Virus record (IMG/VR): IMGVR_UViG_3300040801_004188
DNA: 41,380 nucleotides
Reading direction: 5' to 3' (one strand)
Origin: a virus
The notes below the pieces were generated by a model. The model worked only from the letters and a program-made list of their open reading frames with translations. It ran no database searches and was not told where the DNA came from. Position numbers and translations under genes: made by a program. Below are positions 1 through 41,380 of this stretch, in pieces. Each line of letters starts with the position of its first letter. Position 1 is the first letter of the stretch.

Positions 1-117
1 TCGCGGAACCGATCTTCCTCCGGGGTTCCAGGTTATGTTCGTGCGACGACCAACCCAGACTGTGACTCGTGGGTGAGGAAGTTGATCGACTGGTGGATTG
101 GAGAGGATGGGTTTCCA
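1..117. repeat. 117-bp segment identical to 41264..41380 (end overlap of a circular or terminally redundant genome)
   Basis: Base-by-base comparison of both window ends; both copies lie in frame inside the terL reading frame. Confidence 0.95.
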
Positions 118-978
118 ATTCCAGAGCGGGCCGGTGTAATTCGGTATTTCGTCCGAGTGGATGACACGATCCATTGGGCCGACTCACCGGATGAATTGAC
201 CGCGAAACATGGAAAGCACGTTCGCCCAAAGTCCCTGACCTTCATTCCATCCAAACTGGAAGATAATAAGATCCTGATGGAGAAAGACCCTGCCTATCTC
301 GCTAACCTCATGGCGTTGCCCAGAGTGGAAAGGCAGCGACTCCTTGGAGGGAACTGGAACGTTCGTGCTGCTGCGGGGATGTACTTCAAGCGTGAGAATA
401 TGCCATTGGTTGACGTGTTGCCTGGGGGCTGGACCAAGGTTTGTCGGTATTGGGACAAAGCTGCAACGAAGCCCAATGAGAACAACCCGGACCCTGATTG
501 GACTCGCGGACTAAAAATGTACGCTTATCCTGATGGCACTTACGTAGTTGCTGGTTTATCGAGCGACCGAAACACTCCGGCTGAAATTGAAAAACTAATT
601 AAGAACACAGCGTCACACGATACTGCGGCTGTGCCGATTTATGTTGAGCAAGAGCCCGGATCAGCTGGTGTGGCTGATGCCCAAAATATGGTTAGACTTC
701 TTTCAGGGTACGACGTTAGGATCAGGAAACCGACAAAGAATAAAGTAACTCGTGCTTTGCCGGTTTCAGCTCAAGCAGAGGTTGGCAACATAAAGGTACT
801 TCGGGCACCATGGAATGATGAGTTTTTCACCGAGCTGGAAAACTTTCCTCCAGAGTCCACGAAACCCTTCAGGGTCAAGTCGGATGAGGAGAGTCTTGGA
901 CACGACGACATTGTTGACGCATTATCGGGCGCGTTCAATGAGTTGTGTGAGGACAAGTCAATTTTGGATGTTCTTTAA
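1..978 (+). CDS. terL: Terminase large subunit, C-terminal (nuclease) part; continues from 40796..41380
   Basis: Frame 1 is open from base 1 (SRNRSSSGVPGYVRATTNPDCDSW...). The same residues end the open frame at 41264..41380. The listed GTG at 73 is internal. The joined product is about 481 aa. Confidence 0.9.
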   Translation, partial: SRNRSSSGVPGYVRATTNPDCDSWVRKLIDWWIGEDGFPIPERAGVIRYFVRVDDTIHWADSPDELTAKHGKHVRPKSLTFIPSKLEDNKILMEKDPAYLANLMALPRVERQRLLGGNWNVRAAAGMYFKRENMPLVDVLPGGWTKVCRYWDKAATKPNENNPDPDWTRGLKMYAYPDGTYVVAGLSSDRNTPAEIEKLIKNTASHDTAAVPIYVEQEPGSAGVADAQNMVRLLSGYDVRIRKPTKNKVTRALPVSAQAEVGNIKVLRAPWNDEFFTELENFPPESTKPFRVKSDEESLGHDDIVDALSGAFNELCEDKSILDVL

Positions 979-991
979 AGGAGATTAAAAA

Positions 992-2920
992 ATGGGCAGA
1001 AAAGGTAATTACAAAAACCATTCAGGGCAGAATAGGAGTCAGCAAGCAGAGCAGGACGCCCTCAATGAGGCGGTGAGAAACTCACCTATTGAAATTCAGC
1101 GGGAACACGCTTTTGGCATACAGAACGGATTGAGCGAGGCCCTGGGTTTTAATTTCCTTCAGGAAGCTGTGCAGCTCTCTCAGGCCACGACCATGTTTAA
1201 GAATGCACGTTGGTATTTGGTCTCCAATATGAGGCAGCTCTTGTCCCAAATTTATGTAGAGTTCGGTTTGGTTTCCACAGTTGTGGATATTCCCGTGGAA
1301 GACGGTTTTAGGGGCGGAATTGATATTCAGACCGATGAGTTGGAAGAGAAGGACATCATTCGGCTTAAAAAAGTCATGGAGCGAAACGACGACCTTGGAG
1401 AAGCAAAGCAGGCCACTAAATGGAAGCGTCTCTATGGTGGAGGTGCCGTTCTCATTATTACCGACTCTCCGGCCCACAAACCCTTGGACATTAAAACTCT
1501 CAAGGAAGACAGTCTGATCGAGTTTAAAGCGATTGATATGTGGGAACTTTATGGGGAGCAGATGAACATCCCCGAAACTGATGCCAATGGTTTGAGCGAT
1601 ACACTTCGGTACGAGCAGCAGGAGTTCTTTACTTACTACGGTCGAAAAGTGCATAGGTCACGAGTCATTATTCTTAAAGGTAAAGAGCCACCATCTTTTA
1701 TCCGCCCTCGCCTGCGCGGGTGGGGCTTTTCCGTAGTCGAGGCTTTAGTCCGGTCCATCAACCAATATCTCAAGGCCACGGACCTATCTTTTGAGGTACT
1801 TGATGAGTTTAAGTTGGATATCTTTAAAATCAAAAACCTGACCAACACTCTACTGGACTCTCAGGGCACACAACGGGTTCGGCAGCGTGTGGACCTTGCC
1901 AACAAAAACAAAAATTATCTTAACTCAATAGTGATGGACGCCGACGATGACTACATTCAGAAGCAGCTGTCCTTTGCTGGACTGTCGGACGTAATGGCTG
2001 GTATTCGAATGCAGGTGGCGTCTGATATGCGGATGCCCATGACGAAGCTCTTCGGCGTGTCTTCTGCGGGCTTTAATTCAGGTGAAGACGACATAGAAAA
2101 TTACAACGCTATGATCGAGTCGGATGTGCGGGCGACGATCAAGTGGGACCTCATGCGAATGGTCGAACTGCGCTGTCAACAACTCTTCGGTTTTGTGCCC
2201 GACGATCTGACCATCACTTTCGAGCCCCTTCGAGTGATGAGTTCGGAACAAGAAGAGACTGTCAAAACCTCAAAGTTTAACCGTTTGCTGGCGGCCCGAC
2301 AGGCTGGAGAAATCAGCTCTAAAGAGTTTAAGGAAGCCGTGAACCGCGACGACCTGTTGCCAATCCGATTGGAGATCACCGAGGACGACCTGTCCTTGGA
2401 AGAGGAGTTTGCTGAAGAAGAGGATGTTGCGGCCCCTGGCGGCGCTCCGGCGTCCACCCTGTCTGCGCCTGAATCGCCTGCGGCTAAAAACCAGGGCGTC
2501 CGTCAAATAGCTGTGATGGGTCTAATCTCCCAGGGTTACATCTTGACCGGAAAACGGAAAGACAATGGTCTGTGGGCTTTTCCGGGTGGTCACATTGACG
2601 CCGGGGAAACCCCTGTTCTAGCGGCTTGCCGAGAGTGCTTCGAGGAAACGGGTATTGAGCCTCCAATCCTGCAAGTGCAGCAGCTCAAGCCCGAAACCTT
2701 CACTTCTCATCGCGCTGATGGGGTCCAGTTCACGGTCCACCCATTTATCTGTGAATTATCCGAGCGAGAAATGGCGCGCACTACGGTGGACCCGGACTCC
2801 GAGTTTTCAGTCCTTCGATGGGTGGAGATCAATCCAGAGACTCCTGAGTTGAAGCCGGAAAGCCGCCACGCATTCCGTGACCTAATTTGTGAACACTTTT
2901 TTGGAGGTAACAATGATTAA
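992..2920 (+). CDS. Portal protein with a C-terminal Nudix hydrolase domain
   Basis: 642 aa directly after terL, with RBS AAAGGAG. Size and position fit a portal. After an acidic, Pro/Ala-rich linker, residues about 503-642 carry an exact Nudix box, GHIDAGETPVLAACRECFEETGI (2588..2656). Confidence 0.85.
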   Translation: MGRKGNYKNHSGQNRSQQAEQDALNEAVRNSPIEIQREHAFGIQNGLSEALGFNFLQEAVQLSQATTMFKNARWYLVSNMRQLLSQIYVEFGLVSTVVDIPVEDGFRGGIDIQTDELEEKDIIRLKKVMERNDDLGEAKQATKWKRLYGGGAVLIITDSPAHKPLDIKTLKEDSLIEFKAIDMWELYGEQMNIPETDANGLSDTLRYEQQEFFTYYGRKVHRSRVIILKGKEPPSFIRPRLRGWGFSVVEALVRSINQYLKATDLSFEVLDEFKLDIFKIKNLTNTLLDSQGTQRVRQRVDLANKNKNYLNSIVMDADDDYIQKQLSFAGLSDVMAGIRMQVASDMRMPMTKLFGVSSAGFNSGEDDIENYNAMIESDVRATIKWDLMRMVELRCQQLFGFVPDDLTITFEPLRVMSSEQEETVKTSKFNRLLAARQAGEISSKEFKEAVNRDDLLPIRLEITEDDLSLEEEFAEEEDVAAPGGAPASTLSAPESPAAKNQGVRQIAVMGLISQGYILTGKRKDNGLWAFPGGHIDAGETPVLAACRECFEETGIEPPILQVQQLKPETFTSHRADGVQFTVHPFICELSEREMARTTVDPDSEFSVLRWVEINPETPELKPESRHAFRDLICEHFFGGNND

Positions 2921-3125
2921 TTGGTATCCGGGAGTAACGCTGAGGGAGCTTGAAAAGGAAGCAATTCAAAAGGCCCTTCAGTTCTATCGCTGGAACAAAA
3001 CCGCAACTGCCCAGAGCTTGGGCATCTCGGTCCGTACCATCGACAATAAAATTGCAAAGTACGAGATTAAGAACCCAGACGAAAAACCCAAAACAGAGGA
3101 TCTTACCAATGGGATACACGCCTAA
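2913..3125 (+). CDS. Fis/NtrC-type helix-turn-helix DNA-binding protein (70 aa)
   Basis: ATG at 2913 follows GGAGG and overlaps the portal stop. LRELEKEAIQKALQFYRWNKTATAQSLGISVRTIDNKIAKY matches the Fis-type HTH pattern. Confidence 0.7.
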   Translation: MINWYPGVTLRELEKEAIQKALQFYRWNKTATAQSLGISVRTIDNKIAKYEIKNPDEKPKTEDLTNGIHA

Positions 3126-3324
3126 ACCTGGTTTTCGTTGGAATCCGATGTTGAGCTACCCGCGCAATGCGGGCTGCCCATGTGGGTCTGGCTTGAAGTT
3201 CAAGAAGTGCCACAAAGACAAAGTCCCGCCGGTCATTCCAACCCCAGAAAAGTTAAAAGAGGAAGCTGCCAAACTACGCGCAAAGGAGGCCCAGAATGAG
3301 GAAGCCAAGTCAATGGCAACATGA
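3109..3324 (+). CDS. Small SEC-C metal-binding motif protein (71 aa)
   Basis: Internal ATG at 3109 after AGAGGA. CPCGSGLKFKKCH matches the SecA C-terminal zinc motif. The listed start at 2950 would overlap the HTH gene. Confidence 0.7.
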   Translation: MGYTPKPGFRWNPMLSYPRNAGCPCGSGLKFKKCHKDKVPPVIPTPEKLKEEAAKLRAKEAQNEEAKSMAT

Positions 3325-3487
3325 GTCCAAATACAAAACCCGAACCTATGTAGGGAAATACTCTCGGACGGAGCACGGCGAGCGGATTTTCGAGCTACAC
3401 TTTAAGTTACGAAACGGCAAGGTCCACCGGATCAGTTTCGAGTCACACGAAAAGGCTAAGGCTGCGGGATGGAAAAAGGTAAAATAA
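3296..3487 (+). CDS. Hypothetical protein (63 aa)
   Basis: ATG preceded by AGGAGG at a 6-nt spacing. No motif recognised. Confidence 0.55.
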   Translation: MRKPSQWQHESKYKTRTYVGKYSRTEHGERIFELHFKLRNGKVHRISFESHEKAKAAGWKKVK

Positions 3488-3621
3488 AGATCGGAATTTC
3501 ACACCGGTCTTATACTCAGAAAAAGAAAGAGAAACCAGAGCCACCCGCCCGCGGGAACGCCCGGAAGATGGAACGTGCCAAGAAGTACGAAGAGAAAAAG
3601 GGCCATGGGAGGCGAAGATGA
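3469..3621 (+). CDS. Possible unlisted 50-aa highly basic protein
   Basis: Hand translation gives MEKGKIKIGISHRSYTQKKKEKPEPPARGNARKMERAKKYEEKKGHGRRR. It fills an otherwise empty 130-bp gap. Its TGA overlaps the next ATG (ATGA at 3618). It is below the ORF-track size cut-off. Confidence 0.3.
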   Translation: MEKGKIKIGISHRSYTQKKKEKPEPPARGNARKMERAKKYEEKKGHGRRR

Positions 3622-3860
3622 ATGTTTTTGTATTGTGCTTTGTGGATGCGAGAAACAAGGTTTGGTTTCTTGAAAAGAGGGGCGATCTGTTTCGATTGAC
3701 CAATGAGCTTGAGGACGCCCTCGGGTTTTACACTCGGGATAAAGCGGAGCGACTTCTTCAGGACCTTTTGGAGCACAACGAAGAGTACAACAATTTTTTC
3801 AGCAAGCTCGAAGTGAAGGATTTTTTCTACTATGAAAACAAAACAGCTCTCACCCATTGA
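3618..3860 (+). CDS. Hypothetical protein (80 aa)
   Basis: ORF in the operon context; no motif recognised. Confidence 0.6.
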   Translation: MNVFVLCFVDARNKVWFLEKRGDLFRLTNELEDALGFYTRDKAERLLQDLLEHNEEYNNFFSKLEVKDFFYYENKTALTH

Positions 3861-4791
3861 GGACGATAAAGAAGGTCAGGACCGGATTGAAAAGCTGATG
3901 AAGCGAATCTGGAGACAGCGAATCTACCTGCCTCTTTTGCGACAGCTCCGAAGGAAACAGACGTCTGTGGCGAATTCCAACGATCCAGTCTACGACGCTT
4001 TAGCTTCGGGTCGCATCAGGTTTGACAGGGGCAAGGTCACTGGGAGATTCAACGCCTCCATATCCAAGCGTCTTCGGGAGTTGGGCGGCCAATATGACCG
4101 CGCCTTAAAGGCCTATCGGTTACCGAAAGCAGCCCTGACAACGGACATGAAAAGTGCAATCGCCCTGTCCGAGACAAACTTTTTAAAGACCATGCAGGCC
4201 ATGGACCGAGAACTTAGTAAAATGTTGCCGGAAGAAATTGCCGGGTCCATGAAGTTTGAGAAGATTTTTGACACTACGCTTTTTAAGGTAAACAAGGATA
4301 TTGAGGACAAGATGAAGGGCTTGATTGTGGGCCCGAAATTGACAAAAGAAGGGCGAGCAAGATTTGCCGAGGAGTACACGACCAACCTCCAGAGGTACAT
4401 TAAGGATTTCACGGAAAAAGAAGTGTTAAAGTTGCGAAAGACAGTGCAGAAGCACGTTTCCGAGGGTGGCCGGTATGAGGATCTGGTCAAGTCCATCGAA
4501 AAAAGTTATGGGGTCACGACAAATAAGGCTAAATTTCTGGCGCGGCAAGAAACCAATTTGATGACCTCGGCCTTTAAGAAAACCCGGCTGACGGATTACG
4601 GGGTCAATGAATATCGGTGGTCCACGGTGGCGGGGTCAGCTAGCCATCCGGTTAGGCCCATGCACAAAAGACTGGACGGAAAAACTTTTTCTTGGGATGC
4701 TCCCCCTATAACCGATGATAAGGGCAATCGGAATCATCCTGGAGAAGATTACAATTGTCGGTGTAAAGCGATCCCCATTGTGAGGTTTTAG
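3832..4791 (+). CDS. Minor head / head morphogenesis protein (Mu F / SPP1 gp7-like)
   Basis: The C-terminal HPVRPMHKRLDGKTF...NHPGEDYNCRCKAIPIV is the typical MuF-family signature. It sits downstream of the portal. Confidence 0.85.
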   Translation: MKTKQLSPIEDDKEGQDRIEKLMKRIWRQRIYLPLLRQLRRKQTSVANSNDPVYDALASGRIRFDRGKVTGRFNASISKRLRELGGQYDRALKAYRLPKAALTTDMKSAIALSETNFLKTMQAMDRELSKMLPEEIAGSMKFEKIFDTTLFKVNKDIEDKMKGLIVGPKLTKEGRARFAEEYTTNLQRYIKDFTEKEVLKLRKTVQKHVSEGGRYEDLVKSIEKSYGVTTNKAKFLARQETNLMTSAFKKTRLTDYGVNEYRWSTVAGSASHPVRPMHKRLDGKTFSWDAPPITDDKGNRNHPGEDYNCRCKAIPIVRF

Positions 4792-5867
4792 TGATTAAGA
4801 AGATGCTCAATGAAATTCAAAAGACCCTGAATGGTAAGCCGAGGGTTTACTACGGTCTGCATTTCGCCGAGGGTGTCGCCGAATATAGCGATGACCAAGG
4901 AGAGTATCGGATTTTTGTTAGCAATCAGACTGCTAAAAAGATGAACCAGACTTTCGCGGGTTGCCATCTGTATGTAAACCATGTCAATGAAGTTGATTAC
5001 GATAACCCTAATCCCGACCAAAAGCCTGACGGGTACGTGGTCGAGTCGTTTTTTAATCAAGCCGATGGCAAGCATTGGGCCAAGTTTATCGTAACGTCTG
5101 AAGCCGGTGAGGAAGCCATTCGCAAGGGGTGGACCCTTTCAAACGCCTATTACATCAAAAAGTTTGGTGAGGGTGGTCGTTGGCACAATGTTGAATATCG
5201 AAATGAAGTTCTCGAAGGTGAGTTCTACCATCTCTCGCTCGTCCCAAATCCACGTTACGAGTATTCTGTGGTATTGACCCCGGAAGAATTTAAGGAATAC
5301 AATGCCCGTCAAGAGGCAGAACTTTACAATATAGCCAATTCTAAAGGAGAAGAATCCATGCTTAATCTTTTTAAGAAAACGAAAGTCGACAATTCTAAAG
5401 AACTCGCCGAGACAATGGTCACTTTGCCTAAATCCAAGGTGGACATGACTTTGGAAGACTGCGCCCGTTTGGCCGATCAGGTAACAAATGAAAAGGACGA
5501 GCCTAAAAAGTGCAACATGGAAGATCTCGTTGAGGTTAACGGCGAAGAAATGACCGTTAAGGAATTGGTGTCCGCTTACAACAAGTCCAAGAAAAATGAA
5601 GAGGACGAGGCCAAAAAGAAAGAGCAGGCCAAGAATGAAGAGGACGAGGAAGAAGCGGAAAATAAAAAGAACGAGGAAGACGAAGAAGCCGAAAACAAAA
5701 AAAACAAAGAGGACGAAGAAAAACAAAACGCCCTCGAAGCCCAAAGAAAAAAGGCTGAGTTCGAGGCTTTGAAAAACGCTCACCTCGATCAGACAAGCGT
5801 TGTGCGAATCGAAACTGGAGCTGACATGATTGCGCGCGGAAAAGCTCGCTACGGTTCTGGACGGTAA
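4791..5867 (+). CDS. Putative prohead protease/scaffolding protein (DUF2213-like) with an E/K-rich C-terminal region
   Basis: Lies between the MuF-like and capsid genes. HLSLVPNPRYE resembles DUF2213. The coiled-coil-like charged tail includes EEDEEEAENKKNEEDEEAENKKNKEDEE. The start is GTG 4791 or ATG 4803. Confidence 0.6.
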   Translation: MIKKMLNEIQKTLNGKPRVYYGLHFAEGVAEYSDDQGEYRIFVSNQTAKKMNQTFAGCHLYVNHVNEVDYDNPNPDQKPDGYVVESFFNQADGKHWAKFIVTSEAGEEAIRKGWTLSNAYYIKKFGEGGRWHNVEYRNEVLEGEFYHLSLVPNPRYEYSVVLTPEEFKEYNARQEAELYNIANSKGEESMLNLFKKTKVDNSKELAETMVTLPKSKVDMTLEDCARLADQVTNEKDEPKKCNMEDLVEVNGEEMTVKELVSAYNKSKKNEEDEAKKKEQAKNEEDEEEAENKKNEEDEEAENKKNKEDEEKQNALEAQRKKAEFEALKNAHLDQTSVVRIETGADMIARGKARYGSGR

Positions 5868-5895
5868 AACAGGAAACTTTTAAAAGGAGAAATCA

Positions 5896-6369
5896 ATGTC
5901 TTTAAATCCAAACCAATTTGAACAAAGTGTCGTTAAGGGTCAGCTCGACCTTAAAATGCAACCCTCTGTTATCTCTTGCCAGGTCAAGAGTGATGAATCA
6001 ACTCCATTAGTTCCCGGCCAAGCCGTACTGATGGTGGATTCCGCCGGGGGCGTTCCGAAGGTGACTGCGGCCACCACGGATGAAGAGGACATTTTTGGTT
6101 TCGTGGTTCGCAACAACAAGCAAGCCTCTTTTGCCGCTGGTGAAGCCGTGGAAATCGCAATGGGCCGTGGTTGCGTAATGTATATGGAAGCTGGAGCCGC
6201 TATTGCTCGCAATGCCCAAGTGCAGATTGTGATCACTGGTCAAAAAGTAATCACTGCTGCTGTGGGTGATCACCGCATTGTTGGTCGGGCTTTAGATAAG
6301 GCAGCGGCAAATACCGACCTTATTCGTGTGTGGATTGATTTACCGGGCGCTCAAACCGCTTCGGCTTAA
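5896..6369 (+). CDS. Putative head decoration/cement protein (DUF2190-like)
   Basis: 157 aa immediately upstream of the major capsid gene, with a strong RBS (AAGGAG). Composition is Gly/Ala/Val-rich and beta-like. Confidence 0.5.
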   Translation: MSLNPNQFEQSVVKGQLDLKMQPSVISCQVKSDESTPLVPGQAVLMVDSAGGVPKVTAATTDEEDIFGFVVRNNKQASFAAGEAVEIAMGRGCVMYMEAGAAIARNAQVQIVITGQKVITAAVGDHRIVGRALDKAAANTDLIRVWIDLPGAQTASA

Positions 6370-6395
6370 GGCTTAACTTTTAAAGGGAGTTTTCA

Positions 6396-7436
6396 ATGGG
6401 AAAGAAGTACGAAATTTTAAATGACAAAGGCGAGCCGATCGTATTGAACCAGTACGAGCAGAAGCGCGCTCAAATTAACCAGCGATTGATGAACGATCTC
6501 GGTTACGACATCGACATCACCGCTCTTACCACCATCATGAAAAAGGTGACTTCGCAGAAATTCTACGAAATCGCCCCGGCGGATTACCTGCCTGTTCGTG
6601 TCGGTGAAGGCGCTTGGAGCCAGCAGCTTACCACGTATCGTTCATTTGCGGTCGGTGATGATTTCTCCACTGGTATTGTGAATACAGGTGCTGGAGACTC
6701 CCGTTTAGCTGTGGCTGATGCTGGAGTGGACAGCCTGTCTGTGCCTGTGTTCAATTGGGCAAAAAGCATTGGTTGGACCATCATGGACCTGGAGCAAGCT
6801 TCCAAAGCCGGAAACTGGGATTTGGTTACCGCCAAGGAAAAATCCAGAAAGCAAAACTGGGACCTCGGTATCCAGCGCGTGGCTTTCCTCGGCTTGGCAG
6901 GAAGCGCCAGTGTCAAGGGTCTCCTCAATCAGAGTGGTGTTACAAACAATACCTCTCGCATCACCAAGTACATCAAGGACATGACTCCAGCGGAGATCAC
7001 CACGTTCCTTGGCGGGTTGCTGGGTGACTATCGTACAAATTGTGCTCGCACAGCTTGGCCGACCCACTTCATCATTCCCGAAACCGATTACCTCGGTTTG
7101 GCTACACCTCCCGATTCAACTTACCCACTGAAAACAAAGTTGGAGTTGATTCAGGATGCCATGCGCGTGATGACCAAAAACCCCAACTTCCAGGTGTTGC
7201 CTCTAGCATATTGCGATGCGGGTGCGGATGGGGTTGATCCCGACGATGCTTACTACGTTCTTTTGAACTACGAGGAAGAGTCGCTTCGCATGGACATTCC
7301 CGTGGACTACACCTCTACAATGGCGAACAGCTTTAACAGCTTCAATTTCACCAACGTAGGGTACGGTCAGTTCACTGGAGCCCTTGCTTACCGCCCCAAG
7401 GAGTTGATGTACTTTTCTTGGGACACCAACGCCTAA
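6396..7436 (+). CDS. Major capsid protein
   Basis: 346 aa, RBS AAGGGAG. Position follows scaffold and decoration genes and is followed by a hairpin. From memory it resembles the DUF2184-type capsid family. Confidence 0.8.
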   Translation: MGKKYEILNDKGEPIVLNQYEQKRAQINQRLMNDLGYDIDITALTTIMKKVTSQKFYEIAPADYLPVRVGEGAWSQQLTTYRSFAVGDDFSTGIVNTGAGDSRLAVADAGVDSLSVPVFNWAKSIGWTIMDLEQASKAGNWDLVTAKEKSRKQNWDLGIQRVAFLGLAGSASVKGLLNQSGVTNNTSRITKYIKDMTPAEITTFLGGLLGDYRTNCARTAWPTHFIIPETDYLGLATPPDSTYPLKTKLELIQDAMRVMTKNPNFQVLPLAYCDAGADGVDPDDAYYVLLNYEEESLRMDIPVDYTSTMANSFNSFNFTNVGYGQFTGALAYRPKELMYFSWDTNA

Positions 7437-7471
7437 TCATTAGTTCGGGAGTAACATTTTACTCTTTTGCG

Positions 7472-7494
7472 GGGCCATCTTTGCATGGCCCTTT
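7472..7494 (+). terminator. Weak hairpin/attenuator after the capsid gene
   Basis: GGGCCAT-cttgc-like loop-ATGGCCC: 7-bp stem, 6-nt loop, followed by only TTT. Confidence 0.3.
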
Positions 7495-7509
7495 GACTAT
7501 GGAGGACCA

Positions 7510-7941
7510 ATGAGCTTTACAAACCCGACGATTGCAGACTTCAAAGCCTACTTCGTGCGTGACTTCAACTACGGAGCTACCACGGACTTGGTAATGGATT
7601 CGGATTTGACCAAAGCCTTGGATAAAGCGGCCGCTTATATTGCCTCCGACTGTTTTCCGACTCAAGATCAATACACCATCGGGTTTTATTACCTGATGGC
7701 TCATTTCTTGGTGTCGTCCTTGCAAACCGGCTCTCAGGGCGCCACAGGCCAAGGTCGATGGTTGGTAAACAGTCATTCTGTCGGGTCCGTCAGTGAGGGA
7801 TTTTCCATCCCAGACGATGTTTTAAAGAACCCCTACCTGTCTCTGATCTCCAAAACCAGCTACGGCCAGGAATACCTCATGCTGATCTACCCCAAATTAA
7901 CAGGGCAGATGTGGTACGCGGAGGGGGCGACCCGCCCATGA
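7510..7941 (+). CDS. Head-tail connector/adaptor protein (DUF4054-like)
   Basis: 143 aa after the capsid gene, RBS GGAGG. The N-terminal PTIADFKAYFVRDF pattern resembles DUF4054. Confidence 0.55.
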   Translation: MSFTNPTIADFKAYFVRDFNYGATTDLVMDSDLTKALDKAAAYIASDCFPTQDQYTIGFYYLMAHFLVSSLQTGSQGATGQGRWLVNSHSVGSVSEGFSIPDDVLKNPYLSLISKTSYGQEYLMLIYPKLTGQMWYAEGATRP

Positions 7942-8393
7942 GCATTGAGATCAAGTACGATAACAACATTCTGAAGGCGCTAGAGAAAGCTCTCAAGCGT
8001 ATTCCATCTGTAAAGGTCGGGGTTCTTCAGCAGAATAATTCCCGTGAAGACGGAAAGACGAATGCTGAAATTGGAGCCTATCACGAGTACGGAACTAAAG
8101 ACCTGCCCATTCGGTCGTTCTTGCGAATGCCGTTAATGAACCACTTCAATCAATACCTGCAAAACGCCGGGGCCTTGGATGAGGAGGCTCTGAAAAAAAT
8201 TGTGGACGAAAAGTCAGCACTCCAGTTTGTCGCTAAAATGGGCTTTGTGGCTGAGGAAGTTGTAGATGATGCCTTCAATACTGGCGGTTTTGGTGAATGG
8301 CCGAGTTCGGATATGCGGTACAAAAAGAACAAGCAGACGCTGATCGAGACACGTCAGCTTCAGCGTTCCATTGCCTCGGAGGTGGTTGAATGA
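7938..8393 (+). CDS. Head-tail joining protein (HK97 gp10-like)
   Basis: ATGA overlap with the upstream stop. The C-terminal LIETRQLQRSIASEVV resembles the gp10-family TG-L-SI motif. Confidence 0.5.
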   Translation: MSIEIKYDNNILKALEKALKRIPSVKVGVLQQNNSREDGKTNAEIGAYHEYGTKDLPIRSFLRMPLMNHFNQYLQNAGALDEEALKKIVDEKSALQFVAKMGFVAEEVVDDAFNTGGFGEWPSSDMRYKKNKQTLIETRQLQRSIASEVVE

Positions 8394-8740
8394 GTTTTAT
8401 TCCGACCCCACAGATGCAGGGCGCTCTCGCTAATTGGCAGCGGCCCATGACTTTCATCACGACCATAAAAGAGCTGGTTGATTTTGAAGTAGTGGAAACC
8501 AAAACGGAGATCAATTTTAAAGGCGTTTGGCAGCCCTACAATTCACAGCAATTGAATCTGAAGCCAGAGGGTCAGAGAGCTTGGAAATGGTTCACCTGCC
8601 ATGCTGAAACTCGTGTGCAGCTCGACCCTGATGAGATCATTTCCTACAACGGTAAAGATTACCGGGTTATGGAAAAACGCGACTATAATGAGTACGGTTA
8701 TATAGAGTACCATTTGATCGAGGACTACGAGGGAGCCTGA
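8390..8740 (+). CDS. Head closure / neck protein
   Basis: ATGA coupling. 116 aa with a neck-protein-like pattern (NGKDYRVMEKRDYNEYGYIEYHL). Confidence 0.45.
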   Translation: MSFIPTPQMQGALANWQRPMTFITTIKELVDFEVVETKTEINFKGVWQPYNSQQLNLKPEGQRAWKWFTCHAETRVQLDPDEIISYNGKDYRVMEKRDYNEYGYIEYHLIEDYEGA

Positions 8741-9459
8741 TGCTGAATCTTCAAGCAAACAGCCTTTTTGTCACACGGAACGTTGCCCAGACTGTTTCCG
8801 CCTCCGGAGGGACCGCTCCCTATGTCTATTCCGTGGTCGCGGGCGGCGCAGGTGGCTCTATCAACTCATCCACCGGGAAATACACTGCCCCGGCGGTTTT
8901 CGGGAGAGACACCATTCGAGTGACCGATGACAACGCCGATACCGCGGACATCATAATGAGAATCATGCCCGTGGAGGCGCTGTTACTCCAGATCATCCAG
9001 TCCGAATTGGGTTTAGCCAATGGTCGGGTTTGGTTATGGAACCAAAAAGTTGATGAACCGAAGGACGAGGACCTTTACATTGTGGGCCGGGTGATGAGCT
9101 GCCGGCCATTTGCGAACCGCCTGGATTATGATTACTCGAGTGGAGTGGACGCCATGCAGTCGGTCAGCATGAAATCAACCCTAAGTATAGATATTAAGAG
9201 CCGGGGAACGGAGGCACTGTACCGGAAAGAAGAGGTCGTAATGGCCTTAGCCTCTCAATATGCCGAGCAACAACAGGCACTTAACTCATTTAAAATTGGA
9301 AAAGTCCCGATGGATATGCCAAATATCGGAGAAATTGATGGATCGGCAATACCATATCGGTTTAACATTACGGTGAATCTACTATACAGTGTGAGTAAGA
9401 CTAAGGCTGTAGGTTACTTTGACGATTTCCAAGATGTAAGTGTGGTAACTGACCCTTAA
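8740..9459 (+). CDS. Neck/tail-terminator-position structural protein with an N-terminal Ig-like domain
   Basis: TGATG coupling. Its N-terminal SASGGTAPYVYSVVAGGAGGSINSSTGKYTA...IRVTDDNAD is a He_PIG-like Ig pattern. Confidence 0.45.
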   Translation: MLNLQANSLFVTRNVAQTVSASGGTAPYVYSVVAGGAGGSINSSTGKYTAPAVFGRDTIRVTDDNADTADIIMRIMPVEALLLQIIQSELGLANGRVWLWNQKVDEPKDEDLYIVGRVMSCRPFANRLDYDYSSGVDAMQSVSMKSTLSIDIKSRGTEALYRKEEVVMALASQYAEQQQALNSFKIGKVPMDMPNIGEIDGSAIPYRFNITVNLLYSVSKTKAVGYFDDFQDVSVVTDP

Positions 9460-9472
9460 CGGAGGATTTAAA

Positions 9473-10891
9473 ATGAACTTATCAATTTCAAATGTGATCA
9501 ATATCTCGGTCGCCGAAGCTGGCACAGGCATTGGTGAATACAATACGAGCAACCTTGCTCTGTTTACCGACGAGGAGCCCGCTGGAAGTTTCGGTGCCGA
9601 TGGCTACAAAATCTACTTGGAGCCCGCTGAAATCGCGACTGATTTTGGTACTGATTCCAAAACTTACCAAATGGCCCTTAAGGTGTTCAGTCAACAGCCC
9701 AACATTAAGGCAAACAATGGTTACTTGGTAATCATTCCCTTGGTCGTCCAGCAGATTACCCTTGACCCTGCATCCGCTCCTACTAGCGGCGCCTACAGCT
9801 TTACCTATGGTGGTAATAACTCTGCGGCAATTGCCTACGATGCAACTGAATCCGAAATTGAAGCGGCTGTGCAGGATGTTCAAGGACTCGAGAAAGCCTC
9901 CGTTTCAGGGACCTTCGCCACCGCTGTGGTCATCACTCTCTATGGGGTCTATGGCGATCAAGACGATACCATCACAGAAAACACCAATACTCTGGATGAT
10001 GGATCGCCTGTCGCTGTGACAATTTCCAACACAGTAACGGGTGAAACTGCCGACGCCGCCATTACCCGAACAAGCGGATTGATTGAGTATTTTGGTTTGA
10101 TGTTTACCCTTATTTTGGCGCAGGCAGATATGTTGGCCGCCGCCGCTGTTGTTCAAACATTAAACAAAATCGCCTCTTTCGTGAGCATTACCGCCGCTGA
10201 TATTGACGAGAGTGGAATGTTGGATTTGTTGCGACAAAACAACTACACTCAGAGTCGCGGCCTGTTCTATGGAGGGGACGAAGCTCAGGATGGATTGGAT
10301 TTCATGGCAGCTTATATGGGTCGCGCACTTTCCACCAACTTTGAAGGTTCCAACACTACCCAAACCATGCACCTCAAGGACTTGTCCGGTGTCACTGCTG
10401 ACCCCAGCATGACGCAAACCCTGTTGAACAAAGCGATTGCTGCCGGTGTCGACACTTATGTCTCCATCCAGGGTGTAGCGAAAGTGTTCTGTTCTGGAGC
10501 CAACGAGTTTTTCGACTACATCTACGGCCTTCGATGGTTCGTTGGGGCGCTTGAGGTTGCGGGCTTCAACACGTTGGCTCAATCTGCCACCAAGATTCCT
10601 CAAACTGAAGCGGGCATTGATTCGCTCAAGAGTGCTTACCGGCAAGTTTGCGAGCGGGCTGTGAACAACCAATGGGTGGCGCCCGGTCGTTGGACTAGCC
10701 CTACCACCTTCGGAAATCAGGCCGACTTACTGGCAAACGTGGAGCAGCGTGGGTACTACATCTATAGTACGCCCCTAGCTCAACAGAGTCAGGCGGACCG
10801 CGAGGCGCGTAAAGCTCCTCTGGTTCAAATTGCTGCTAAACTCGCTGGTGCAACTCACAGCTCGACTGTGATTGTGAATGTGAACAAATAA
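9473..10891 (+). CDS. Tail sheath protein (DUF3383-like)
   Basis: 472 aa, RBS GGAGGA, immediately upstream of a tube-sized gene. The N-terminal NISVAEAGTGIGEYNTSNLALFT resembles the DUF3383 sheath family. Confidence 0.75.
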   Translation: MNLSISNVINISVAEAGTGIGEYNTSNLALFTDEEPAGSFGADGYKIYLEPAEIATDFGTDSKTYQMALKVFSQQPNIKANNGYLVIIPLVVQQITLDPASAPTSGAYSFTYGGNNSAAIAYDATESEIEAAVQDVQGLEKASVSGTFATAVVITLYGVYGDQDDTITENTNTLDDGSPVAVTISNTVTGETADAAITRTSGLIEYFGLMFTLILAQADMLAAAAVVQTLNKIASFVSITAADIDESGMLDLLRQNNYTQSRGLFYGGDEAQDGLDFMAAYMGRALSTNFEGSNTTQTMHLKDLSGVTADPSMTQTLLNKAIAAGVDTYVSIQGVAKVFCSGANEFFDYIYGLRWFVGALEVAGFNTLAQSATKIPQTEAGIDSLKSAYRQVCERAVNNQWVAPGRWTSPTTFGNQADLLANVEQRGYYIYSTPLAQQSQADREARKAPLVQIAAKLAGATHSSTVIVNVNK

Positions 10892-10904
10892 TTGGAGGGT
10901 TGAA

Positions 10905-11363
10905 ATGAGTAACACAATCGCATTATCTGGTTCGGACACCATCGTCATCAATCAGCGAGTTCTTCGGGACCTTGCTGACGGGGACACTGGTACTCTGGAC
11001 TTTCCTGGCGACATCGCCAATGTCAAAACCGGAAAAAATGGAAATTCCATTTACTCTGCCAACGAAAGCGGCAAACAGTCCGATCTGGTGATCAGAGTCA
11101 TCCGGGGTTCTGCCGACGACAAATATCTGAACGGTCTTTTGGCCCAGCAGTTGAATAACTTCGCTGGTACCGTTTTGATGAATGGCGAGGTGGTCAAAAA
11201 GATCGGTGACGGTCGAGGAAACATTTCCAACGACACTTACATTATGTCCGGCGGGGTTTTTACAAAAATCCCAGGAGCTAAAGAGAACACCGATGGGGAC
11301 AGCGAACAATCGGTTGCCATCTACACAATGAAGTTCTCTAATGCTCCTCGCGCACTAACGTAA
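10905..11363 (+). CDS. Tail tube protein (DUF3277-like)
   Basis: 152 aa after the sheath gene, RBS GGAGGG. Confidence 0.7.
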   Translation: MSNTIALSGSDTIVINQRVLRDLADGDTGTLDFPGDIANVKTGKNGNSIYSANESGKQSDLVIRVIRGSADDKYLNGLLAQQLNNFAGTVLMNGEVVKKIGDGRGNISNDTYIMSGGVFTKIPGAKENTDGDSEQSVAIYTMKFSNAPRALT

Positions 11364-11372
11364 GGAGCCTAA

Positions 11373-11768
11373 ATGGAACGCAAGGTAGAACTGCCCAGCG
11401 GCGCGGTGTTAAGAATCTTCCCCGCGCCTTTCAGCGAAGCAAAAGCCCTGTACAAAGCACTTTTGTCAGAGGGCAAGGGCCTCAAGCTCAACCCGAAAGA
11501 CGAAGTGGATGTCAATTTTTTCAAGGACATTTTTTGTACAGCCTTGTCTTCGGACTTGGTCGAGGAAAAATTGTGGGTTTGCATGGAGCGATGCCTCTAC
11601 GACGGGGAAAAGTTGACTCCAGAGTGCTTCGAGCCAGTTGAGCGGCGGGACGATTACTTCACTTGTATGTACGAAATTACAAAGGAGAATGTTTTCCCTT
11701 TTACGAAAAGCCTCTATGCCGAGTTCTCACACATCTTCGATCTCGTGATGAAGTCAAACCCCGAATAG
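11373..11768 (+). CDS. Tail assembly chaperone (short form)
   Basis: 131 aa between the tube and tape-measure genes, RBS AAGGAG. Confidence 0.6.
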   Translation: MERKVELPSGAVLRIFPAPFSEAKALYKALLSEGKGLKLNPKDEVDVNFFKDIFCTALSSDLVEEKLWVCMERCLYDGEKLTPECFEPVERRDDYFTCMYEITKENVFPFTKSLYAEFSHIFDLVMKSNPE

Positions 11769-11941
11769 AGGCTTCCGACGATGATCTGGTTATCCAACTT
11801 AGATTGTCCAAAGCGGGGTACGGTTCTTTAGCCGAGGTTAGGGCCTTTGACGCGAGAACCACTTTACAGGCTCTACATTACGAAACTTTTGTTTCGGATT
11901 ATGAGCAGGCTTACATGGAGTTGAACAGTGAAGGTAGCTGA
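11373..11941 (+). CDS. Tail assembly chaperone, candidate -1 frameshift-extended form
   Basis: The -1 frame is open from 11663 to 11941 and overlaps the 3' end of the chaperone gene. This is the conserved G/GT-type arrangement upstream of the tape measure. Confidence 0.4.
11696..11702 (+). promoter_or_regulatory. Candidate slippery heptamer C_CCT_TTT for a -1 programmed frameshift
   Basis: Zero-frame codons read ttC CCT TTT, which fits X_XXY_YYZ. After the slip the frame continues open to 11941. Confidence 0.35.
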
Positions 11942-13091
11942 ATTTTTTGCAATGTTGACGGTTAAGGGTGGGGACGAGTCTGGTAAACAGCTCGCCCAAG
12001 TCGATAAGGGTATGAGTCAAGTTCGGCACACCTCGCTCGCTACCAAAGCTGCCATTGTTGGGGTTATCTACGGGCTCCAGCGCCTTATGTCCGGCTCATC
12101 GAAACTGGGCACCTCTCTTCAAAACTTCAGTTCAGCAACAGGCCTCTCAGCCGAGATGCTGCAGCGTTGGCAATACGCCGGTGTTCAAGCTGGAACGACC
12201 GCTGAAGACATTCAGTCCTCTATTATGGGCATTCAGGAAACCATGGCCGCGCTCGCCCGCGGGGAGGGGCAGCCCAAGGGGTTGAGTGAATTCTTGAGAA
12301 TCACCGGGGCTGATATGTCCCGAATGGAAGACACGTTCTACATGGCCGAAAAACTGGTCGAGTTTTCGAAACAGATCAAGCCGGGTCAGAGGGATCTGGT
12401 TAAAAGTTTTGGCGTGTCCGATGGGTTCTTTCAGGCCGCTCGGGATGATGTTTTCAATAAAGCGACCATGGACCGGGCTCCCGTCTGGTCTCAAGGGCAA
12501 CTAAATGCTCTGCAAAAGGTAAACGCTGGGTGGACCAATTTTTTTGATATGTTCACCCGTCGAATGGGCGCGATGAATGCTCAATATGGGCCACAACTCA
12601 TCCAGGACCTTACGAAAGTCGCAGACAAATTCCTCAAGCTAGCCAAGGCCATGACTGAAGCTGCCAATGAGTTCAAGGTTTTTGAAAAAGTGTCTACAAT
12701 TTTAAACAACATTGCCAACGCTCTTGATCTGATTACTGGGCTCTCAAGAGACAAGGGCGTGGTCCAGGGTTCTTTTGATATGTTGAACGCCGCCACAGGA
12801 AAGGGTTCCGGGTCGGTCTGGTGGTTACCAGAGTCTTGGAACACTTGGATGGGATATGGTCCAGGGGCCAAGTTTAAGAACAATCGTTCAGACGTAAACT
12901 CTATTGACTGGAATAAGGCCCTGCGCCCCCGAGGATCGGGTGGTCCGGCAACCCAGAACAATGCTACAATTAATCAGACAATGAACTTTAACGGCAACGA
13001 TGGATCGAATGCTCAAGATGTGGGCGCTGAGGTTCGGAAGCAGACCGAAAGAGCCATCTACCAAATGCCGGCCATTAAGGAGAATAACTGA
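11928..13091 (+). CDS. Tape measure protein (short, 387 aa; GTG start)
   Basis: Position directly after the chaperone pair. Composition is Ala/Gln/Met-rich and helical. Confidence 0.65.
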   Translation: MKVAEFFAMLTVKGGDESGKQLAQVDKGMSQVRHTSLATKAAIVGVIYGLQRLMSGSSKLGTSLQNFSSATGLSAEMLQRWQYAGVQAGTTAEDIQSSIMGIQETMAALARGEGQPKGLSEFLRITGADMSRMEDTFYMAEKLVEFSKQIKPGQRDLVKSFGVSDGFFQAARDDVFNKATMDRAPVWSQGQLNALQKVNAGWTNFFDMFTRRMGAMNAQYGPQLIQDLTKVADKFLKLAKAMTEAANEFKVFEKVSTILNNIANALDLITGLSRDKGVVQGSFDMLNAATGKGSGSVWWLPESWNTWMGYGPGAKFKNNRSDVNSIDWNKALRPRGSGGPATQNNATINQTMNFNGNDGSNAQDVGAEVRKQTERAIYQMPAIKENN

Positions 13092-13996
13092 TGCCAAACT
13101 TGAACCTTTCAGCCTTATCTCAAGCGACCAATGTTGCTGGAAGTCTGTCGGGATTGGCTTTGGTGGTTCCACAGCTCCGCCAAGAACAGGTTGGAATTCT
13201 CCCTCAAGCTAAAAATCAGCAAGATGCCAAAATCTTCGGCAACCCAGAAAGCTTCTTTTTCCACATCCGCGGGGAAGAGATCATGGATTTGGTGGCGGAC
13301 ATTACCGACCACTACGTTGAGGACAACACCGCCATTGCCGATCAGATCGCTTTGCGGCCTGATGAGTTTAAGGTTCAAGGGTTCATTGGAGACGTCAATG
13401 ATGTGGTCCCCAGACCTCTCGAAGCGGCCAGAGTGATTGCAGAGCGCCTGGTCTTGATTGATGGTTATGTCCCCGGCTTGTCCGTCACTGCCCTGCGGGC
13501 TTACAACGCGGCAGAGCAGGCCTACAGAACGGCAAGGCAGATCTCTAACGCCGCCATCCAGACATTTGCGTCCATTGGGTCCACCGATGTCTCTGTGAAC
13601 GTGATAACCGGTTCTGAGACGCCTGAAGAGCTAGCCCAGTTACGGGACAGACGAAAAAACCAAAACCAGCAACAGATCGCCTTTCAACAATTTTACGGGT
13701 ACATGAAGACCCAGACTTTGTTCACCGTGCAAACTCCTTGGGCAATCTTTCAAAACATGGCGATTAAGAGCTTGCGGGCAGTACAGGATGCCGAATCCGT
13801 TGAAATCACGGACTTCACCATCACGTTTAAAGCCATGCGGTTCGCCGAAACTCAGGTCACTTCCTCGCCTCAATTCAGCTCACAAAATATGCAGGGTCGA
13901 GCGAGTCAGATGTCCAGTGGTCAAGTTGATATTGGTGTTTCGACACCTCGAACCGCCGAAGACATTAGTCTCGGATCAATCTTGGGGACTGCCTGA
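13091..13996 (+). CDS. Tail/baseplate-associated protein (position of Mu gp43 DNA-circulation-like protein)
   Basis: TGATG coupling to the tape-measure gene. The call rests on position only. Confidence 0.45.
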   Translation: MPNLNLSALSQATNVAGSLSGLALVVPQLRQEQVGILPQAKNQQDAKIFGNPESFFFHIRGEEIMDLVADITDHYVEDNTAIADQIALRPDEFKVQGFIGDVNDVVPRPLEAARVIAERLVLIDGYVPGLSVTALRAYNAAEQAYRTARQISNAAIQTFASIGSTDVSVNVITGSETPEELAQLRDRRKNQNQQQIAFQQFYGYMKTQTLFTVQTPWAIFQNMAIKSLRAVQDAESVEITDFTITFKAMRFAETQVTSSPQFSSQNMQGRASQMSSGQVDIGVSTPRTAEDISLGSILGTA

Positions 13997-14337
13997 TGCT
14001 TATTATTGAATCATTAACCGACGATCCAAACCAGCGCCACACCTTCTCGTTACCCGATGGGTCCCAGATCACCATGGAGCTTTCTTATTCAGCTCTCCAG
14101 TACGGGTGGTTTATCCGACGACTCGAGTACGAGGATTTTGTGGTTCGAGGTTTGAGGATTACAAACAGCCCAAATTTCCTCCACCAATTTCGTAACTTAT
14201 TGCCTTTTGGATTGACCTGCCAGACGAACGGAGGCCGAGAGCCCACTCAATTGCAGGACTTTTCGTCAGGTGCCGCGAAATTGTACATCTTGACTGAAGA
14301 AGAGGTGGAGCAGTTCGCGGAGTTCTTACGTGGCTAA
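13996..14337 (+). CDS. Small baseplate-module protein
   Basis: Coupled 113-aa ORF; no motif recognised. Confidence 0.45.
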   Translation: MLIIESLTDDPNQRHTFSLPDGSQITMELSYSALQYGWFIRRLEYEDFVVRGLRITNSPNFLHQFRNLLPFGLTCQTNGGREPTQLQDFSSGAAKLYILTEEEVEQFAEFLRG

Positions 14338-15196
14338 AAAGTTTGGTCGTAATTTTAGACTGATCGCTTCGGACGCCGCAGGGGAAGCGGTAACCATCGA
14401 GCCGCCATTCACGCTCAAGTTTAATGTGATCCGAAACACTCTGGCCGACGCTAATACCGCTCAATTTCAGATATACAACCTCTCTCAAGATCGGCGGACT
14501 CGACTCCGTAAAGACCTGGATGATTACAATGCCAATAGGCCTATCTTGTTTCAGGCCGGGTACGGTCAGCAGCTAACCACAGCCTTCACCGGAAACATTT
14601 CAAAAGGGTTTTCCGTTCGGGAAAACGTGGACTTCATTACCACGCTGGAGTGTTACGATGGCGGGTTTGCTTTGGTAAACTCCACCCTCGATCAAACTTT
14701 TCCGAAGGGCACACCACAGCGTTCTATTATTCGCGCCGCTATCGCCGCTATGCAAAACGATGGGGTTAAGCTGGGTGCCATTGGAGACTTCCCGGGCAAC
14801 ATTCTCAGGGGAAATGTTGTCTCCGGAAATGTTTCGAAAACGCTGCAGGAGCTGACTGGCCGGGCCTTTTTTATCGACAATGGCAAAGCCAACTGCCTCA
14901 AAGACAACGAGTGTTTAGCCGGGGAACCGCGACTCATCAATTCAGCCACTGGACTATTGGCGACCCCGACTCGAGAGTTTCGGTTCGTCAACGTAGAGAT
15001 GTTGTTCGAGCCTCAGATAGTCGTTGGTCAAAGAATTCGCCTCGAATCTAGCACCGACCCGAGTTTTAATGCTATTTATAAGGTACACTCGGTTTCGCAT
15101 CAGGGGATCATTTCTTCATCCGTGGGTGGGCAGGCAATCACAACTCTGGGTCTTTATCCGGGGACGTTTGAGCCGATCAGACAGGAGAGTAATTGA
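14330..15196 (+). CDS. Baseplate hub protein (GTG start)
   Basis: 288 aa preceding the spike gene. FTLKFNVIRNTLADANTAQFQIYNLS resembles hub-family N-termini. Confidence 0.55.
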   Translation: MAKKFGRNFRLIASDAAGEAVTIEPPFTLKFNVIRNTLADANTAQFQIYNLSQDRRTRLRKDLDDYNANRPILFQAGYGQQLTTAFTGNISKGFSVRENVDFITTLECYDGGFALVNSTLDQTFPKGTPQRSIIRAAIAAMQNDGVKLGAIGDFPGNILRGNVVSGNVSKTLQELTGRAFFIDNGKANCLKDNECLAGEPRLINSATGLLATPTREFRFVNVEMLFEPQIVVGQRIRLESSTDPSFNAIYKVHSVSHQGIISSSVGGQAITTLGLYPGTFEPIRQESN

Positions 15197-15936
15197 TGGC
15201 AGGGCCACAACAAAATCTCAATACGGAGAAACCTGAAGCGACGCTGTCCTACATGATGGACATTCTTCGCCGGGATATTTTTCTGTCTCTACGGTGCCAT
15301 GATATTGGGACCATACAAAAGTTCAATACCGCCCACCAGACTGCTGAAGTTTCGATCAATTATAAGCGGACAGAGTTCAATAAAAAGGCAGATGGGAGCC
15401 AGCAACAGGTCACAAAAGACTATCCCTTGCTTTTGGATGTCCCCGTTGTTTGTCTTTTTGGTGGGTCTTTCTCAATGAGGTTCCCGATTAAACCGGGCGA
15501 CACCTGCGTTCTGCTTTACAACGACCGTTCGATTGACGCTTGGTTTGATTCTGGTCAGGTAGCTTCCACTGGGTCGAGTCGTGCCCACAGTCTCTCGGAC
15601 GCCATGGCCCTGGTGGGTTTGAACTCGCTAAAGTCTTCGTTGCCTAATTATGATGCAGATAAGTTCCAAATTACTGACGGAAATGCGACTTTTGAGCTGT
15701 CAAGTGAATCGGCCAAAGCTCAATTTGGTAACTCTTTGTTAGAGCTGAAGACAAAAATCAAGCTGGCAAACAACTCTAAAAACCTTAAAGCTGTCCTGGA
15801 CGAAATTGTGGATGTTATTTCAAATCTCCAGGTGGTGGTTTCAGGCGGCTCCAGCGCAGGGAGTTGGCCCGTTAGTCCGGCGACGACTTCAGCCGCTGCT
15901 GCGGCCAAAACATCAATCGGAGGGCTTTTAGAATGA
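15196..15936 (+). CDS. Baseplate central spike (gpV / gp138 N-terminal OB-like)
   Basis: The ATG at 15196 overlaps the upstream TGA. PIKPGDTCVLLYNDRSID...AHSLSDAMALVG fits gpV-type spikes. Confidence 0.6.
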   Translation: MAGPQQNLNTEKPEATLSYMMDILRRDIFLSLRCHDIGTIQKFNTAHQTAEVSINYKRTEFNKKADGSQQQVTKDYPLLLDVPVVCLFGGSFSMRFPIKPGDTCVLLYNDRSIDAWFDSGQVASTGSSRAHSLSDAMALVGLNSLKSSLPNYDADKFQITDGNATFELSSESAKAQFGNSLLELKTKIKLANNSKNLKAVLDEIVDVISNLQVVVSGGSSAGSWPVSPATTSAAAAAKTSIGGLLE

Positions 15937-16301
15937 GCACACGAGTTCGCGCCATAGACGGAAACAACGATTGGACCTTTGGCAAGGGTCGAAACAATTA
16001 CAAGTTTGATAATACGGCTGTCGCCCAAAACATCAAAACTCGACTCCAGTCCTTCCTCGGCGACTGTTTTTTTGCCATTAATGAAGGCATCGACTGGTTT
16101 AATTTACTGGGTAGTAAGGATCAGAGAGCTTTGACTCTCTCCATCGCTACGACAATACTAAACACACAGGACGTAACTGGACTGCTGGAGCTGAATCTCA
16201 CACTGAATCGAGAGAATCGTCTGATTACGATCCAATACGAGGTGTCCACGGTTTACACGACTATTTCCAACCAAGTGACCGTAGGGATACCGGAGCTATA
16301 G
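15933..16301 (+). CDS. Baseplate wedge protein (gpW / T4 gp25-like)
   Basis: 122 aa, ATGA coupling. NIKTRLQSFLGDCFFAINEGIDW fits the gp25/W pattern. Confidence 0.65.
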   Translation: MSTRVRAIDGNNDWTFGKGRNNYKFDNTAVAQNIKTRLQSFLGDCFFAINEGIDWFNLLGSKDQRALTLSIATTILNTQDVTGLLELNLTLNRENRLITIQYEVSTVYTTISNQVTVGIPEL

Positions 16302-16310
16302 GGGAACGCC

Positions 16311-17714
16311 ATGCCAAATGCAATTACCGCACAGGGATTACAGACCAAAACTCAAGCAGAGCTGGTTTCTGAATTCACCCTAGAGATGCAGACCATCTAC
16401 GGTTCGGATATAAACCTGAGCCAAGATACCCCGGATGGTCAAATGATGCTGATCTTTATTCAGGCAGTTTTGGATGTCTATGATTTGATCACGCAGGTTT
16501 ATAATGGCATGGACCCAGATAATGCAATAGGAACCATCCTTGACCAGAGGGTGGCTCTCAATGGAATCCAACGGCAGGCCGGAACGTTCACCGTCACCAA
16601 TATCACAATCGTGACTGATCGTGCCCTGAACCTTTATGGACTCGACCAGAGTGCCAATGAAGTGTTTACCGTGTCCGACAACGAGGGAAATGAATGGCAA
16701 TTGCAAGAGACTCAAAACATTGCTGGACCAGGAACCTACGTTTTTGCGTTTCAAAGCGCAGTCCCCGGTGAGGTGCTGACCACACCGAATACGATTACGA
16801 CCGCCGTTACTGTTGTCTTAGGAGTCTCATCGGTAAACAACCCCACCACTTACACAACTCTCGGAATTGATGAAGAGAAGGACGAGGACCTCAAGGTCAG
16901 ACGTCAGCGTTCTGTGTCTCTCGCGTCCCAGGGGTATTTGGCGGGGTTGCTTGCTGCACTAGAAAATATTTCGGGTGTCGTATCAGCTTTTGTTTACGAA
17001 AACAATACTGGCGCCACCGATGGCGACGGAATTCCACCATTTTCAATTTGGGTTATCGTAGCCGGAACCGCATCCGATGCTGAAATTGCCGACGCAATTT
17101 ATAAAAAACGAAATGCTGGAGTCGGAATGAAGGGCGACGAAACTTTTGAAATCACCCAGGTCGATGGCAGCCCCTTTATTGTGCGTTGGGATGAGGTCGT
17201 GACAGAAAACCTCTTTATCAAATTTACGGCCACGTCTTTAGATGGGGACACTCCGGTCGATTACGATGCGATTAAAGACTACCTTATTGAAAACTTTGTT
17301 CCTGGCGTAAACGAAAAGGTGAACACAAACAAGTTGGGTACTGATGTTCAAAACGCCGATCCGAACGCCTTCATTTCAAGTGATGGGTTCAGCACATCTG
17401 CTGCTGGCGTTTACACCGAAACTCTATCTCCATCCTCGAAGCAAAATCAGTTCGTGCTGTCCGAGGCTAATATTATTATTCTCCCCATCTTGACCAACAT
17501 CTCGGCTGTGTCCATTGGAACCGAGGAAACCCAGTTCTTCTCGGCTAAAGGCGGGTTTGGCACATACGTCTGGTCACTAGAGCAAGATGAATCCGGCGCC
17601 AGCCTGAACACTAGCACCGGTGAATACGAAGCTGGAAACTCAACCGGCACGGACATTGTTCGAGTCACTGACGGTCAAGGAAACTTTGCCGAAATTACAA
17701 TTACGGTGAGCTAA
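16311..17714 (+). CDS. Baseplate J-like protein with a C-terminal Ig-like domain
   Basis: 467 aa after the gp25-like gene. The last ~70 aa (17499..17711) repeat the Ig-like pattern seen at 8758..8949. Confidence 0.7.
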   Translation: MPNAITAQGLQTKTQAELVSEFTLEMQTIYGSDINLSQDTPDGQMMLIFIQAVLDVYDLITQVYNGMDPDNAIGTILDQRVALNGIQRQAGTFTVTNITIVTDRALNLYGLDQSANEVFTVSDNEGNEWQLQETQNIAGPGTYVFAFQSAVPGEVLTTPNTITTAVTVVLGVSSVNNPTTYTTLGIDEEKDEDLKVRRQRSVSLASQGYLAGLLAALENISGVVSAFVYENNTGATDGDGIPPFSIWVIVAGTASDAEIADAIYKKRNAGVGMKGDETFEITQVDGSPFIVRWDEVVTENLFIKFTATSLDGDTPVDYDAIKDYLIENFVPGVNEKVNTNKLGTDVQNADPNAFISSDGFSTSAAGVYTETLSPSSKQNQFVLSEANIIILPILTNISAVSIGTEETQFFSAKGGFGTYVWSLEQDESGASLNTSTGEYEAGNSTGTDIVRVTDGQGNFAEITITVS

Positions 17715-18400
17715 TGACTACTGAGGAGCTGAAACAGTATTACGCTGATTTACTGATTCTCCAGTACAAGGGGAAGCCGAAGGCATCAGCTCATATTAAG
17801 CAACTGGTTGACATGGTAATTGCCGATCAGATTCCCAAGGCCGTTGAATCTGCTTTTGATCTCGATAACGCCGTGGGTGTTCAACTTGAAGTCATCGGAA
17901 AATACGCTGGCGTCAGGAAATCCGACTCCCCAGTGGATTTGACGGACCCTGAATTTCGCCAAATTGTGCGGCTCGCCATCATTCAAAACTCCAATGGGTC
18001 CAGCACGTTTGACATTCAGACCCTCATAAACCTGTACTTCGAGAATCAGATTTACTTTTTTGATTATCAGACCATGCGCGTTAGCTACTACATCGACACA
18101 GATTTCTGGTCTGAAGCCCTAATCCGGGCAGCGGTTGGGATGAATTTACTGCCTTACCCAATGGCTTTACAAAGATCGTCGAATATTTACGCGGACACTG
18201 GTACACTGACATCGTTTTACGGATTCAGGACCTACGGAGCGGAAGCCTACAATGCCAGTCCAATGAATGACTACGCCGATTACCAGAGCGACTATCCGTG
18301 GCTAAATTACTCGTATGCTGTAATCCCAAGTATTTCGAGATTGACTACAGAGGGTGGCGACACCTTAACTACTGAAGATGGAGAGGAGTTAATTCTATGA
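17714..18400 (+). CDS. Baseplate/tail protein (DUF2612-like, gpI position)
   Basis: 228 aa, coupled. The N-terminal LKQYYADLLILQYKGKPKA resembles DUF2612. Confidence 0.55.
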   Translation: MTTEELKQYYADLLILQYKGKPKASAHIKQLVDMVIADQIPKAVESAFDLDNAVGVQLEVIGKYAGVRKSDSPVDLTDPEFRQIVRLAIIQNSNGSSTFDIQTLINLYFENQIYFFDYQTMRVSYYIDTDFWSEALIRAAVGMNLLPYPMALQRSSNIYADTGTLTSFYGFRTYGAEAYNASPMNDYADYQSDYPWLNYSYAVIPSISRLTTEGGDTLTTEDGEELIL

Positions 18401-20499
18401 GGAATTTAATTTTAATAATTTTTTTACTCTTTTCGGGTTACGAAGCTTTTGCGCAGACTAAAATTAGTGAACTTCCATCACTTCTGAACTCTGGAGCCGC
18501 CACGGACGACGTTTTGCCCATAGTGGATACGGACGTTGCCACAACGAAAAAAATTGCTCTTGGTCAACTAGACCTTCGTTGGCTTACATCTTCCTTTACT
18601 TCCGCAACTGCCACCACTGGTATCATCTATGACAATGAGGCTTACGCCGAATTTCAAGAGGCCACGGGCAACGGTGATAACTACGTCCGTCTCAAGGCCC
18701 CTGCAACTTTGGCCGGAGACTACACACTCACCCTACCCGCCGACGATGGCGATAACGGAGAGTGTTTACAGACCGATGGGGCGGGCGTTTTATCATGGGA
18801 TGCTTGCGGTGGCGGAGCGGTAGACTCTGTTTTTGGCCGTACAGGTGCGGTTGCGGCAGCCGCTTCGGACTACGACGCTGACCAGATCGACTTTACTCCC
18901 GCCGGAGACGTGGCAGCCACAGAAGTCCAGGCAGCGATTGAGGAAGTTGACTCTGAAAAGTTGAACCTGACGGGTGGCGTTCTCACAGGCGATTTGACGA
19001 TCAATGCTCAAAACGATCTGCGCCTTGCCGACAATGACTCCTCTAACTACGTGGCACTTCAGGCTCCAGCCACCATTGGGACCAATTACACTTTGACCTT
19101 TCCCGTTGATGATGGAGCCAATGGTCAGTGTCTGGCTGGTAACGGTGCGGGCACATTACTTTGGCAAAACTGCGTACAATCTGACGCCGTAGATTCGGTT
19201 TTCGGTAGAACTGGAACCGTCTCCGCTCAGGCGGGTGACTACACCGCTGACTTGATTATCTATTCTGGGACTCTATCTGCCGGGGATGTTGAGGCGGCTC
19301 TAGATGAACTTGATGCTGATAAAGCTGACCTGGCGGGCGCTACCTTTACAAGCACCGTCAACATCGCCGCTCAAAATGAACTTCGGTTGCAAGACACTGC
19401 AGGCGGCCAATATATGGGTCTGCGAGCGCCTGGAACAGTTACTGCCAGCACTACTCTGACTTTGCCCGATGGCGATGGGGGCAGTGGTGAATGTTTATCT
19501 ACCAACGGCTCAGGAACTCTAAGTTGGGCTACCTGTGGTGGCGGAGGCGGTGGTCTTCCCACAACCGGCGGGACCATGACTGGAGACATCACAATGGACA
19601 ACGAAACGTCCATTCTGTTCTCTGAGGCCGATGTCAATGGATCAAACTACGCAGAATTAAAGGCCCCAGCGGCTTTGGGCGGTAACTATACCCTGACTCT
19701 CCCTCCAGATGATGGTGACTCAGGTGAATGTTTGTCGACCGATGGAAGTGGTACTCTCGACTGGGCCGCTTGCTCCGGTGGTGGTGGCGGTGGATTTACC
19801 GGCGGTGATTTTTTCGACGAGGCATCTACAAAAACTGCCAACTATACTGTTTTGGCTACAGACTTTGTTCTTTTGGCCGACGCTGTTGGGGGAGCCTTTG
19901 ATTTTACTTTACCTTCAGCTTCGACTAACGCTGGAGCACGATTTAAGTTCATCAAAATTGATGCAACCTTCAATGATGTGGATATTGGTTCACTGGGCAA
20001 ATTAAATACTCAAGGCGAATCAATGACCATCGTGTCCGATGGGACAAACTGGCAAATTGAAACACGCTATATTCCAAGTGTGTGGACCTCTTACACTTGC
20101 GCTGGGACTTGGGCGGCGTCTGGGACCAATAGTTGCTTTTGGAAGAGGATCGGTGATTCAATTGTGATTAAATACACCTCTGATCTGACCGGCGCTCCGT
20201 CTTCAAACTTTAACTTTGATTTACCAACGGGTCTGACTTTCGACACTGCCAGAATGGGCCAAAGTTTTAACTTCAACGCTCAATGGTTAGGAACCTGGTC
20301 TGGTCTGGTTGGATCTAGTGGGTACATGGGACAGCTTGGGTATTTAGACACGAATACTGTGTTTGGAAAAGTGTGGTCCATATCAGGTAGTAACATTGTT
20401 CAGTTTAACCTGTCTCCAAGTGCTCCTGGATCTTGGGCTAACGGAGATCACATTTGGGCTTTTACAGAACCAATTCCAATTACAAACTGGGATGATTAA
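18397..20499 (+). CDS. Tail fibre protein with a signal-peptide-like N-terminus and four Cys-pair repeat modules
   Basis: 700 aa, ATGA coupled. The N-terminus is MRNLILIIFLLFSGYEAFA|Q. Repeated modules are listed as a separate feature. Poly-Gly hinges are present. Confidence 0.7.
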   Translation: MRNLILIIFLLFSGYEAFAQTKISELPSLLNSGAATDDVLPIVDTDVATTKKIALGQLDLRWLTSSFTSATATTGIIYDNEAYAEFQEATGNGDNYVRLKAPATLAGDYTLTLPADDGDNGECLQTDGAGVLSWDACGGGAVDSVFGRTGAVAAAASDYDADQIDFTPAGDVAATEVQAAIEEVDSEKLNLTGGVLTGDLTINAQNDLRLADNDSSNYVALQAPATIGTNYTLTFPVDDGANGQCLAGNGAGTLLWQNCVQSDAVDSVFGRTGTVSAQAGDYTADLIIYSGTLSAGDVEAALDELDADKADLAGATFTSTVNIAAQNELRLQDTAGGQYMGLRAPGTVTASTTLTLPDGDGGSGECLSTNGSGTLSWATCGGGGGGLPTTGGTMTGDITMDNETSILFSEADVNGSNYAELKAPAALGGNYTLTLPPDDGDSGECLSTDGSGTLDWAACSGGGGGGFTGGDFFDEASTKTANYTVLATDFVLLADAVGGAFDFTLPSASTNAGARFKFIKIDATFNDVDIGSLGKLNTQGESMTIVSDGTNWQIETRYIPSVWTSYTCAGTWAASGTNSCFWKRIGDSIVIKYTSDLTGAPSSNFNFDLPTGLTFDTARMGQSFNFNAQWLGTWSGLVGSSGYMGQLGYLDTNTVFGKVWSISGSNIVQFNLSPSAPGSWANGDHIWAFTEPIPITNWDD
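18679..19773 (+). repeat. Four diverged protein-level repeat modules inside the fibre gene
   Basis: Consensus NY-x-L-x-AP-x5-YTLTLP-x-DDG-x2-GECL-x-TDG-x-G-x-L-x-W-x2-C at aa about 95-137, 217-259, 338-380 and 417-459. DSVFGRTG spacers occur between the first three. Confidence 0.8.
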
Positions 20500-20510
20500 A
20501 GGAGAAAAAA

Positions 20511-21974
20511 ATGGCTAAAATTTCACGAGCTTTACAGAAAATCTTCGGGTCCAGTGGAGCCAGTTCTCAGTTCGGCCAATTTGGTTCTCTCGCTGCCGGG
20601 TCCCCCACTACCACTAAAGACCCTGCGACTATTCAGGCGCTCGCCAACTACCTGACTGGTTGGTATGGGGCGGTAATCGGTAACAATTCTCCGGCCATTG
20701 AGGACCGAAACGCGCTTGATTTTTTAATGACTCGACAATTAGCATATCTTTTTCAACAAGGTATTGCCGAATGGGAAACTAATACTGAATACCATTTAGG
20801 CTCTTTGGTTATGGACGCCTCTGGAAACGTCTACCAGTCCATCACAAATGATAACCAAGGTAATGCTGTCACGGACCTGGCCAATTGGCGTCCTCTGAAT
20901 TTTACTGGCGCTCGCAACTACCTCGTAAATCCAGAAATGGCTTTTATGCAGGATCTCGATGGGCGTACTGGAAACTACAACGCTATTGATGACGGTGATT
21001 TTGCTTTTGACCAGTGGACTCTTCAAACCGACGGCGGCGCTGGTGAAATTCAAAGTATGCACCAGTCATCTGATTTAAGTAATGGAAACTACTCATATTA
21101 TGGAGTTATCCGCAACAACACAGCAGCAACCACGCTTAAAGCCGGATTAATGAATATGTTTTCGCAAAAAGACACAACTCGTTTTATTGGTCGAGAAGTC
21201 GTTTTTAGATGCGCTTTGGATGGAAACATTGCTCATAATATGAAAATTGCAATCGTAGCTTGGAGCCCTGGTTCTTATACTGTGAATGGGTTCGATAGAG
21301 CAGCCGTTAACTCCTGGGGTGCGGGTAACCCAACTCTAAAGGCCGATTGGAGTTATATTGCTGTCAGTGATGTCATTCCAATTTCTACTGGTTCAATTCT
21401 TCCGACTGAATACCAAATTTCTGGAACGATCCCAACAACTGCCAAAAATGTGGGCGTTTTTGTTTGGACAGACGGGACTCTAAATGGAAGTACCCCCGAT
21501 TTTTTTAGAATTTCTAGATGCAGTTGGGAGTTCGGAAAAATCGCTACACCCTATTGGTTAATTACAAAAAGTTTGTCGGAGCAACTTTGGGAGTGCCAAA
21601 ATTTTTACCAAAAAAGTTGGGATAATGATTTGGGGCCAGGAGTTTTTACAACCGCCAGAGGCTCTGAGTATGTAACGGTTTTGTCAAATGGGGCTAGTTC
21701 CTTACTTGATGCCTCAATAAATTTTAAACAACCTTTCCCGGATCAGGGTAAGTTCCCTGTTGCCGATGTTACTTTCTATAGTCAAACGGGAACTGCGGAT
21801 ACTTGGTCACTTATAAATCCTGGGGGCAGTAATGGAACTTGCACAGTCCATCCCCTTCAAACTTCTCAAAAAGGTGTTCACTTGGACCCAACTGCGCCTT
21901 CAGTAACATTGACATCCGGTAACGCTTACCAAATTAACGGTCACTGGATAGCCGACGCTAGGCTTGGGTCGTAA
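20511..21974 (+). CDS. Second tail fibre / receptor-binding protein
   Basis: 487 aa, RBS AGGAGA. EYHLGSLVMDASGNVYQSITNDNQGNAVTDLANWRPL resembles the carbohydrate-binding (CBM5/12-like) motif common in fibres. Confidence 0.6.
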   Translation: MAKISRALQKIFGSSGASSQFGQFGSLAAGSPTTTKDPATIQALANYLTGWYGAVIGNNSPAIEDRNALDFLMTRQLAYLFQQGIAEWETNTEYHLGSLVMDASGNVYQSITNDNQGNAVTDLANWRPLNFTGARNYLVNPEMAFMQDLDGRTGNYNAIDDGDFAFDQWTLQTDGGAGEIQSMHQSSDLSNGNYSYYGVIRNNTAATTLKAGLMNMFSQKDTTRFIGREVVFRCALDGNIAHNMKIAIVAWSPGSYTVNGFDRAAVNSWGAGNPTLKADWSYIAVSDVIPISTGSILPTEYQISGTIPTTAKNVGVFVWTDGTLNGSTPDFFRISRCSWEFGKIATPYWLITKSLSEQLWECQNFYQKSWDNDLGPGVFTTARGSEYVTVLSNGASSLLDASINFKQPFPDQGKFPVADVTFYSQTGTADTWSLINPGGSNGTCTVHPLQTSQKGVHLDPTAPSVTLTSGNAYQINGHWIADARLGS

Positions 21975-22162
21975 TGAAAATTTACAGCTCGAAGAACAGC
22001 ACGGTTGGAAAGATTATTGAGCAGCACGGCCCTGTCCCAATGGACGAGGCCGTTCAGATTTTTATTGATTCCGAGCTTCCCGAAAAATCTTGGATAGTCT
22101 ACTTCCAGCGAGTTTTAGGTAATACTCTAGGGCTTCGTCCAACTCAGAAACCTCGTTTATGA
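21974..22162 (+). CDS. Doubtful 62-aa ORF (possible fibre assembly factor)
   Basis: The TAATG junction with the fibre stop suggests coupling. However, its last 101 nt are antisense to the more protein-like minus-strand gene. Confidence 0.25.
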   Translation: MKIYSSKNSTVGKIIEQHGPVPMDEAVQIFIDSELPEKSWIVYFQRVLGNTLGLRPTQKPRL

Positions 22163-22697
22163 AGATTCCCGTCAGAAAATAGTAATTTTTGGGCTCTGCG
22201 TAGACTTCGGCAAAAGCCCCAATCTTCGCACCCTCGCTAACCATTGATTGTTTATAAAGACCGTCTGAAACCTCTTTGACGGGAACTATTAAGGTTTTGT
22301 GCAAGTACAGATCGCCTATCATCTGATGGTATTGGTCGTCCATCGGCATTCGCTCCCAGTAACGGCCAGGAGCGAGTGTAGAAGTTACTTCGTACATGGC
22401 AGTGATATACATGGGTTGGTCCACTACAGGGACCTTCCCGCCGTTGTGAGCTTTACAGAGAACGACCTTTCCGGCCTTTGAGCTGTACTGGAATTTGTGC
22501 AGTTCAGCGTAAATCAAATTGATGCTATGGTTCGTCCGAATAAGGTGCGGTTCAGTAATGGGTTCCGGGGCCGGTGGTTCACAGACTTGAGTCTTGGACT
22601 CGCGTTTGACCTTCCACCACCACTGTAAAAACACGAAGATTCCGCCAGCCGCAGCCGCCACCATTCCCCAAATTTCTTTTAGATTTTTCATATCCAT
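22062..22697 (-). CDS. Membrane-anchored protein of unknown function (antisense accessory gene)
   Basis: 211 aa with one N-terminal TM (WGMVAAAAGGIFVFLQWWW), a Pro-rich linker, then a ~150-aa globular part. It is the only minus-strand gene in the late region. Confidence 0.65.
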   Translation of the reverse strand: MDMKNLKEIWGMVAAAAGGIFVFLQWWWKVKRESKTQVCEPPAPEPITEPHLIRTNHSINLIYAELHKFQYSSKAGKVVLCKAHNGGKVPVVDQPMYITAMYEVTSTLAPGRYWERMPMDDQYHQMIGDLYLHKTLIVPVKEVSDGLYKQSMVSEGAKIGAFAEVYAEPKNYYFLTGIFINEVSELDEALEYYLKLAGSRLSKIFREARNQ

Positions 22698-22856
22698 TGT
22701 GTAAGACTCTCAACACCCTGTTTAAAAATCAAGATTGTAAGATTGAAACCGAAGTACCGCGAAGTACAAACCAGCCCATAATCCTGTTGCTATCGGCAAT
22801 TTTTTCTGACAATCTTTAGTTTCAGTGATCACAAAAACTACAAAAAAGGAGATCTC

Positions 22857-23186
22857 ATGTTAGATGTAAAAGAAACAAAAGAAGTTTTGGTTGCCGGTGC
22901 CCGAATTGTTAAGGCTGCCTCAAACGCAAGTGCCGATGGCAAGTATGATCTGGCCGACCTGACTTATCTGGTCCCCGTAGCAACCTCTCTACCCTCCGCT
23001 GTTGAAGGCGCTGACAAGGTTTGGGCTGAAGTCCAGGACCTTGACGATGCGGAAATTGATGAGCTTCGCGCTGCCGTGGACGCGGAATTGACCACCGGAG
23101 CCTTCGACAAGCTCGGAAAGCATATTCTTCGCGGAGCGTTGGAATTGGCAGCCGCCGCCTCTGCTTACAAAGCAATGCAAGCCTAA
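22857..23186 (+). CDS. Acidic Ala-rich hypothetical protein (109 aa)
   Basis: Strong RBS AAGGAGA, followed by a strong intrinsic terminator. No TM and no motif recognised. Confidence 0.65.
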   Translation: MLDVKETKEVLVAGARIVKAASNASADGKYDLADLTYLVPVATSLPSAVEGADKVWAEVQDLDDAEIDELRAAVDAELTTGAFDKLGKHILRGALELAAAASAYKAMQA

Positions 23187-23215
23187 ATCCCCATCCTCTC
23201 CCCTGAGGTAACGGT

Positions 23216-23241
23216 AGCGGCTTTCGAGCCGCTTTTTTTTT
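23216..23241 (+). terminator. Rho-independent terminator
   Basis: AGCGGCT-TTCG-AGCCGCT: 7-bp stem with a tetraloop. The closing T starts a run of 9 T. Confidence 0.8.
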
Positions 23242-23252
23242 AAGGAGGTTTT

Positions 23253-24002
23253 ATGCAACAATTTCTGTTTATTCTGTTGATTTTATGTCTGTGGGGATGT
23301 TCGACCGCCGAAATCACCCAGCCTATAATGAAGGAAGACATCAATTACCAGCGTGATGCCCAAATGGAGGTCCTGTGGGCGCGAGATGGTAAATGGGTCG
23401 GTCCTCGGCAAGTCACTGGGATGGGGATTATCCCGATGTCCAGTCACTACCGGGTTAAAGTAATGCCTCCGGGTAAAGCGGACATGATTACCGTCACCAG
23501 TTGCCATCGAGAAATTAAAACTCCCCGACCGGATAAACAAGGAGGCGGTTGGTTTTCAAAAGGTCATTACGAGTTCACCATCCCCATTACCGGGACCGTA
23601 GATCAGAAAGAGCTTTGCAGCTTGGACATAGGAATTTACGAGCGAGAAAAAGGGCGCCATGCTTGGGGTACTTTAGCCGTTGAGGACAATGAGAAGTTCA
23701 AGCTCCACGCCACGGCCAATTGCAACGGCGAAGTTATTCCGTACAAAGGGGTGTCCGTCTGTCAGGCGAAGAAGGGCCTGATCCAAGAGTACATTTTTGA
23801 CCGTCCAGTTTCTTATGCAAAAGTAATCGGGTGTGAGATTCAAAACCTTGCCTCCGAGGAGAAATATGCCAAAACTTGGAGATTCGTCATGCCGGAAGGC
23901 CAGTGTCAGATGTACTTTATTGATGTCAATGATCCAATTCACATGGTGCACCAAGCCTGGTTTTTCGGGTACGATACCATTCCAATAAGGGGGATAGAGT
24001 AA
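23253..24002 (+). CDS. Lipoprotein (249 aa), function unknown
   Basis: Signal peptide with lipobox LWGC (Cys16), RBS AAGGAGG. The mature part contains 8 further Cys. Confidence 0.75.
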   Translation: MQQFLFILLILCLWGCSTAEITQPIMKEDINYQRDAQMEVLWARDGKWVGPRQVTGMGIIPMSSHYRVKVMPPGKADMITVTSCHREIKTPRPDKQGGGWFSKGHYEFTIPITGTVDQKELCSLDIGIYEREKGRHAWGTLAVEDNEKFKLHATANCNGEVIPYKGVSVCQAKKGLIQEYIFDRPVSYAKVIGCEIQNLASEEKYAKTWRFVMPEGQCQMYFIDVNDPIHMVHQAWFFGYDTIPIRGIE

Positions 24003-24250
24003 TGTGGTCAGTTTTAAGCAGCGCTTTTAGTTTATTAGGCCCAATGATTTTCTGGGGCCTGAAGCAATGGATGCGAACCAGAGACAAGAACGAGCAGATG
24101 GAAAAGAGCTACTATGCTTTTTTGACTGCCGTTGACATGAGCGGGCAGGTAAAGGTAGCCAACCATATCTCAGCCGTGCAAGCTCTTAAAGCCGAACAAG
24201 ACCGGTTGATCGCCGAACACGAAAAGGAGAATGGTAATGAAGATTCCTAA
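24002..24250 (+). CDS. Single-pass membrane protein (holin or i-spanin candidate)
   Basis: 82 aa. N-terminal TM VLSSAFSLLGPMIFWGL, then a charged helical tail. It lies directly upstream of the endolysin. Confidence 0.6.
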   Translation: MWSVLSSAFSLLGPMIFWGLKQWMRTRDKNEQMEKSYYAFLTAVDMSGQVKVANHISAVQALKAEQDRLIAEHEKENGNEDS

Positions 24251-25658
24251 AATCAGAGAAAAAGGAGAACACGTTCTAACCCTTCAGCGACGCCTTAATG
24301 ATTTGGGTGCTGAACCTAGACTTACCGAAGATGGTGTCTTCGGGAAAATCACTAAGGCAGCGGTTTCCGCGTTCCAAAAATCTAAAGGCCTTCGTGGGTC
24401 CGGGGTGATTGGTCCAAAAACCATGACTTTTTTGGGATTGGTAACTGATGAAGAGTTAGGAAAAGACGGTGGTCATACCATCTCAAGTGGACGTGATTCC
24501 GATGAAGGCACCCGCGAGTGGTATCGACGGATGTTTCACTTCTGCCAAATTGACCCTGGTTATCACAAAGCTGTGGAACGTGATGCCCAATTGGTTTTGG
24601 CAAACAAGTCTCGCTACGAAAAAGTTGGCGACCATTTCAGACTTCCTTGGTGGTTGATTGGAATTATTCACCTGCTCGAAGGGTCTTGTGACTTTGACCG
24701 AGTCCTGCACAATGGTCAGAAGATCATAGGGACGGGCCGAAAAACATCAATCGTGCCAAAGGGTCGTGGACCTTTTGCCACTTGGGAAGACGCTGCGGTG
24801 GACGCCCTCACTGGCAGGTTCACAAAAATTGATAAGGACGCGGAGATTGGAAACCTCCTGTTCTACGTGGAACGGTACAATGGTACTGGATACATTTCCG
24901 GCGCTGGAATGGCCGAAACCTCGCCGTACCTGTGGGCGCGTACAAACGTCAACGACGACTATGGGAAATATGTCTACGATGGTCGATTCGACCCGTCACA
25001 GAGCGCCCAATTACAAAGCGGATTCTGTGCTGTGCTTAAAACTTTGGAGCAAGGCGGATTAAAGATCACTTACGGCGACTTTGACAAGAGTCCTGTTAAA
25101 CAAAAACCTGCCACCAACATCACTCGCGAGCTAATCGCTGATGAACTTTGCGCTGCGGTGCAGGCCGACGTGGATGCGAAATTAAGGGAGACCGGGGGTA
25201 AGAACCGGGGAAGACGGATTGATGAATTCAACCTTCGCGCTAAATCTTATTTGGGTGCGCCTTACTGTGCTAGTGGGCTTTGGGTTGCCATTGATGATGT
25301 TTGTAAGAAATATGGGCTGTCTAACCCGGTTCCCCCCACGGCCTCCAGTCAAAACTTTCGCCGCCCATCTTTTGTTCCCTCTCGGTATTTGAAAAAATCT
25401 GGCGGAGAGCGTGGTGATTTTGGAGTTCTCCAGAGTCGAAATCGCCCAGGTTTTGGGCATCTTACTCTTTTACGGGCGCCTCAAATGGGTAAGGAGTTTT
25501 TGACTCTTGAGTACAACACCAGCCCGAGAGGTTCCCGTGATGGTGATGGAGCCTATGCCTTAAAAAGAAATACCGTGGATGGATCAGTTTTGAACAACTA
25601 CAAAAACTTTGTCTGCTTCACTGATATTCCTCAGTGGGTCGTGGACCACAATTCCTAA
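24237..25658 (+). CDS. Multidomain endolysin: PG-binding, lysozyme-like (COG5526-like) and CHAP/NlpC-P60-like domains
   Basis: ATG 24237 is 7 nt after AAGGAG. PG_binding_1 pattern: LQRRLNDLGA...DGVFGKITKAAVSAFQ. Middle domain: HLLEGSCDFDRVLHNGQ...VPKGRGPF. C-terminal Cys/His pair: APYCASG ... GFGHLTLL. Confidence 0.8.
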   Translation: MKIPKIREKGEHVLTLQRRLNDLGAEPRLTEDGVFGKITKAAVSAFQKSKGLRGSGVIGPKTMTFLGLVTDEELGKDGGHTISSGRDSDEGTREWYRRMFHFCQIDPGYHKAVERDAQLVLANKSRYEKVGDHFRLPWWLIGIIHLLEGSCDFDRVLHNGQKIIGTGRKTSIVPKGRGPFATWEDAAVDALTGRFTKIDKDAEIGNLLFYVERYNGTGYISGAGMAETSPYLWARTNVNDDYGKYVYDGRFDPSQSAQLQSGFCAVLKTLEQGGLKITYGDFDKSPVKQKPATNITRELIADELCAAVQADVDAKLRETGGKNRGRRIDEFNLRAKSYLGAPYCASGLWVAIDDVCKKYGLSNPVPPTASSQNFRRPSFVPSRYLKKSGGERGDFGVLQSRNRPGFGHLTLLRAPQMGKEFLTLEYNTSPRGSRDGDGAYALKRNTVDGSVLNNYKNFVCFTDIPQWVVDHNS

Positions 25659-25667
25659 GGAGGAAGA

Positions 25668-26819
25668 ATGAAAAAACTAAAAGCAGCGGCTCTTGCGGTT
25701 GCCGCGTCAGTAGGGGCTTTCATCGGATCGCAAGGTGACACTATCTCCGATAGCCTATCAAGTAAAGAGCGTTTTATTGTCATCGGCCAACAGCGTGGAA
25801 TGATCCAAGCCTTTGGTGAAGGGGTCCAGGTAAAGAAGCAGCTTGAGTACGACAATGGATACGTCATCAAAGCCACTAAAGAAAAAGCCGAAGAATTAAA
25901 AGCAAAAGGCCTGAAGGTCTATCAGGACCGCCAATACTCGATTGAAATGGGTGGTAAGCCCTGCGAGTGTGAACCTTGTCCAAAACCGACTCCTGATCCT
26001 GTGCCCGTCCCAGACCAGTTCAGTGATGATGTTCCATGGGGAACTCAACGAATCAAAACCCTCGAAGCCTGGAAGCACTCAAAGGGCGACAACATTATAG
26101 TTTGTGTTGCTGATACCGGTGTGGACGTTCAGCATGAGGATTTGATCGACGCAATTGCCGGAGGCCGGTCTTTTGTCGATGGAAACGCTTCTTACCAAGA
26201 CGACGAGGGCCACGGAACCCATGTGGCTTCCACCATCGCTGCCAGAATCAATCAAAAAGGCATCGTCGGCGTATCTCAAGCAAAAATCTACGCGGTCAAG
26301 GTGCTCAATTCTGCTGGGTCTGGTTGGGGTTCAGACATTGCCGATGGTATTCGTCATTGTGTTCAAGCTGGAGCTTCGGTGATCAACTTGAGTCTTGGAT
26401 CCCCGGCTGCCTATGGTCCAGACCCCTATATCCGTGATGCGGTTTTAGAGGCCGCCCAAGCCGGAGTCATAGTGGTTTCGGCAGCGGGTAACGATAGTGG
26501 TCCGGTTGGGTACCCGGCAGCCATTGAATGCCCGAACTGTTACGCCATTGCCGCTTCAGATTCAAACAACAGAATCGCGTCCTTCAGCAGCAGGGGCCCA
26601 GAAATTGACTTCATAGCTCCAGGGGTCAACATCCGCGGCGCTCGCTTAGGTGGCGGATATGTCAATTTAAATGGGACTTCCATGGCAGCTCCACACGCGG
26701 CAGCGGTTTTCGCGCTGGCCCTTGAGCGTGGGCGCACAAAAATAAAGGCAACTCCAATCGGGTTGCCTCCAGAGCATCAGGGCCAGGGCCTTATTGATGC
26801 TTTAAATTCAGTCAAATAA
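25668..26819 (+). CDS. Secreted subtilisin-family (S8) serine protease with an I9-like propeptide
   Basis: Signal peptide MKKLKAAALAVAASVGAF and a propeptide-like segment. Triad motifs are VADTGVD (D149), HGTHVAS (H182) and GTSMAAPH (S338), with oxyanion AAGND. RBS AAGGAGG. Confidence 0.9.
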   Translation: MKKLKAAALAVAASVGAFIGSQGDTISDSLSSKERFIVIGQQRGMIQAFGEGVQVKKQLEYDNGYVIKATKEKAEELKAKGLKVYQDRQYSIEMGGKPCECEPCPKPTPDPVPVPDQFSDDVPWGTQRIKTLEAWKHSKGDNIIVCVADTGVDVQHEDLIDAIAGGRSFVDGNASYQDDEGHGTHVASTIAARINQKGIVGVSQAKIYAVKVLNSAGSGWGSDIADGIRHCVQAGASVINLSLGSPAAYGPDPYIRDAVLEAAQAGVIVVSAAGNDSGPVGYPAAIECPNCYAIAASDSNNRIASFSSRGPEIDFIAPGVNIRGARLGGGYVNLNGTSMAAPHAAAVFALALERGRTKIKATPIGLPPEHQGQGLIDALNSVK

Positions 26820-26822
26820 CCA

Positions 26823-26840
26823 AGGGGGCTCAGGCCCCCT
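26823..26840. terminator. Hairpin between convergent operons (possible bidirectional terminator)
   Basis: AGGGGGC-tcag-GCCCCCT between the protease stop (26819) and the minus-strand gene end (26830). U-tracts are poor on both sides. Confidence 0.45.
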
Positions 26841-27735
26841 CTTCTTCAAATGCTTCGTTCATTATCTCAGCATTCGTTTTTCCACCTCTCGGCGTCACAT
26901 CTCGCAATTCGTGAACCTCTTTGATGTCTTCGTACATCTGGATTCCGTTCAGTCCGGCAGCGTACTCTTTACCGAAAGCTCGTTTTTTGTTTTTGTGAAA
27001 AAGCATATCCTTGATGTACTTAATCCATGGCGAGTCCGTGTTCTTTTTTCCAGAACGAGTGGTCGGGTTCAGGAGCCCAGCTTCATCGGCGTCGTCCATG
27101 GTGAAGATGTACTCGTTAAAGTTGTCCTCTGCCCATTTTTCTTCGCCCTCGTGGAGAATCTGGATCACGTTAGCGTACGCCCGATTTTTCACGTTTTTGT
27201 TTTTGACACAGATTCGCTCGCAATCTTCGTCGATGTAGAAGGTCCTGAATGGGCGCCACTTCGGGTCCTTTTGGGCCAGAGCGGTGTACAGATCACCGTA
27301 AACGGATAGGCGACCTTTAATGAAGGCCATCTGGCCGAGAGCATCCTGAGTCAACCCGTGGTGTTTACACAATTGGAGGCCCGCCATGACCGCGGCTTTC
27401 CCGCCCTGGTCGAAAAGATGTTTCGCTGTCCCCTCTGTAATAATCATAGAGGCCGCTTGCCCAAGCTCCATTTGGTTGCGGAACTCATAGTCGCCGAGTC
27501 TGTTCACTCGGACGATGATTTCTTTTCTGGCAGCGGGTTTTGTGTCGGCCCTTTTCCCCTCCTTTTTAGGCTCTATGTTCTCAGACTTGATGCCAAATTG
27601 TTCAAACTGATCAACCGGGACCGCGTGGTGCACACTTTTGTCCGCGTTTTCTGCTGCGGGGTCTGACCCACCTTTTGACAGATCATCCCAGTCCGGTTGT
27701 TCGTCTGAATCAAAGTCGATTTCTTTATTGCTCAT
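26830..27735 (-). CDS. recT: RecT-like single-strand annealing protein
   Basis: 301 aa with an acidic N-terminal tail. The core and C-terminal SPWIKYIKDMLFHKNKKRAFGKEY parallel RecT GPWVTHWEEMAKKTAIRRLFKY. An exonuclease gene lies nearby. Confidence 0.6.
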   Translation of the reverse strand: MSNKEIDFDSDEQPDWDDLSKGGSDPAAENADKSVHHAVPVDQFEQFGIKSENIEPKKEGKRADTKPAARKEIIVRVNRLGDYEFRNQMELGQAASMIITEGTAKHLFDQGGKAAVMAGLQLCKHHGLTQDALGQMAFIKGRLSVYGDLYTALAQKDPKWRPFRTFYIDEDCERICVKNKNVKNRAYANVIQILHEGEEKWAEDNFNEYIFTMDDADEAGLLNPTTRSGKKNTDSPWIKYIKDMLFHKNKKRAFGKEYAAGLNGIQMYEDIKEVHELRDVTPRGGKTNAEIMNEAFEEEGA

Positions 27736-28148
27736 TGTTCCTCCTCAAGCATAAAAGTTAACATCTTCTCGTTTTTTTCTGATTTTAATGAATAGGGTTC
27801 CACGGAACAAGCTATGATGAATTCCAAGTCCCCGATTTTATTGAGAGTGTAGTCGTTCTTCGGGTCCTTCCCCCAAAGTTCGGTTTTACTCTCGTAGTAA
27901 TGTGGCACGGCTTTTGGCGGGTTCACTCGCAGCTGATACTCTGCAAGGCCGCCCAGTTTTTTAACCAGGTTTACAATTTCGTGGTTACGCGCACACTTTT
28001 CCACAGCCTCTAAAACGCCCTCGGTAATGAAGACACGTTCGGCCCGGCTCTGGGGCCACGCTCTTTTGTATTGCTCGGTAACTTCCACTTGGGCGCCGTC
28101 CTCCACGGCGTCCTCTTTTGTGTAATTGAATAAAGTGCAATCAGACAT
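27732..28148 (-). CDS. Hypothetical protein (138 aa) between the recombinase and exonuclease genes
   Basis: Overlap-coupled at both ends. The N-terminal FNYTKEDAVEDGAQVEVTE resembles a recurrent plasmid/phage motif of unknown function, recalled from memory only. Confidence 0.6.
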   Translation of the reverse strand: MSDCTLFNYTKEDAVEDGAQVEVTEQYKRAWPQSRAERVFITEGVLEAVEKCARNHEIVNLVKKLGGLAEYQLRVNPPKAVPHYYESKTELWGKDPKNDYTLNKIGDLEFIIACSVEPYSLKSEKNEKMLTFMLEEEQ

Positions 28149-29079
28149 CGTCGGCCTCGGTCATATCCAAAACGGTTTGCATCTGGAATTCGGTCATTCC
28201 GCAGGGCTGAATGGTCCCATCCGAATAACCGGGCCAGTAATTAGCGTCGGTGCATTTTTTGAATCGATTTAAAAAGAACCGCGACATACGCTCGCCAGCG
28301 TCCAGTTGAGCATCGTCGGCAGCGTACACTTCGCAGATGTGAGGAAGGGCCGACTCCGAAACAATGTAGTTGTACAAGGTTTCTTTTTGAAAGTTCTGCC
28401 TAATAAGTTCGCAGTAAACCCAAGCTTGGATAAAGTACAACCTGTCAAAAACTGTTCGCTGCCACTTGTGGGATTTAGCACTTTGACTTCGCTTGAGGTC
28501 GTTGACTATCAGTCGATCCATCCTCTGTTGGTAAAACCACCAGTCAAGCTTCCCGCGGATGTGGACTCCCTCAATTTCGCCTTCGAGCTTCTTTTCTTTT
28601 TCGTGCCCCAACCCTTGATCTTGGAATTTGATTATGGTCGGGTGAGACAGAACCTTATTTCGGCCCTTAATCATGCCCTCGTACTTTTTGTCGGTGAGCT
28701 TTATCTTGCCTTCGTATTTGGATTCGATCTCTTCGGGCAGCAGGGCAAACTCATCTCGGCACTTTTTAAACAGTTCGATCAATTCTGACTTTTTACCTTT
28801 CGGCTTTCCTCCCTTCATTGTGATATAGGCCTTCAACTCGTCCACGGTGTTCACAATGTGGCAGCCCTTTGGGGGATCCATTTTGGTATAGACCATCTCG
28901 TCAAATTTCTCAGGCTCCAGAACGGCCAAGTGAAACGCCGAGCCCTCCAACATGGCGTCGGATGGCTCTCTCTCCTTGAGAATGTGAAAACTTTCGTAGT
29001 GCGCGGGGCTCTCACAGAAATCCATCAGACCGGTGACGGTGATGGAGTATTTCGGTTTTTCAGTTTGCTGGTTTTCCAT
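28141..29079 (-). CDS. PD-(D/E)XK exonuclease (RecE/YqaJ-like)
   Basis: Start taken at the Met preceded by GGAGGA (29079); the listed start is 29145. Motifs are GSAFHLAVLEPEKF and D...NDLK. Confidence 0.65.
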   Translation of the reverse strand: MENQQTEKPKYSITVTGLMDFCESPAHYESFHILKEREPSDAMLEGSAFHLAVLEPEKFDEMVYTKMDPPKGCHIVNTVDELKAYITMKGGKPKGKKSELIELFKKCRDEFALLPEEIESKYEGKIKLTDKKYEGMIKGRNKVLSHPTIIKFQDQGLGHEKEKKLEGEIEGVHIRGKLDWWFYQQRMDRLIVNDLKRSQSAKSHKWQRTVFDRLYFIQAWVYCELIRQNFQKETLYNYIVSESALPHICEVYAADDAQLDAGERMSRFFLNRFKKCTDANYWPGYSDGTIQPCGMTEFQMQTVLDMTEADDV

Positions 29080-29317
29080 CTGAGTCCTCCGTTTTGAATT
29101 TGATTGCCTCTTTTCCGGGTTGAATAATTTGTGGTAAACGGTCACCGATTACCAGGATGTTCTTTTGTTTGTTTTTCTCATCCCTGATGGTGATTACCGA
29201 ACAGGCTCCGACGAAAAGAACCAGTTGTCCGTCTTGCATTTTTGAGCAAGAGACTTCGAGGTCGCCCACGTCGTCTTTAATTAAGTTCAGTTGTTCTATT
29301 AGTTTTGTAATGACCAT
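29060..29317 (-). CDS. Hypothetical protein (85 aa)
   Basis: ORF in the operon context only. Confidence 0.5.
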   Translation of the reverse strand: MVITKLIEQLNLIKDDVGDLEVSCSKMQDGQLVLFVGACSVITIRDEKNKQKNILVIGDRLPQIIQPGKEAIKFKTEDSDGKPAN

Positions 29318-29326
29318 GAGGCCTCC

Positions 29327-29581
29327 TTACGCGATACCGCGTGGTAAAATGGTGATGCCCGGTTCGGGCAGTTGATAACGAAAACTTGGTGCCGCGGGTC
29401 GCTCAATAGCGTGCTTGTCCAGTTTCTCGACTCGATGAAGACGGTTCCCCACCTTCATCTCGATCACTTCCCGAGCCGCCAACTTGGGTTCACCGTTCAC
29501 CAAAATAAATAACTCTTTTACTGTAAAACTTTTCTTGGTTGCGCGCTCACAGTAAACGCACAGCATTTGGTACGATTGCAT
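29327..29581 (-). CDS. Hypothetical protein (84 aa)
   Basis: ORF in the operon context; contains a CVYC pair. Confidence 0.5.
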   Translation of the reverse strand: MQSYQMLCVYCERATKKSFTVKELFILVNGEPKLAAREVIEMKVGNRLHRVEKLDKHAIERPAAPSFRYQLPEPGITILPRGIA

Positions 29582-29591
29582 TTAACCTCCC

Positions 29592-30161
29592 CTAATCGTC
29601 CCACCAATTGCTTGGTTTCTCTTCAGTTTCAGTTTGAGGTGCCAATTCTTGAGGCATCCCCGATCTTTTCCAGTAATCCCGTGATAGCATTTTTTGCTGT
29701 TCCCACCATTCAATTTTACTGCTCATATTTCCGGCGTCAGGTTTGAACAGTTCCTTTGGGAACTTTGCAATCAGGTTGCGATATTGGCCGGTTATCTGTG
29801 GGCACCAGGGGTCCTGGTTCAGCCGCCCCATCTTGCAATGGCATTTCCCGAGCACAGTTGACCCAGGAACGTCTAAAAACACATAGCCCGTCTCGATACA
29901 GTCCTTGCACACTAGCGCCCCGTCCTGATGAACCTCGCCAGTCTCAATGGGCTTGTACTTTTGGCGGAGAAGGTGCTGAAAGTCGGCCGGTGTTGGTCGG
30001 GACCGATGGTTAAGAATCAGCTCCTCGCAAACCTTGATGAAATTATCAGCACCGTATCGACCTGCCAATTCTGTAAGCGCCCTCATCTGAGCCGTGGCGT
30101 ATTTCCGTTTTCCGAAACTCGACACAACTTCGTCGATGGCGTCCAGGTAAGTTTTGTTCAT
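29592..30161 (-). CDS. G39P-like (helicase loader/inhibitor-like) N-domain protein with a Cys-rich middle region
   Basis: The N-terminus ends in RPTPADF, like the fPP-x-aei motif of G39P-type proteins. A C-x2-C ... C-x-C cluster follows. Confidence 0.4.
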   Translation of the reverse strand: MNKTYLDAIDEVVSSFGKRKYATAQMRALTELAGRYGADNFIKVCEELILNHRSRPTPADFQHLLRQKYKPIETGEVHQDGALVCKDCIETGYVFLDVPGSTVLGKCHCKMGRLNQDPWCPQITGQYRNLIAKFPKELFKPDAGNMSSKIEWWEQQKMLSRDYWKRSGMPQELAPQTETEEKPSNWWDD

Positions 30162-30673
30162 TCGATCTCCTTTCCGATGCCCTTAAGCTGGATTGGACTT
30201 TCATCACCAGATGTCAGTGCCTCCCTCGCTTCCGAGGTTTTGTTGTCACGCAAGTAATCCGCGATTCTGACCTCCCATCCCTTTCTGAGGTATTTAACCT
30301 CTAACAGGCCATTCTGGTGGTTGAACAAAGTGATGTTCAGGTGGTCCCTAAGCCAATTCGCAAACTCGCTGCCAAAATTGGTGTAGAGGGATTGCCCTTT
30401 GTTTAAACTGGCGATGATGTCATCAACCAAAAACCTGGCCTCCTCCTCAACTGTCGGTTCAGCCTGTGGCTTTCGACCAGCGATCTCGAGTATCTTGGCC
30501 GGAACAGGGAAGAACTCGCACTGCTGGAGAATTTTCTCTTGCAGCTTGTGCAGGTCTATTCCTCGCAGATGGGGTTCTAAAACTCGACTCATCACCTCGA
30601 CTTGAGGCATGCTGACTTTTCGGCCCATCGCTTCAGCGGTGACGGCCAGCATTTCAGCTATTGCTTGATTCAT
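30158..30673 (-). CDS. G39P-like replication accessory protein (paralogue of 29592..30161)
   Basis: Same N-terminal architecture, ending in FFPVPAKILE. ATGA-type coupling. Confidence 0.4.
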   Translation of the reverse strand: MNQAIAEMLAVTAEAMGRKVSMPQVEVMSRVLEPHLRGIDLHKLQEKILQQCEFFPVPAKILEIAGRKPQAEPTVEEEARFLVDDIIASLNKGQSLYTNFGSEFANWLRDHLNITLFNHQNGLLEVKYLRKGWEVRIADYLRDNKTSEAREALTSGDESPIQLKGIGKEIE

Positions 30674-31472
30674 TTTGTTTTCTCCTTTTCATCAATTCCT
30701 CGATCACTGTTGGGTTATGTGAACGGTGGTCGCTGCGGCCACTTGAGGGTTTACGGTTTACATGGGGGTCCCATCCCCTTTCGAGCCATCGGTTCAAAAA
30801 CTGCTTCCAGCCCCGAGACGTTCTTTTCGACTTCCCCTGGTCTTCGCACCACTGCCAAGCTTTCTTGAGTTCTCGATCCACCCATTCTTTTTCGGGATAA
30901 AGCTCTAGCCAGGTTTCGTACTTTTCTCGACCAAGTTCCTGCATGAGATCAGCGATCCCATTAAGTTTTAAAACTCCTCTTTTAGGTGCTTGTTTGGTGG
31001 GCGCCCTGGAGTCGGAGATTTCCGACACCGGGGAAGAAGCTTTAGCTTCTTTAATTATCTTTTCATCTTCTCCTCTTTTCATCTTTTCATCTTCTCCTCT
31101 TTTCATCCCGGAACTATTAGGAGTTTTTTCGGGTGTTTTTTTCACCTTTTTTCGACCCCTGGTTTCCTGGAATTTCGAGTAGTTAGCTATTGAAATTTTT
31201 GCGGAATCCTTTCCATTTTCAACTGAAACTTGATCGAAAGTCTGATGGATTTCGGCCAACTTCTGACTGACTTTCGGTCGAGTTACGCGCAAGAGTCGCG
31301 CGAAATACGCGTGAGTTTCGGTGAACTCGCCATCTGAATCGAGTTGATTTGCCCGAATAATAAGCGCCTGAAAAAGGAGGATTCCGAAGTAATCCTTTTC
31401 GGAGAGGGCCTTTGAATAGCTCTCCCCTTGAAAAGAATCAGTCCAGAATTTAATCCACCCCCGCCGAGCCAT
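30654..31472 (-). CDS. Phage replisome organiser / DnaD-like replication initiator
   Basis: The N-terminal WIKFWTDSF...DYFGILLFQALIIRANQLDSDGEF matches the replisome-organiser pattern. It has a basic linker with a duplicated MKRGEDEK and a Trp-rich C-terminus. Confidence 0.65.
   Translation of the reverse strand: MARRGWIKFWTDSFQGESYSKALSEKDYFGILLFQALIIRANQLDSDGEFTETHAYFARLLRVTRPKVSQKLAEIHQTFDQVSVENGKDSAKISIANYSKFQETRGRKKVKKTPEKTPNSSGMKRGEDEKMKRGEDEKIIKEAKASSPVSEISDSRAPTKQAPKRGVLKLNGIADLMQELGREKYETWLELYPEKEWVDRELKKAWQWCEDQGKSKRTSRGWKQFLNRWLERGWDPHVNRKPSSGRSDHRSHNPTVIEELMKRRKQNESSNS
31059..31106. repeat. Perfect 24-bp tandem duplication (CTTTTCATCTTCTCCTCTTTTCAT x2) inside the replisome-organiser gene
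   Basis: Read directly. It contains four copies of CTTTTCAT. Confidence 0.9.
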
Positions 31473-31801
31473 TACGACTCCGCTTGCTCTTGAGATTCAG
31501 GAGCTTCCTTTAGAACCTTATGAACCGTATTCTTCGACTTTTTGGCGGCGGCCTTTTTCGTCGGCTTCGGAGCCGGACGGACCTTTACTTCTTTTTTGGG
31601 CTTTTCGGGCTTGTCCATTTTTACCGGGTCGCCCTTCTTTGCGAGGATGGCCTGATAGGCGGACTCGAAGCTCTCATTCCAGAGCTTAATGAAATCCTCC
31701 TTAGATCCCCCGTTCTTTCGCCACTGCCAGCAAATGCGGGCACAGCGGTTCGTGTTGGATTTTAAACGTGTAGCTTGGGATTGATTCTTATCAATAGACA
31801 T
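31472..31801 (-). CDS. First gene of the leftward early operon; protein with a Lys/Ala/Pro-rich histone-like tail
   Basis: 109 aa, RBS AAAGGAGGAGGGG. The tail reads KPKKEVKVRPAPKPTKKAAAKKSK. Confidence 0.6.
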   Translation of the reverse strand: MSIDKNQSQATRLKSNTNRCARICWQWRKNGGSKEDFIKLWNESFESAYQAILAKKGDPVKMDKPEKPKKEVKVRPAPKPTKKAAAKKSKNTVHKVLKEAPESQEQAES

Positions 31802-32130
31802 CTCCCCTCCTCCTTTGAATGTGGTTGCACTATATTTTTAGTGTGTAGAGAAAAATAAAATTAAAACATGGTTAGTACAACGCTATTCTTTAAGCATTTC
31901 CAAGTGTGGAAAACTACTTGGAAAACCCTGTGGAGAGGTGGAAAACCCCTCGAAAAGTGCATTGAAAAATGGCATTGAAATAAGGCGCTATATATAATAC
32001 ATATCCATCATGCCGAGGACTGACAGACCGCGTCACGGCCCTACAGGGGCCTACAGGGCGCACAGGCCGCGTCAGGGGTATAACGCGCCACACAGGGCCG
32101 CCTCGGGGCTCACAGGCGAAAGGAAGATAC
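31802..32130. promoter_or_regulatory. Divergent early control region with three repeat families
   Basis: 329 bp of non-coding sequence between divergent operons. TGGAAAAC occurs 3 times (31907, 31919, 31939). GCATTGAAA occurs twice (31959, 31972). There is a TATATATAAT box (31989..31998) and a GC-rich block (32021..32120) with (A/T)CAGG every ~10 bp. Confidence 0.6.
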
Positions 32131-32394
32131 ATGAAAAACGCGAGGCCTTCGGAGATTTTCGAGACTCTCAAGTCCAACCCGATGTTGGCAAAATGTTGGC
32201 GTCGTTGCACGGATGCAGAGTTGGACGAGTGTCGAGCGTTTTTAAAAACCCATGAGGGCCGGGGTCTATCGGCTCTCAATAGAGAAATCAACCAATGGTA
32301 TTTGGACCAGCCAATGAAACCCAAGCACTACGCTGATATGTGGGCATTGTTGGTTGCGTCCGCACCACGCTCAATCGAAAGGAGAAAAAGATGA
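32131..32394 (+). CDS. Hypothetical early protein (87 aa)
   Basis: RBS AAAGGAAG. ATGA coupled to the XRE gene. Confidence 0.55.
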   Translation: MKNARPSEIFETLKSNPMLAKCWRRCTDAELDECRAFLKTHEGRGLSALNREINQWYLDQPMKPKHYADMWALLVASAPRSIERRKR

Positions 32395-32774
32395 GCACAG
32401 TTTTAGCGGAGCGAATGATCGCTTTAAGAAAAAAGATGGGCCTTAACAGGTCGCAAATGGGTGAAGCCCTGGGACTCAAGGGGGCTGGTGGGGTCAGTAA
32501 GTACGAATCTGGCGAGTGTGCCCCAACCGGGAAGCGATGGCAGAGGTTCCTTGAACTGGAAAAACTGCATTTAAAAAGAGTTGCGCCCTCGCAACCTGAG
32601 TTGCCGCCTCAACCGAAACGGATAGAGCCACAGCGATTGGTCACGCCACCGAAGATGGTTCAGCGGCCAATGGTTAAAGAGTCGGCTGTGTTTTGGAAGA
32701 TCACTGAACTATTTGATGCTTTGTCCGAAGAGGGAAAAGAAAAAGTTCGGAGGTACGTTCAATGCAATGGGTAA
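32391..32774 (+). CDS. XRE/Cro-CI-family HTH transcriptional regulator
   Basis: ATG 32391 follows AAAGGAG. LAERMIALRKKMGLNRSQMGEALGL..GGVSKYESG is a typical HTH_3 pattern. Confidence 0.75.
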   Translation: MSTVLAERMIALRKKMGLNRSQMGEALGLKGAGGVSKYESGECAPTGKRWQRFLELEKLHLKRVAPSQPELPPQPKRIEPQRLVTPPKMVQRPMVKESAVFWKITELFDALSEEGKEKVRRYVQCNG

Positions 32775-33028
32775 CCTTGTCAACCAAAACAGGGGCTCCA
32801 GTCGTTAAACAGCGATTGGAGCCGATGCCAGCAGGCCCTTATTTGGTCTGTTCGCAGTTCGACGAAAATTTGTTCGAGGGTATGCACTACATGGATGCCC
32901 GCAAACAATACCCAGAAAAGTTGCACCACGGACTTCCAGCCTACGGGTTGGGGTCCGTTGCGTTCTCTTTTGATAACGAGTTGCAGGTGGCTCGCAAGTG
33001 CTGGGTACATTACGACACCAGCGATTGA
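32762..33028 (+). CDS. Hypothetical protein (88 aa)
   Basis: ORF in the operon context. Confidence 0.5.
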   Translation: MQWVTLSTKTGAPVVKQRLEPMPAGPYLVCSQFDENLFEGMHYMDARKQYPEKLHHGLPAYGLGSVAFSFDNELQVARKCWVHYDTSD

Positions 33029-33036
33029 GGTACGCT

Positions 33037-33207
33037 ATGGCATTAAAAAAATGGAATTATGGAGGTGAGAAGAAAATTACGAGTATCCGGTTAACGGATT
33101 CTGAGAAGAAGCTTCTCACTCAGACTTATGGCTCAATTCAGGCATTTATTGAAATTCACATGGAGCCACTTAAAAAACTACAAACTCAAAAACGGAGGAA
33201 AAAATGA
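33037..33207 (+). CDS. Small ribbon-helix-helix-like protein (56 aa)
   Basis: Internal ATG 33037 after GAGGT. KKITSIRLTDSEKKLLTQTYG looks like an RHH beta-strand plus helix. Confidence 0.4.
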   Translation: MALKKWNYGGEKKITSIRLTDSEKKLLTQTYGSIQAFIEIHMEPLKKLQTQKRRKK

Positions 33208-33530
33208 GTCGAGTAGAAGATGCAATTCAAGAGTTAATTGACGACCACCTTAGCGGTGTGGATTACGCCGAGCAGGACCATCTGGAATCTTTAGAGTCCA
33301 GAGTTGATGAACTTAACGAGAAGATTCAGGATCTTGAGTCGGTTAACAACCGATTGAAAGAGATTGTGGACGATCAACTGGAAATTAACGCTGATGTTGT
33401 CGATCAATTCAAATTAAAAGTGCAACAGGAAACTGGGTGGATTCAAGAGCTTATTGTGAATGAGTTACCCGGCGCTGTTCTTAAATTACTAAAGAGGTTC
33501 ATTTCCAAAACGGAAGAAGGAGGTAACTAA
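33204..33530 (+). CDS. Highly acidic coiled-coil protein (108 aa)
   Basis: 26 of 108 residues are D/E by my count, with heptad-like spacing. ATGA coupled. Confidence 0.6.
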   Translation: MSRVEDAIQELIDDHLSGVDYAEQDHLESLESRVDELNEKIQDLESVNNRLKEIVDDQLEINADVVDQFKLKVQQETGWIQELIVNELPGAVLKLLKRFISKTEEGGN

Positions 33531-34504
33531 TGAGCCATCAAGGTGAATCAATGATGTCCGCTAACGCGGTTGTTCCATGGCACGGCCTCGGCGAAATTGT
33601 CGAGGGTGCGCCCTGTGCAGAAGAAGCTATTAAGTTGGCAGGTCTTAATTGGACTGCCGATGAAGTTCCCCTGTTCTCCAAACTTGGAGACGGGGTTTTT
33701 AAAGAAGTTGATACTCATAAACAGATTGTGCGAAGCACGGATGGTCGCCAACTGGGTGTGGTCGGCTCCAATTACACTCCGGTCCAGAACAAGGATGCTT
33801 TTAAATGGTTTGATCCCTTTATTGAAAGTGGTTTCGCCACCATTGAGACTGCTGGCAGTTTACGGCAAGGCAAGAAGGTCTGGGTCTTGGCGAAGCTCAA
33901 TAAGAAGCCCATCACCGTTGCGAAGGGCGATCAGATCAATAAGTATCTGTTACTGTCCAATGGGCATGATGGGGCCACGGCTGTAAGAGTCGGGTTCACT
34001 CCAATCCGAGTGGTCTGTAACAATACGCTTTCGGCGGCTGAAGCTGATCGAGGCGGGTCGAAGCTTATTCGTATCAGTCACACTCGTCGAGTTATGGACT
34101 CCCTGGACAAGATTCAGGAAACTATTAATGCGGTGGACGCCAAGTTTGAGGCCACGGCAGAGCAGTATAAGTTCTTGGTATCGAAAAGCGACATCAAAGA
34201 AGAAGACATCAAGTCCTATGTTGAGGTTCTCTTCATGAGTGGTAAGCAAAAGACTGAACGGTACGAAATGCGACTCAATAAAATGACCGAAGACATCACT
34301 AGGCTGTTTGAGTCGGGTCGCGGTAACAACCTTAAGTCGGTGCGCGGCACTTATTGGGCTCTCTATAATGGAGTCACGGAATACCTCTCATACGAAGCGG
34401 GTAAAAGTGCTGACGCCAGGCTGAATAAGTTATGGTTTGGTCGTAACTTTACCAAGAACTCTGAAGCTCTCAAGGTTGCAGTGAAGATGGCAGGTGGCCG
34501 ATGA
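33530..34504 (+). CDS. DUF932-family protein
   Basis: VPWHGLG...NYTPVQN...LLSNGHDGATAVRVGFTPIRVVCNNTL matches the DUF932 / phage-plasmid-like family as I recall it. Confidence 0.7.
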   Translation: MSHQGESMMSANAVVPWHGLGEIVEGAPCAEEAIKLAGLNWTADEVPLFSKLGDGVFKEVDTHKQIVRSTDGRQLGVVGSNYTPVQNKDAFKWFDPFIESGFATIETAGSLRQGKKVWVLAKLNKKPITVAKGDQINKYLLLSNGHDGATAVRVGFTPIRVVCNNTLSAAEADRGGSKLIRISHTRRVMDSLDKIQETINAVDAKFEATAEQYKFLVSKSDIKEEDIKSYVEVLFMSGKQKTERYEMRLNKMTEDITRLFESGRGNNLKSVRGTYWALYNGVTEYLSYEAGKSADARLNKLWFGRNFTKNSEALKVAVKMAGGR

Positions 34505-34752
34505 AGAAGATTCTGGACACTGACTTAATTCGCATTTTTGATGCGGAGGACTCATACCAAGTTTACATTACCGCCCAATCCGGGGTGGTGATCGAGCATG
34601 AACCATTTCCTCATGACCAGCGCGGCCTCGTCGCCGCTCTGATGCTGGCGACTGATGTTTTAGCCGGAAAGGTCTGGTTAAAAGATGTCTGCATCGTTCA
34701 TCGGGACAAACTTAACCCGCCGGAGCGGGTAAAATTAGAGGGTTTAGTTTGA
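34501..34752 (+). CDS. Hypothetical protein (83 aa)
   Basis: ATGA coupled; last gene before the terminator. Confidence 0.5.
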   Translation: MKKILDTDLIRIFDAEDSYQVYITAQSGVVIEHEPFPHDQRGLVAALMLATDVLAGKVWLKDVCIVHRDKLNPPERVKLEGLV

Positions 34753-35175
34753 ACTAAATCTTGAGATGCTCCAGGGCGGGAACCAGTCCCGCCCATTTTT
34801 TTGCCATCCCCAGTACTCCAACCACAGCGCAGCCTTTTCGTACTTTTCGCAAAACAATTTTGTGTGCAACTTGTGAATCTCGTCATGATGAACGTGGCAA
34901 AGAGGCATTAAGTTTGCGTGGATGTCGGGTCCACCGGCTCCTTTACTGACTATATGGTGGCCAATTGTGGTCTTGGTCATTCCACAAATTAGGCATTCTC
35001 TGCCTTGGTACAGGTCAAGAAGCTCACGATCTACAACGCGCTTGACCTTCCAACACGATTGCCCATGCTTCTTCGACAGACGCAGCGAACCCGCCCCAGC
35101 CTCCATGGGTTTTGATGTTGTCGATAAAGAGTTGTTGGTTCCTGAATCTTTTTTCTTTTTTATTTTTCCCGCCAT
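34744..35175 (-). CDS. HNH endonuclease
   Basis: CLICGM...GHHIVSKGAGGPD...NLMPLCHVHHDEIH (C-x2-C plus HNH). The start is ambiguous (35175 or Met at 35106). Either choice overlaps the upstream gene. Confidence 0.75.
   Translation of the reverse strand: MAGKIKKKKDSGTNNSLSTTSKPMEAGAGSLRLSKKHGQSCWKVKRVVDRELLDLYQGRECLICGMTKTTIGHHIVSKGAGGPDIHANLMPLCHVHHDEIHKLHTKLFCEKYEKAALWLEYWGWQKNGRDWFPPWSISRFSSN
34774..34802 (+). terminator. Rho-independent terminator of the rightward early operon
   Basis: GGGCGGGA-accag-TCCCGCCC (8-bp GC-rich stem), then A and 7 T. It lies inside the 3' coding end of the antisense HNH gene. Confidence 0.8.
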
Positions 35176-35458
35176 ATCCCATTATCTCCGCGTGCTTTTT
35201 GGCCCACCATTTCAGTTCATTTGGGGTCTTAATCTCGATGGCATAAAAAATGGTGTTATAGACACCCAGCACGTCGCTGATTCCATTGATGATGAACTTG
35301 TGGCTGGCTTGTTTGGCGACCTTGGTCCTTGAATCAAAAGTGATCGGGTATTCGGCTTTCCAAAAGAAGCCCTGTTTCAAATTGAGGTAGGTGAGAACCT
35401 GAATCTCGATGTCCCGTTCGGAGGACTTTTTGTTTCCATAAACCCTTGAATAATCCAT
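35024..35458 (-). CDS. VRR-NUC / PD-(D/E)XK nuclease
   Basis: ERDIEIQVLTYL...GISDVLGVYNTIFYAIEIKT is the VRR-NUC D...E-x-K pattern. ATG at 35458 is preferred over the TTG at 35494. Confidence 0.7.
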   Translation of the reverse strand: MDYSRVYGNKKSSERDIEIQVLTYLNLKQGFFWKAEYPITFDSRTKVAKQASHKFIINGISDVLGVYNTIFYAIEIKTPNELKWWAKKHAEIMGYGGKNKKEKRFRNQQLFIDNIKTHGGWGGFAASVEEAWAIVLEGQARCRS

Positions 35459-35513
35459 GCCTTTAGAAGTAGCATAACCCGAACGATGTACCAAATCTAA
35501 AAGCGGAGGGACG

Positions 35514-36173
35514 ATGAGCAGTAAAAAAGACTTGTCAATGGACGAGATTAAACCAGCAGACTACAACCCGAGAATAATTAGCGACCCTGAAAGTAACGCC
35601 CTGGATTATTCAATGAAGGAGTTTGGTGATATTTCAGGCATTACTTGGAACCGTCAAACGGGAAATCTTGTGACTGGACACCAGCGGTACAACCGTCTTG
35701 TGGAAAAGTACGGTAAATTGACTTTTGGTCGCCTTATAAATGGGCGACGAGACATCATTAGCGAAGGAAACGTGCCGACTGGTTACGACCTTCGAGAAGT
35801 TGATTGGCCTGAAGACAAGGAATTGGCCGCAAACTTGGCCGCCAATTCTCACACCAATCAAGGTAAATGGGACCTGGAGGCGATGCCTGAACTTTTGGCA
35901 AAACTGGAAGACGACTTTGCCACTAACCTTCGGCTGGATATGTTGGCTGCGGATTTGGACATTGACCTTATGGCGGCAGGTTCAGGTGAAGAGTCCGATA
36001 GCGGGGGAAGTTGGGAGCCTGACGAGAAAACTGCCAATGTTCCAGAGGGCGACCGCAGGCCACCTGTAAAGTTCATGATTAAGTGTCGGTTTGAAGATCA
36101 GGAAGACCTGGTTCAAGCCATTAGAGATATGTTGGCCGAAGCTGATTTTGAAGAAGTTGAAATTTTATGCTGA
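35514..36173 (+). CDS. Stand-alone ParB-like N-terminal domain protein with an acidic C-terminus
   Basis: IKPADYNPRII...FGDISGITWNRQTGNLVTGHQRYNRL...LAANLAANSHTNQGKWD is the ParBc pattern usually fused to phage DNA methyltransferases. RBS GGAGGG. Confidence 0.8.
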   Translation: MSSKKDLSMDEIKPADYNPRIISDPESNALDYSMKEFGDISGITWNRQTGNLVTGHQRYNRLVEKYGKLTFGRLINGRRDIISEGNVPTGYDLREVDWPEDKELAANLAANSHTNQGKWDLEAMPELLAKLEDDFATNLRLDMLAADLDIDLMAAGSGEESDSGGSWEPDEKTANVPEGDRRPPVKFMIKCRFEDQEDLVQAIRDMLAEADFEEVEILC

Positions 36174-37057
36174 ACATTCTTGTCGCTTATCCGTACTTGG
36201 ATAGTAAGAGCATTACTTTAATCAACGGCCTGAAGGCCAGGGGTGAGTGTCGGTTTATCTTGGACTCTGGGGCCTTTTCTGCTTTCAATTCTGGTCACGA
36301 AATTGATCTTAAAGAATACACTCAATTTGTAAAAAACCGGGAGGTAGACTTTGACTTTGCTGTTCAGCTTGATGTTGTGGGCAATAAGAAAGAGACAATT
36401 GAAAACCTCAAGTACCAGTTGTCCTGTGGAGCCCAAGTTTCCCCCGTTTTCACACGAGGCATGGACTACGAGTACTTGGACGTGATCACCAATAAGCACC
36501 GCCTGACGTTCTGTGGGGGCCTTAAAATGGGTGTGGGAGCGGAAATGAGGAAGTATGGCTTCCCGTATATCAAGAAGCTCTCTACAGCGGGGCGTTTAAA
36601 CAGGTGTCACCTGCTTGGTATTGGGGCCGATGAGATCGCCAAAACCTTCAGGCCCTTCTCAATGGATACGAGCACCAGCACAACTACAGCCAGATATGGT
36701 GCGTTACCGTTATACAACGGGTTTGGCAAACAAAAGTGGTACACGAGAAAGACCTTGAGACTGGAGCGCAGGAAAGCCGCGCCTATGTTGGCTCGCCTCG
36801 GGTTTAAACCTGAAGTCCTGGAGCGCTTGATTCACTCGGATGCAGCATGGAGAGCCACGACTCCGAAATTTGACATCGACGAAGATCGCAGTTTGGCGCA
36901 GAATATTTGTCAAGTGTCGGTCCTTTTAAAAAACATGGATGTGGAAAAAAACATAGGAGTCAAGATGTTCACGGCCTGCACGGACATTCACTCATTAACC
37001 GAAACGATGGGAGCGTACAAATGGATCAAGGACCACAATTTGCTAGAAAAATTCTGA
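36167..37057 (+). CDS. dpdA: DpdA-like DNA-guanine transglycosylase (TGT superfamily)
   Basis: ILDSGAFSAF, CHLLGIG and FSMDTSTS motifs. It overlaps the ParB-like stop by 7 nt and lies next to queCDE/folE. Confidence 0.75.
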   Translation: MLNILVAYPYLDSKSITLINGLKARGECRFILDSGAFSAFNSGHEIDLKEYTQFVKNREVDFDFAVQLDVVGNKKETIENLKYQLSCGAQVSPVFTRGMDYEYLDVITNKHRLTFCGGLKMGVGAEMRKYGFPYIKKLSTAGRLNRCHLLGIGADEIAKTFRPFSMDTSTSTTTARYGALPLYNGFGKQKWYTRKTLRLERRKAAPMLARLGFKPEVLERLIHSDAAWRATTPKFDIDEDRSLAQNICQVSVLLKNMDVEKNIGVKMFTACTDIHSLTETMGAYKWIKDHNLLEKF

Positions 37058-37584
37058 TTCTTAATGGCGGCGGCGCGGAATCGGCTGTGATGCACAGTAA
37101 GTTGATGGGTGCCAAAATTTACAGCCTCTTTTTTGGGACAGGAAACAATTATCACGAAGTTGGGTACGCTAAAAACATTGCTCGAAAAACAGGCGCAGAA
37201 TTTGTGTTTCGAGAAAGCGGATTAAAGTGGGATTCATCAGAGCAGGTCCTTGGTCGAAACGCAGTGTTGACAAATTTAGCTATGACTGTCGGTAAGGAGT
37301 ATGGAGTGGTCGATCTATTTTTAGGTGTGGAGTTGAGTTCAAAGTTCATAGACAATCAGCCTCAATACAATTTGGCTTTAGGTCAGTTGCTGGCGCCATA
37401 CGGGTTCACGCTTCACACGCCGTTTCTTAATGAGTGGCGATTCGCGTTTCCCGATAAGCAGGCGATTTTTAAATATTTGAAACACAATGGCTGGACCACT
37501 GAAGAATTTTACAGTTGTTTCCAGCGCCAAAAGTGTTGGAAGTGCAGAAAATGTTTAGCAGAAAAGGAGGTTTACGGTGATTAG
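37021..37584 (+). CDS. queC: QueC-like 7-cyano-7-deazaguanine synthase (divergent PP-loop)
   Basis: KILILNGGGAESAVMH stands in for the usual SGGxDS motif. The C-terminal cluster SCFQRQKCWKCRKC is C-x6-C-x2-C-x2-C. The start is at the internal ATG 37021. Confidence 0.7.
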   Translation: MDQGPQFARKILILNGGGAESAVMHSKLMGAKIYSLFFGTGNNYHEVGYAKNIARKTGAEFVFRESGLKWDSSEQVLGRNAVLTNLAMTVGKEYGVVDLFLGVELSSKFIDNQPQYNLALGQLLAPYGFTLHTPFLNEWRFAFPDKQAIFKYLKHNGWTTEEFYSCFQRQKCWKCRKCLAEKEVYGD

Positions 37585-38023
37585 CACTAAAGAGTTTTCA
37601 GGTTTTAGCTGCTGTTTTAGGCAATGGCGAGCTACCCACTCTCATTGTCAGTTTCTCCACGGGTACGGAGTCAGTTTTAAAATCTGGTTTGAGGGCGAGA
37701 TGGACGACAGAAATTGGGTCGCTGATTTTGGCGGGTTTAAAGGTCTAAAGCAATACTTCGAGTGCATCTTTGACCACACTGTAGTGATCGCTGACGACGA
37801 TCCAAAGTTGATGGAGTTTGAGGCATTGGCTGAGTCTGGAGTCATCCAGCTAATTACTTTGCCCCATGTGGGTTGCGAGAGGTTTGCAGAGCACGTTTTT
37901 GTTCAAGCTGATGAATTTGTTAAAGAAGTTACTGGAGGCCGAGTTCGGGTTTTACAGGTTGAATTCCGCGAGAATAACAAAAACTCAGCCATTTGCAGGA
38001 GGGAAGATGTTACGGCTCAATGA
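37577..38023 (+). CDS. queD: QueD/PTPS-like 6-carboxytetrahydropterin synthase (divergent)
   Basis: GTG start after AAGGAGG. HCQFLHGYG corresponds to the QueD C-x3-HGH motif. Size and position fit. Confidence 0.65.
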   Translation: MISTKEFSGFSCCFRQWRATHSHCQFLHGYGVSFKIWFEGEMDDRNWVADFGGFKGLKQYFECIFDHTVVIADDDPKLMEFEALAESGVIQLITLPHVGCERFAEHVFVQADEFVKEVTGGRVRVLQVEFRENNKNSAICRREDVTAQ

Positions 38024-38624
38024 TATTTTCTGGACCGTTCAGGGAGAGGGGTTTCACACGGGGAGACGCGCTCTTTTTGTTCGGATGCCTTACTGTAACT
38101 ACGAGTGCCCTTGGTGTGATACCGAGTACAACTCGATTAATTTTAAACTCACGCCGGATGAGTTTAGAAAATTTGCGACACAAGAAAAAGCCAGATTAGC
38201 CGTTATTACAGGTGGCGAACCAGCAATCAATAAGCAGACTCCATTGGTGACTGCGATTTTGAAAGATTTAGGGTTTACCGTAGCCATAGAGACTAACGGC
38301 TCGGTTCCAGCTCCCCCGGGTGTGGATTTTATAACTGTCAGTCCCAAAGCCTACACCAAGGGGAAGTTGGAGCCTTTTTATGTTCACCCAGACCTTTTGC
38401 GAGACTCTCGTCCAAAGCAATACAAGTACGTTTACGAGATGGATTTTGATACCAAGTACCTGGACCGCCACCGCGGTGAGCTTGGGGACCTTCGGACTTG
38501 GTTTTATCTGGGACCAGAATATAACGTGTTCAGCCATTCAGTTGACCAGTGCCTTGAGTACATCAAAAACAACCCAGAGTGGCGCCTGAACCTGCAAACT
38601 CACAAATGGATAGGTGTAAAATGA
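38007..38624 (+). CDS. queE: QueE 7-carboxy-7-deazaguanine synthase (radical SAM)
   Basis: ATG 38007 follows AGGAGGG. Motifs are FWTVQGEG, CNYECPWCDT (C-x3-C-x2-C) and VITGGEP. Confidence 0.85.
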   Translation: MLRLNDIFWTVQGEGFHTGRRALFVRMPYCNYECPWCDTEYNSINFKLTPDEFRKFATQEKARLAVITGGEPAINKQTPLVTAILKDLGFTVAIETNGSVPAPPGVDFITVSPKAYTKGKLEPFYVHPDLLRDSRPKQYKYVYEMDFDTKYLDRHRGELGDLRTWFYLGPEYNVFSHSVDQCLEYIKNNPEWRLNLQTHKWIGVK

Positions 38625-39196
38625 GCGACGCAAAATCAAATGTAGAGAAGTACGTCAGGAGCGCCATGCTGAGTCTGGGTTTGGACGTTATGGCCGACCC
38701 GAGTCTCAAGGACACGCCTGCCAGAATCGCTAAAATGTGGGTAGAGGAAGTCTTCAGCGGACTCTTCGAGAAACCGCCTAAGATGACCATGTTTCCGGCC
38801 CCGTCCGCGCAAATGGTCATTGAGGCCGGGATCACCGTCCGGTCCACCTGTGAACACCACTTCCAGCCAATCTATGGGGTAGCCCACGTTGCCTATATTC
38901 CTGAAAAGAGAATTGTGGGCCTGTCAAAACTGAACAGGGTCGTGGATTACTTCGCTCGCCGTCCGCAGGTGCAGGAAAAGTTGACCAATGAAGTGGCAGA
39001 ATTCCTAAAAGAAAGCCTGCAAACTGAGCACGTCGCCGTTGTGATCGACGCCGAGCACTTCTGTGTAAAGATGAGAGGTATCAAGCACACCGACTGCATG
39101 ACCAGAACGTCTGTTTTGTCGGGCAAATTTTTACAGGCGGGTCTGGCTCGTCAAGAATTCTTCGACGCCATCCCGAAAATCAATGGGTCGAGGTAA
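38621..39196 (+). CDS. folE: GTP cyclohydrolase I
   Basis: ATGA coupling to queE. Motifs are STCEHHFQP and HFCVKMRG. Confidence 0.9.
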   Translation: MSDAKSNVEKYVRSAMLSLGLDVMADPSLKDTPARIAKMWVEEVFSGLFEKPPKMTMFPAPSAQMVIEAGITVRSTCEHHFQPIYGVAHVAYIPEKRIVGLSKLNRVVDYFARRPQVQEKLTNEVAEFLKESLQTEHVAVVIDAEHFCVKMRGIKHTDCMTRTSVLSGKFLQAGLARQEFFDAIPKINGSR

Positions 39197-39371
39197 TCGA
39201 ACTCCAGATTGGGTCCACCGGGTAGTTTATAAGTCGGTGGACCTTAAAAAATCCTGCAAGATGAAGAAGAAGTTCGGCAAGAAAACCGCACACGCCATCG
39301 CTGAAAAGTACGATCAGAGGGCCTATAAGTGCGGTTCGTGTGGGGCTTGGCATTGCACAAGCCGAAAGTAG
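39183..39371 (+). CDS. Small zinc-ribbon-like protein (start may be Met at 39261)
   Basis: C-terminal YKCGSCGAWHCTS motif. No clear RBS for either start. Confidence 0.4.
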   Translation: MGRGNRTPDWVHRVVYKSVDLKKSCKMKKKFGKKTAHAIAEKYDQRAYKCGSCGAWHCTSRK

Positions 39372-39791
39372 TTATTTGCCTAAAACATCATCAATTATAG
39401 TGAAGATGTAGGCATTTCGGACAATTCCAAGGTGGCTCTCGTCCCCGTAAAAGTGATTCTCAGCAAAATGCACAGGGTATCCATGCAGTCCGTGGGGTTG
39501 GTACAAGTTGTGGTGCCTCACTCCAGAGGGCCGGACGTATTCCTGGTGGCTGAACCATCGGGGATCCAAGGTAATGAGAAGCTTCGCCTGTTTGACGTTC
39601 TGAATGGCCGCGTGGGCTCCAAAAGAATGCCCGATCACAATGGCGCGGTCATCGTGGATTTCCCAGCGGTCGGTCCAATGTCGCCTCTCAACTTCAAGTC
39701 GCGGGTATTTCTTGTGGATGTCCCGGATGCAACCTCGATAGAGCCAGAAGAACAGGGCGCCCATAAAGCCTTCGTAGTAGATTAACCTCAT
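39372..39791 (-). CDS. Minimal alpha/beta-hydrolase-like serine hydrolase (139 aa)
   Basis: Nucleophile elbow VIGHSFGA, candidate Asp in LLITLDP and candidate His in DESHLG. Start taken at MRLIYYEG. Confidence 0.55.
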   Translation of the reverse strand: MRLIYYEGFMGALFFWLYRGCIRDIHKKYPRLEVERRHWTDRWEIHDDRAIVIGHSFGAHAAIQNVKQAKLLITLDPRWFSHQEYVRPSGVRHHNLYQPHGLHGYPVHFAENHFYGDESHLGIVRNAYIFTIIDDVLGK

Positions 39792-39939
39792 AAAATCTCC
39801 TTTTTGGGTAATTGTTGTGCAAGTCTCGCCCAAGACTCAACCCAATTTTGGTCTCCATTGGTCCAGCTTGGAAGAAATAGCGCAGAATTTGCCGGTAAAT
39901 GTTGCATAATTGAAATAAATCCATTTAAGGTGATTGTCC

Positions 39940-40518
39940 ATGAGCGATGAAAAGAGCAAGAAAAATTCCAAGAATCCAGCGCCAAAAGGCCGGCCAACGA
40001 AACTGACTCCAGAGGTAATACAAAAGCTGCGTCAGGCAATGCTGACGGGTGTAGACCTAGGGACTGCTGCTGCCTATGTGGGTATCAAAGTGGAGACATA
40101 CCGCAACTGGTTAAAGAGGGGGCGGAATAAAGGGGATGGATTGTATGGGGAGCTTATTCGGACAATTGAGCGGGCTCATGCTGAAGTTCAGATCAAGGAC
40201 TTGATGACGATTGATGCCTTTTCTGTGGGGGTGAAGGCTGAATACCTGATGAGGCCGGCCAAGGACAATCAAGGGAAGGTTCAGTACGACAGGCAGGGTA
40301 ATGTGATTTTGGAGCCAGTGGTGGATGAGAACGGCCGCTACATCAAAATCAAATCTGAAGCCAAGAGAGACTGGAGAGCGGCTGCTTTCCGCTTGGAGCG
40401 CAAGTATGCCCAGTGGCGCAATAAAGAAGAAACCATTCACAGCGGCCAGGTCGGCACGGTCAATCTGACGCTTCCCGACAATGGCAGATCAATAAATAGC
40501 AAGAGGAGGGAAAAATGA
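39940..40518 (+). CDS. terS: Terminase small subunit
   Basis: ATG 39940 follows AAGGTG. GRPTKLTPEVIQKLRQAMLTGVDLGTAAAYVGIKVETYRNWLKRG is an HTH-type terS N-terminus. It lies upstream of terL. Confidence 0.7.
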   Translation: MSDEKSKKNSKNPAPKGRPTKLTPEVIQKLRQAMLTGVDLGTAAAYVGIKVETYRNWLKRGRNKGDGLYGELIRTIERAHAEVQIKDLMTIDAFSVGVKAEYLMRPAKDNQGKVQYDRQGNVILEPVVDENGRYIKIKSEAKRDWRAAAFRLERKYAQWRNKEETIHSGQVGTVNLTLPDNGRSINSKRREK

Positions 40519-40799
40519 GAGGCATGGAAATCAAGACATCAGAAGCGCTGGAGAATTCAAGCCCGCCCAAGAGGGCCACAGCAATTCAGGTTGGTGGAGG
40601 GCATTACAAACAAATGGTCATTCAGCCAGTAGAGTTCTGCCAAAAGAATAGGCTGCCCTATTGTGAGGCAAACGCTATTAAGTACCTGTGTCGGCATCGG
40701 GATAAGAATGGGATTGAAGACCTCATGAAGGCCAAGCACTACATAGATCTGCTCATTGAGCTTGAGTACGGCGAGCCTGTTGAAAAAAGAAAAATATGA
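40515..40799 (+). CDS. DUF3310-like protein
   Basis: QVGGGHYK...QPVEFC...ANAIKYLCRHRDKNGIEDLMKAKHYIDLL matches the DUF3310 pattern. It is ATGA coupled on both sides. Confidence 0.7.
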   Translation: MRGMEIKTSEALENSSPPKRATAIQVGGGHYKQMVIQPVEFCQKNRLPYCEANAIKYLCRHRDKNGIEDLMKAKHYIDLLIELEYGEPVEKRKI

Positions 40800-41380
40800 G
40801 TGTTGTCGATGCCTACCTCGCGGCTTTTGACGAGGAAGAGAAAGCTCAAGAAGTGATTGAGTTGGGGCCCCAACAGGGTCCGCAAACTGCCTTTTTGGGC
40901 AGTGAGGCAGACATCGTCATCTATGGCGGGGCCGCGGGTGGTGGAAAGTCCTATGGACTGCTTCTCGAACCACTCCGCCACATTGACCATAACCCAAGGT
41001 TTGGTGGGGTCATCTTTCGCCGAAATAGTAAGCAGGTCCGAAACGAGGGCGGTCTGTGGGATGAGTCGGAGGAGTTGTACCGAGCCTTTGGTGGTCGGCC
41101 AAAAGAGATGAGCTTGAGCTGGAGCTTCCCGTCTGGGGCCACCATGCAGTTCGACCATTTAGAGTACGAGCGTACGGTTCTGAACTGGCAGGGCTCTCAG
41201 ATTCCCTACATAGGCTTCGACGAATTGACACACTTCACCGAAAAGCAATTCTTCTATATGCTCTCGCGGAACCGATCTTCCTCCGGGGTTCCAGGTTATG
41301 TTCGTGCGACGACCAACCCAGACTGTGACTCGTGGGTGAGGAAGTTGATCGACTGGTGGATTGGAGAGGATGGGTTTCCA
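40796..41380 (+). CDS. terL: Terminase large subunit, N-terminal ATPase part (open at window end; continues at base 118 after the overlap)
   Basis: The ATG overlaps the upstream TGA. Walker A is YGGAAGGGKSYG and Walker B is YIGFDELTHF. There is no stop before 41380. It is absent from the ORF track because it is open-ended. Confidence 0.9.
   Translation, partial: MSVVDAYLAAFDEEEKAQEVIELGPQQGPQTAFLGSEADIVIYGGAAGGGKSYGLLLEPLRHIDHNPRFGGVIFRRNSKQVRNEGGLWDESEELYRAFGGRPKEMSLSWSFPSGATMQFDHLEYERTVLNWQGSQIPYIGFDELTHFTEKQFFYMLSRNRSSSGVPGYVRATTNPDCDSWVRKLIDWWIGEDGFP
41264..41380. repeat. Second copy of the 117-bp end overlap
   Basis: Identical to 1..117. Confidence 0.95.

Follow-up and report, generated by a model that had tools for sequence, protein, structure and literature searches.

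Nudix hydrolase domains fused to phage head proteins have been described computationally by Iyer, Burroughs, Anantharaman and Aravind (2022, Viruses 14:1977, section 3.5.2 and Fig. 5a; PMC9503650), who reported such fusions with the portal, MuF and head protease proteins. These authors inferred that the enzymes are packaged in the head and injected to act against NAD- or ADPR-derived molecules at infection; as an alternative, they proposed that head-associated enzymes counter immunity aimed at the portal or terminase (PMC9503650). In MuF polymorphic toxins and polyvalent proteins, a head-internal carrier likewise bears exchanged C-terminal effectors (PMC5576092; PMC5512222), and their presumed route leads from the capsid interior into the cell (Jamet et al. 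2017, PMC5576092; Iyer et al. 2017, PMC5512222). Phage T4 shows with Alt and the internal proteins IPI-III that a head can carry enzymes and eject them. T4 also encodes the Nudix enzyme NudE (gene e.1), which is active on FAD, ApnA, ADP-ribose and NADH according to its record annotation, and the gene of which adjoins internal-protein genes. Head-packaged enzymes are the earliest weapons that a phage can deploy, and very few have been studied beyond T4 Alt and the internal proteins.

Here we analyse a portal-Nudix fusion gene in a viral genome (IMGVR_UViG_3300040801_004188; the window, that is, the whole stretch of DNA analysed, is 41,380 nt long). The preliminary description of this locus was aware of no characterised portal-Nudix fusion, but the architecture is not new: both it and the packaging reading have been published computationally (PMC9503650), and the fusion is widespread in related phages and present in a cultured phage, Faecalibacterium phage FP_Brigit (AUV56649.1, 828 aa; PHROG 15528). 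The FP_Brigit protein also combines a PF06381 portal, a linker and a Nudix domain with an intact box, and its linker is acidic and rich in Pro, Ala and Thr, opening with 'APGG'. It differs in its host (a Firmicute), in its portal identity of only ~26%, in a Nudix domain for which the BLAST alignment shows neither DPDxE nor RHAKxD, and in a further ~200 aa downstream (a 'HPRDxxGxF' motif and a domain of unknown kind) that make a longer polyvalent tail. The fusions of Iyer et al. share with the present one a Nudix domain on a head protein, the portal being named, and the inference that it is packaged and deployed; however, theirs is a survey-level statement without an analysis of the present clade (PMC9503650). 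They assign the fusions to a 'T4 NudE-like' clade, whereas the present domain shows a superfamily-level relation to T4 NudE only, and the junction motif, tail swapping and missing cleavage mechanism are not discussed (PMC9503650). As a genomic observation, the locus adds detail to an already reported system rather than a new kind. What appears new from the sequence comparison is that the tail is attached precisely where the portal naturally ends, and that it is repeatedly swapped or lost among relatives. A compact complete genome, a clean two-module protein and natural 'minus' relatives make the published hypothesis directly testable.

The fusion gene and its genomic context

The genome is complete (41.3 kb, with a 117-nt terminal overlap) and circularly permuted, so that the terminase gene is split by the window ends. 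The C-terminal part of the large terminase lies at 73..978 (Terminase_6C, E 1.2e-20; PHROG 979, E 6.6e-95), on the plus strand like all features described below. Directly 3' of it, within a head module that comprises MuF, scaffold, decoration and major capsid protein (MCP) genes, is the portal-Nudix fusion gene (992..2920, 642 aa), which has a Shine-Dalgarno sequence AGGAG 5' of ATG 992. The terminase-portal-head gene order is common to Bdellovibrio phage phi1422, the nearest cultured relative, and to the relatives L003 and L005. The portal core (1244..2263, aa 85-424) belongs to the PF06381 Phage_portal_3 / TIGR01555 HI1409 family, with a Pfam match to Phage_portal_3 over aa 85-424 (E 1.6e-65, 221.6 bits vs a cutoff of 33.8), a match to PHROG 146 (E 4.7e-85) and a TIGR01555 score of 163 bits, under the strict equivalog cutoff of 196. 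The solved portals nearest in sequence are those of Pam3 (8hds, E 3.9e-21) and E217 (gp19, 8fvh, E 9.6e-11), followed by 9b41 (E 1.9e-10).

As the preliminary description had stated, the portal frame runs open through the linker into the Nudix domain, with 642 codons and no stop in ORF 992..2920. The linker (2387..2497, aa 466-502, 37 residues) is acidic and then Pro/Ala-rich, and its sequence, EEEFAEEEDVAAPGGAPASTLSAPESPAAKNQG, was confirmed in the ORF exactly as first quoted. In the full-length AlphaFold model, it has pLDDT <50 and no secondary structure, and it forms a flexible tether between two modules that fold independently; in Pfam, PF06381 is followed by NUDIX. A conserved junction motif, STLSAPESPAAKN, occupies 2453..2491 (aa 488-500) and was defined by tail comparison across 120 homologs.

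The same comparisons bear on the possibility that two genes were joined by a sequencing or assembly error. Bare portals of the clade do end at the motif where the tail starts, and a lost stop codon would mimic a fusion in a single genome. However, an intact orthologous fusion gene, 91% identical and with the same architecture, is present in two independent samples, and a search for the fusion in related phages returned about 60 further clusters of diverged homologs from many sources (44–57% identity) that keep the portal, the Nudix domain and the full box, in addition to the cultured FP_Brigit. Relative to the closest relative, the linker shows no indels, and the substitutions in it (8 synonymous vs 4 nonsynonymous) fall in a codon pattern. 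Ahead of the domain, the fusion ORF was found to offer no in-frame start codon preceded by a Shine-Dalgarno sequence from which a separate Nudix gene could be read, which agrees with the original reading: the SD-like strings at 2381-2424 encode Glu residues in the acidic linker, and the Met of 'VMGL' varies among homologs. On this comparative evidence, an artefact is effectively refuted. Recoding at the junction was considered as well, for a +1 shift at GCT AAA AAC would lead to a stop 7 codons on, mimicking a bare portal. A-K-N is encoded by GCT AAA AAC here but by GCA AAG AAC in the closest relative, where the A-run is interrupted; this leaves a conserved slippery site unsupported, and the candidate was rejected.

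Downstream, a Fis-type HTH gene (2913..3125; HTH_8, E 3.5e-13) overlaps the portal stop. Its most likely start is ATG 2913, with GGAGG inside the last Nudix codons and an 8-nt overlap, and its position is conserved with or without a Nudix tail (phi1422 gp46; a 70-aa gene in L003). The MuF-family minor head protein (3832..4791; Phage_Mu_F, E 4.2e-17) carries no effector domain, unlike that of MuF-toxin systems; in other phages, effector domains packaged in the head usually ride on MuF. The next gene (4791..5867) encodes a scaffold-like protein with a weak match to PHROG 2229 (E 2.6e-5). By position it is homologous to Pa193 gp24, which is described as a putative scaffolding protein (PMC11456595), and its L005 homolog has a weak Pa193_gp24 match.

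The Nudix domain and its candidate substrates

The Nudix hydrolase domain (2498..2917, aa 503-642) was recognized by Pfam in the whole protein at aa 508-628 (E 1.9e-16, 60.7 bits vs a cutoff of 21.1), and the isolated domain matches NUDIX (PF00293) with E 8.6e-18, the scores ranging over 60.7–65.1 bits (cutoff 21.1). Its Nudix box, G-x5-E-x7-RE-x2-EE-xG-U, reads GHIDAGETPVLAACRECFEETGI (2588..2656, aa 533-555). A strict regular expression for the box matches just once when the whole window (41 kb) is translated in six frames, which excludes a chance motif. The box had been called 'perfect'; its position and catalytic residues stand, but the first U of REUXEE is Cys, at a position that varies across the family (C/V/T/A). 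The residues G533, E539, R547, E548, E551, E552 and G554 are invariant among 41 full-length fusions. Two family-specific motifs follow: DPDxE (2789..2803, aa 600-604), then WxWV, with D600, D602, E604 and W610 invariant in the alignment of the fusions, and the C-terminal ELxPExRHAxxD (2846..2881, aa 619-630), where D630 is invariant and the conservation of E619, L620 and H626 reaches at least 90%. The AlphaFold model of the domain (pLDDT 91.7, pTM 0.83) retrieved only Nudix enzymes among its top 50 PDB matches in Foldseek (E down to 1.5e-10), the best structural neighbours being NudJ/YmfB (TM 0.72, 3dku) and RppH (TM 0.70, 6vck and 4s2x). From the alignment and the model, the active-site residues are judged intact and the predicted fold is confident.

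The preliminary description listed host signals or NAD-derived molecules, RNA caps and the nucleotide pool as possible substrates, none of which is favoured by sequence or structure. Among the curated NCBIfam Nudix equivalogs (MutT, RppH, NudE, NadM, CoAse), no threshold was reached and all scores fell far below cutoff: 30.7 bits vs 97.9 (TIGR00586) and 33.4 vs 148 (PRK10776) for MutT 8-oxo-dGTPases, at best 32.3 bits vs cutoffs of 116–259 for RppH, 18 bits vs 169 for the NudE ADP-compounds hydrolase, and 16–23 bits vs cutoffs of 350–450 for NadM-type enzymes. Assignment by subfamily model was rejected on these scores. Assignment by structure was rejected also, NudJ, RppH, AtNUDX1, MutT, Ap4Aase, GDPMH and NadM scoring similarly. 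A Pro ~16 residues past the box is a specificity marker of ADP-ribose pyrophosphatases (NudF/NadM type); a conserved Pro ~16 residues after the box is absent from the homolog alignment. E. coli NudJ/YmfB and RppH share the compact single-domain Nudix fold and a similar size, but they are free cytoplasmic enzymes with 20–27% identity, and they offer no ground on which to transfer substrate specificity.

For a possible membership in a 'T4 NudE-like' group, the likeness to T4 NudE that was found is at box level only. In hhalign, T4 NudE and the domain align with a probability of 96% over just 71 of ~150 columns at 25% identity, and in BLASTP over 42 residues around the box, with the C-terminal family motifs unaligned. 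NudE proteins of Acinetobacter T4-like phages match ~79% of the domain at 30–34%. T4 NudE is a free 151-aa protein not known to be in the virion, in contrast to the portal-fused domain described here.

Exchange of tails at the portal C-terminus

Across 120 homologs, the fusion junction ...STLxAPxxPxAK-N coincides with the natural C-terminus of bare clade portals (...KSTLxAKxAPEAK-stop), and tails of all types begin directly past the motif where bare portals stop. The tail states counted were Nudix, a K-module of ~65 aa, both, other and none, all tails following ...APxAK(N); among the fusions, N500 is at least 90% conserved. At least 23 tail gain/loss state changes are needed on the portal-core tree, and the comparison indicates that close relatives have time and again swapped, lost or replaced the Nudix tail. 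In one sister pair, P0006 carries the Nudix domain and P0063 is truncated past the same linker. Bare portals occur in phi1422 and L005; no separate Nudix gene adjoins the portal in L005, and none was found anywhere in phi1422. The Nudix module appears dispensable for portal function. Where it is retained, purifying selection on the domain is supported at the codon level, with 40 synonymous vs 19 nonsynonymous codon changes relative to the nearest relative.

The same Nudix subfamily is also found on other PF06381 portals and on a Mu gpI-type prohead protease, both of them proteins of the capsid interior. Pfam and PHROG returned nothing informative for the non-Nudix tails and the large N-terminal-Nudix proteins. 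The clade consists of widespread myophages of roughly 40–48 kb; the only genome match bearing on the host, a phage-like contig binned with a Gemmatimonadaceae MAG, was uninformative.

Presumed position in the head, possible release and probable role

The portal C-terminus had been said to face the head interior, and structural precedents bear this out: the C-terminal barrel of E217 gp19 projects into the capsid (PMC10329688), and C-terminal fusions to the T4 portal sit inside the capsid (PMC3012670). From these homologous portal structures and T4 fusions, in which the C-terminus points into the head, we infer an interior location for the Nudix domain, and up to 12 copies inside the virion would be a reasonable expectation. 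In T4, bulky C-terminal portal fusions are tolerated in just about half of the 12 positions (PMC3012670), so full 12-copy occupancy might be a problem. Two features that mark a head-packaged effector were found, namely a predicted enzymatic domain on the lumen-facing portal C-terminus and C-terminal modules that vary between related carriers and are swapped at a conserved junction. Compared with MuF systems, the carrier here is the portal itself, with 12 fixed structural copies, rather than a portal-bound protein of 1–2 copies as in SPP1, and the effector is a putative hydrolase of small molecules or caps rather than a toxin.

Delivery together with the DNA, also suggested at first, is not borne out, the domain being tied to the portal by ~37 residues with no supported cleavage site or protease. 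A domain tethered to the portal cannot leave the capsid, so delivery into the host would need linker cleavage. PHROG, Pfam and PDB searches recognised no prohead protease in the head module; ORF 4791..5867 matched no protease in Pfam or PDB, with E values up to 10 admitted, and a PHROG 'protease' only weakly. No AKN-like junction motif was found close to the N-terminus of the MCP, scaffold, MuF or decoration protein. With neither the motif near head-protein N-termini nor a recognised protease, the junction was rejected as a prohead-protease site. T4 internal proteins rely on a cleavable capsid-targeting sequence and the gp21 protease, for which no counterpart was identified here.

In the explanation that we consider somewhat probable as a whole, an accessory Nudix module extends a PF06381-type myophage portal beyond its natural C-terminus, with the disordered linker of ~37 residues in between. 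The portal would act as a capsid-targeting device, bringing up to 12 putatively catalytically competent copies into each head, a job that MuF proteins and prohead proteases may perform for other effector domains. Gain, loss and swapping of the module would fit a conflict or host-takeover function rather than a morphogenetic one. Its most likely job would be to hydrolyse, as the genome enters or shortly afterwards, an NDP-X compound of importance to the first minutes of infection, with an ADP-ribose- or NAD-derived immune signal or an RNA 5'-terminal nucleotide cap or diphosphate as candidate targets; enzymatic activity, timing and substrate are all presumptive here, as is the release by linker proteolysis that this job would require. 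If virion presence and hydrolysis of a defence signal or RNA cap hold true, the portal would provide a defined 12-copy delivery route, and also a scaffold of natural origin with which phage heads could be loaded with cargo.

A bolder proposal, which we regard as quite improbable, treats the portal C-terminus as a 'cargo slot': the junction would be cleaved, twelve exchangeable effectors would be freed, and the Nudix domain would be ejected to destroy an immune signal or cap. The effector would be Nudix, the K-module of ~65 aa or other domains, and action would fall in the first seconds of infection. If true, such a delivery system for counter-defence would be encoded by the portal and fixed in its stoichiometry, and it would differ from packaging by way of MuF or a CTS.

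The missing cleavage site and protease, which leave release from the virion unsupported, speak in turn for an enzyme that, late in infection, works in the cytoplasm of the producing cell as part of portal protein that is unassembled or still assembling, for example by blunting defences triggered by packaging proteins or by adjusting nucleotide or cofactor pools; the fusion would then only guarantee late co-expression, and the head copies would be incidental. Many standalone proteins of 130–230 aa in the same Nudix subfamily suggest that the enzyme works untethered, the cultured-phage proteins nearest to the domain are cytoplasmic NudE- or NadM-type enzymes, and the alternative of Iyer et al., in which immunity against the portal or terminase is countered, points the same way (PMC9503650). 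However, a separate late gene would give co-expression without risk to portal assembly, the tails always stand at the lumen-facing end past the natural C-terminus, and co-expression alone does not readily account for the repeated and independent choice of procapsid-interior partners (portal C-terminus, MuF, Mu gpI protease). We consider late cytoplasmic action possible but unlikely.

The favoured head-packaged enzyme can also be set against a purely structural or packaging role of the domain as a plug, a sensor of the DNA end or of nucleotides, or a spacer at the portal crown, with catalysis irrelevant. The domain is located where the P22 and E217 portals have a DNA-contacting barrel, and C-terminal GFP portals of T4, which alter the control of prohead expansion, indicate that appended domains can influence head maturation (PMC3012670). 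Such a role is nevertheless very improbable, as the box residues for metal binding and catalysis do not vary among fusions at 44–57% identity, although a module with a purely structural part would have no need of them, and close relatives work with bare portals or unrelated tails.

The portal-Nudix gene and its conservation

The ORF at 992..2920 (+ strand) is open over 642 codons and encodes a Phage_portal_3 domain (PF06381, aa 85-424, Pfam E 1.6e-65) followed by a NUDIX domain (PF00293, aa 508-628, E 1.9e-16, or 8.6e-18 with the domain alone). The PHROG matches are consistent with Pfam (phrog_146 portal, E 4.7e-85; phrog_1198 MutT/NUDIX, E 1e-19). The Nudix box GHIDAGETPVLAACRECFEETGI (2588..2656, + strand) is identical to the one reported in the preliminary description, and it is the single match to a strict Nudix-box regular expression in the six-frame translation of the entire window. 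The linker, too, reads as quoted there, and the portal-Nudix ORF described previously is confirmed. The gene is preceded by the large terminase gene (73..978) and followed by genes for a Fis-type HTH protein, MuF, scaffold-like and cement/decoration proteins and the PF09950 major capsid protein.

An assembly artefact as the source of the fusion is excluded by several observations. A 91% identical ortholog (P0001) is intact on contigs of two different sequencing runs with unchanged gene order. Compared with this ortholog codon by codon, the linker (aa 466-502) has 8 synonymous and 4 nonsynonymous codon differences and zero indels, and changes in the Nudix part are mostly synonymous (40 synonymous-only vs 19 nonsynonymous codons). 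As noted before, the Nudix domain lacks a start of its own: ahead of it, no in-frame start codon is paired with a Shine-Dalgarno sequence. A search for the same fusion among relatives, proposed in the preliminary description, found about 60 separate 90%-identity clusters combining PF06381 and PF00293 at 44–57% identity among the 120 best database matches, and the G-x5-E-x7-RE-x2-EE-xG pattern is kept in virtually all of them. The fusion is therefore real and conserved. In the alignment of 41 full-length fusions, box residues G533, E539, R547, E548, E551, E552 and G554 are invariant, as are the family-specific positions W528, P531, D600, D602, E604, W610 and D630. The fused domain is probably an active enzyme; since the catalytic residues are invariant, a purely structural role is unlikely.

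The Fis-type HTH gene (HTH_8, 2913..3125), always found immediately 3' of the portal gene within this phage group, overlaps it by 8 nt and has its ribosome-binding site inside the last Nudix codons; the corresponding gene product of Bdellovibrio phage phi1422, gp46, carries the annotation sigma-54-dependent regulator. A small ORF that ends in a SEC-C-type zinc motif (CPCGSGLKFKKCH) is located between this gene and MuF (3109..3324, within ORF 2950..3324), and the ORF is kept in a close relative (L003; PF02810).

Exchange of tail modules among related portals

After marking the limits of the portal core in each of the 120 homologs, we compared what follows it. Bare portals of about 470–510 aa end in ...KSTLxAKxAPEAK, 0–3 residues and a stop, and extended portals keep this end motif, typically as ...STLxAPxxPxAKN(S), with the extra module directly after it; the version at the junction in the window is ASTLSAPESPAAKN. 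The tail is a Nudix domain in 53 proteins, a ~65-aa module with KWQFVxWYYKxHGGK at its end in 12, Nudix followed by this module in 8, and other unannotated sequence, sometimes of 300–400 aa, in 8, while 40 proteins have none. The non-Nudix tails gave no Pfam match. On a rough neighbour-joining tree of portal cores, Nudix presence changes at least 23 times, a figure that is only indicative given the star-like tree and a sample skewed to high-scoring (longer) matches. Very close proteins can differ: P0006 carries Nudix, whereas P0063 ends shortly after the same linker. The nearest cultured relative, phi1422, has a bare portal (55.7% identical), and its 45-kb genome lacks Nudix altogether; a second bare-portal relative (L005) has none near the portal. 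The shared end motif, varied tails, dissimilar close pairs and bare relatives therefore identify the Nudix tail as an accessory, exchangeable module on the natural portal C-terminus.

The alternative module (...DGGD...LWxKAKxASxKAFGKxKWQFVxWYYKxHGGK) is attached at the same junction in relatives within P0060–P0120, for example at aa 445-562 of P0086; P0061 has two copies, and the module sometimes lies 3' of Nudix. A short HPRDxxGxF motif recurs in the otherwise unrelated tails of P0101, P0114 and P0066, as well as after the Nudix domain at the C-terminus of the FP_Brigit portal (L001:5243-6469), and could serve multi-domain proteins packaged in the head as a common linker or processing element.

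Nudix subfamily, its fusion partners and known parallels

The Nudix tail scored 15–36 bits against the curated equivalogs for MutT, RppH, YtkD, NadM, NudE, CoAse, NudI and NudB, and reached none of their cutoffs (95–475). By sequence, the best PDB matches were MutT-like proteins and Bdellovibrio RppH (3ees), with E about 1e-7; by structure, they were E. coli NudJ/YmfB (TM 0.72) and RppH (0.70), closely followed by AtNUDX1, DR1025, GDPMH, MutT, Ap4A hydrolases and NadM. The nearest standalone relatives in cultured phages (30–34% identity) are the NudE proteins encoded by T4-like Acinetobacter phages and the NMNAT-Nudix proteins (NadM type) found in jumbo phages. The alignment with T4 NudE is restricted to the box (hhalign, 71 columns, 25% identity; BLASTP, 42 residues). 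Because no subfamily was reached, the neighbours span several types and T4 NudE aligns at the box alone, neither sequence nor structure singles out a substrate among ADPR-type compounds, dinucleoside polyphosphates, RNA 5' ends and (d)NTPs.

When the tail alignment was used as a profile in an exhaustive search, 99 representatives matched at E <1e-30 and 2,073 at E <1e-10. The subfamily occurs as standalone proteins of 130–230 aa and at the C-terminus of 600–1,030-aa proteins, both checked examples of which (P0182, P0213) are PF06381 portals with longer spacers. Other profile matches (P0140, P0134, P0143, P0146, P0144/P0150/P0155/P0161) comprise fusions to a Mu gpI-type prohead protease (P0140) and to L5 gp82-like, DUF5661 and VTC domains, the VTC fusion having two Nudix copies, as well as many proteins of 750–1,030 aa with an N-terminal Nudix domain and an uncharacterised remainder matching only phrog_25452.

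The portal of FP_Brigit, a cultured Faecalibacterium phage, is 26% identical and similarly has an acidic stretch, a Pro/Ala/Thr linker from 'APGG' and Nudix, but continues for about 200 further residues. PHROG 15528 ('portal protein') already covers portal plus Nudix, and the concept resembles MuF polymorphic toxins (PMC5576092) and polyvalent proteins (PMC5512222). The earlier view that such fusions are uncharacterised holds experimentally, since our literature search turned up no experiments on a protein of this kind; however, the architecture and its main interpretation have already been published as computational inference (Iyer et al. 2022, PMC9503650). The present analysis adds the precise site of attachment, at the natural end of the portal, the other modules that can occupy it and the range of proteins to which this Nudix subfamily is fused, and it makes explicit that delivery would depend on a cleavage step for which no support was found.

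Predicted location, release and genomic context

AlphaFold modelled the tail alone with confidence (pLDDT 91.7, pTM 0.83) in the expected strand-helix-strand Nudix topology. The full-length model shows two folded parts, the portal core and aa 503-639, and gives aa 466-502 a pLDDT <50 and no secondary structure; the protein is therefore predicted to consist of two independent modules on a flexible tether of ~37 residues. Among solved portals, those of the myophages Pam3 and E217/Pa193 are nearest. In E217 gp19, a helical barrel from the C-terminal part projects into the head, with residues 529-765 unresolved (PMC10329688), and C-terminal fusions to the T4 portal lie inside the capsid, tolerated in about half of twelve positions (PMC3012670). 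By analogy, the Nudix domain thus most plausibly lies in the capsid interior, a well-founded inference.

Most economically, the portal C-terminus would be the means by which an active enzyme is targeted to the capsid. Its benefit would be conditional, because the tail is dispensable and often swapped; such behaviour is typical of host-takeover or counter-defence functions. Since the tether has ~37 residues and the phage tail is >100 nm long, a tied domain could not pass, and action in the newly infected cell would therefore require proteolysis. This weakens the earlier proposal of delivery with the DNA: Pfam, PHROG and PDB searches recognised no prohead protease in the head module, and no second occurrence of the junction motif was found among the head proteins. 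ORF 4791..5867 has only a weak PHROG match and no Pfam or PDB protease match; its Pa193 counterpart is interpreted as a scaffold. The A-rich junction was rejected as a recoding site producing mixed bare and loaded subunits, as the nearest relative interrupts the A-run by a synonymous change. The main rival to capsid targeting, in which the enzyme acts in the late cytoplasm as part of unassembled portal and encapsidated copies are incidental, is less likely but credible.

The window, whose two ends (1-117 and 41264-41380) form an exact 117-nt direct repeat, represents a complete, circularly closed (permuted) phage genome of 41,263 bp in which the large terminase gene is split between the ends. 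An S8 subtilisin-family protease (25668..26819, E 2.5e-47), to our knowledge unusual for a 41-kb phage, is encoded outside the head module, after a protein with a peptidoglycan-binding N-terminal domain (24231..25658). A preQ0/7-deazaguanine gene set occupies 36907..39196, possibly from 36167, and comprises QueC-like (36907..37584), QueD/PTPS (37577..38023), radical-SAM QueE-like (about 37866..38624) and GTP cyclohydrolase I (38579..39196) genes, suggesting that the phage DNA is modified with 7-deazaguanine. The 296-aa ORF upstream (36167..37057), which had no Pfam match, could encode a DNA transglycosylase. The same cluster is present in L003.

Follow-up and report, generated by a model that had tools for sequence, protein, structure and literature searches.

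The six overlapping genes at positions 35514–39196 of the window, by which we mean the whole 41,380-nucleotide stretch of viral DNA analysed, probably form a self-contained module for replacing guanine in DNA with a 7-deazaguanine, in which the ParB-like product of the first gene serves as a dedicated partner of the transglycosylase DpdA. Within this DpdA clade such a gene is normally coupled to dpdA, and the ParB-like protein is a near-constant companion. The operon itself is not new, as mycobacteriophage Rosebush already has the six genes in identical order, and the guanine-to-7-deazaguanine swap is a known anti-restriction trick of phage DNA.

All six genes are genuine ORFs of the plus strand, encoding in order ParB-like, DpdA, QueC-like, QueD, QueE and FolE proteins, with successive overlaps of 7, 37, 8, 17 and 4 nt. 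The 7-nt overlap between the ParB-like gene (35514–36173) and dpdA (36167–37057) agrees with the original prediction, as do the gene identities, which HMM and profile matches place in the expected families far beyond chance. The operon lies directly upstream of the terminase genes in a complete circular 41.3-kb genome that is myovirus-like, with a Mu-type portal. Among the ORFs of the window, the ParB-like, DpdA-like and QueC-like types each occur exactly once, and tblastn detected no homologue of QueF, DpdM, DUF6884, YhhQ, DpdA4 or DpdB in it. The DpdC–K restriction genes and the ADG genes are likewise absent from the window.

The DpdA-type DNA-guanine transglycosylase (296 aa, pI 9.2) was identified by PHROG 887 (E 2.9e-22), tblastn and hhalign. 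It retains all three catalytic aspartates, D33 (DSGAF), D69 (LDVVG) and D167 (MDTSTS), together with H148 (HLLGIG), and the predicted motifs LDSGAF, CHLLGIG and MDTSTS are all present. By tblastn it is ~27% identical to proteins annotated as DpdA in CAjan, Seurat and mycobacteriophages, and its profile matched the bacterial DpdA structure 7UI4 (E 0.0097). In the hhalign comparison with bacterial DpdA (E 1.1e-4, 140 columns), the three catalytic residues of the bacterial enzyme (Asp95/130/256) align with those of the window protein. This enzyme, with its TGT-fold TIM barrel, would exchange G for a deazaguanine base in the phage’s own double-stranded DNA after replication, and the modified virion DNA would resist many restriction enzymes. 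The prediction of post-replicative 7-deazaguanine modification gains support from Rosebush, whose DNA has dPreQ0 in place of ~28% of its G and is resistant to several restriction enzymes (PMC6884629).

Three further genes, all on the plus strand, would supply the pathway from GTP to 7-carboxy-7-deazaguanine. FolE, a 191-aa GTP cyclohydrolase I (~38621–39196) with the predicted CEHHFQP motif, matched Pfam GTP_cyclohydroI (E 2.7e-58) and exceeded the cut-off of NCBIfam NF006824 (214.9 bits against 202). The QueD-like 6-carboxytetrahydropterin synthase (37577–38023, 148 aa, GTG start) matched Pfam PTPS (E 4.6e-14) and PHROG 2389 (E 2.7e-36). The QueE-like radical-SAM 7-carboxy-7-deazaguanine synthase (~38007–38624, 205 aa) carries the expected Cx3Cx2C motif as CNYECPWC and matched PHROG 2076 (E 7e-32), Pfam Radical_SAM (E 4.7e-9) and NCBIfam TIGR04508 (E 2.4e-31, under the equivalog cut-off).

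The third gene (37021–37584, plus strand, with ATG 37021 as the most likely start) encodes a 187-aa QueC-like PP-loop ATPase that belongs to a rare short subfamily and is presumed to be a CDG-to-preQ0 (or ADG) synthase. Compared with canonical QueC, it has ~25 residues fewer, spanning the conserved VPxGHY...TVVP segment, a variant PP-loop (GGGAES) and FIDNQP in place of the YPDCR motif, while the C-terminal four-Cys zinc cluster is retained. It matched PADLOC QueC over its full length (E 6e-12) and Pfam QueC over the C-terminal half only (E 2.3e-9, 37.5 bits, cut-off 22). An exhaustive phmmer search returned only 10 relatives, among them a small family of 178–192-aa proteins. The most likely role of this short enzyme would be conversion of 7-carboxy-7-deazaguanine to preQ0. 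The original prediction named dPreQ0 as the simplest product, which is less safe than stated given the rare short subfamily of the QueC-like protein; with so atypical a QueC, the final base could be preQ0, ADG or CDG. Possibly, though we are inclined to doubt it, the product of the operon’s own pathway is not preQ0: the QueC-like enzyme might stop at 7-amido-7-deazaguanine, as proposed for QueC* of Campylobacter phages, or spare CDG, leading to dADG or dCDG, or else host preQ0 might be used. Consistent with this are the missing segment and altered motif, the score of 28.9 bits against TIGR00364, far under its cut-off of 150, the failure of canonical QueCs used as queries to detect the window protein, and the ability of DpdA enzymes to insert CDG or preQ1. 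Moreover, a close relative, P0041, adjoins a methyltransferase and a ParB_N gene and has no que genes nearby, so the short subfamily is not tied to preQ0 synthesis. Against this, the short form occupies the QueC slot both in the window and in a related operon (L196), and every member of the subfamily keeps the glycines and serine of the PP-loop as well as the four zinc cysteines.

The leading gene, preceded at a distance of 5 nt by the ribosome-binding site GGAGG, encodes a stand-alone protein of 219 aa and pI 4.4 (plus strand). It comprises an N-terminal ParB-CTPase-like domain of the ParB/Srx type (residues ~8–115; motifs YNPR, FGDISG, GHQR as the Box II GxxR, and AANLAANS), an acidic linker that is helical and disordered (residues 116–185) and a small C-terminal strand–helix element (residues 186–219). 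The protein matched PHROG 620 (E 1.9e-24) and PHROG 498, a DNA methyltransferase N-terminus (E 8.5e-22), and its profile matched the ParB chains 4UMK (E 1.7e-4) and 6SDK. The best Foldseek matches of its AF2 model (pLDDT 75.9) were ParB N-domains throughout (5K5D, 8QA9 KorB, 7BNK, 6RYK PadC and 7OL9 Noc; probability 0.9–1.0). As originally noted, this module is usually fused to phage N6/N4 DNA methyltransferases; 10 of 10 sampled long homologues were such fusions. Those of PHROG 498 share the N-domain family and motifs with the window protein (35–50% identity over ~130 residues), which differs in standing alone, in its own acidic tail and in having a transglycosylase rather than a methyltransferase as partner. 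The role of the domain in these fusions is unknown (PMC12704722, PMC12783734).

Database names (“ParB-like nuclease domain”) are the source of a nuclease label, under which the protein would be a nuclease or nickase, acting either to open the DNA so that bases can be exchanged or to degrade the DNA of the host. Osa is one ParB/Srx-fold protein with nuclease activity. SspE is another, but there nicking is the task of a distinct C-terminal domain that bears an EHxxP motif (PMC10164549), which the window protein lacks. We consider this role extremely improbable here, as the conserved residues fit a nucleotide-binding Box II rather than a nuclease site, and the acidity of the protein also counts against it.

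We examined the pairing in 80 viral contigs, the best 80 of 445 relatives by similarity to the DpdA of the window. With first-pass HMMs, a ParB-like ORF of ~180–240 aa abutted dpdA in 64 of the 80 contigs, or in 54 of the 66 clusters obtained at 90% identity. Once the HMM had been rebuilt on these first-pass ORFs, a dpdA-touching ParB-like gene was found at ~75 of 77 evaluable loci. The lead gene, described in the original prediction as the less expected part, is therefore the norm for this clade, and the arrangement already exists in the annotated cultured phages Rosebush, TA17A, Saguaro, Typha and phiSM. An HMM trained solely on dpdA-adjacent ParB-like ORFs of other contigs matched the window protein at E 7e-29, and Box II residues G55, H56 and R58 are at least 80% conserved among 69 unique ParB-like partners. 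These partners are acidic (median pI 4.64, 97% below 6) and their DpdAs basic (median pI 9.39, n = 73), whereas the median pI is a near-neutral 5.84 for the six DpdAs that lack such a neighbour. In an NJ tree (no support values) these six group as a single clade, the Queuovirinae type that adjoins polymerase genes. The two domains also occur fused: Knocker gp1 joins a ParB-like N-domain to DUF6610, a DpdA4-type family, and one contig (L142) has a single 461-aa ORF with a ParB-like domain (1–164) and DpdA (188–454), although the latter could be a frameshift artefact of metagenome assembly.

The location of the operon directly before the terminase genes, which the window has in common with Rosebush, Saguaro, Typha and the loci L001 and L196, could instead mean that the ParB-like gene is part of the packaging or late region, where its product might, for example, assist the terminase, act at a pac site or regulate transcription, and that it came to adjoin dpdA when the cassette was inserted 5′ of the terminase. 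A few stand-alone homologues are followed directly by terminase genes, and in some records gp1 bears the label of transcriptional regulator or DNA-binding protein. We find this very unlikely: the pair persists with the que genes upstream (L100, L154), on the opposite strand (L163) or absent (L093, L152), and is also kept at the distal end of a que cluster or in a replication module remote from the terminase; in phiSM it adjoins the gene for a polymerase processivity factor. In-frame fusion to DpdA-type domains and the charge complementarity likewise point to the pair itself, and neither an HTH nor any other evident DNA-binding domain was predicted in the ParB-like protein.

The proposed role as DpdA partner is well supported by these genomic data, and the original suggestion of such a partner stands as regards a functional link to DpdA, which conserved adjacency, fusions and charge complementarity strongly back. 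We infer that the acidic ParB-like protein most likely binds the basic DpdA, and that its N-domain would dimerize in a nucleotide-dependent manner through the GHQR motif, thereby assembling or activating DpdA on DNA. It would then be a functional counterpart of DpdB, the ParB-fold ATPase of the bacterial Dpd system, without whose ATPase activity DpdA does not insert preQ0 (PMC10164549). The two systems share overlapping genes for a TGT-fold transglycosylase and a ParB-fold protein, and a GxxR-type motif (DGQQR in DpdB), but the bacterial order is dpdA then dpdB, the reverse of the window, and DpdB (375 aa) belongs to the DGQHR/DndB clade and has a C-terminal helical SspE-like domain that the window protein lacks. 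Homology to DpdB at the family level was not borne out: the HMM comparison proposed originally gave an hhalign probability of 2%, and the NCBIfam DpdB/DGQHR models (NF041060, TIGR03187) did not match the window protein. We therefore rejected its assignment as a DpdB homologue: the two have no more in common than the ParB fold and a GxxR motif, and the analogy is one of fold and not of orthology.

We found no experimental work on phage ParB-like/DpdA pairs in the literature; single enzymes have been expressed. The DpdA of phage 9g alone puts preQ0 into plasmid DNA in E. coli, and VH7D DpdA2 likewise works alone, so a partner is no general requirement of DpdA chemistry. The DpdA of Cellulophaga phage phiSM, in contrast, reportedly showed no activity when produced by itself in E. 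coli (PMC10516641). Its gene (CEPG_00053) and a ParB-like gene (CEPG_00052) form an adjacent overlapping pair in a deazaguanine cluster, as in the window, but with dpdA first and the ParB-like gene directly after. The phiSM ParB-like protein is short (154 aa) and non-acidic and lacks the Box II arginine, and the charge pattern of the pair is reversed, so an NTP switch cannot be universal. This phage also has QueF and DpdM, and the modifications that it makes are dPreQ1 and mdPreQ1 (PMC10516641).

The independence of the 9g enzyme is also compatible with the ParB-like protein being a general accessory of DNA-modification cassettes, a DNA-tracking or self-targeting tether that aids DpdA processivity or selectivity and is not essential for catalysis. 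In 38 other viral contigs, stand-alone homologues are followed by genes for TAGT (5), radical SAM (4), Methyltransf_23 (4), Mom (3), GNAT (3) and C5 DNA methylase (2), and further by PAPS reductase, Tet_JBP, DUF5131 and ABC ATPase genes, while N6_N4 methyltransferase fusions make up about half of all ParB-like homologues. Actinophage gp1 precedes PAPS reductase in Phaedrus and an ABC ATPase plus methyltransferase in BiggityBass, and ParBc proteins of “function unknown” adjoin the phage cytosine carboxymethyltransferase CmoX (PMC12783734). We nevertheless judge this reading unlikely, although it overlaps with that of a dedicated partner and differs chiefly in whether the protein is essential. 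Charge complementarity is limited to ParB-partnered DpdAs, the phiSM enzyme was reported inactive by itself, and the window protein is unlikely to track DNA alone because it is strongly acidic and has no evident DNA-binding domain. Since the family leads the cassettes of other enzymes and Bclasvirinae gp1 is kept regardless of cassette, the role of a dedicated DpdA partner may still extend beyond DpdA activation.

Among known systems, the Queuovirinae-type phages (Escherichia CAjan and 9g, and Vibrio pVco-14; also Aminobacter Erebus and Rhizobium RHph_N17) carry DpdAs of the same broad family as the window (~27% identity), along with FolE, QueD, QueE and QueC, and dPreQ0 or dG+, introduced after replication, shields their DNA from restriction. 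Unlike the window, they have no ParB-like gene near dpdA, which adjoins beta-clamp and PolB genes, and their DpdAs are near-neutral (pI 5.7–6.3, compared with 9.2) and form a separate clade. The 9g enzyme belongs to the sole clade without a ParB-like neighbour.

Closer in layout are the Bclasvirinae, in which Rosebush (gp1–gp6), TA17A and Saguaro share the window’s exact order of ParB-like, DpdA, QueC, QueD, QueE, FolE and terminase genes. The Rosebush operon is similarly overlap-coupled and directly 5′ of the large terminase gene, and pairs an acidic ParB-like protein with a basic DpdA. The components themselves are distant: the two DpdAs are only ~22% identical, the ParB-like proteins belong to different subfamilies (NPRRGD and GNHT in Rosebush, YNPR and GHQR in the window; hhalign E 1.8e-4, 49% probability), and Rosebush has a canonical QueC rather than the short form. 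Rosebush is an actinophage siphovirus, whereas the window is myovirus-like. The divergent relative L196 retains all six genes in the same order, at 31–65% amino-acid identity.

The six-gene operon placed at 35514-39196 by the original prediction was fully confirmed, gene identities included, by its ORFs and by Pfam, PHROG, NCBIfam and PADLOC searches. All six ORFs lie on the + strand and overlap in succession by 7, 37, 8, 17 and 4 nt, encoding a ParB-like protein (219 aa), DpdA (296 aa), a QueC-like protein (187 aa), QueD, QueE and FolE. This is the order found in mycobacteriophage Rosebush, where gp1 (annotated ‘ParB-like partition protein’) is followed by gp2 DpdA, gp3 QueC, gp4 QueD, gp5 QueE, gp6 FolE and the gp7 terminase, and it recurs in TA17A and Saguaro. 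Rosebush DNA carries dPreQ0 at ~28% of guanines and resists several restriction enzymes (PMC6884629). A divergent metagenomic relative, L196, has this gene set in unchanged order (31–65% identity), with a terminase and a Mu-type portal behind it. Given these precedents, the deazaguanine module of the window is a divergent member of a known operon type. The core reading was right, and deazaguanine modification stands as the prediction, with Rosebush as precedent and the catalytic residues of DpdA retained; the operon constitutes one more phage 7-deazaguanine system, distinguished by a DpdA with ~27% identity at most to annotated or characterised DpdAs and by a rare short QueC.

The terminal 117 bp of the window (1-117 and 41264-41380) are identical at either end, and the large terminase ORF is continuous across the junction, so the contig is a complete genome, circular or circularly permuted, of ~41,263 bp. 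Its gene content includes a portal, a major head protein, a tail sheath, an endolysin and recombination genes, and the sequence is that of a myovirus-like phage of ~41.3 kb. When the operon was compared by megablast with 50,697 phage records, no match was returned, so that no close cultured relative is apparent. The operon is flanked on one side by a divergent nuclease/HNH pair and on the other by a small-terminase-like gene (39934-40518). The pair, directly upstream on the − strand, consists of an HNH/DUF968-like nuclease ORF (34744-35175) and an overlapping PHROG 93 endonuclease-family ORF (35024-35494), either of which may be the real gene. Farther out lie a DUF932 protein upstream (33530-34504, + strand; Pfam E 1.5e-52) and a DUF3310 protein (40515-40799, + strand) between the small-terminase-like and large terminase genes. 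A promoter and terminator scan of 34900-40000 gave counts not above those of shuffled sequence. In addition, the portal protein (992-2920, + strand; PHROG 146) bears a NUDIX/MutT-like C-terminal region at residues 505–621 (PHROG 1198, E 1e-19), an unusual fusion.

DpdA itself gave no match in Pfam, NCBIfam or PADLOC. It matched PHROG 887 (E 2.9e-22), and tblastn aligned it with annotated CAjan and mycobacteriophage DpdAs at E-values down to 2e-11. Its profile matched PDB 7UI4, the sequence of the Salmonella DpdA crystal structure (E 0.0097), and profile–profile comparison (hhalign) with DpdAs from bacterial genomes yielded E 1.1e-4 over 140 columns. Aligned with phage DpdAs (A4), the protein has four residues that do not vary, D33, D69, D167 and H148, whose motifs align with GDCGAF, LDHIV, IDSTT and VHLLGI, respectively, of bacterial DpdA. 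The active site of the bacterial enzyme contains Asp95 (general acid/base), Asp130 and Asp256 (nucleophile) (PMC10164549); counterparts of all three are present in the window protein, so its catalytic machinery is, as judged from sequence, intact. The QueC-like, QueD, QueE and FolE genes, a 7-deazaguanine synthesis cluster, follow directly after dpdA. Detectable homology, the three active-site aspartates, the HxxG histidine and this que clustering together mark the protein as a DpdA/TGT homologue.

The ParB-like protein matched PHROG 620 (E 1.9e-24) and PHROG 498, a phage DNA methyltransferase N-terminus (E 8.5e-22). No Pfam family, PF02195 included (E ≤ 0.01), or NCBIfam model matched it, and PADLOC returned a methyltransferase N-terminus only. 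Its homologues share the invariant motifs YNPR, FGDISG, GHQR, R-VDWP and AANLAANS, and the profile built from them finds the ParB N-domains 4UMK and 6SDK, pairing GHQR with the GERR box that binds nucleotide. Within this Box II, G55 and R58 are conserved in at least 80% of 69 unique DpdA-linked partners. In the AlphaFold model (pLDDT 75.9), the ParB N-domain is followed by three acidic helices, an acidic stretch that is disordered (residues 156–174) and a confident C-terminal helix; the C-terminal element following the acidic linker spans ~35 residues. Foldseek ranked ParB N-domains highest (probability 0.9–1.0), and the best PDB matches all have the ParB-CTPase fold: pNOB8 ParB, KorB, M. xanthus ParB with CDP or CTPgammaS, PadC and Noc. 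Sequence and model thus assign the protein to the ParB/Srx (ParB-CTPase fold) superfamily with a Box II GxxR. We rejected a canonical partition ParB, since neither an HTH nor a dimerisation domain is predicted and no window ORF scanned matched a ParA family; the gene is flanked by dpdA and nuclease genes.

The activity of bacterial DpdA depends on a ParB-fold ATPase, DpdB, that carries a DGQQR motif (PMC10164549), and the lead gene of the window had been proposed as its phage counterpart, with an HMM comparison as the check. That comparison went against direct homology. The NCBIfam DpdB (NF041060) and DGQHR models did not match the ParB-like protein at E ≤ 0.01, while scoring 473 and 244 bits on a genuine DpdB (L173:5675-6802). 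In hhalign, the alignment of the window protein and its homologues (A1) reached 2.2% probability against DpdB, aligning only the Box II region, and a DpdB HMM scan of the window found nothing. The domain layout differs as well, as DpdB has ~375 aa and the 219-aa window protein lacks the C-terminal helical SspE-like domain. On these grounds, a true DpdB homologue was rejected at the family level: adjacency to dpdA is common to the bacterial and phage systems, but the family match is absent in the window.

Support for a partnership came from genome surveys. Among 80 viral contigs carrying a homologue of the ParB-like protein, approximately half encode ParB-N/N6_N4-methyltransferase fusions (10 of 10 sampled were confirmed), and only one has dpdA downstream. 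Stand-alone ParB-like genes are followed by genes for TAGT, radical SAM, Methyltransf_23, Mom/GNAT, C5 methylase, PAPS reductase, Tet_JBP or DUF5131 proteins. This variety of modification enzymes fits a weaker reading, which we keep as a rival, in which the ParB-like protein is a general, non-essential adaptor of such enzymes. The first impression gained from this side, that association with DpdA is rare, was overturned by a survey from the DpdA side. There, in the 80 viral contigs with the DpdA nearest to that of the window (the best 80 of 445 relatives), first-pass HMMs placed a ParB-like ORF of ~180–240 aa abutting or overlapping dpdA in 64 of 80 loci, or 54 of 66 when counted per 90%-identity cluster. 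With an HMM rebuilt from the dpdA-adjacent ORFs, ~75 of the 77 evaluable loci carry one, three of the 80 being left out because they are cut at a contig end; L171 and L172 are the only evaluable loci without such a neighbour. The rebuilt HMM, trained without the window, matches its ParB-like protein at E 7e-29. The lead gene is therefore not the exception it was taken to be but one example of a very widespread pairing, which strengthens the DpdA-partner hypothesis and broadens it beyond the original proposal.

The pair also persists where the locus is rearranged. It stays intact in loci with the que genes upstream (L100, L154), with these genes on the complementary strand (L163) and with no que genes at all (L093, L152). 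In L142 the ParB-like protein and DpdA form a single 461-aa ORF, which may be a frameshift artefact, and gp1 of mycobacteriophage Knocker joins a ParB-like N-domain to DUF6610, the family named DpdA4 by Cui et al. Direct BLASTP between the window ParB-like protein and Knocker gp1 was not significant and single-sequence hhalign was weak (E 0.054), the two ParB-like subfamilies being joined only by profile–profile comparison and the enlarged HMM. HVTV-1 gp69, also a DpdA4, has no hidden ParB-like N-terminus. Because the pair is kept in rearranged loci and occurs fused, a role of the ParB-like protein in packaging or regulation is unlikely. The partners carry complementary charges: the median pI is acidic, 4.64, for DpdA-linked ParB-like proteins (97% below 6; window 4.4) and basic, 9.39, for DpdAs with a ParB-like neighbour (n = 73; window 9.2). 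Rosebush, Saguaro, Knocker and L196 follow this pattern; Cellulophaga phage phiSM does not. The ParB-like/dpdA pair is thus conserved, sometimes fused, charge-complementary and translationally coupled.

Six DpdAs without a ParB-like partner (CAjan, pVco-14, Erebus, RHph_N17, L171 and L172) group together in a neighbour-joining tree without support values, and no ParB-like ORF was detected in the dpdA flanks of any of them. Their median pI is near-neutral (5.84). In the four cultured phages among them, CAjan, pVco-14, Erebus and RHph_N17 (L086, L087, L190, L191), dpdA lies beside or at most ~500 bp upstream of genes for the DNA polymerase III beta-clamp and PolB; speculatively, ParB-less DpdAs might rely on the sliding clamp in place of a ParB-like partner. 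Other arrangements were also observed. In a related operon, L001/L002 (6608-7030), a weakly YaaA-like DUF6884 gene separates the ParB-like gene from dpdA, and two ParB-like paralogues precede dpdA, with a gap of ~500–740 bp, in L151 (the L006 contig; 4132-5989) and L158 (3857-5986). Besides gp1, Knocker (L085, 1-3188) encodes a QueF-like gp2, a separate DpdA (gp3) and a CxxCxxCC (DpdM-like) gp4, so that it has two TGT-like proteins; its DNA modification is probably of the preQ1 type. In other actinophages, the same gp1 ParB-like gene leads a PAPS reductase and a second ParB-like gene in Phaedrus (L090, 73-2606), and an ABC ATPase and a methyltransferase in BiggityBass (L092, 1-2473), each before the terminase, which points to a swappable modification slot.

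In the mechanism we propose, the acidic ParB-like protein would bind the basic DpdA. In analogy to ParB, KorB and DpdB, its N-domain would dimerise under nucleotide control and thereby assemble DpdA on duplex DNA or activate it there, a model consistent with TGT enzymes working as dimers. As the ParB-like protein is acidic and lacks an HTH, contact with DNA is probably made by DpdA rather than by its partner. Such a nucleotide switch would not be universal, since the phiSM partner lacks the Box II arginine (R58 in the window protein). Tentatively, and with rather more doubt than confidence, we suggest that the acidic ParB-fold protein could be an obligatory nucleotide-gated subunit of a major phage DpdA clade, a compact analogue of DpdB, and that the family more broadly could serve as a portable adaptor loading DpdA, DpdA4-like DUF6610, N6/N4 and C5 methyltransferases, Mom, TAGT and radical-SAM enzymes onto DNA.

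The main value of the survey is in showing that DpdA of this large clade is nearly always accompanied by a small acidic ParB-fold protein. Within this family, independent activity has been shown for only one phage enzyme, the DpdA of phage 9g, which by itself introduces preQ0 into plasmids (PMC6884629) and which comes from the one ParB-less clade. In phiSM, dpdA (CEPG_00053) is directly followed by a ‘ParB-like partition protein’ (CEPG_00052) that matches the DpdA-linked ParB-like HMM (E 3.9e-10), and Cui et al. (PMC10516641) reported phiSM DpdA1 to be inactive when E. coli expressed it on its own. If correct, the proposal would provide a phage equivalent of the bacterial DpdA–DpdB pair and a reason for the failed heterologous expression of some DpdAs, explaining the inactivity of phiSM DpdA1 and possibly the failed expression of DpdA3 and DpdA4 too. 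It would likewise account for the long-unexplained ParB-methyltransferase fusions and offer a tractable two-protein model for ParB-like domains on DNA-modifying enzymes, an open question in two papers from 2025. One, a survey of the ParB-CTPase fold, lists phage methyltransferase fusions and never mentions ‘transglycosylase’ or ‘DpdB’ (PMC12704722); the other describes ParBc proteins beside phage CmoX as ‘function unknown’ (PMC12783734). Our search of literature outside subscription journals found no link between ParB-like proteins and phage DpdA, and neither of the two main phage deazaguanine papers was among its matches for ‘ParB’.

As for the base inserted, family matches and catalytic motifs identify the preQ0-pathway enzymes FolE, QueD and QueE. 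FolE exceeds the NCBIfam equivalog cut-off, QueD has matches in Pfam (PTPS) and in a PHROG QueD-like family, and QueE has the Cx3Cx2C motif and matches TIGR04508 (E 2.4e-31) below its equivalog cut-off. The QueC-like protein is atypical. It reaches 28.9 bits against the TIGR00364 cut-off of 150.3, its PP-loop reads GGGAES instead of the canonical SGGxDS, ~25 conserved residues are deleted and YPDCR is replaced, features that exclude a canonical QueC; canonical QueC queries also fail to detect it. It clears the Pfam QueC family threshold, over the C-terminal half only, and keeps the four-Cys zinc site. Together with the TIGR00364 failure, this places the protein in the QueC superfamily, within a separate subfamily of short proteins. 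Only ten relatives were recovered when 1.84 billion representatives were searched exhaustively. They include a small family of 178–192-aa proteins whose PP-loops form a series from SGGxDS to GGGAES and whose four zinc cysteines do not vary; one member occupies the QueC slot in L196. We dropped the idea of a decaying gene, because similar short proteins keep the PP-loop and zinc residues invariant and a second operon uses one. The enzyme is probably active, and its product would be preQ0, or the pathway would arrest at ADG, two outcomes that sequence does not distinguish. Homologue and HMM searches of the window detected neither QueF nor DpdM, and neither a Gat domain nor a second TGT-like gene, making dPreQ1, mdPreQ1 and dG+ unlikely in the DNA of this phage. 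The prediction of dPreQ0 as the simplest product is nevertheless less secure than originally proposed, given the atypical QueC-like protein. In L194/L195 (5001-7544), the short QueC-like protein nearest to that of the window is followed by an N6_N4 methyltransferase and ParB_N, with no other que genes, and the subfamily may thus act outside preQ0 synthesis.
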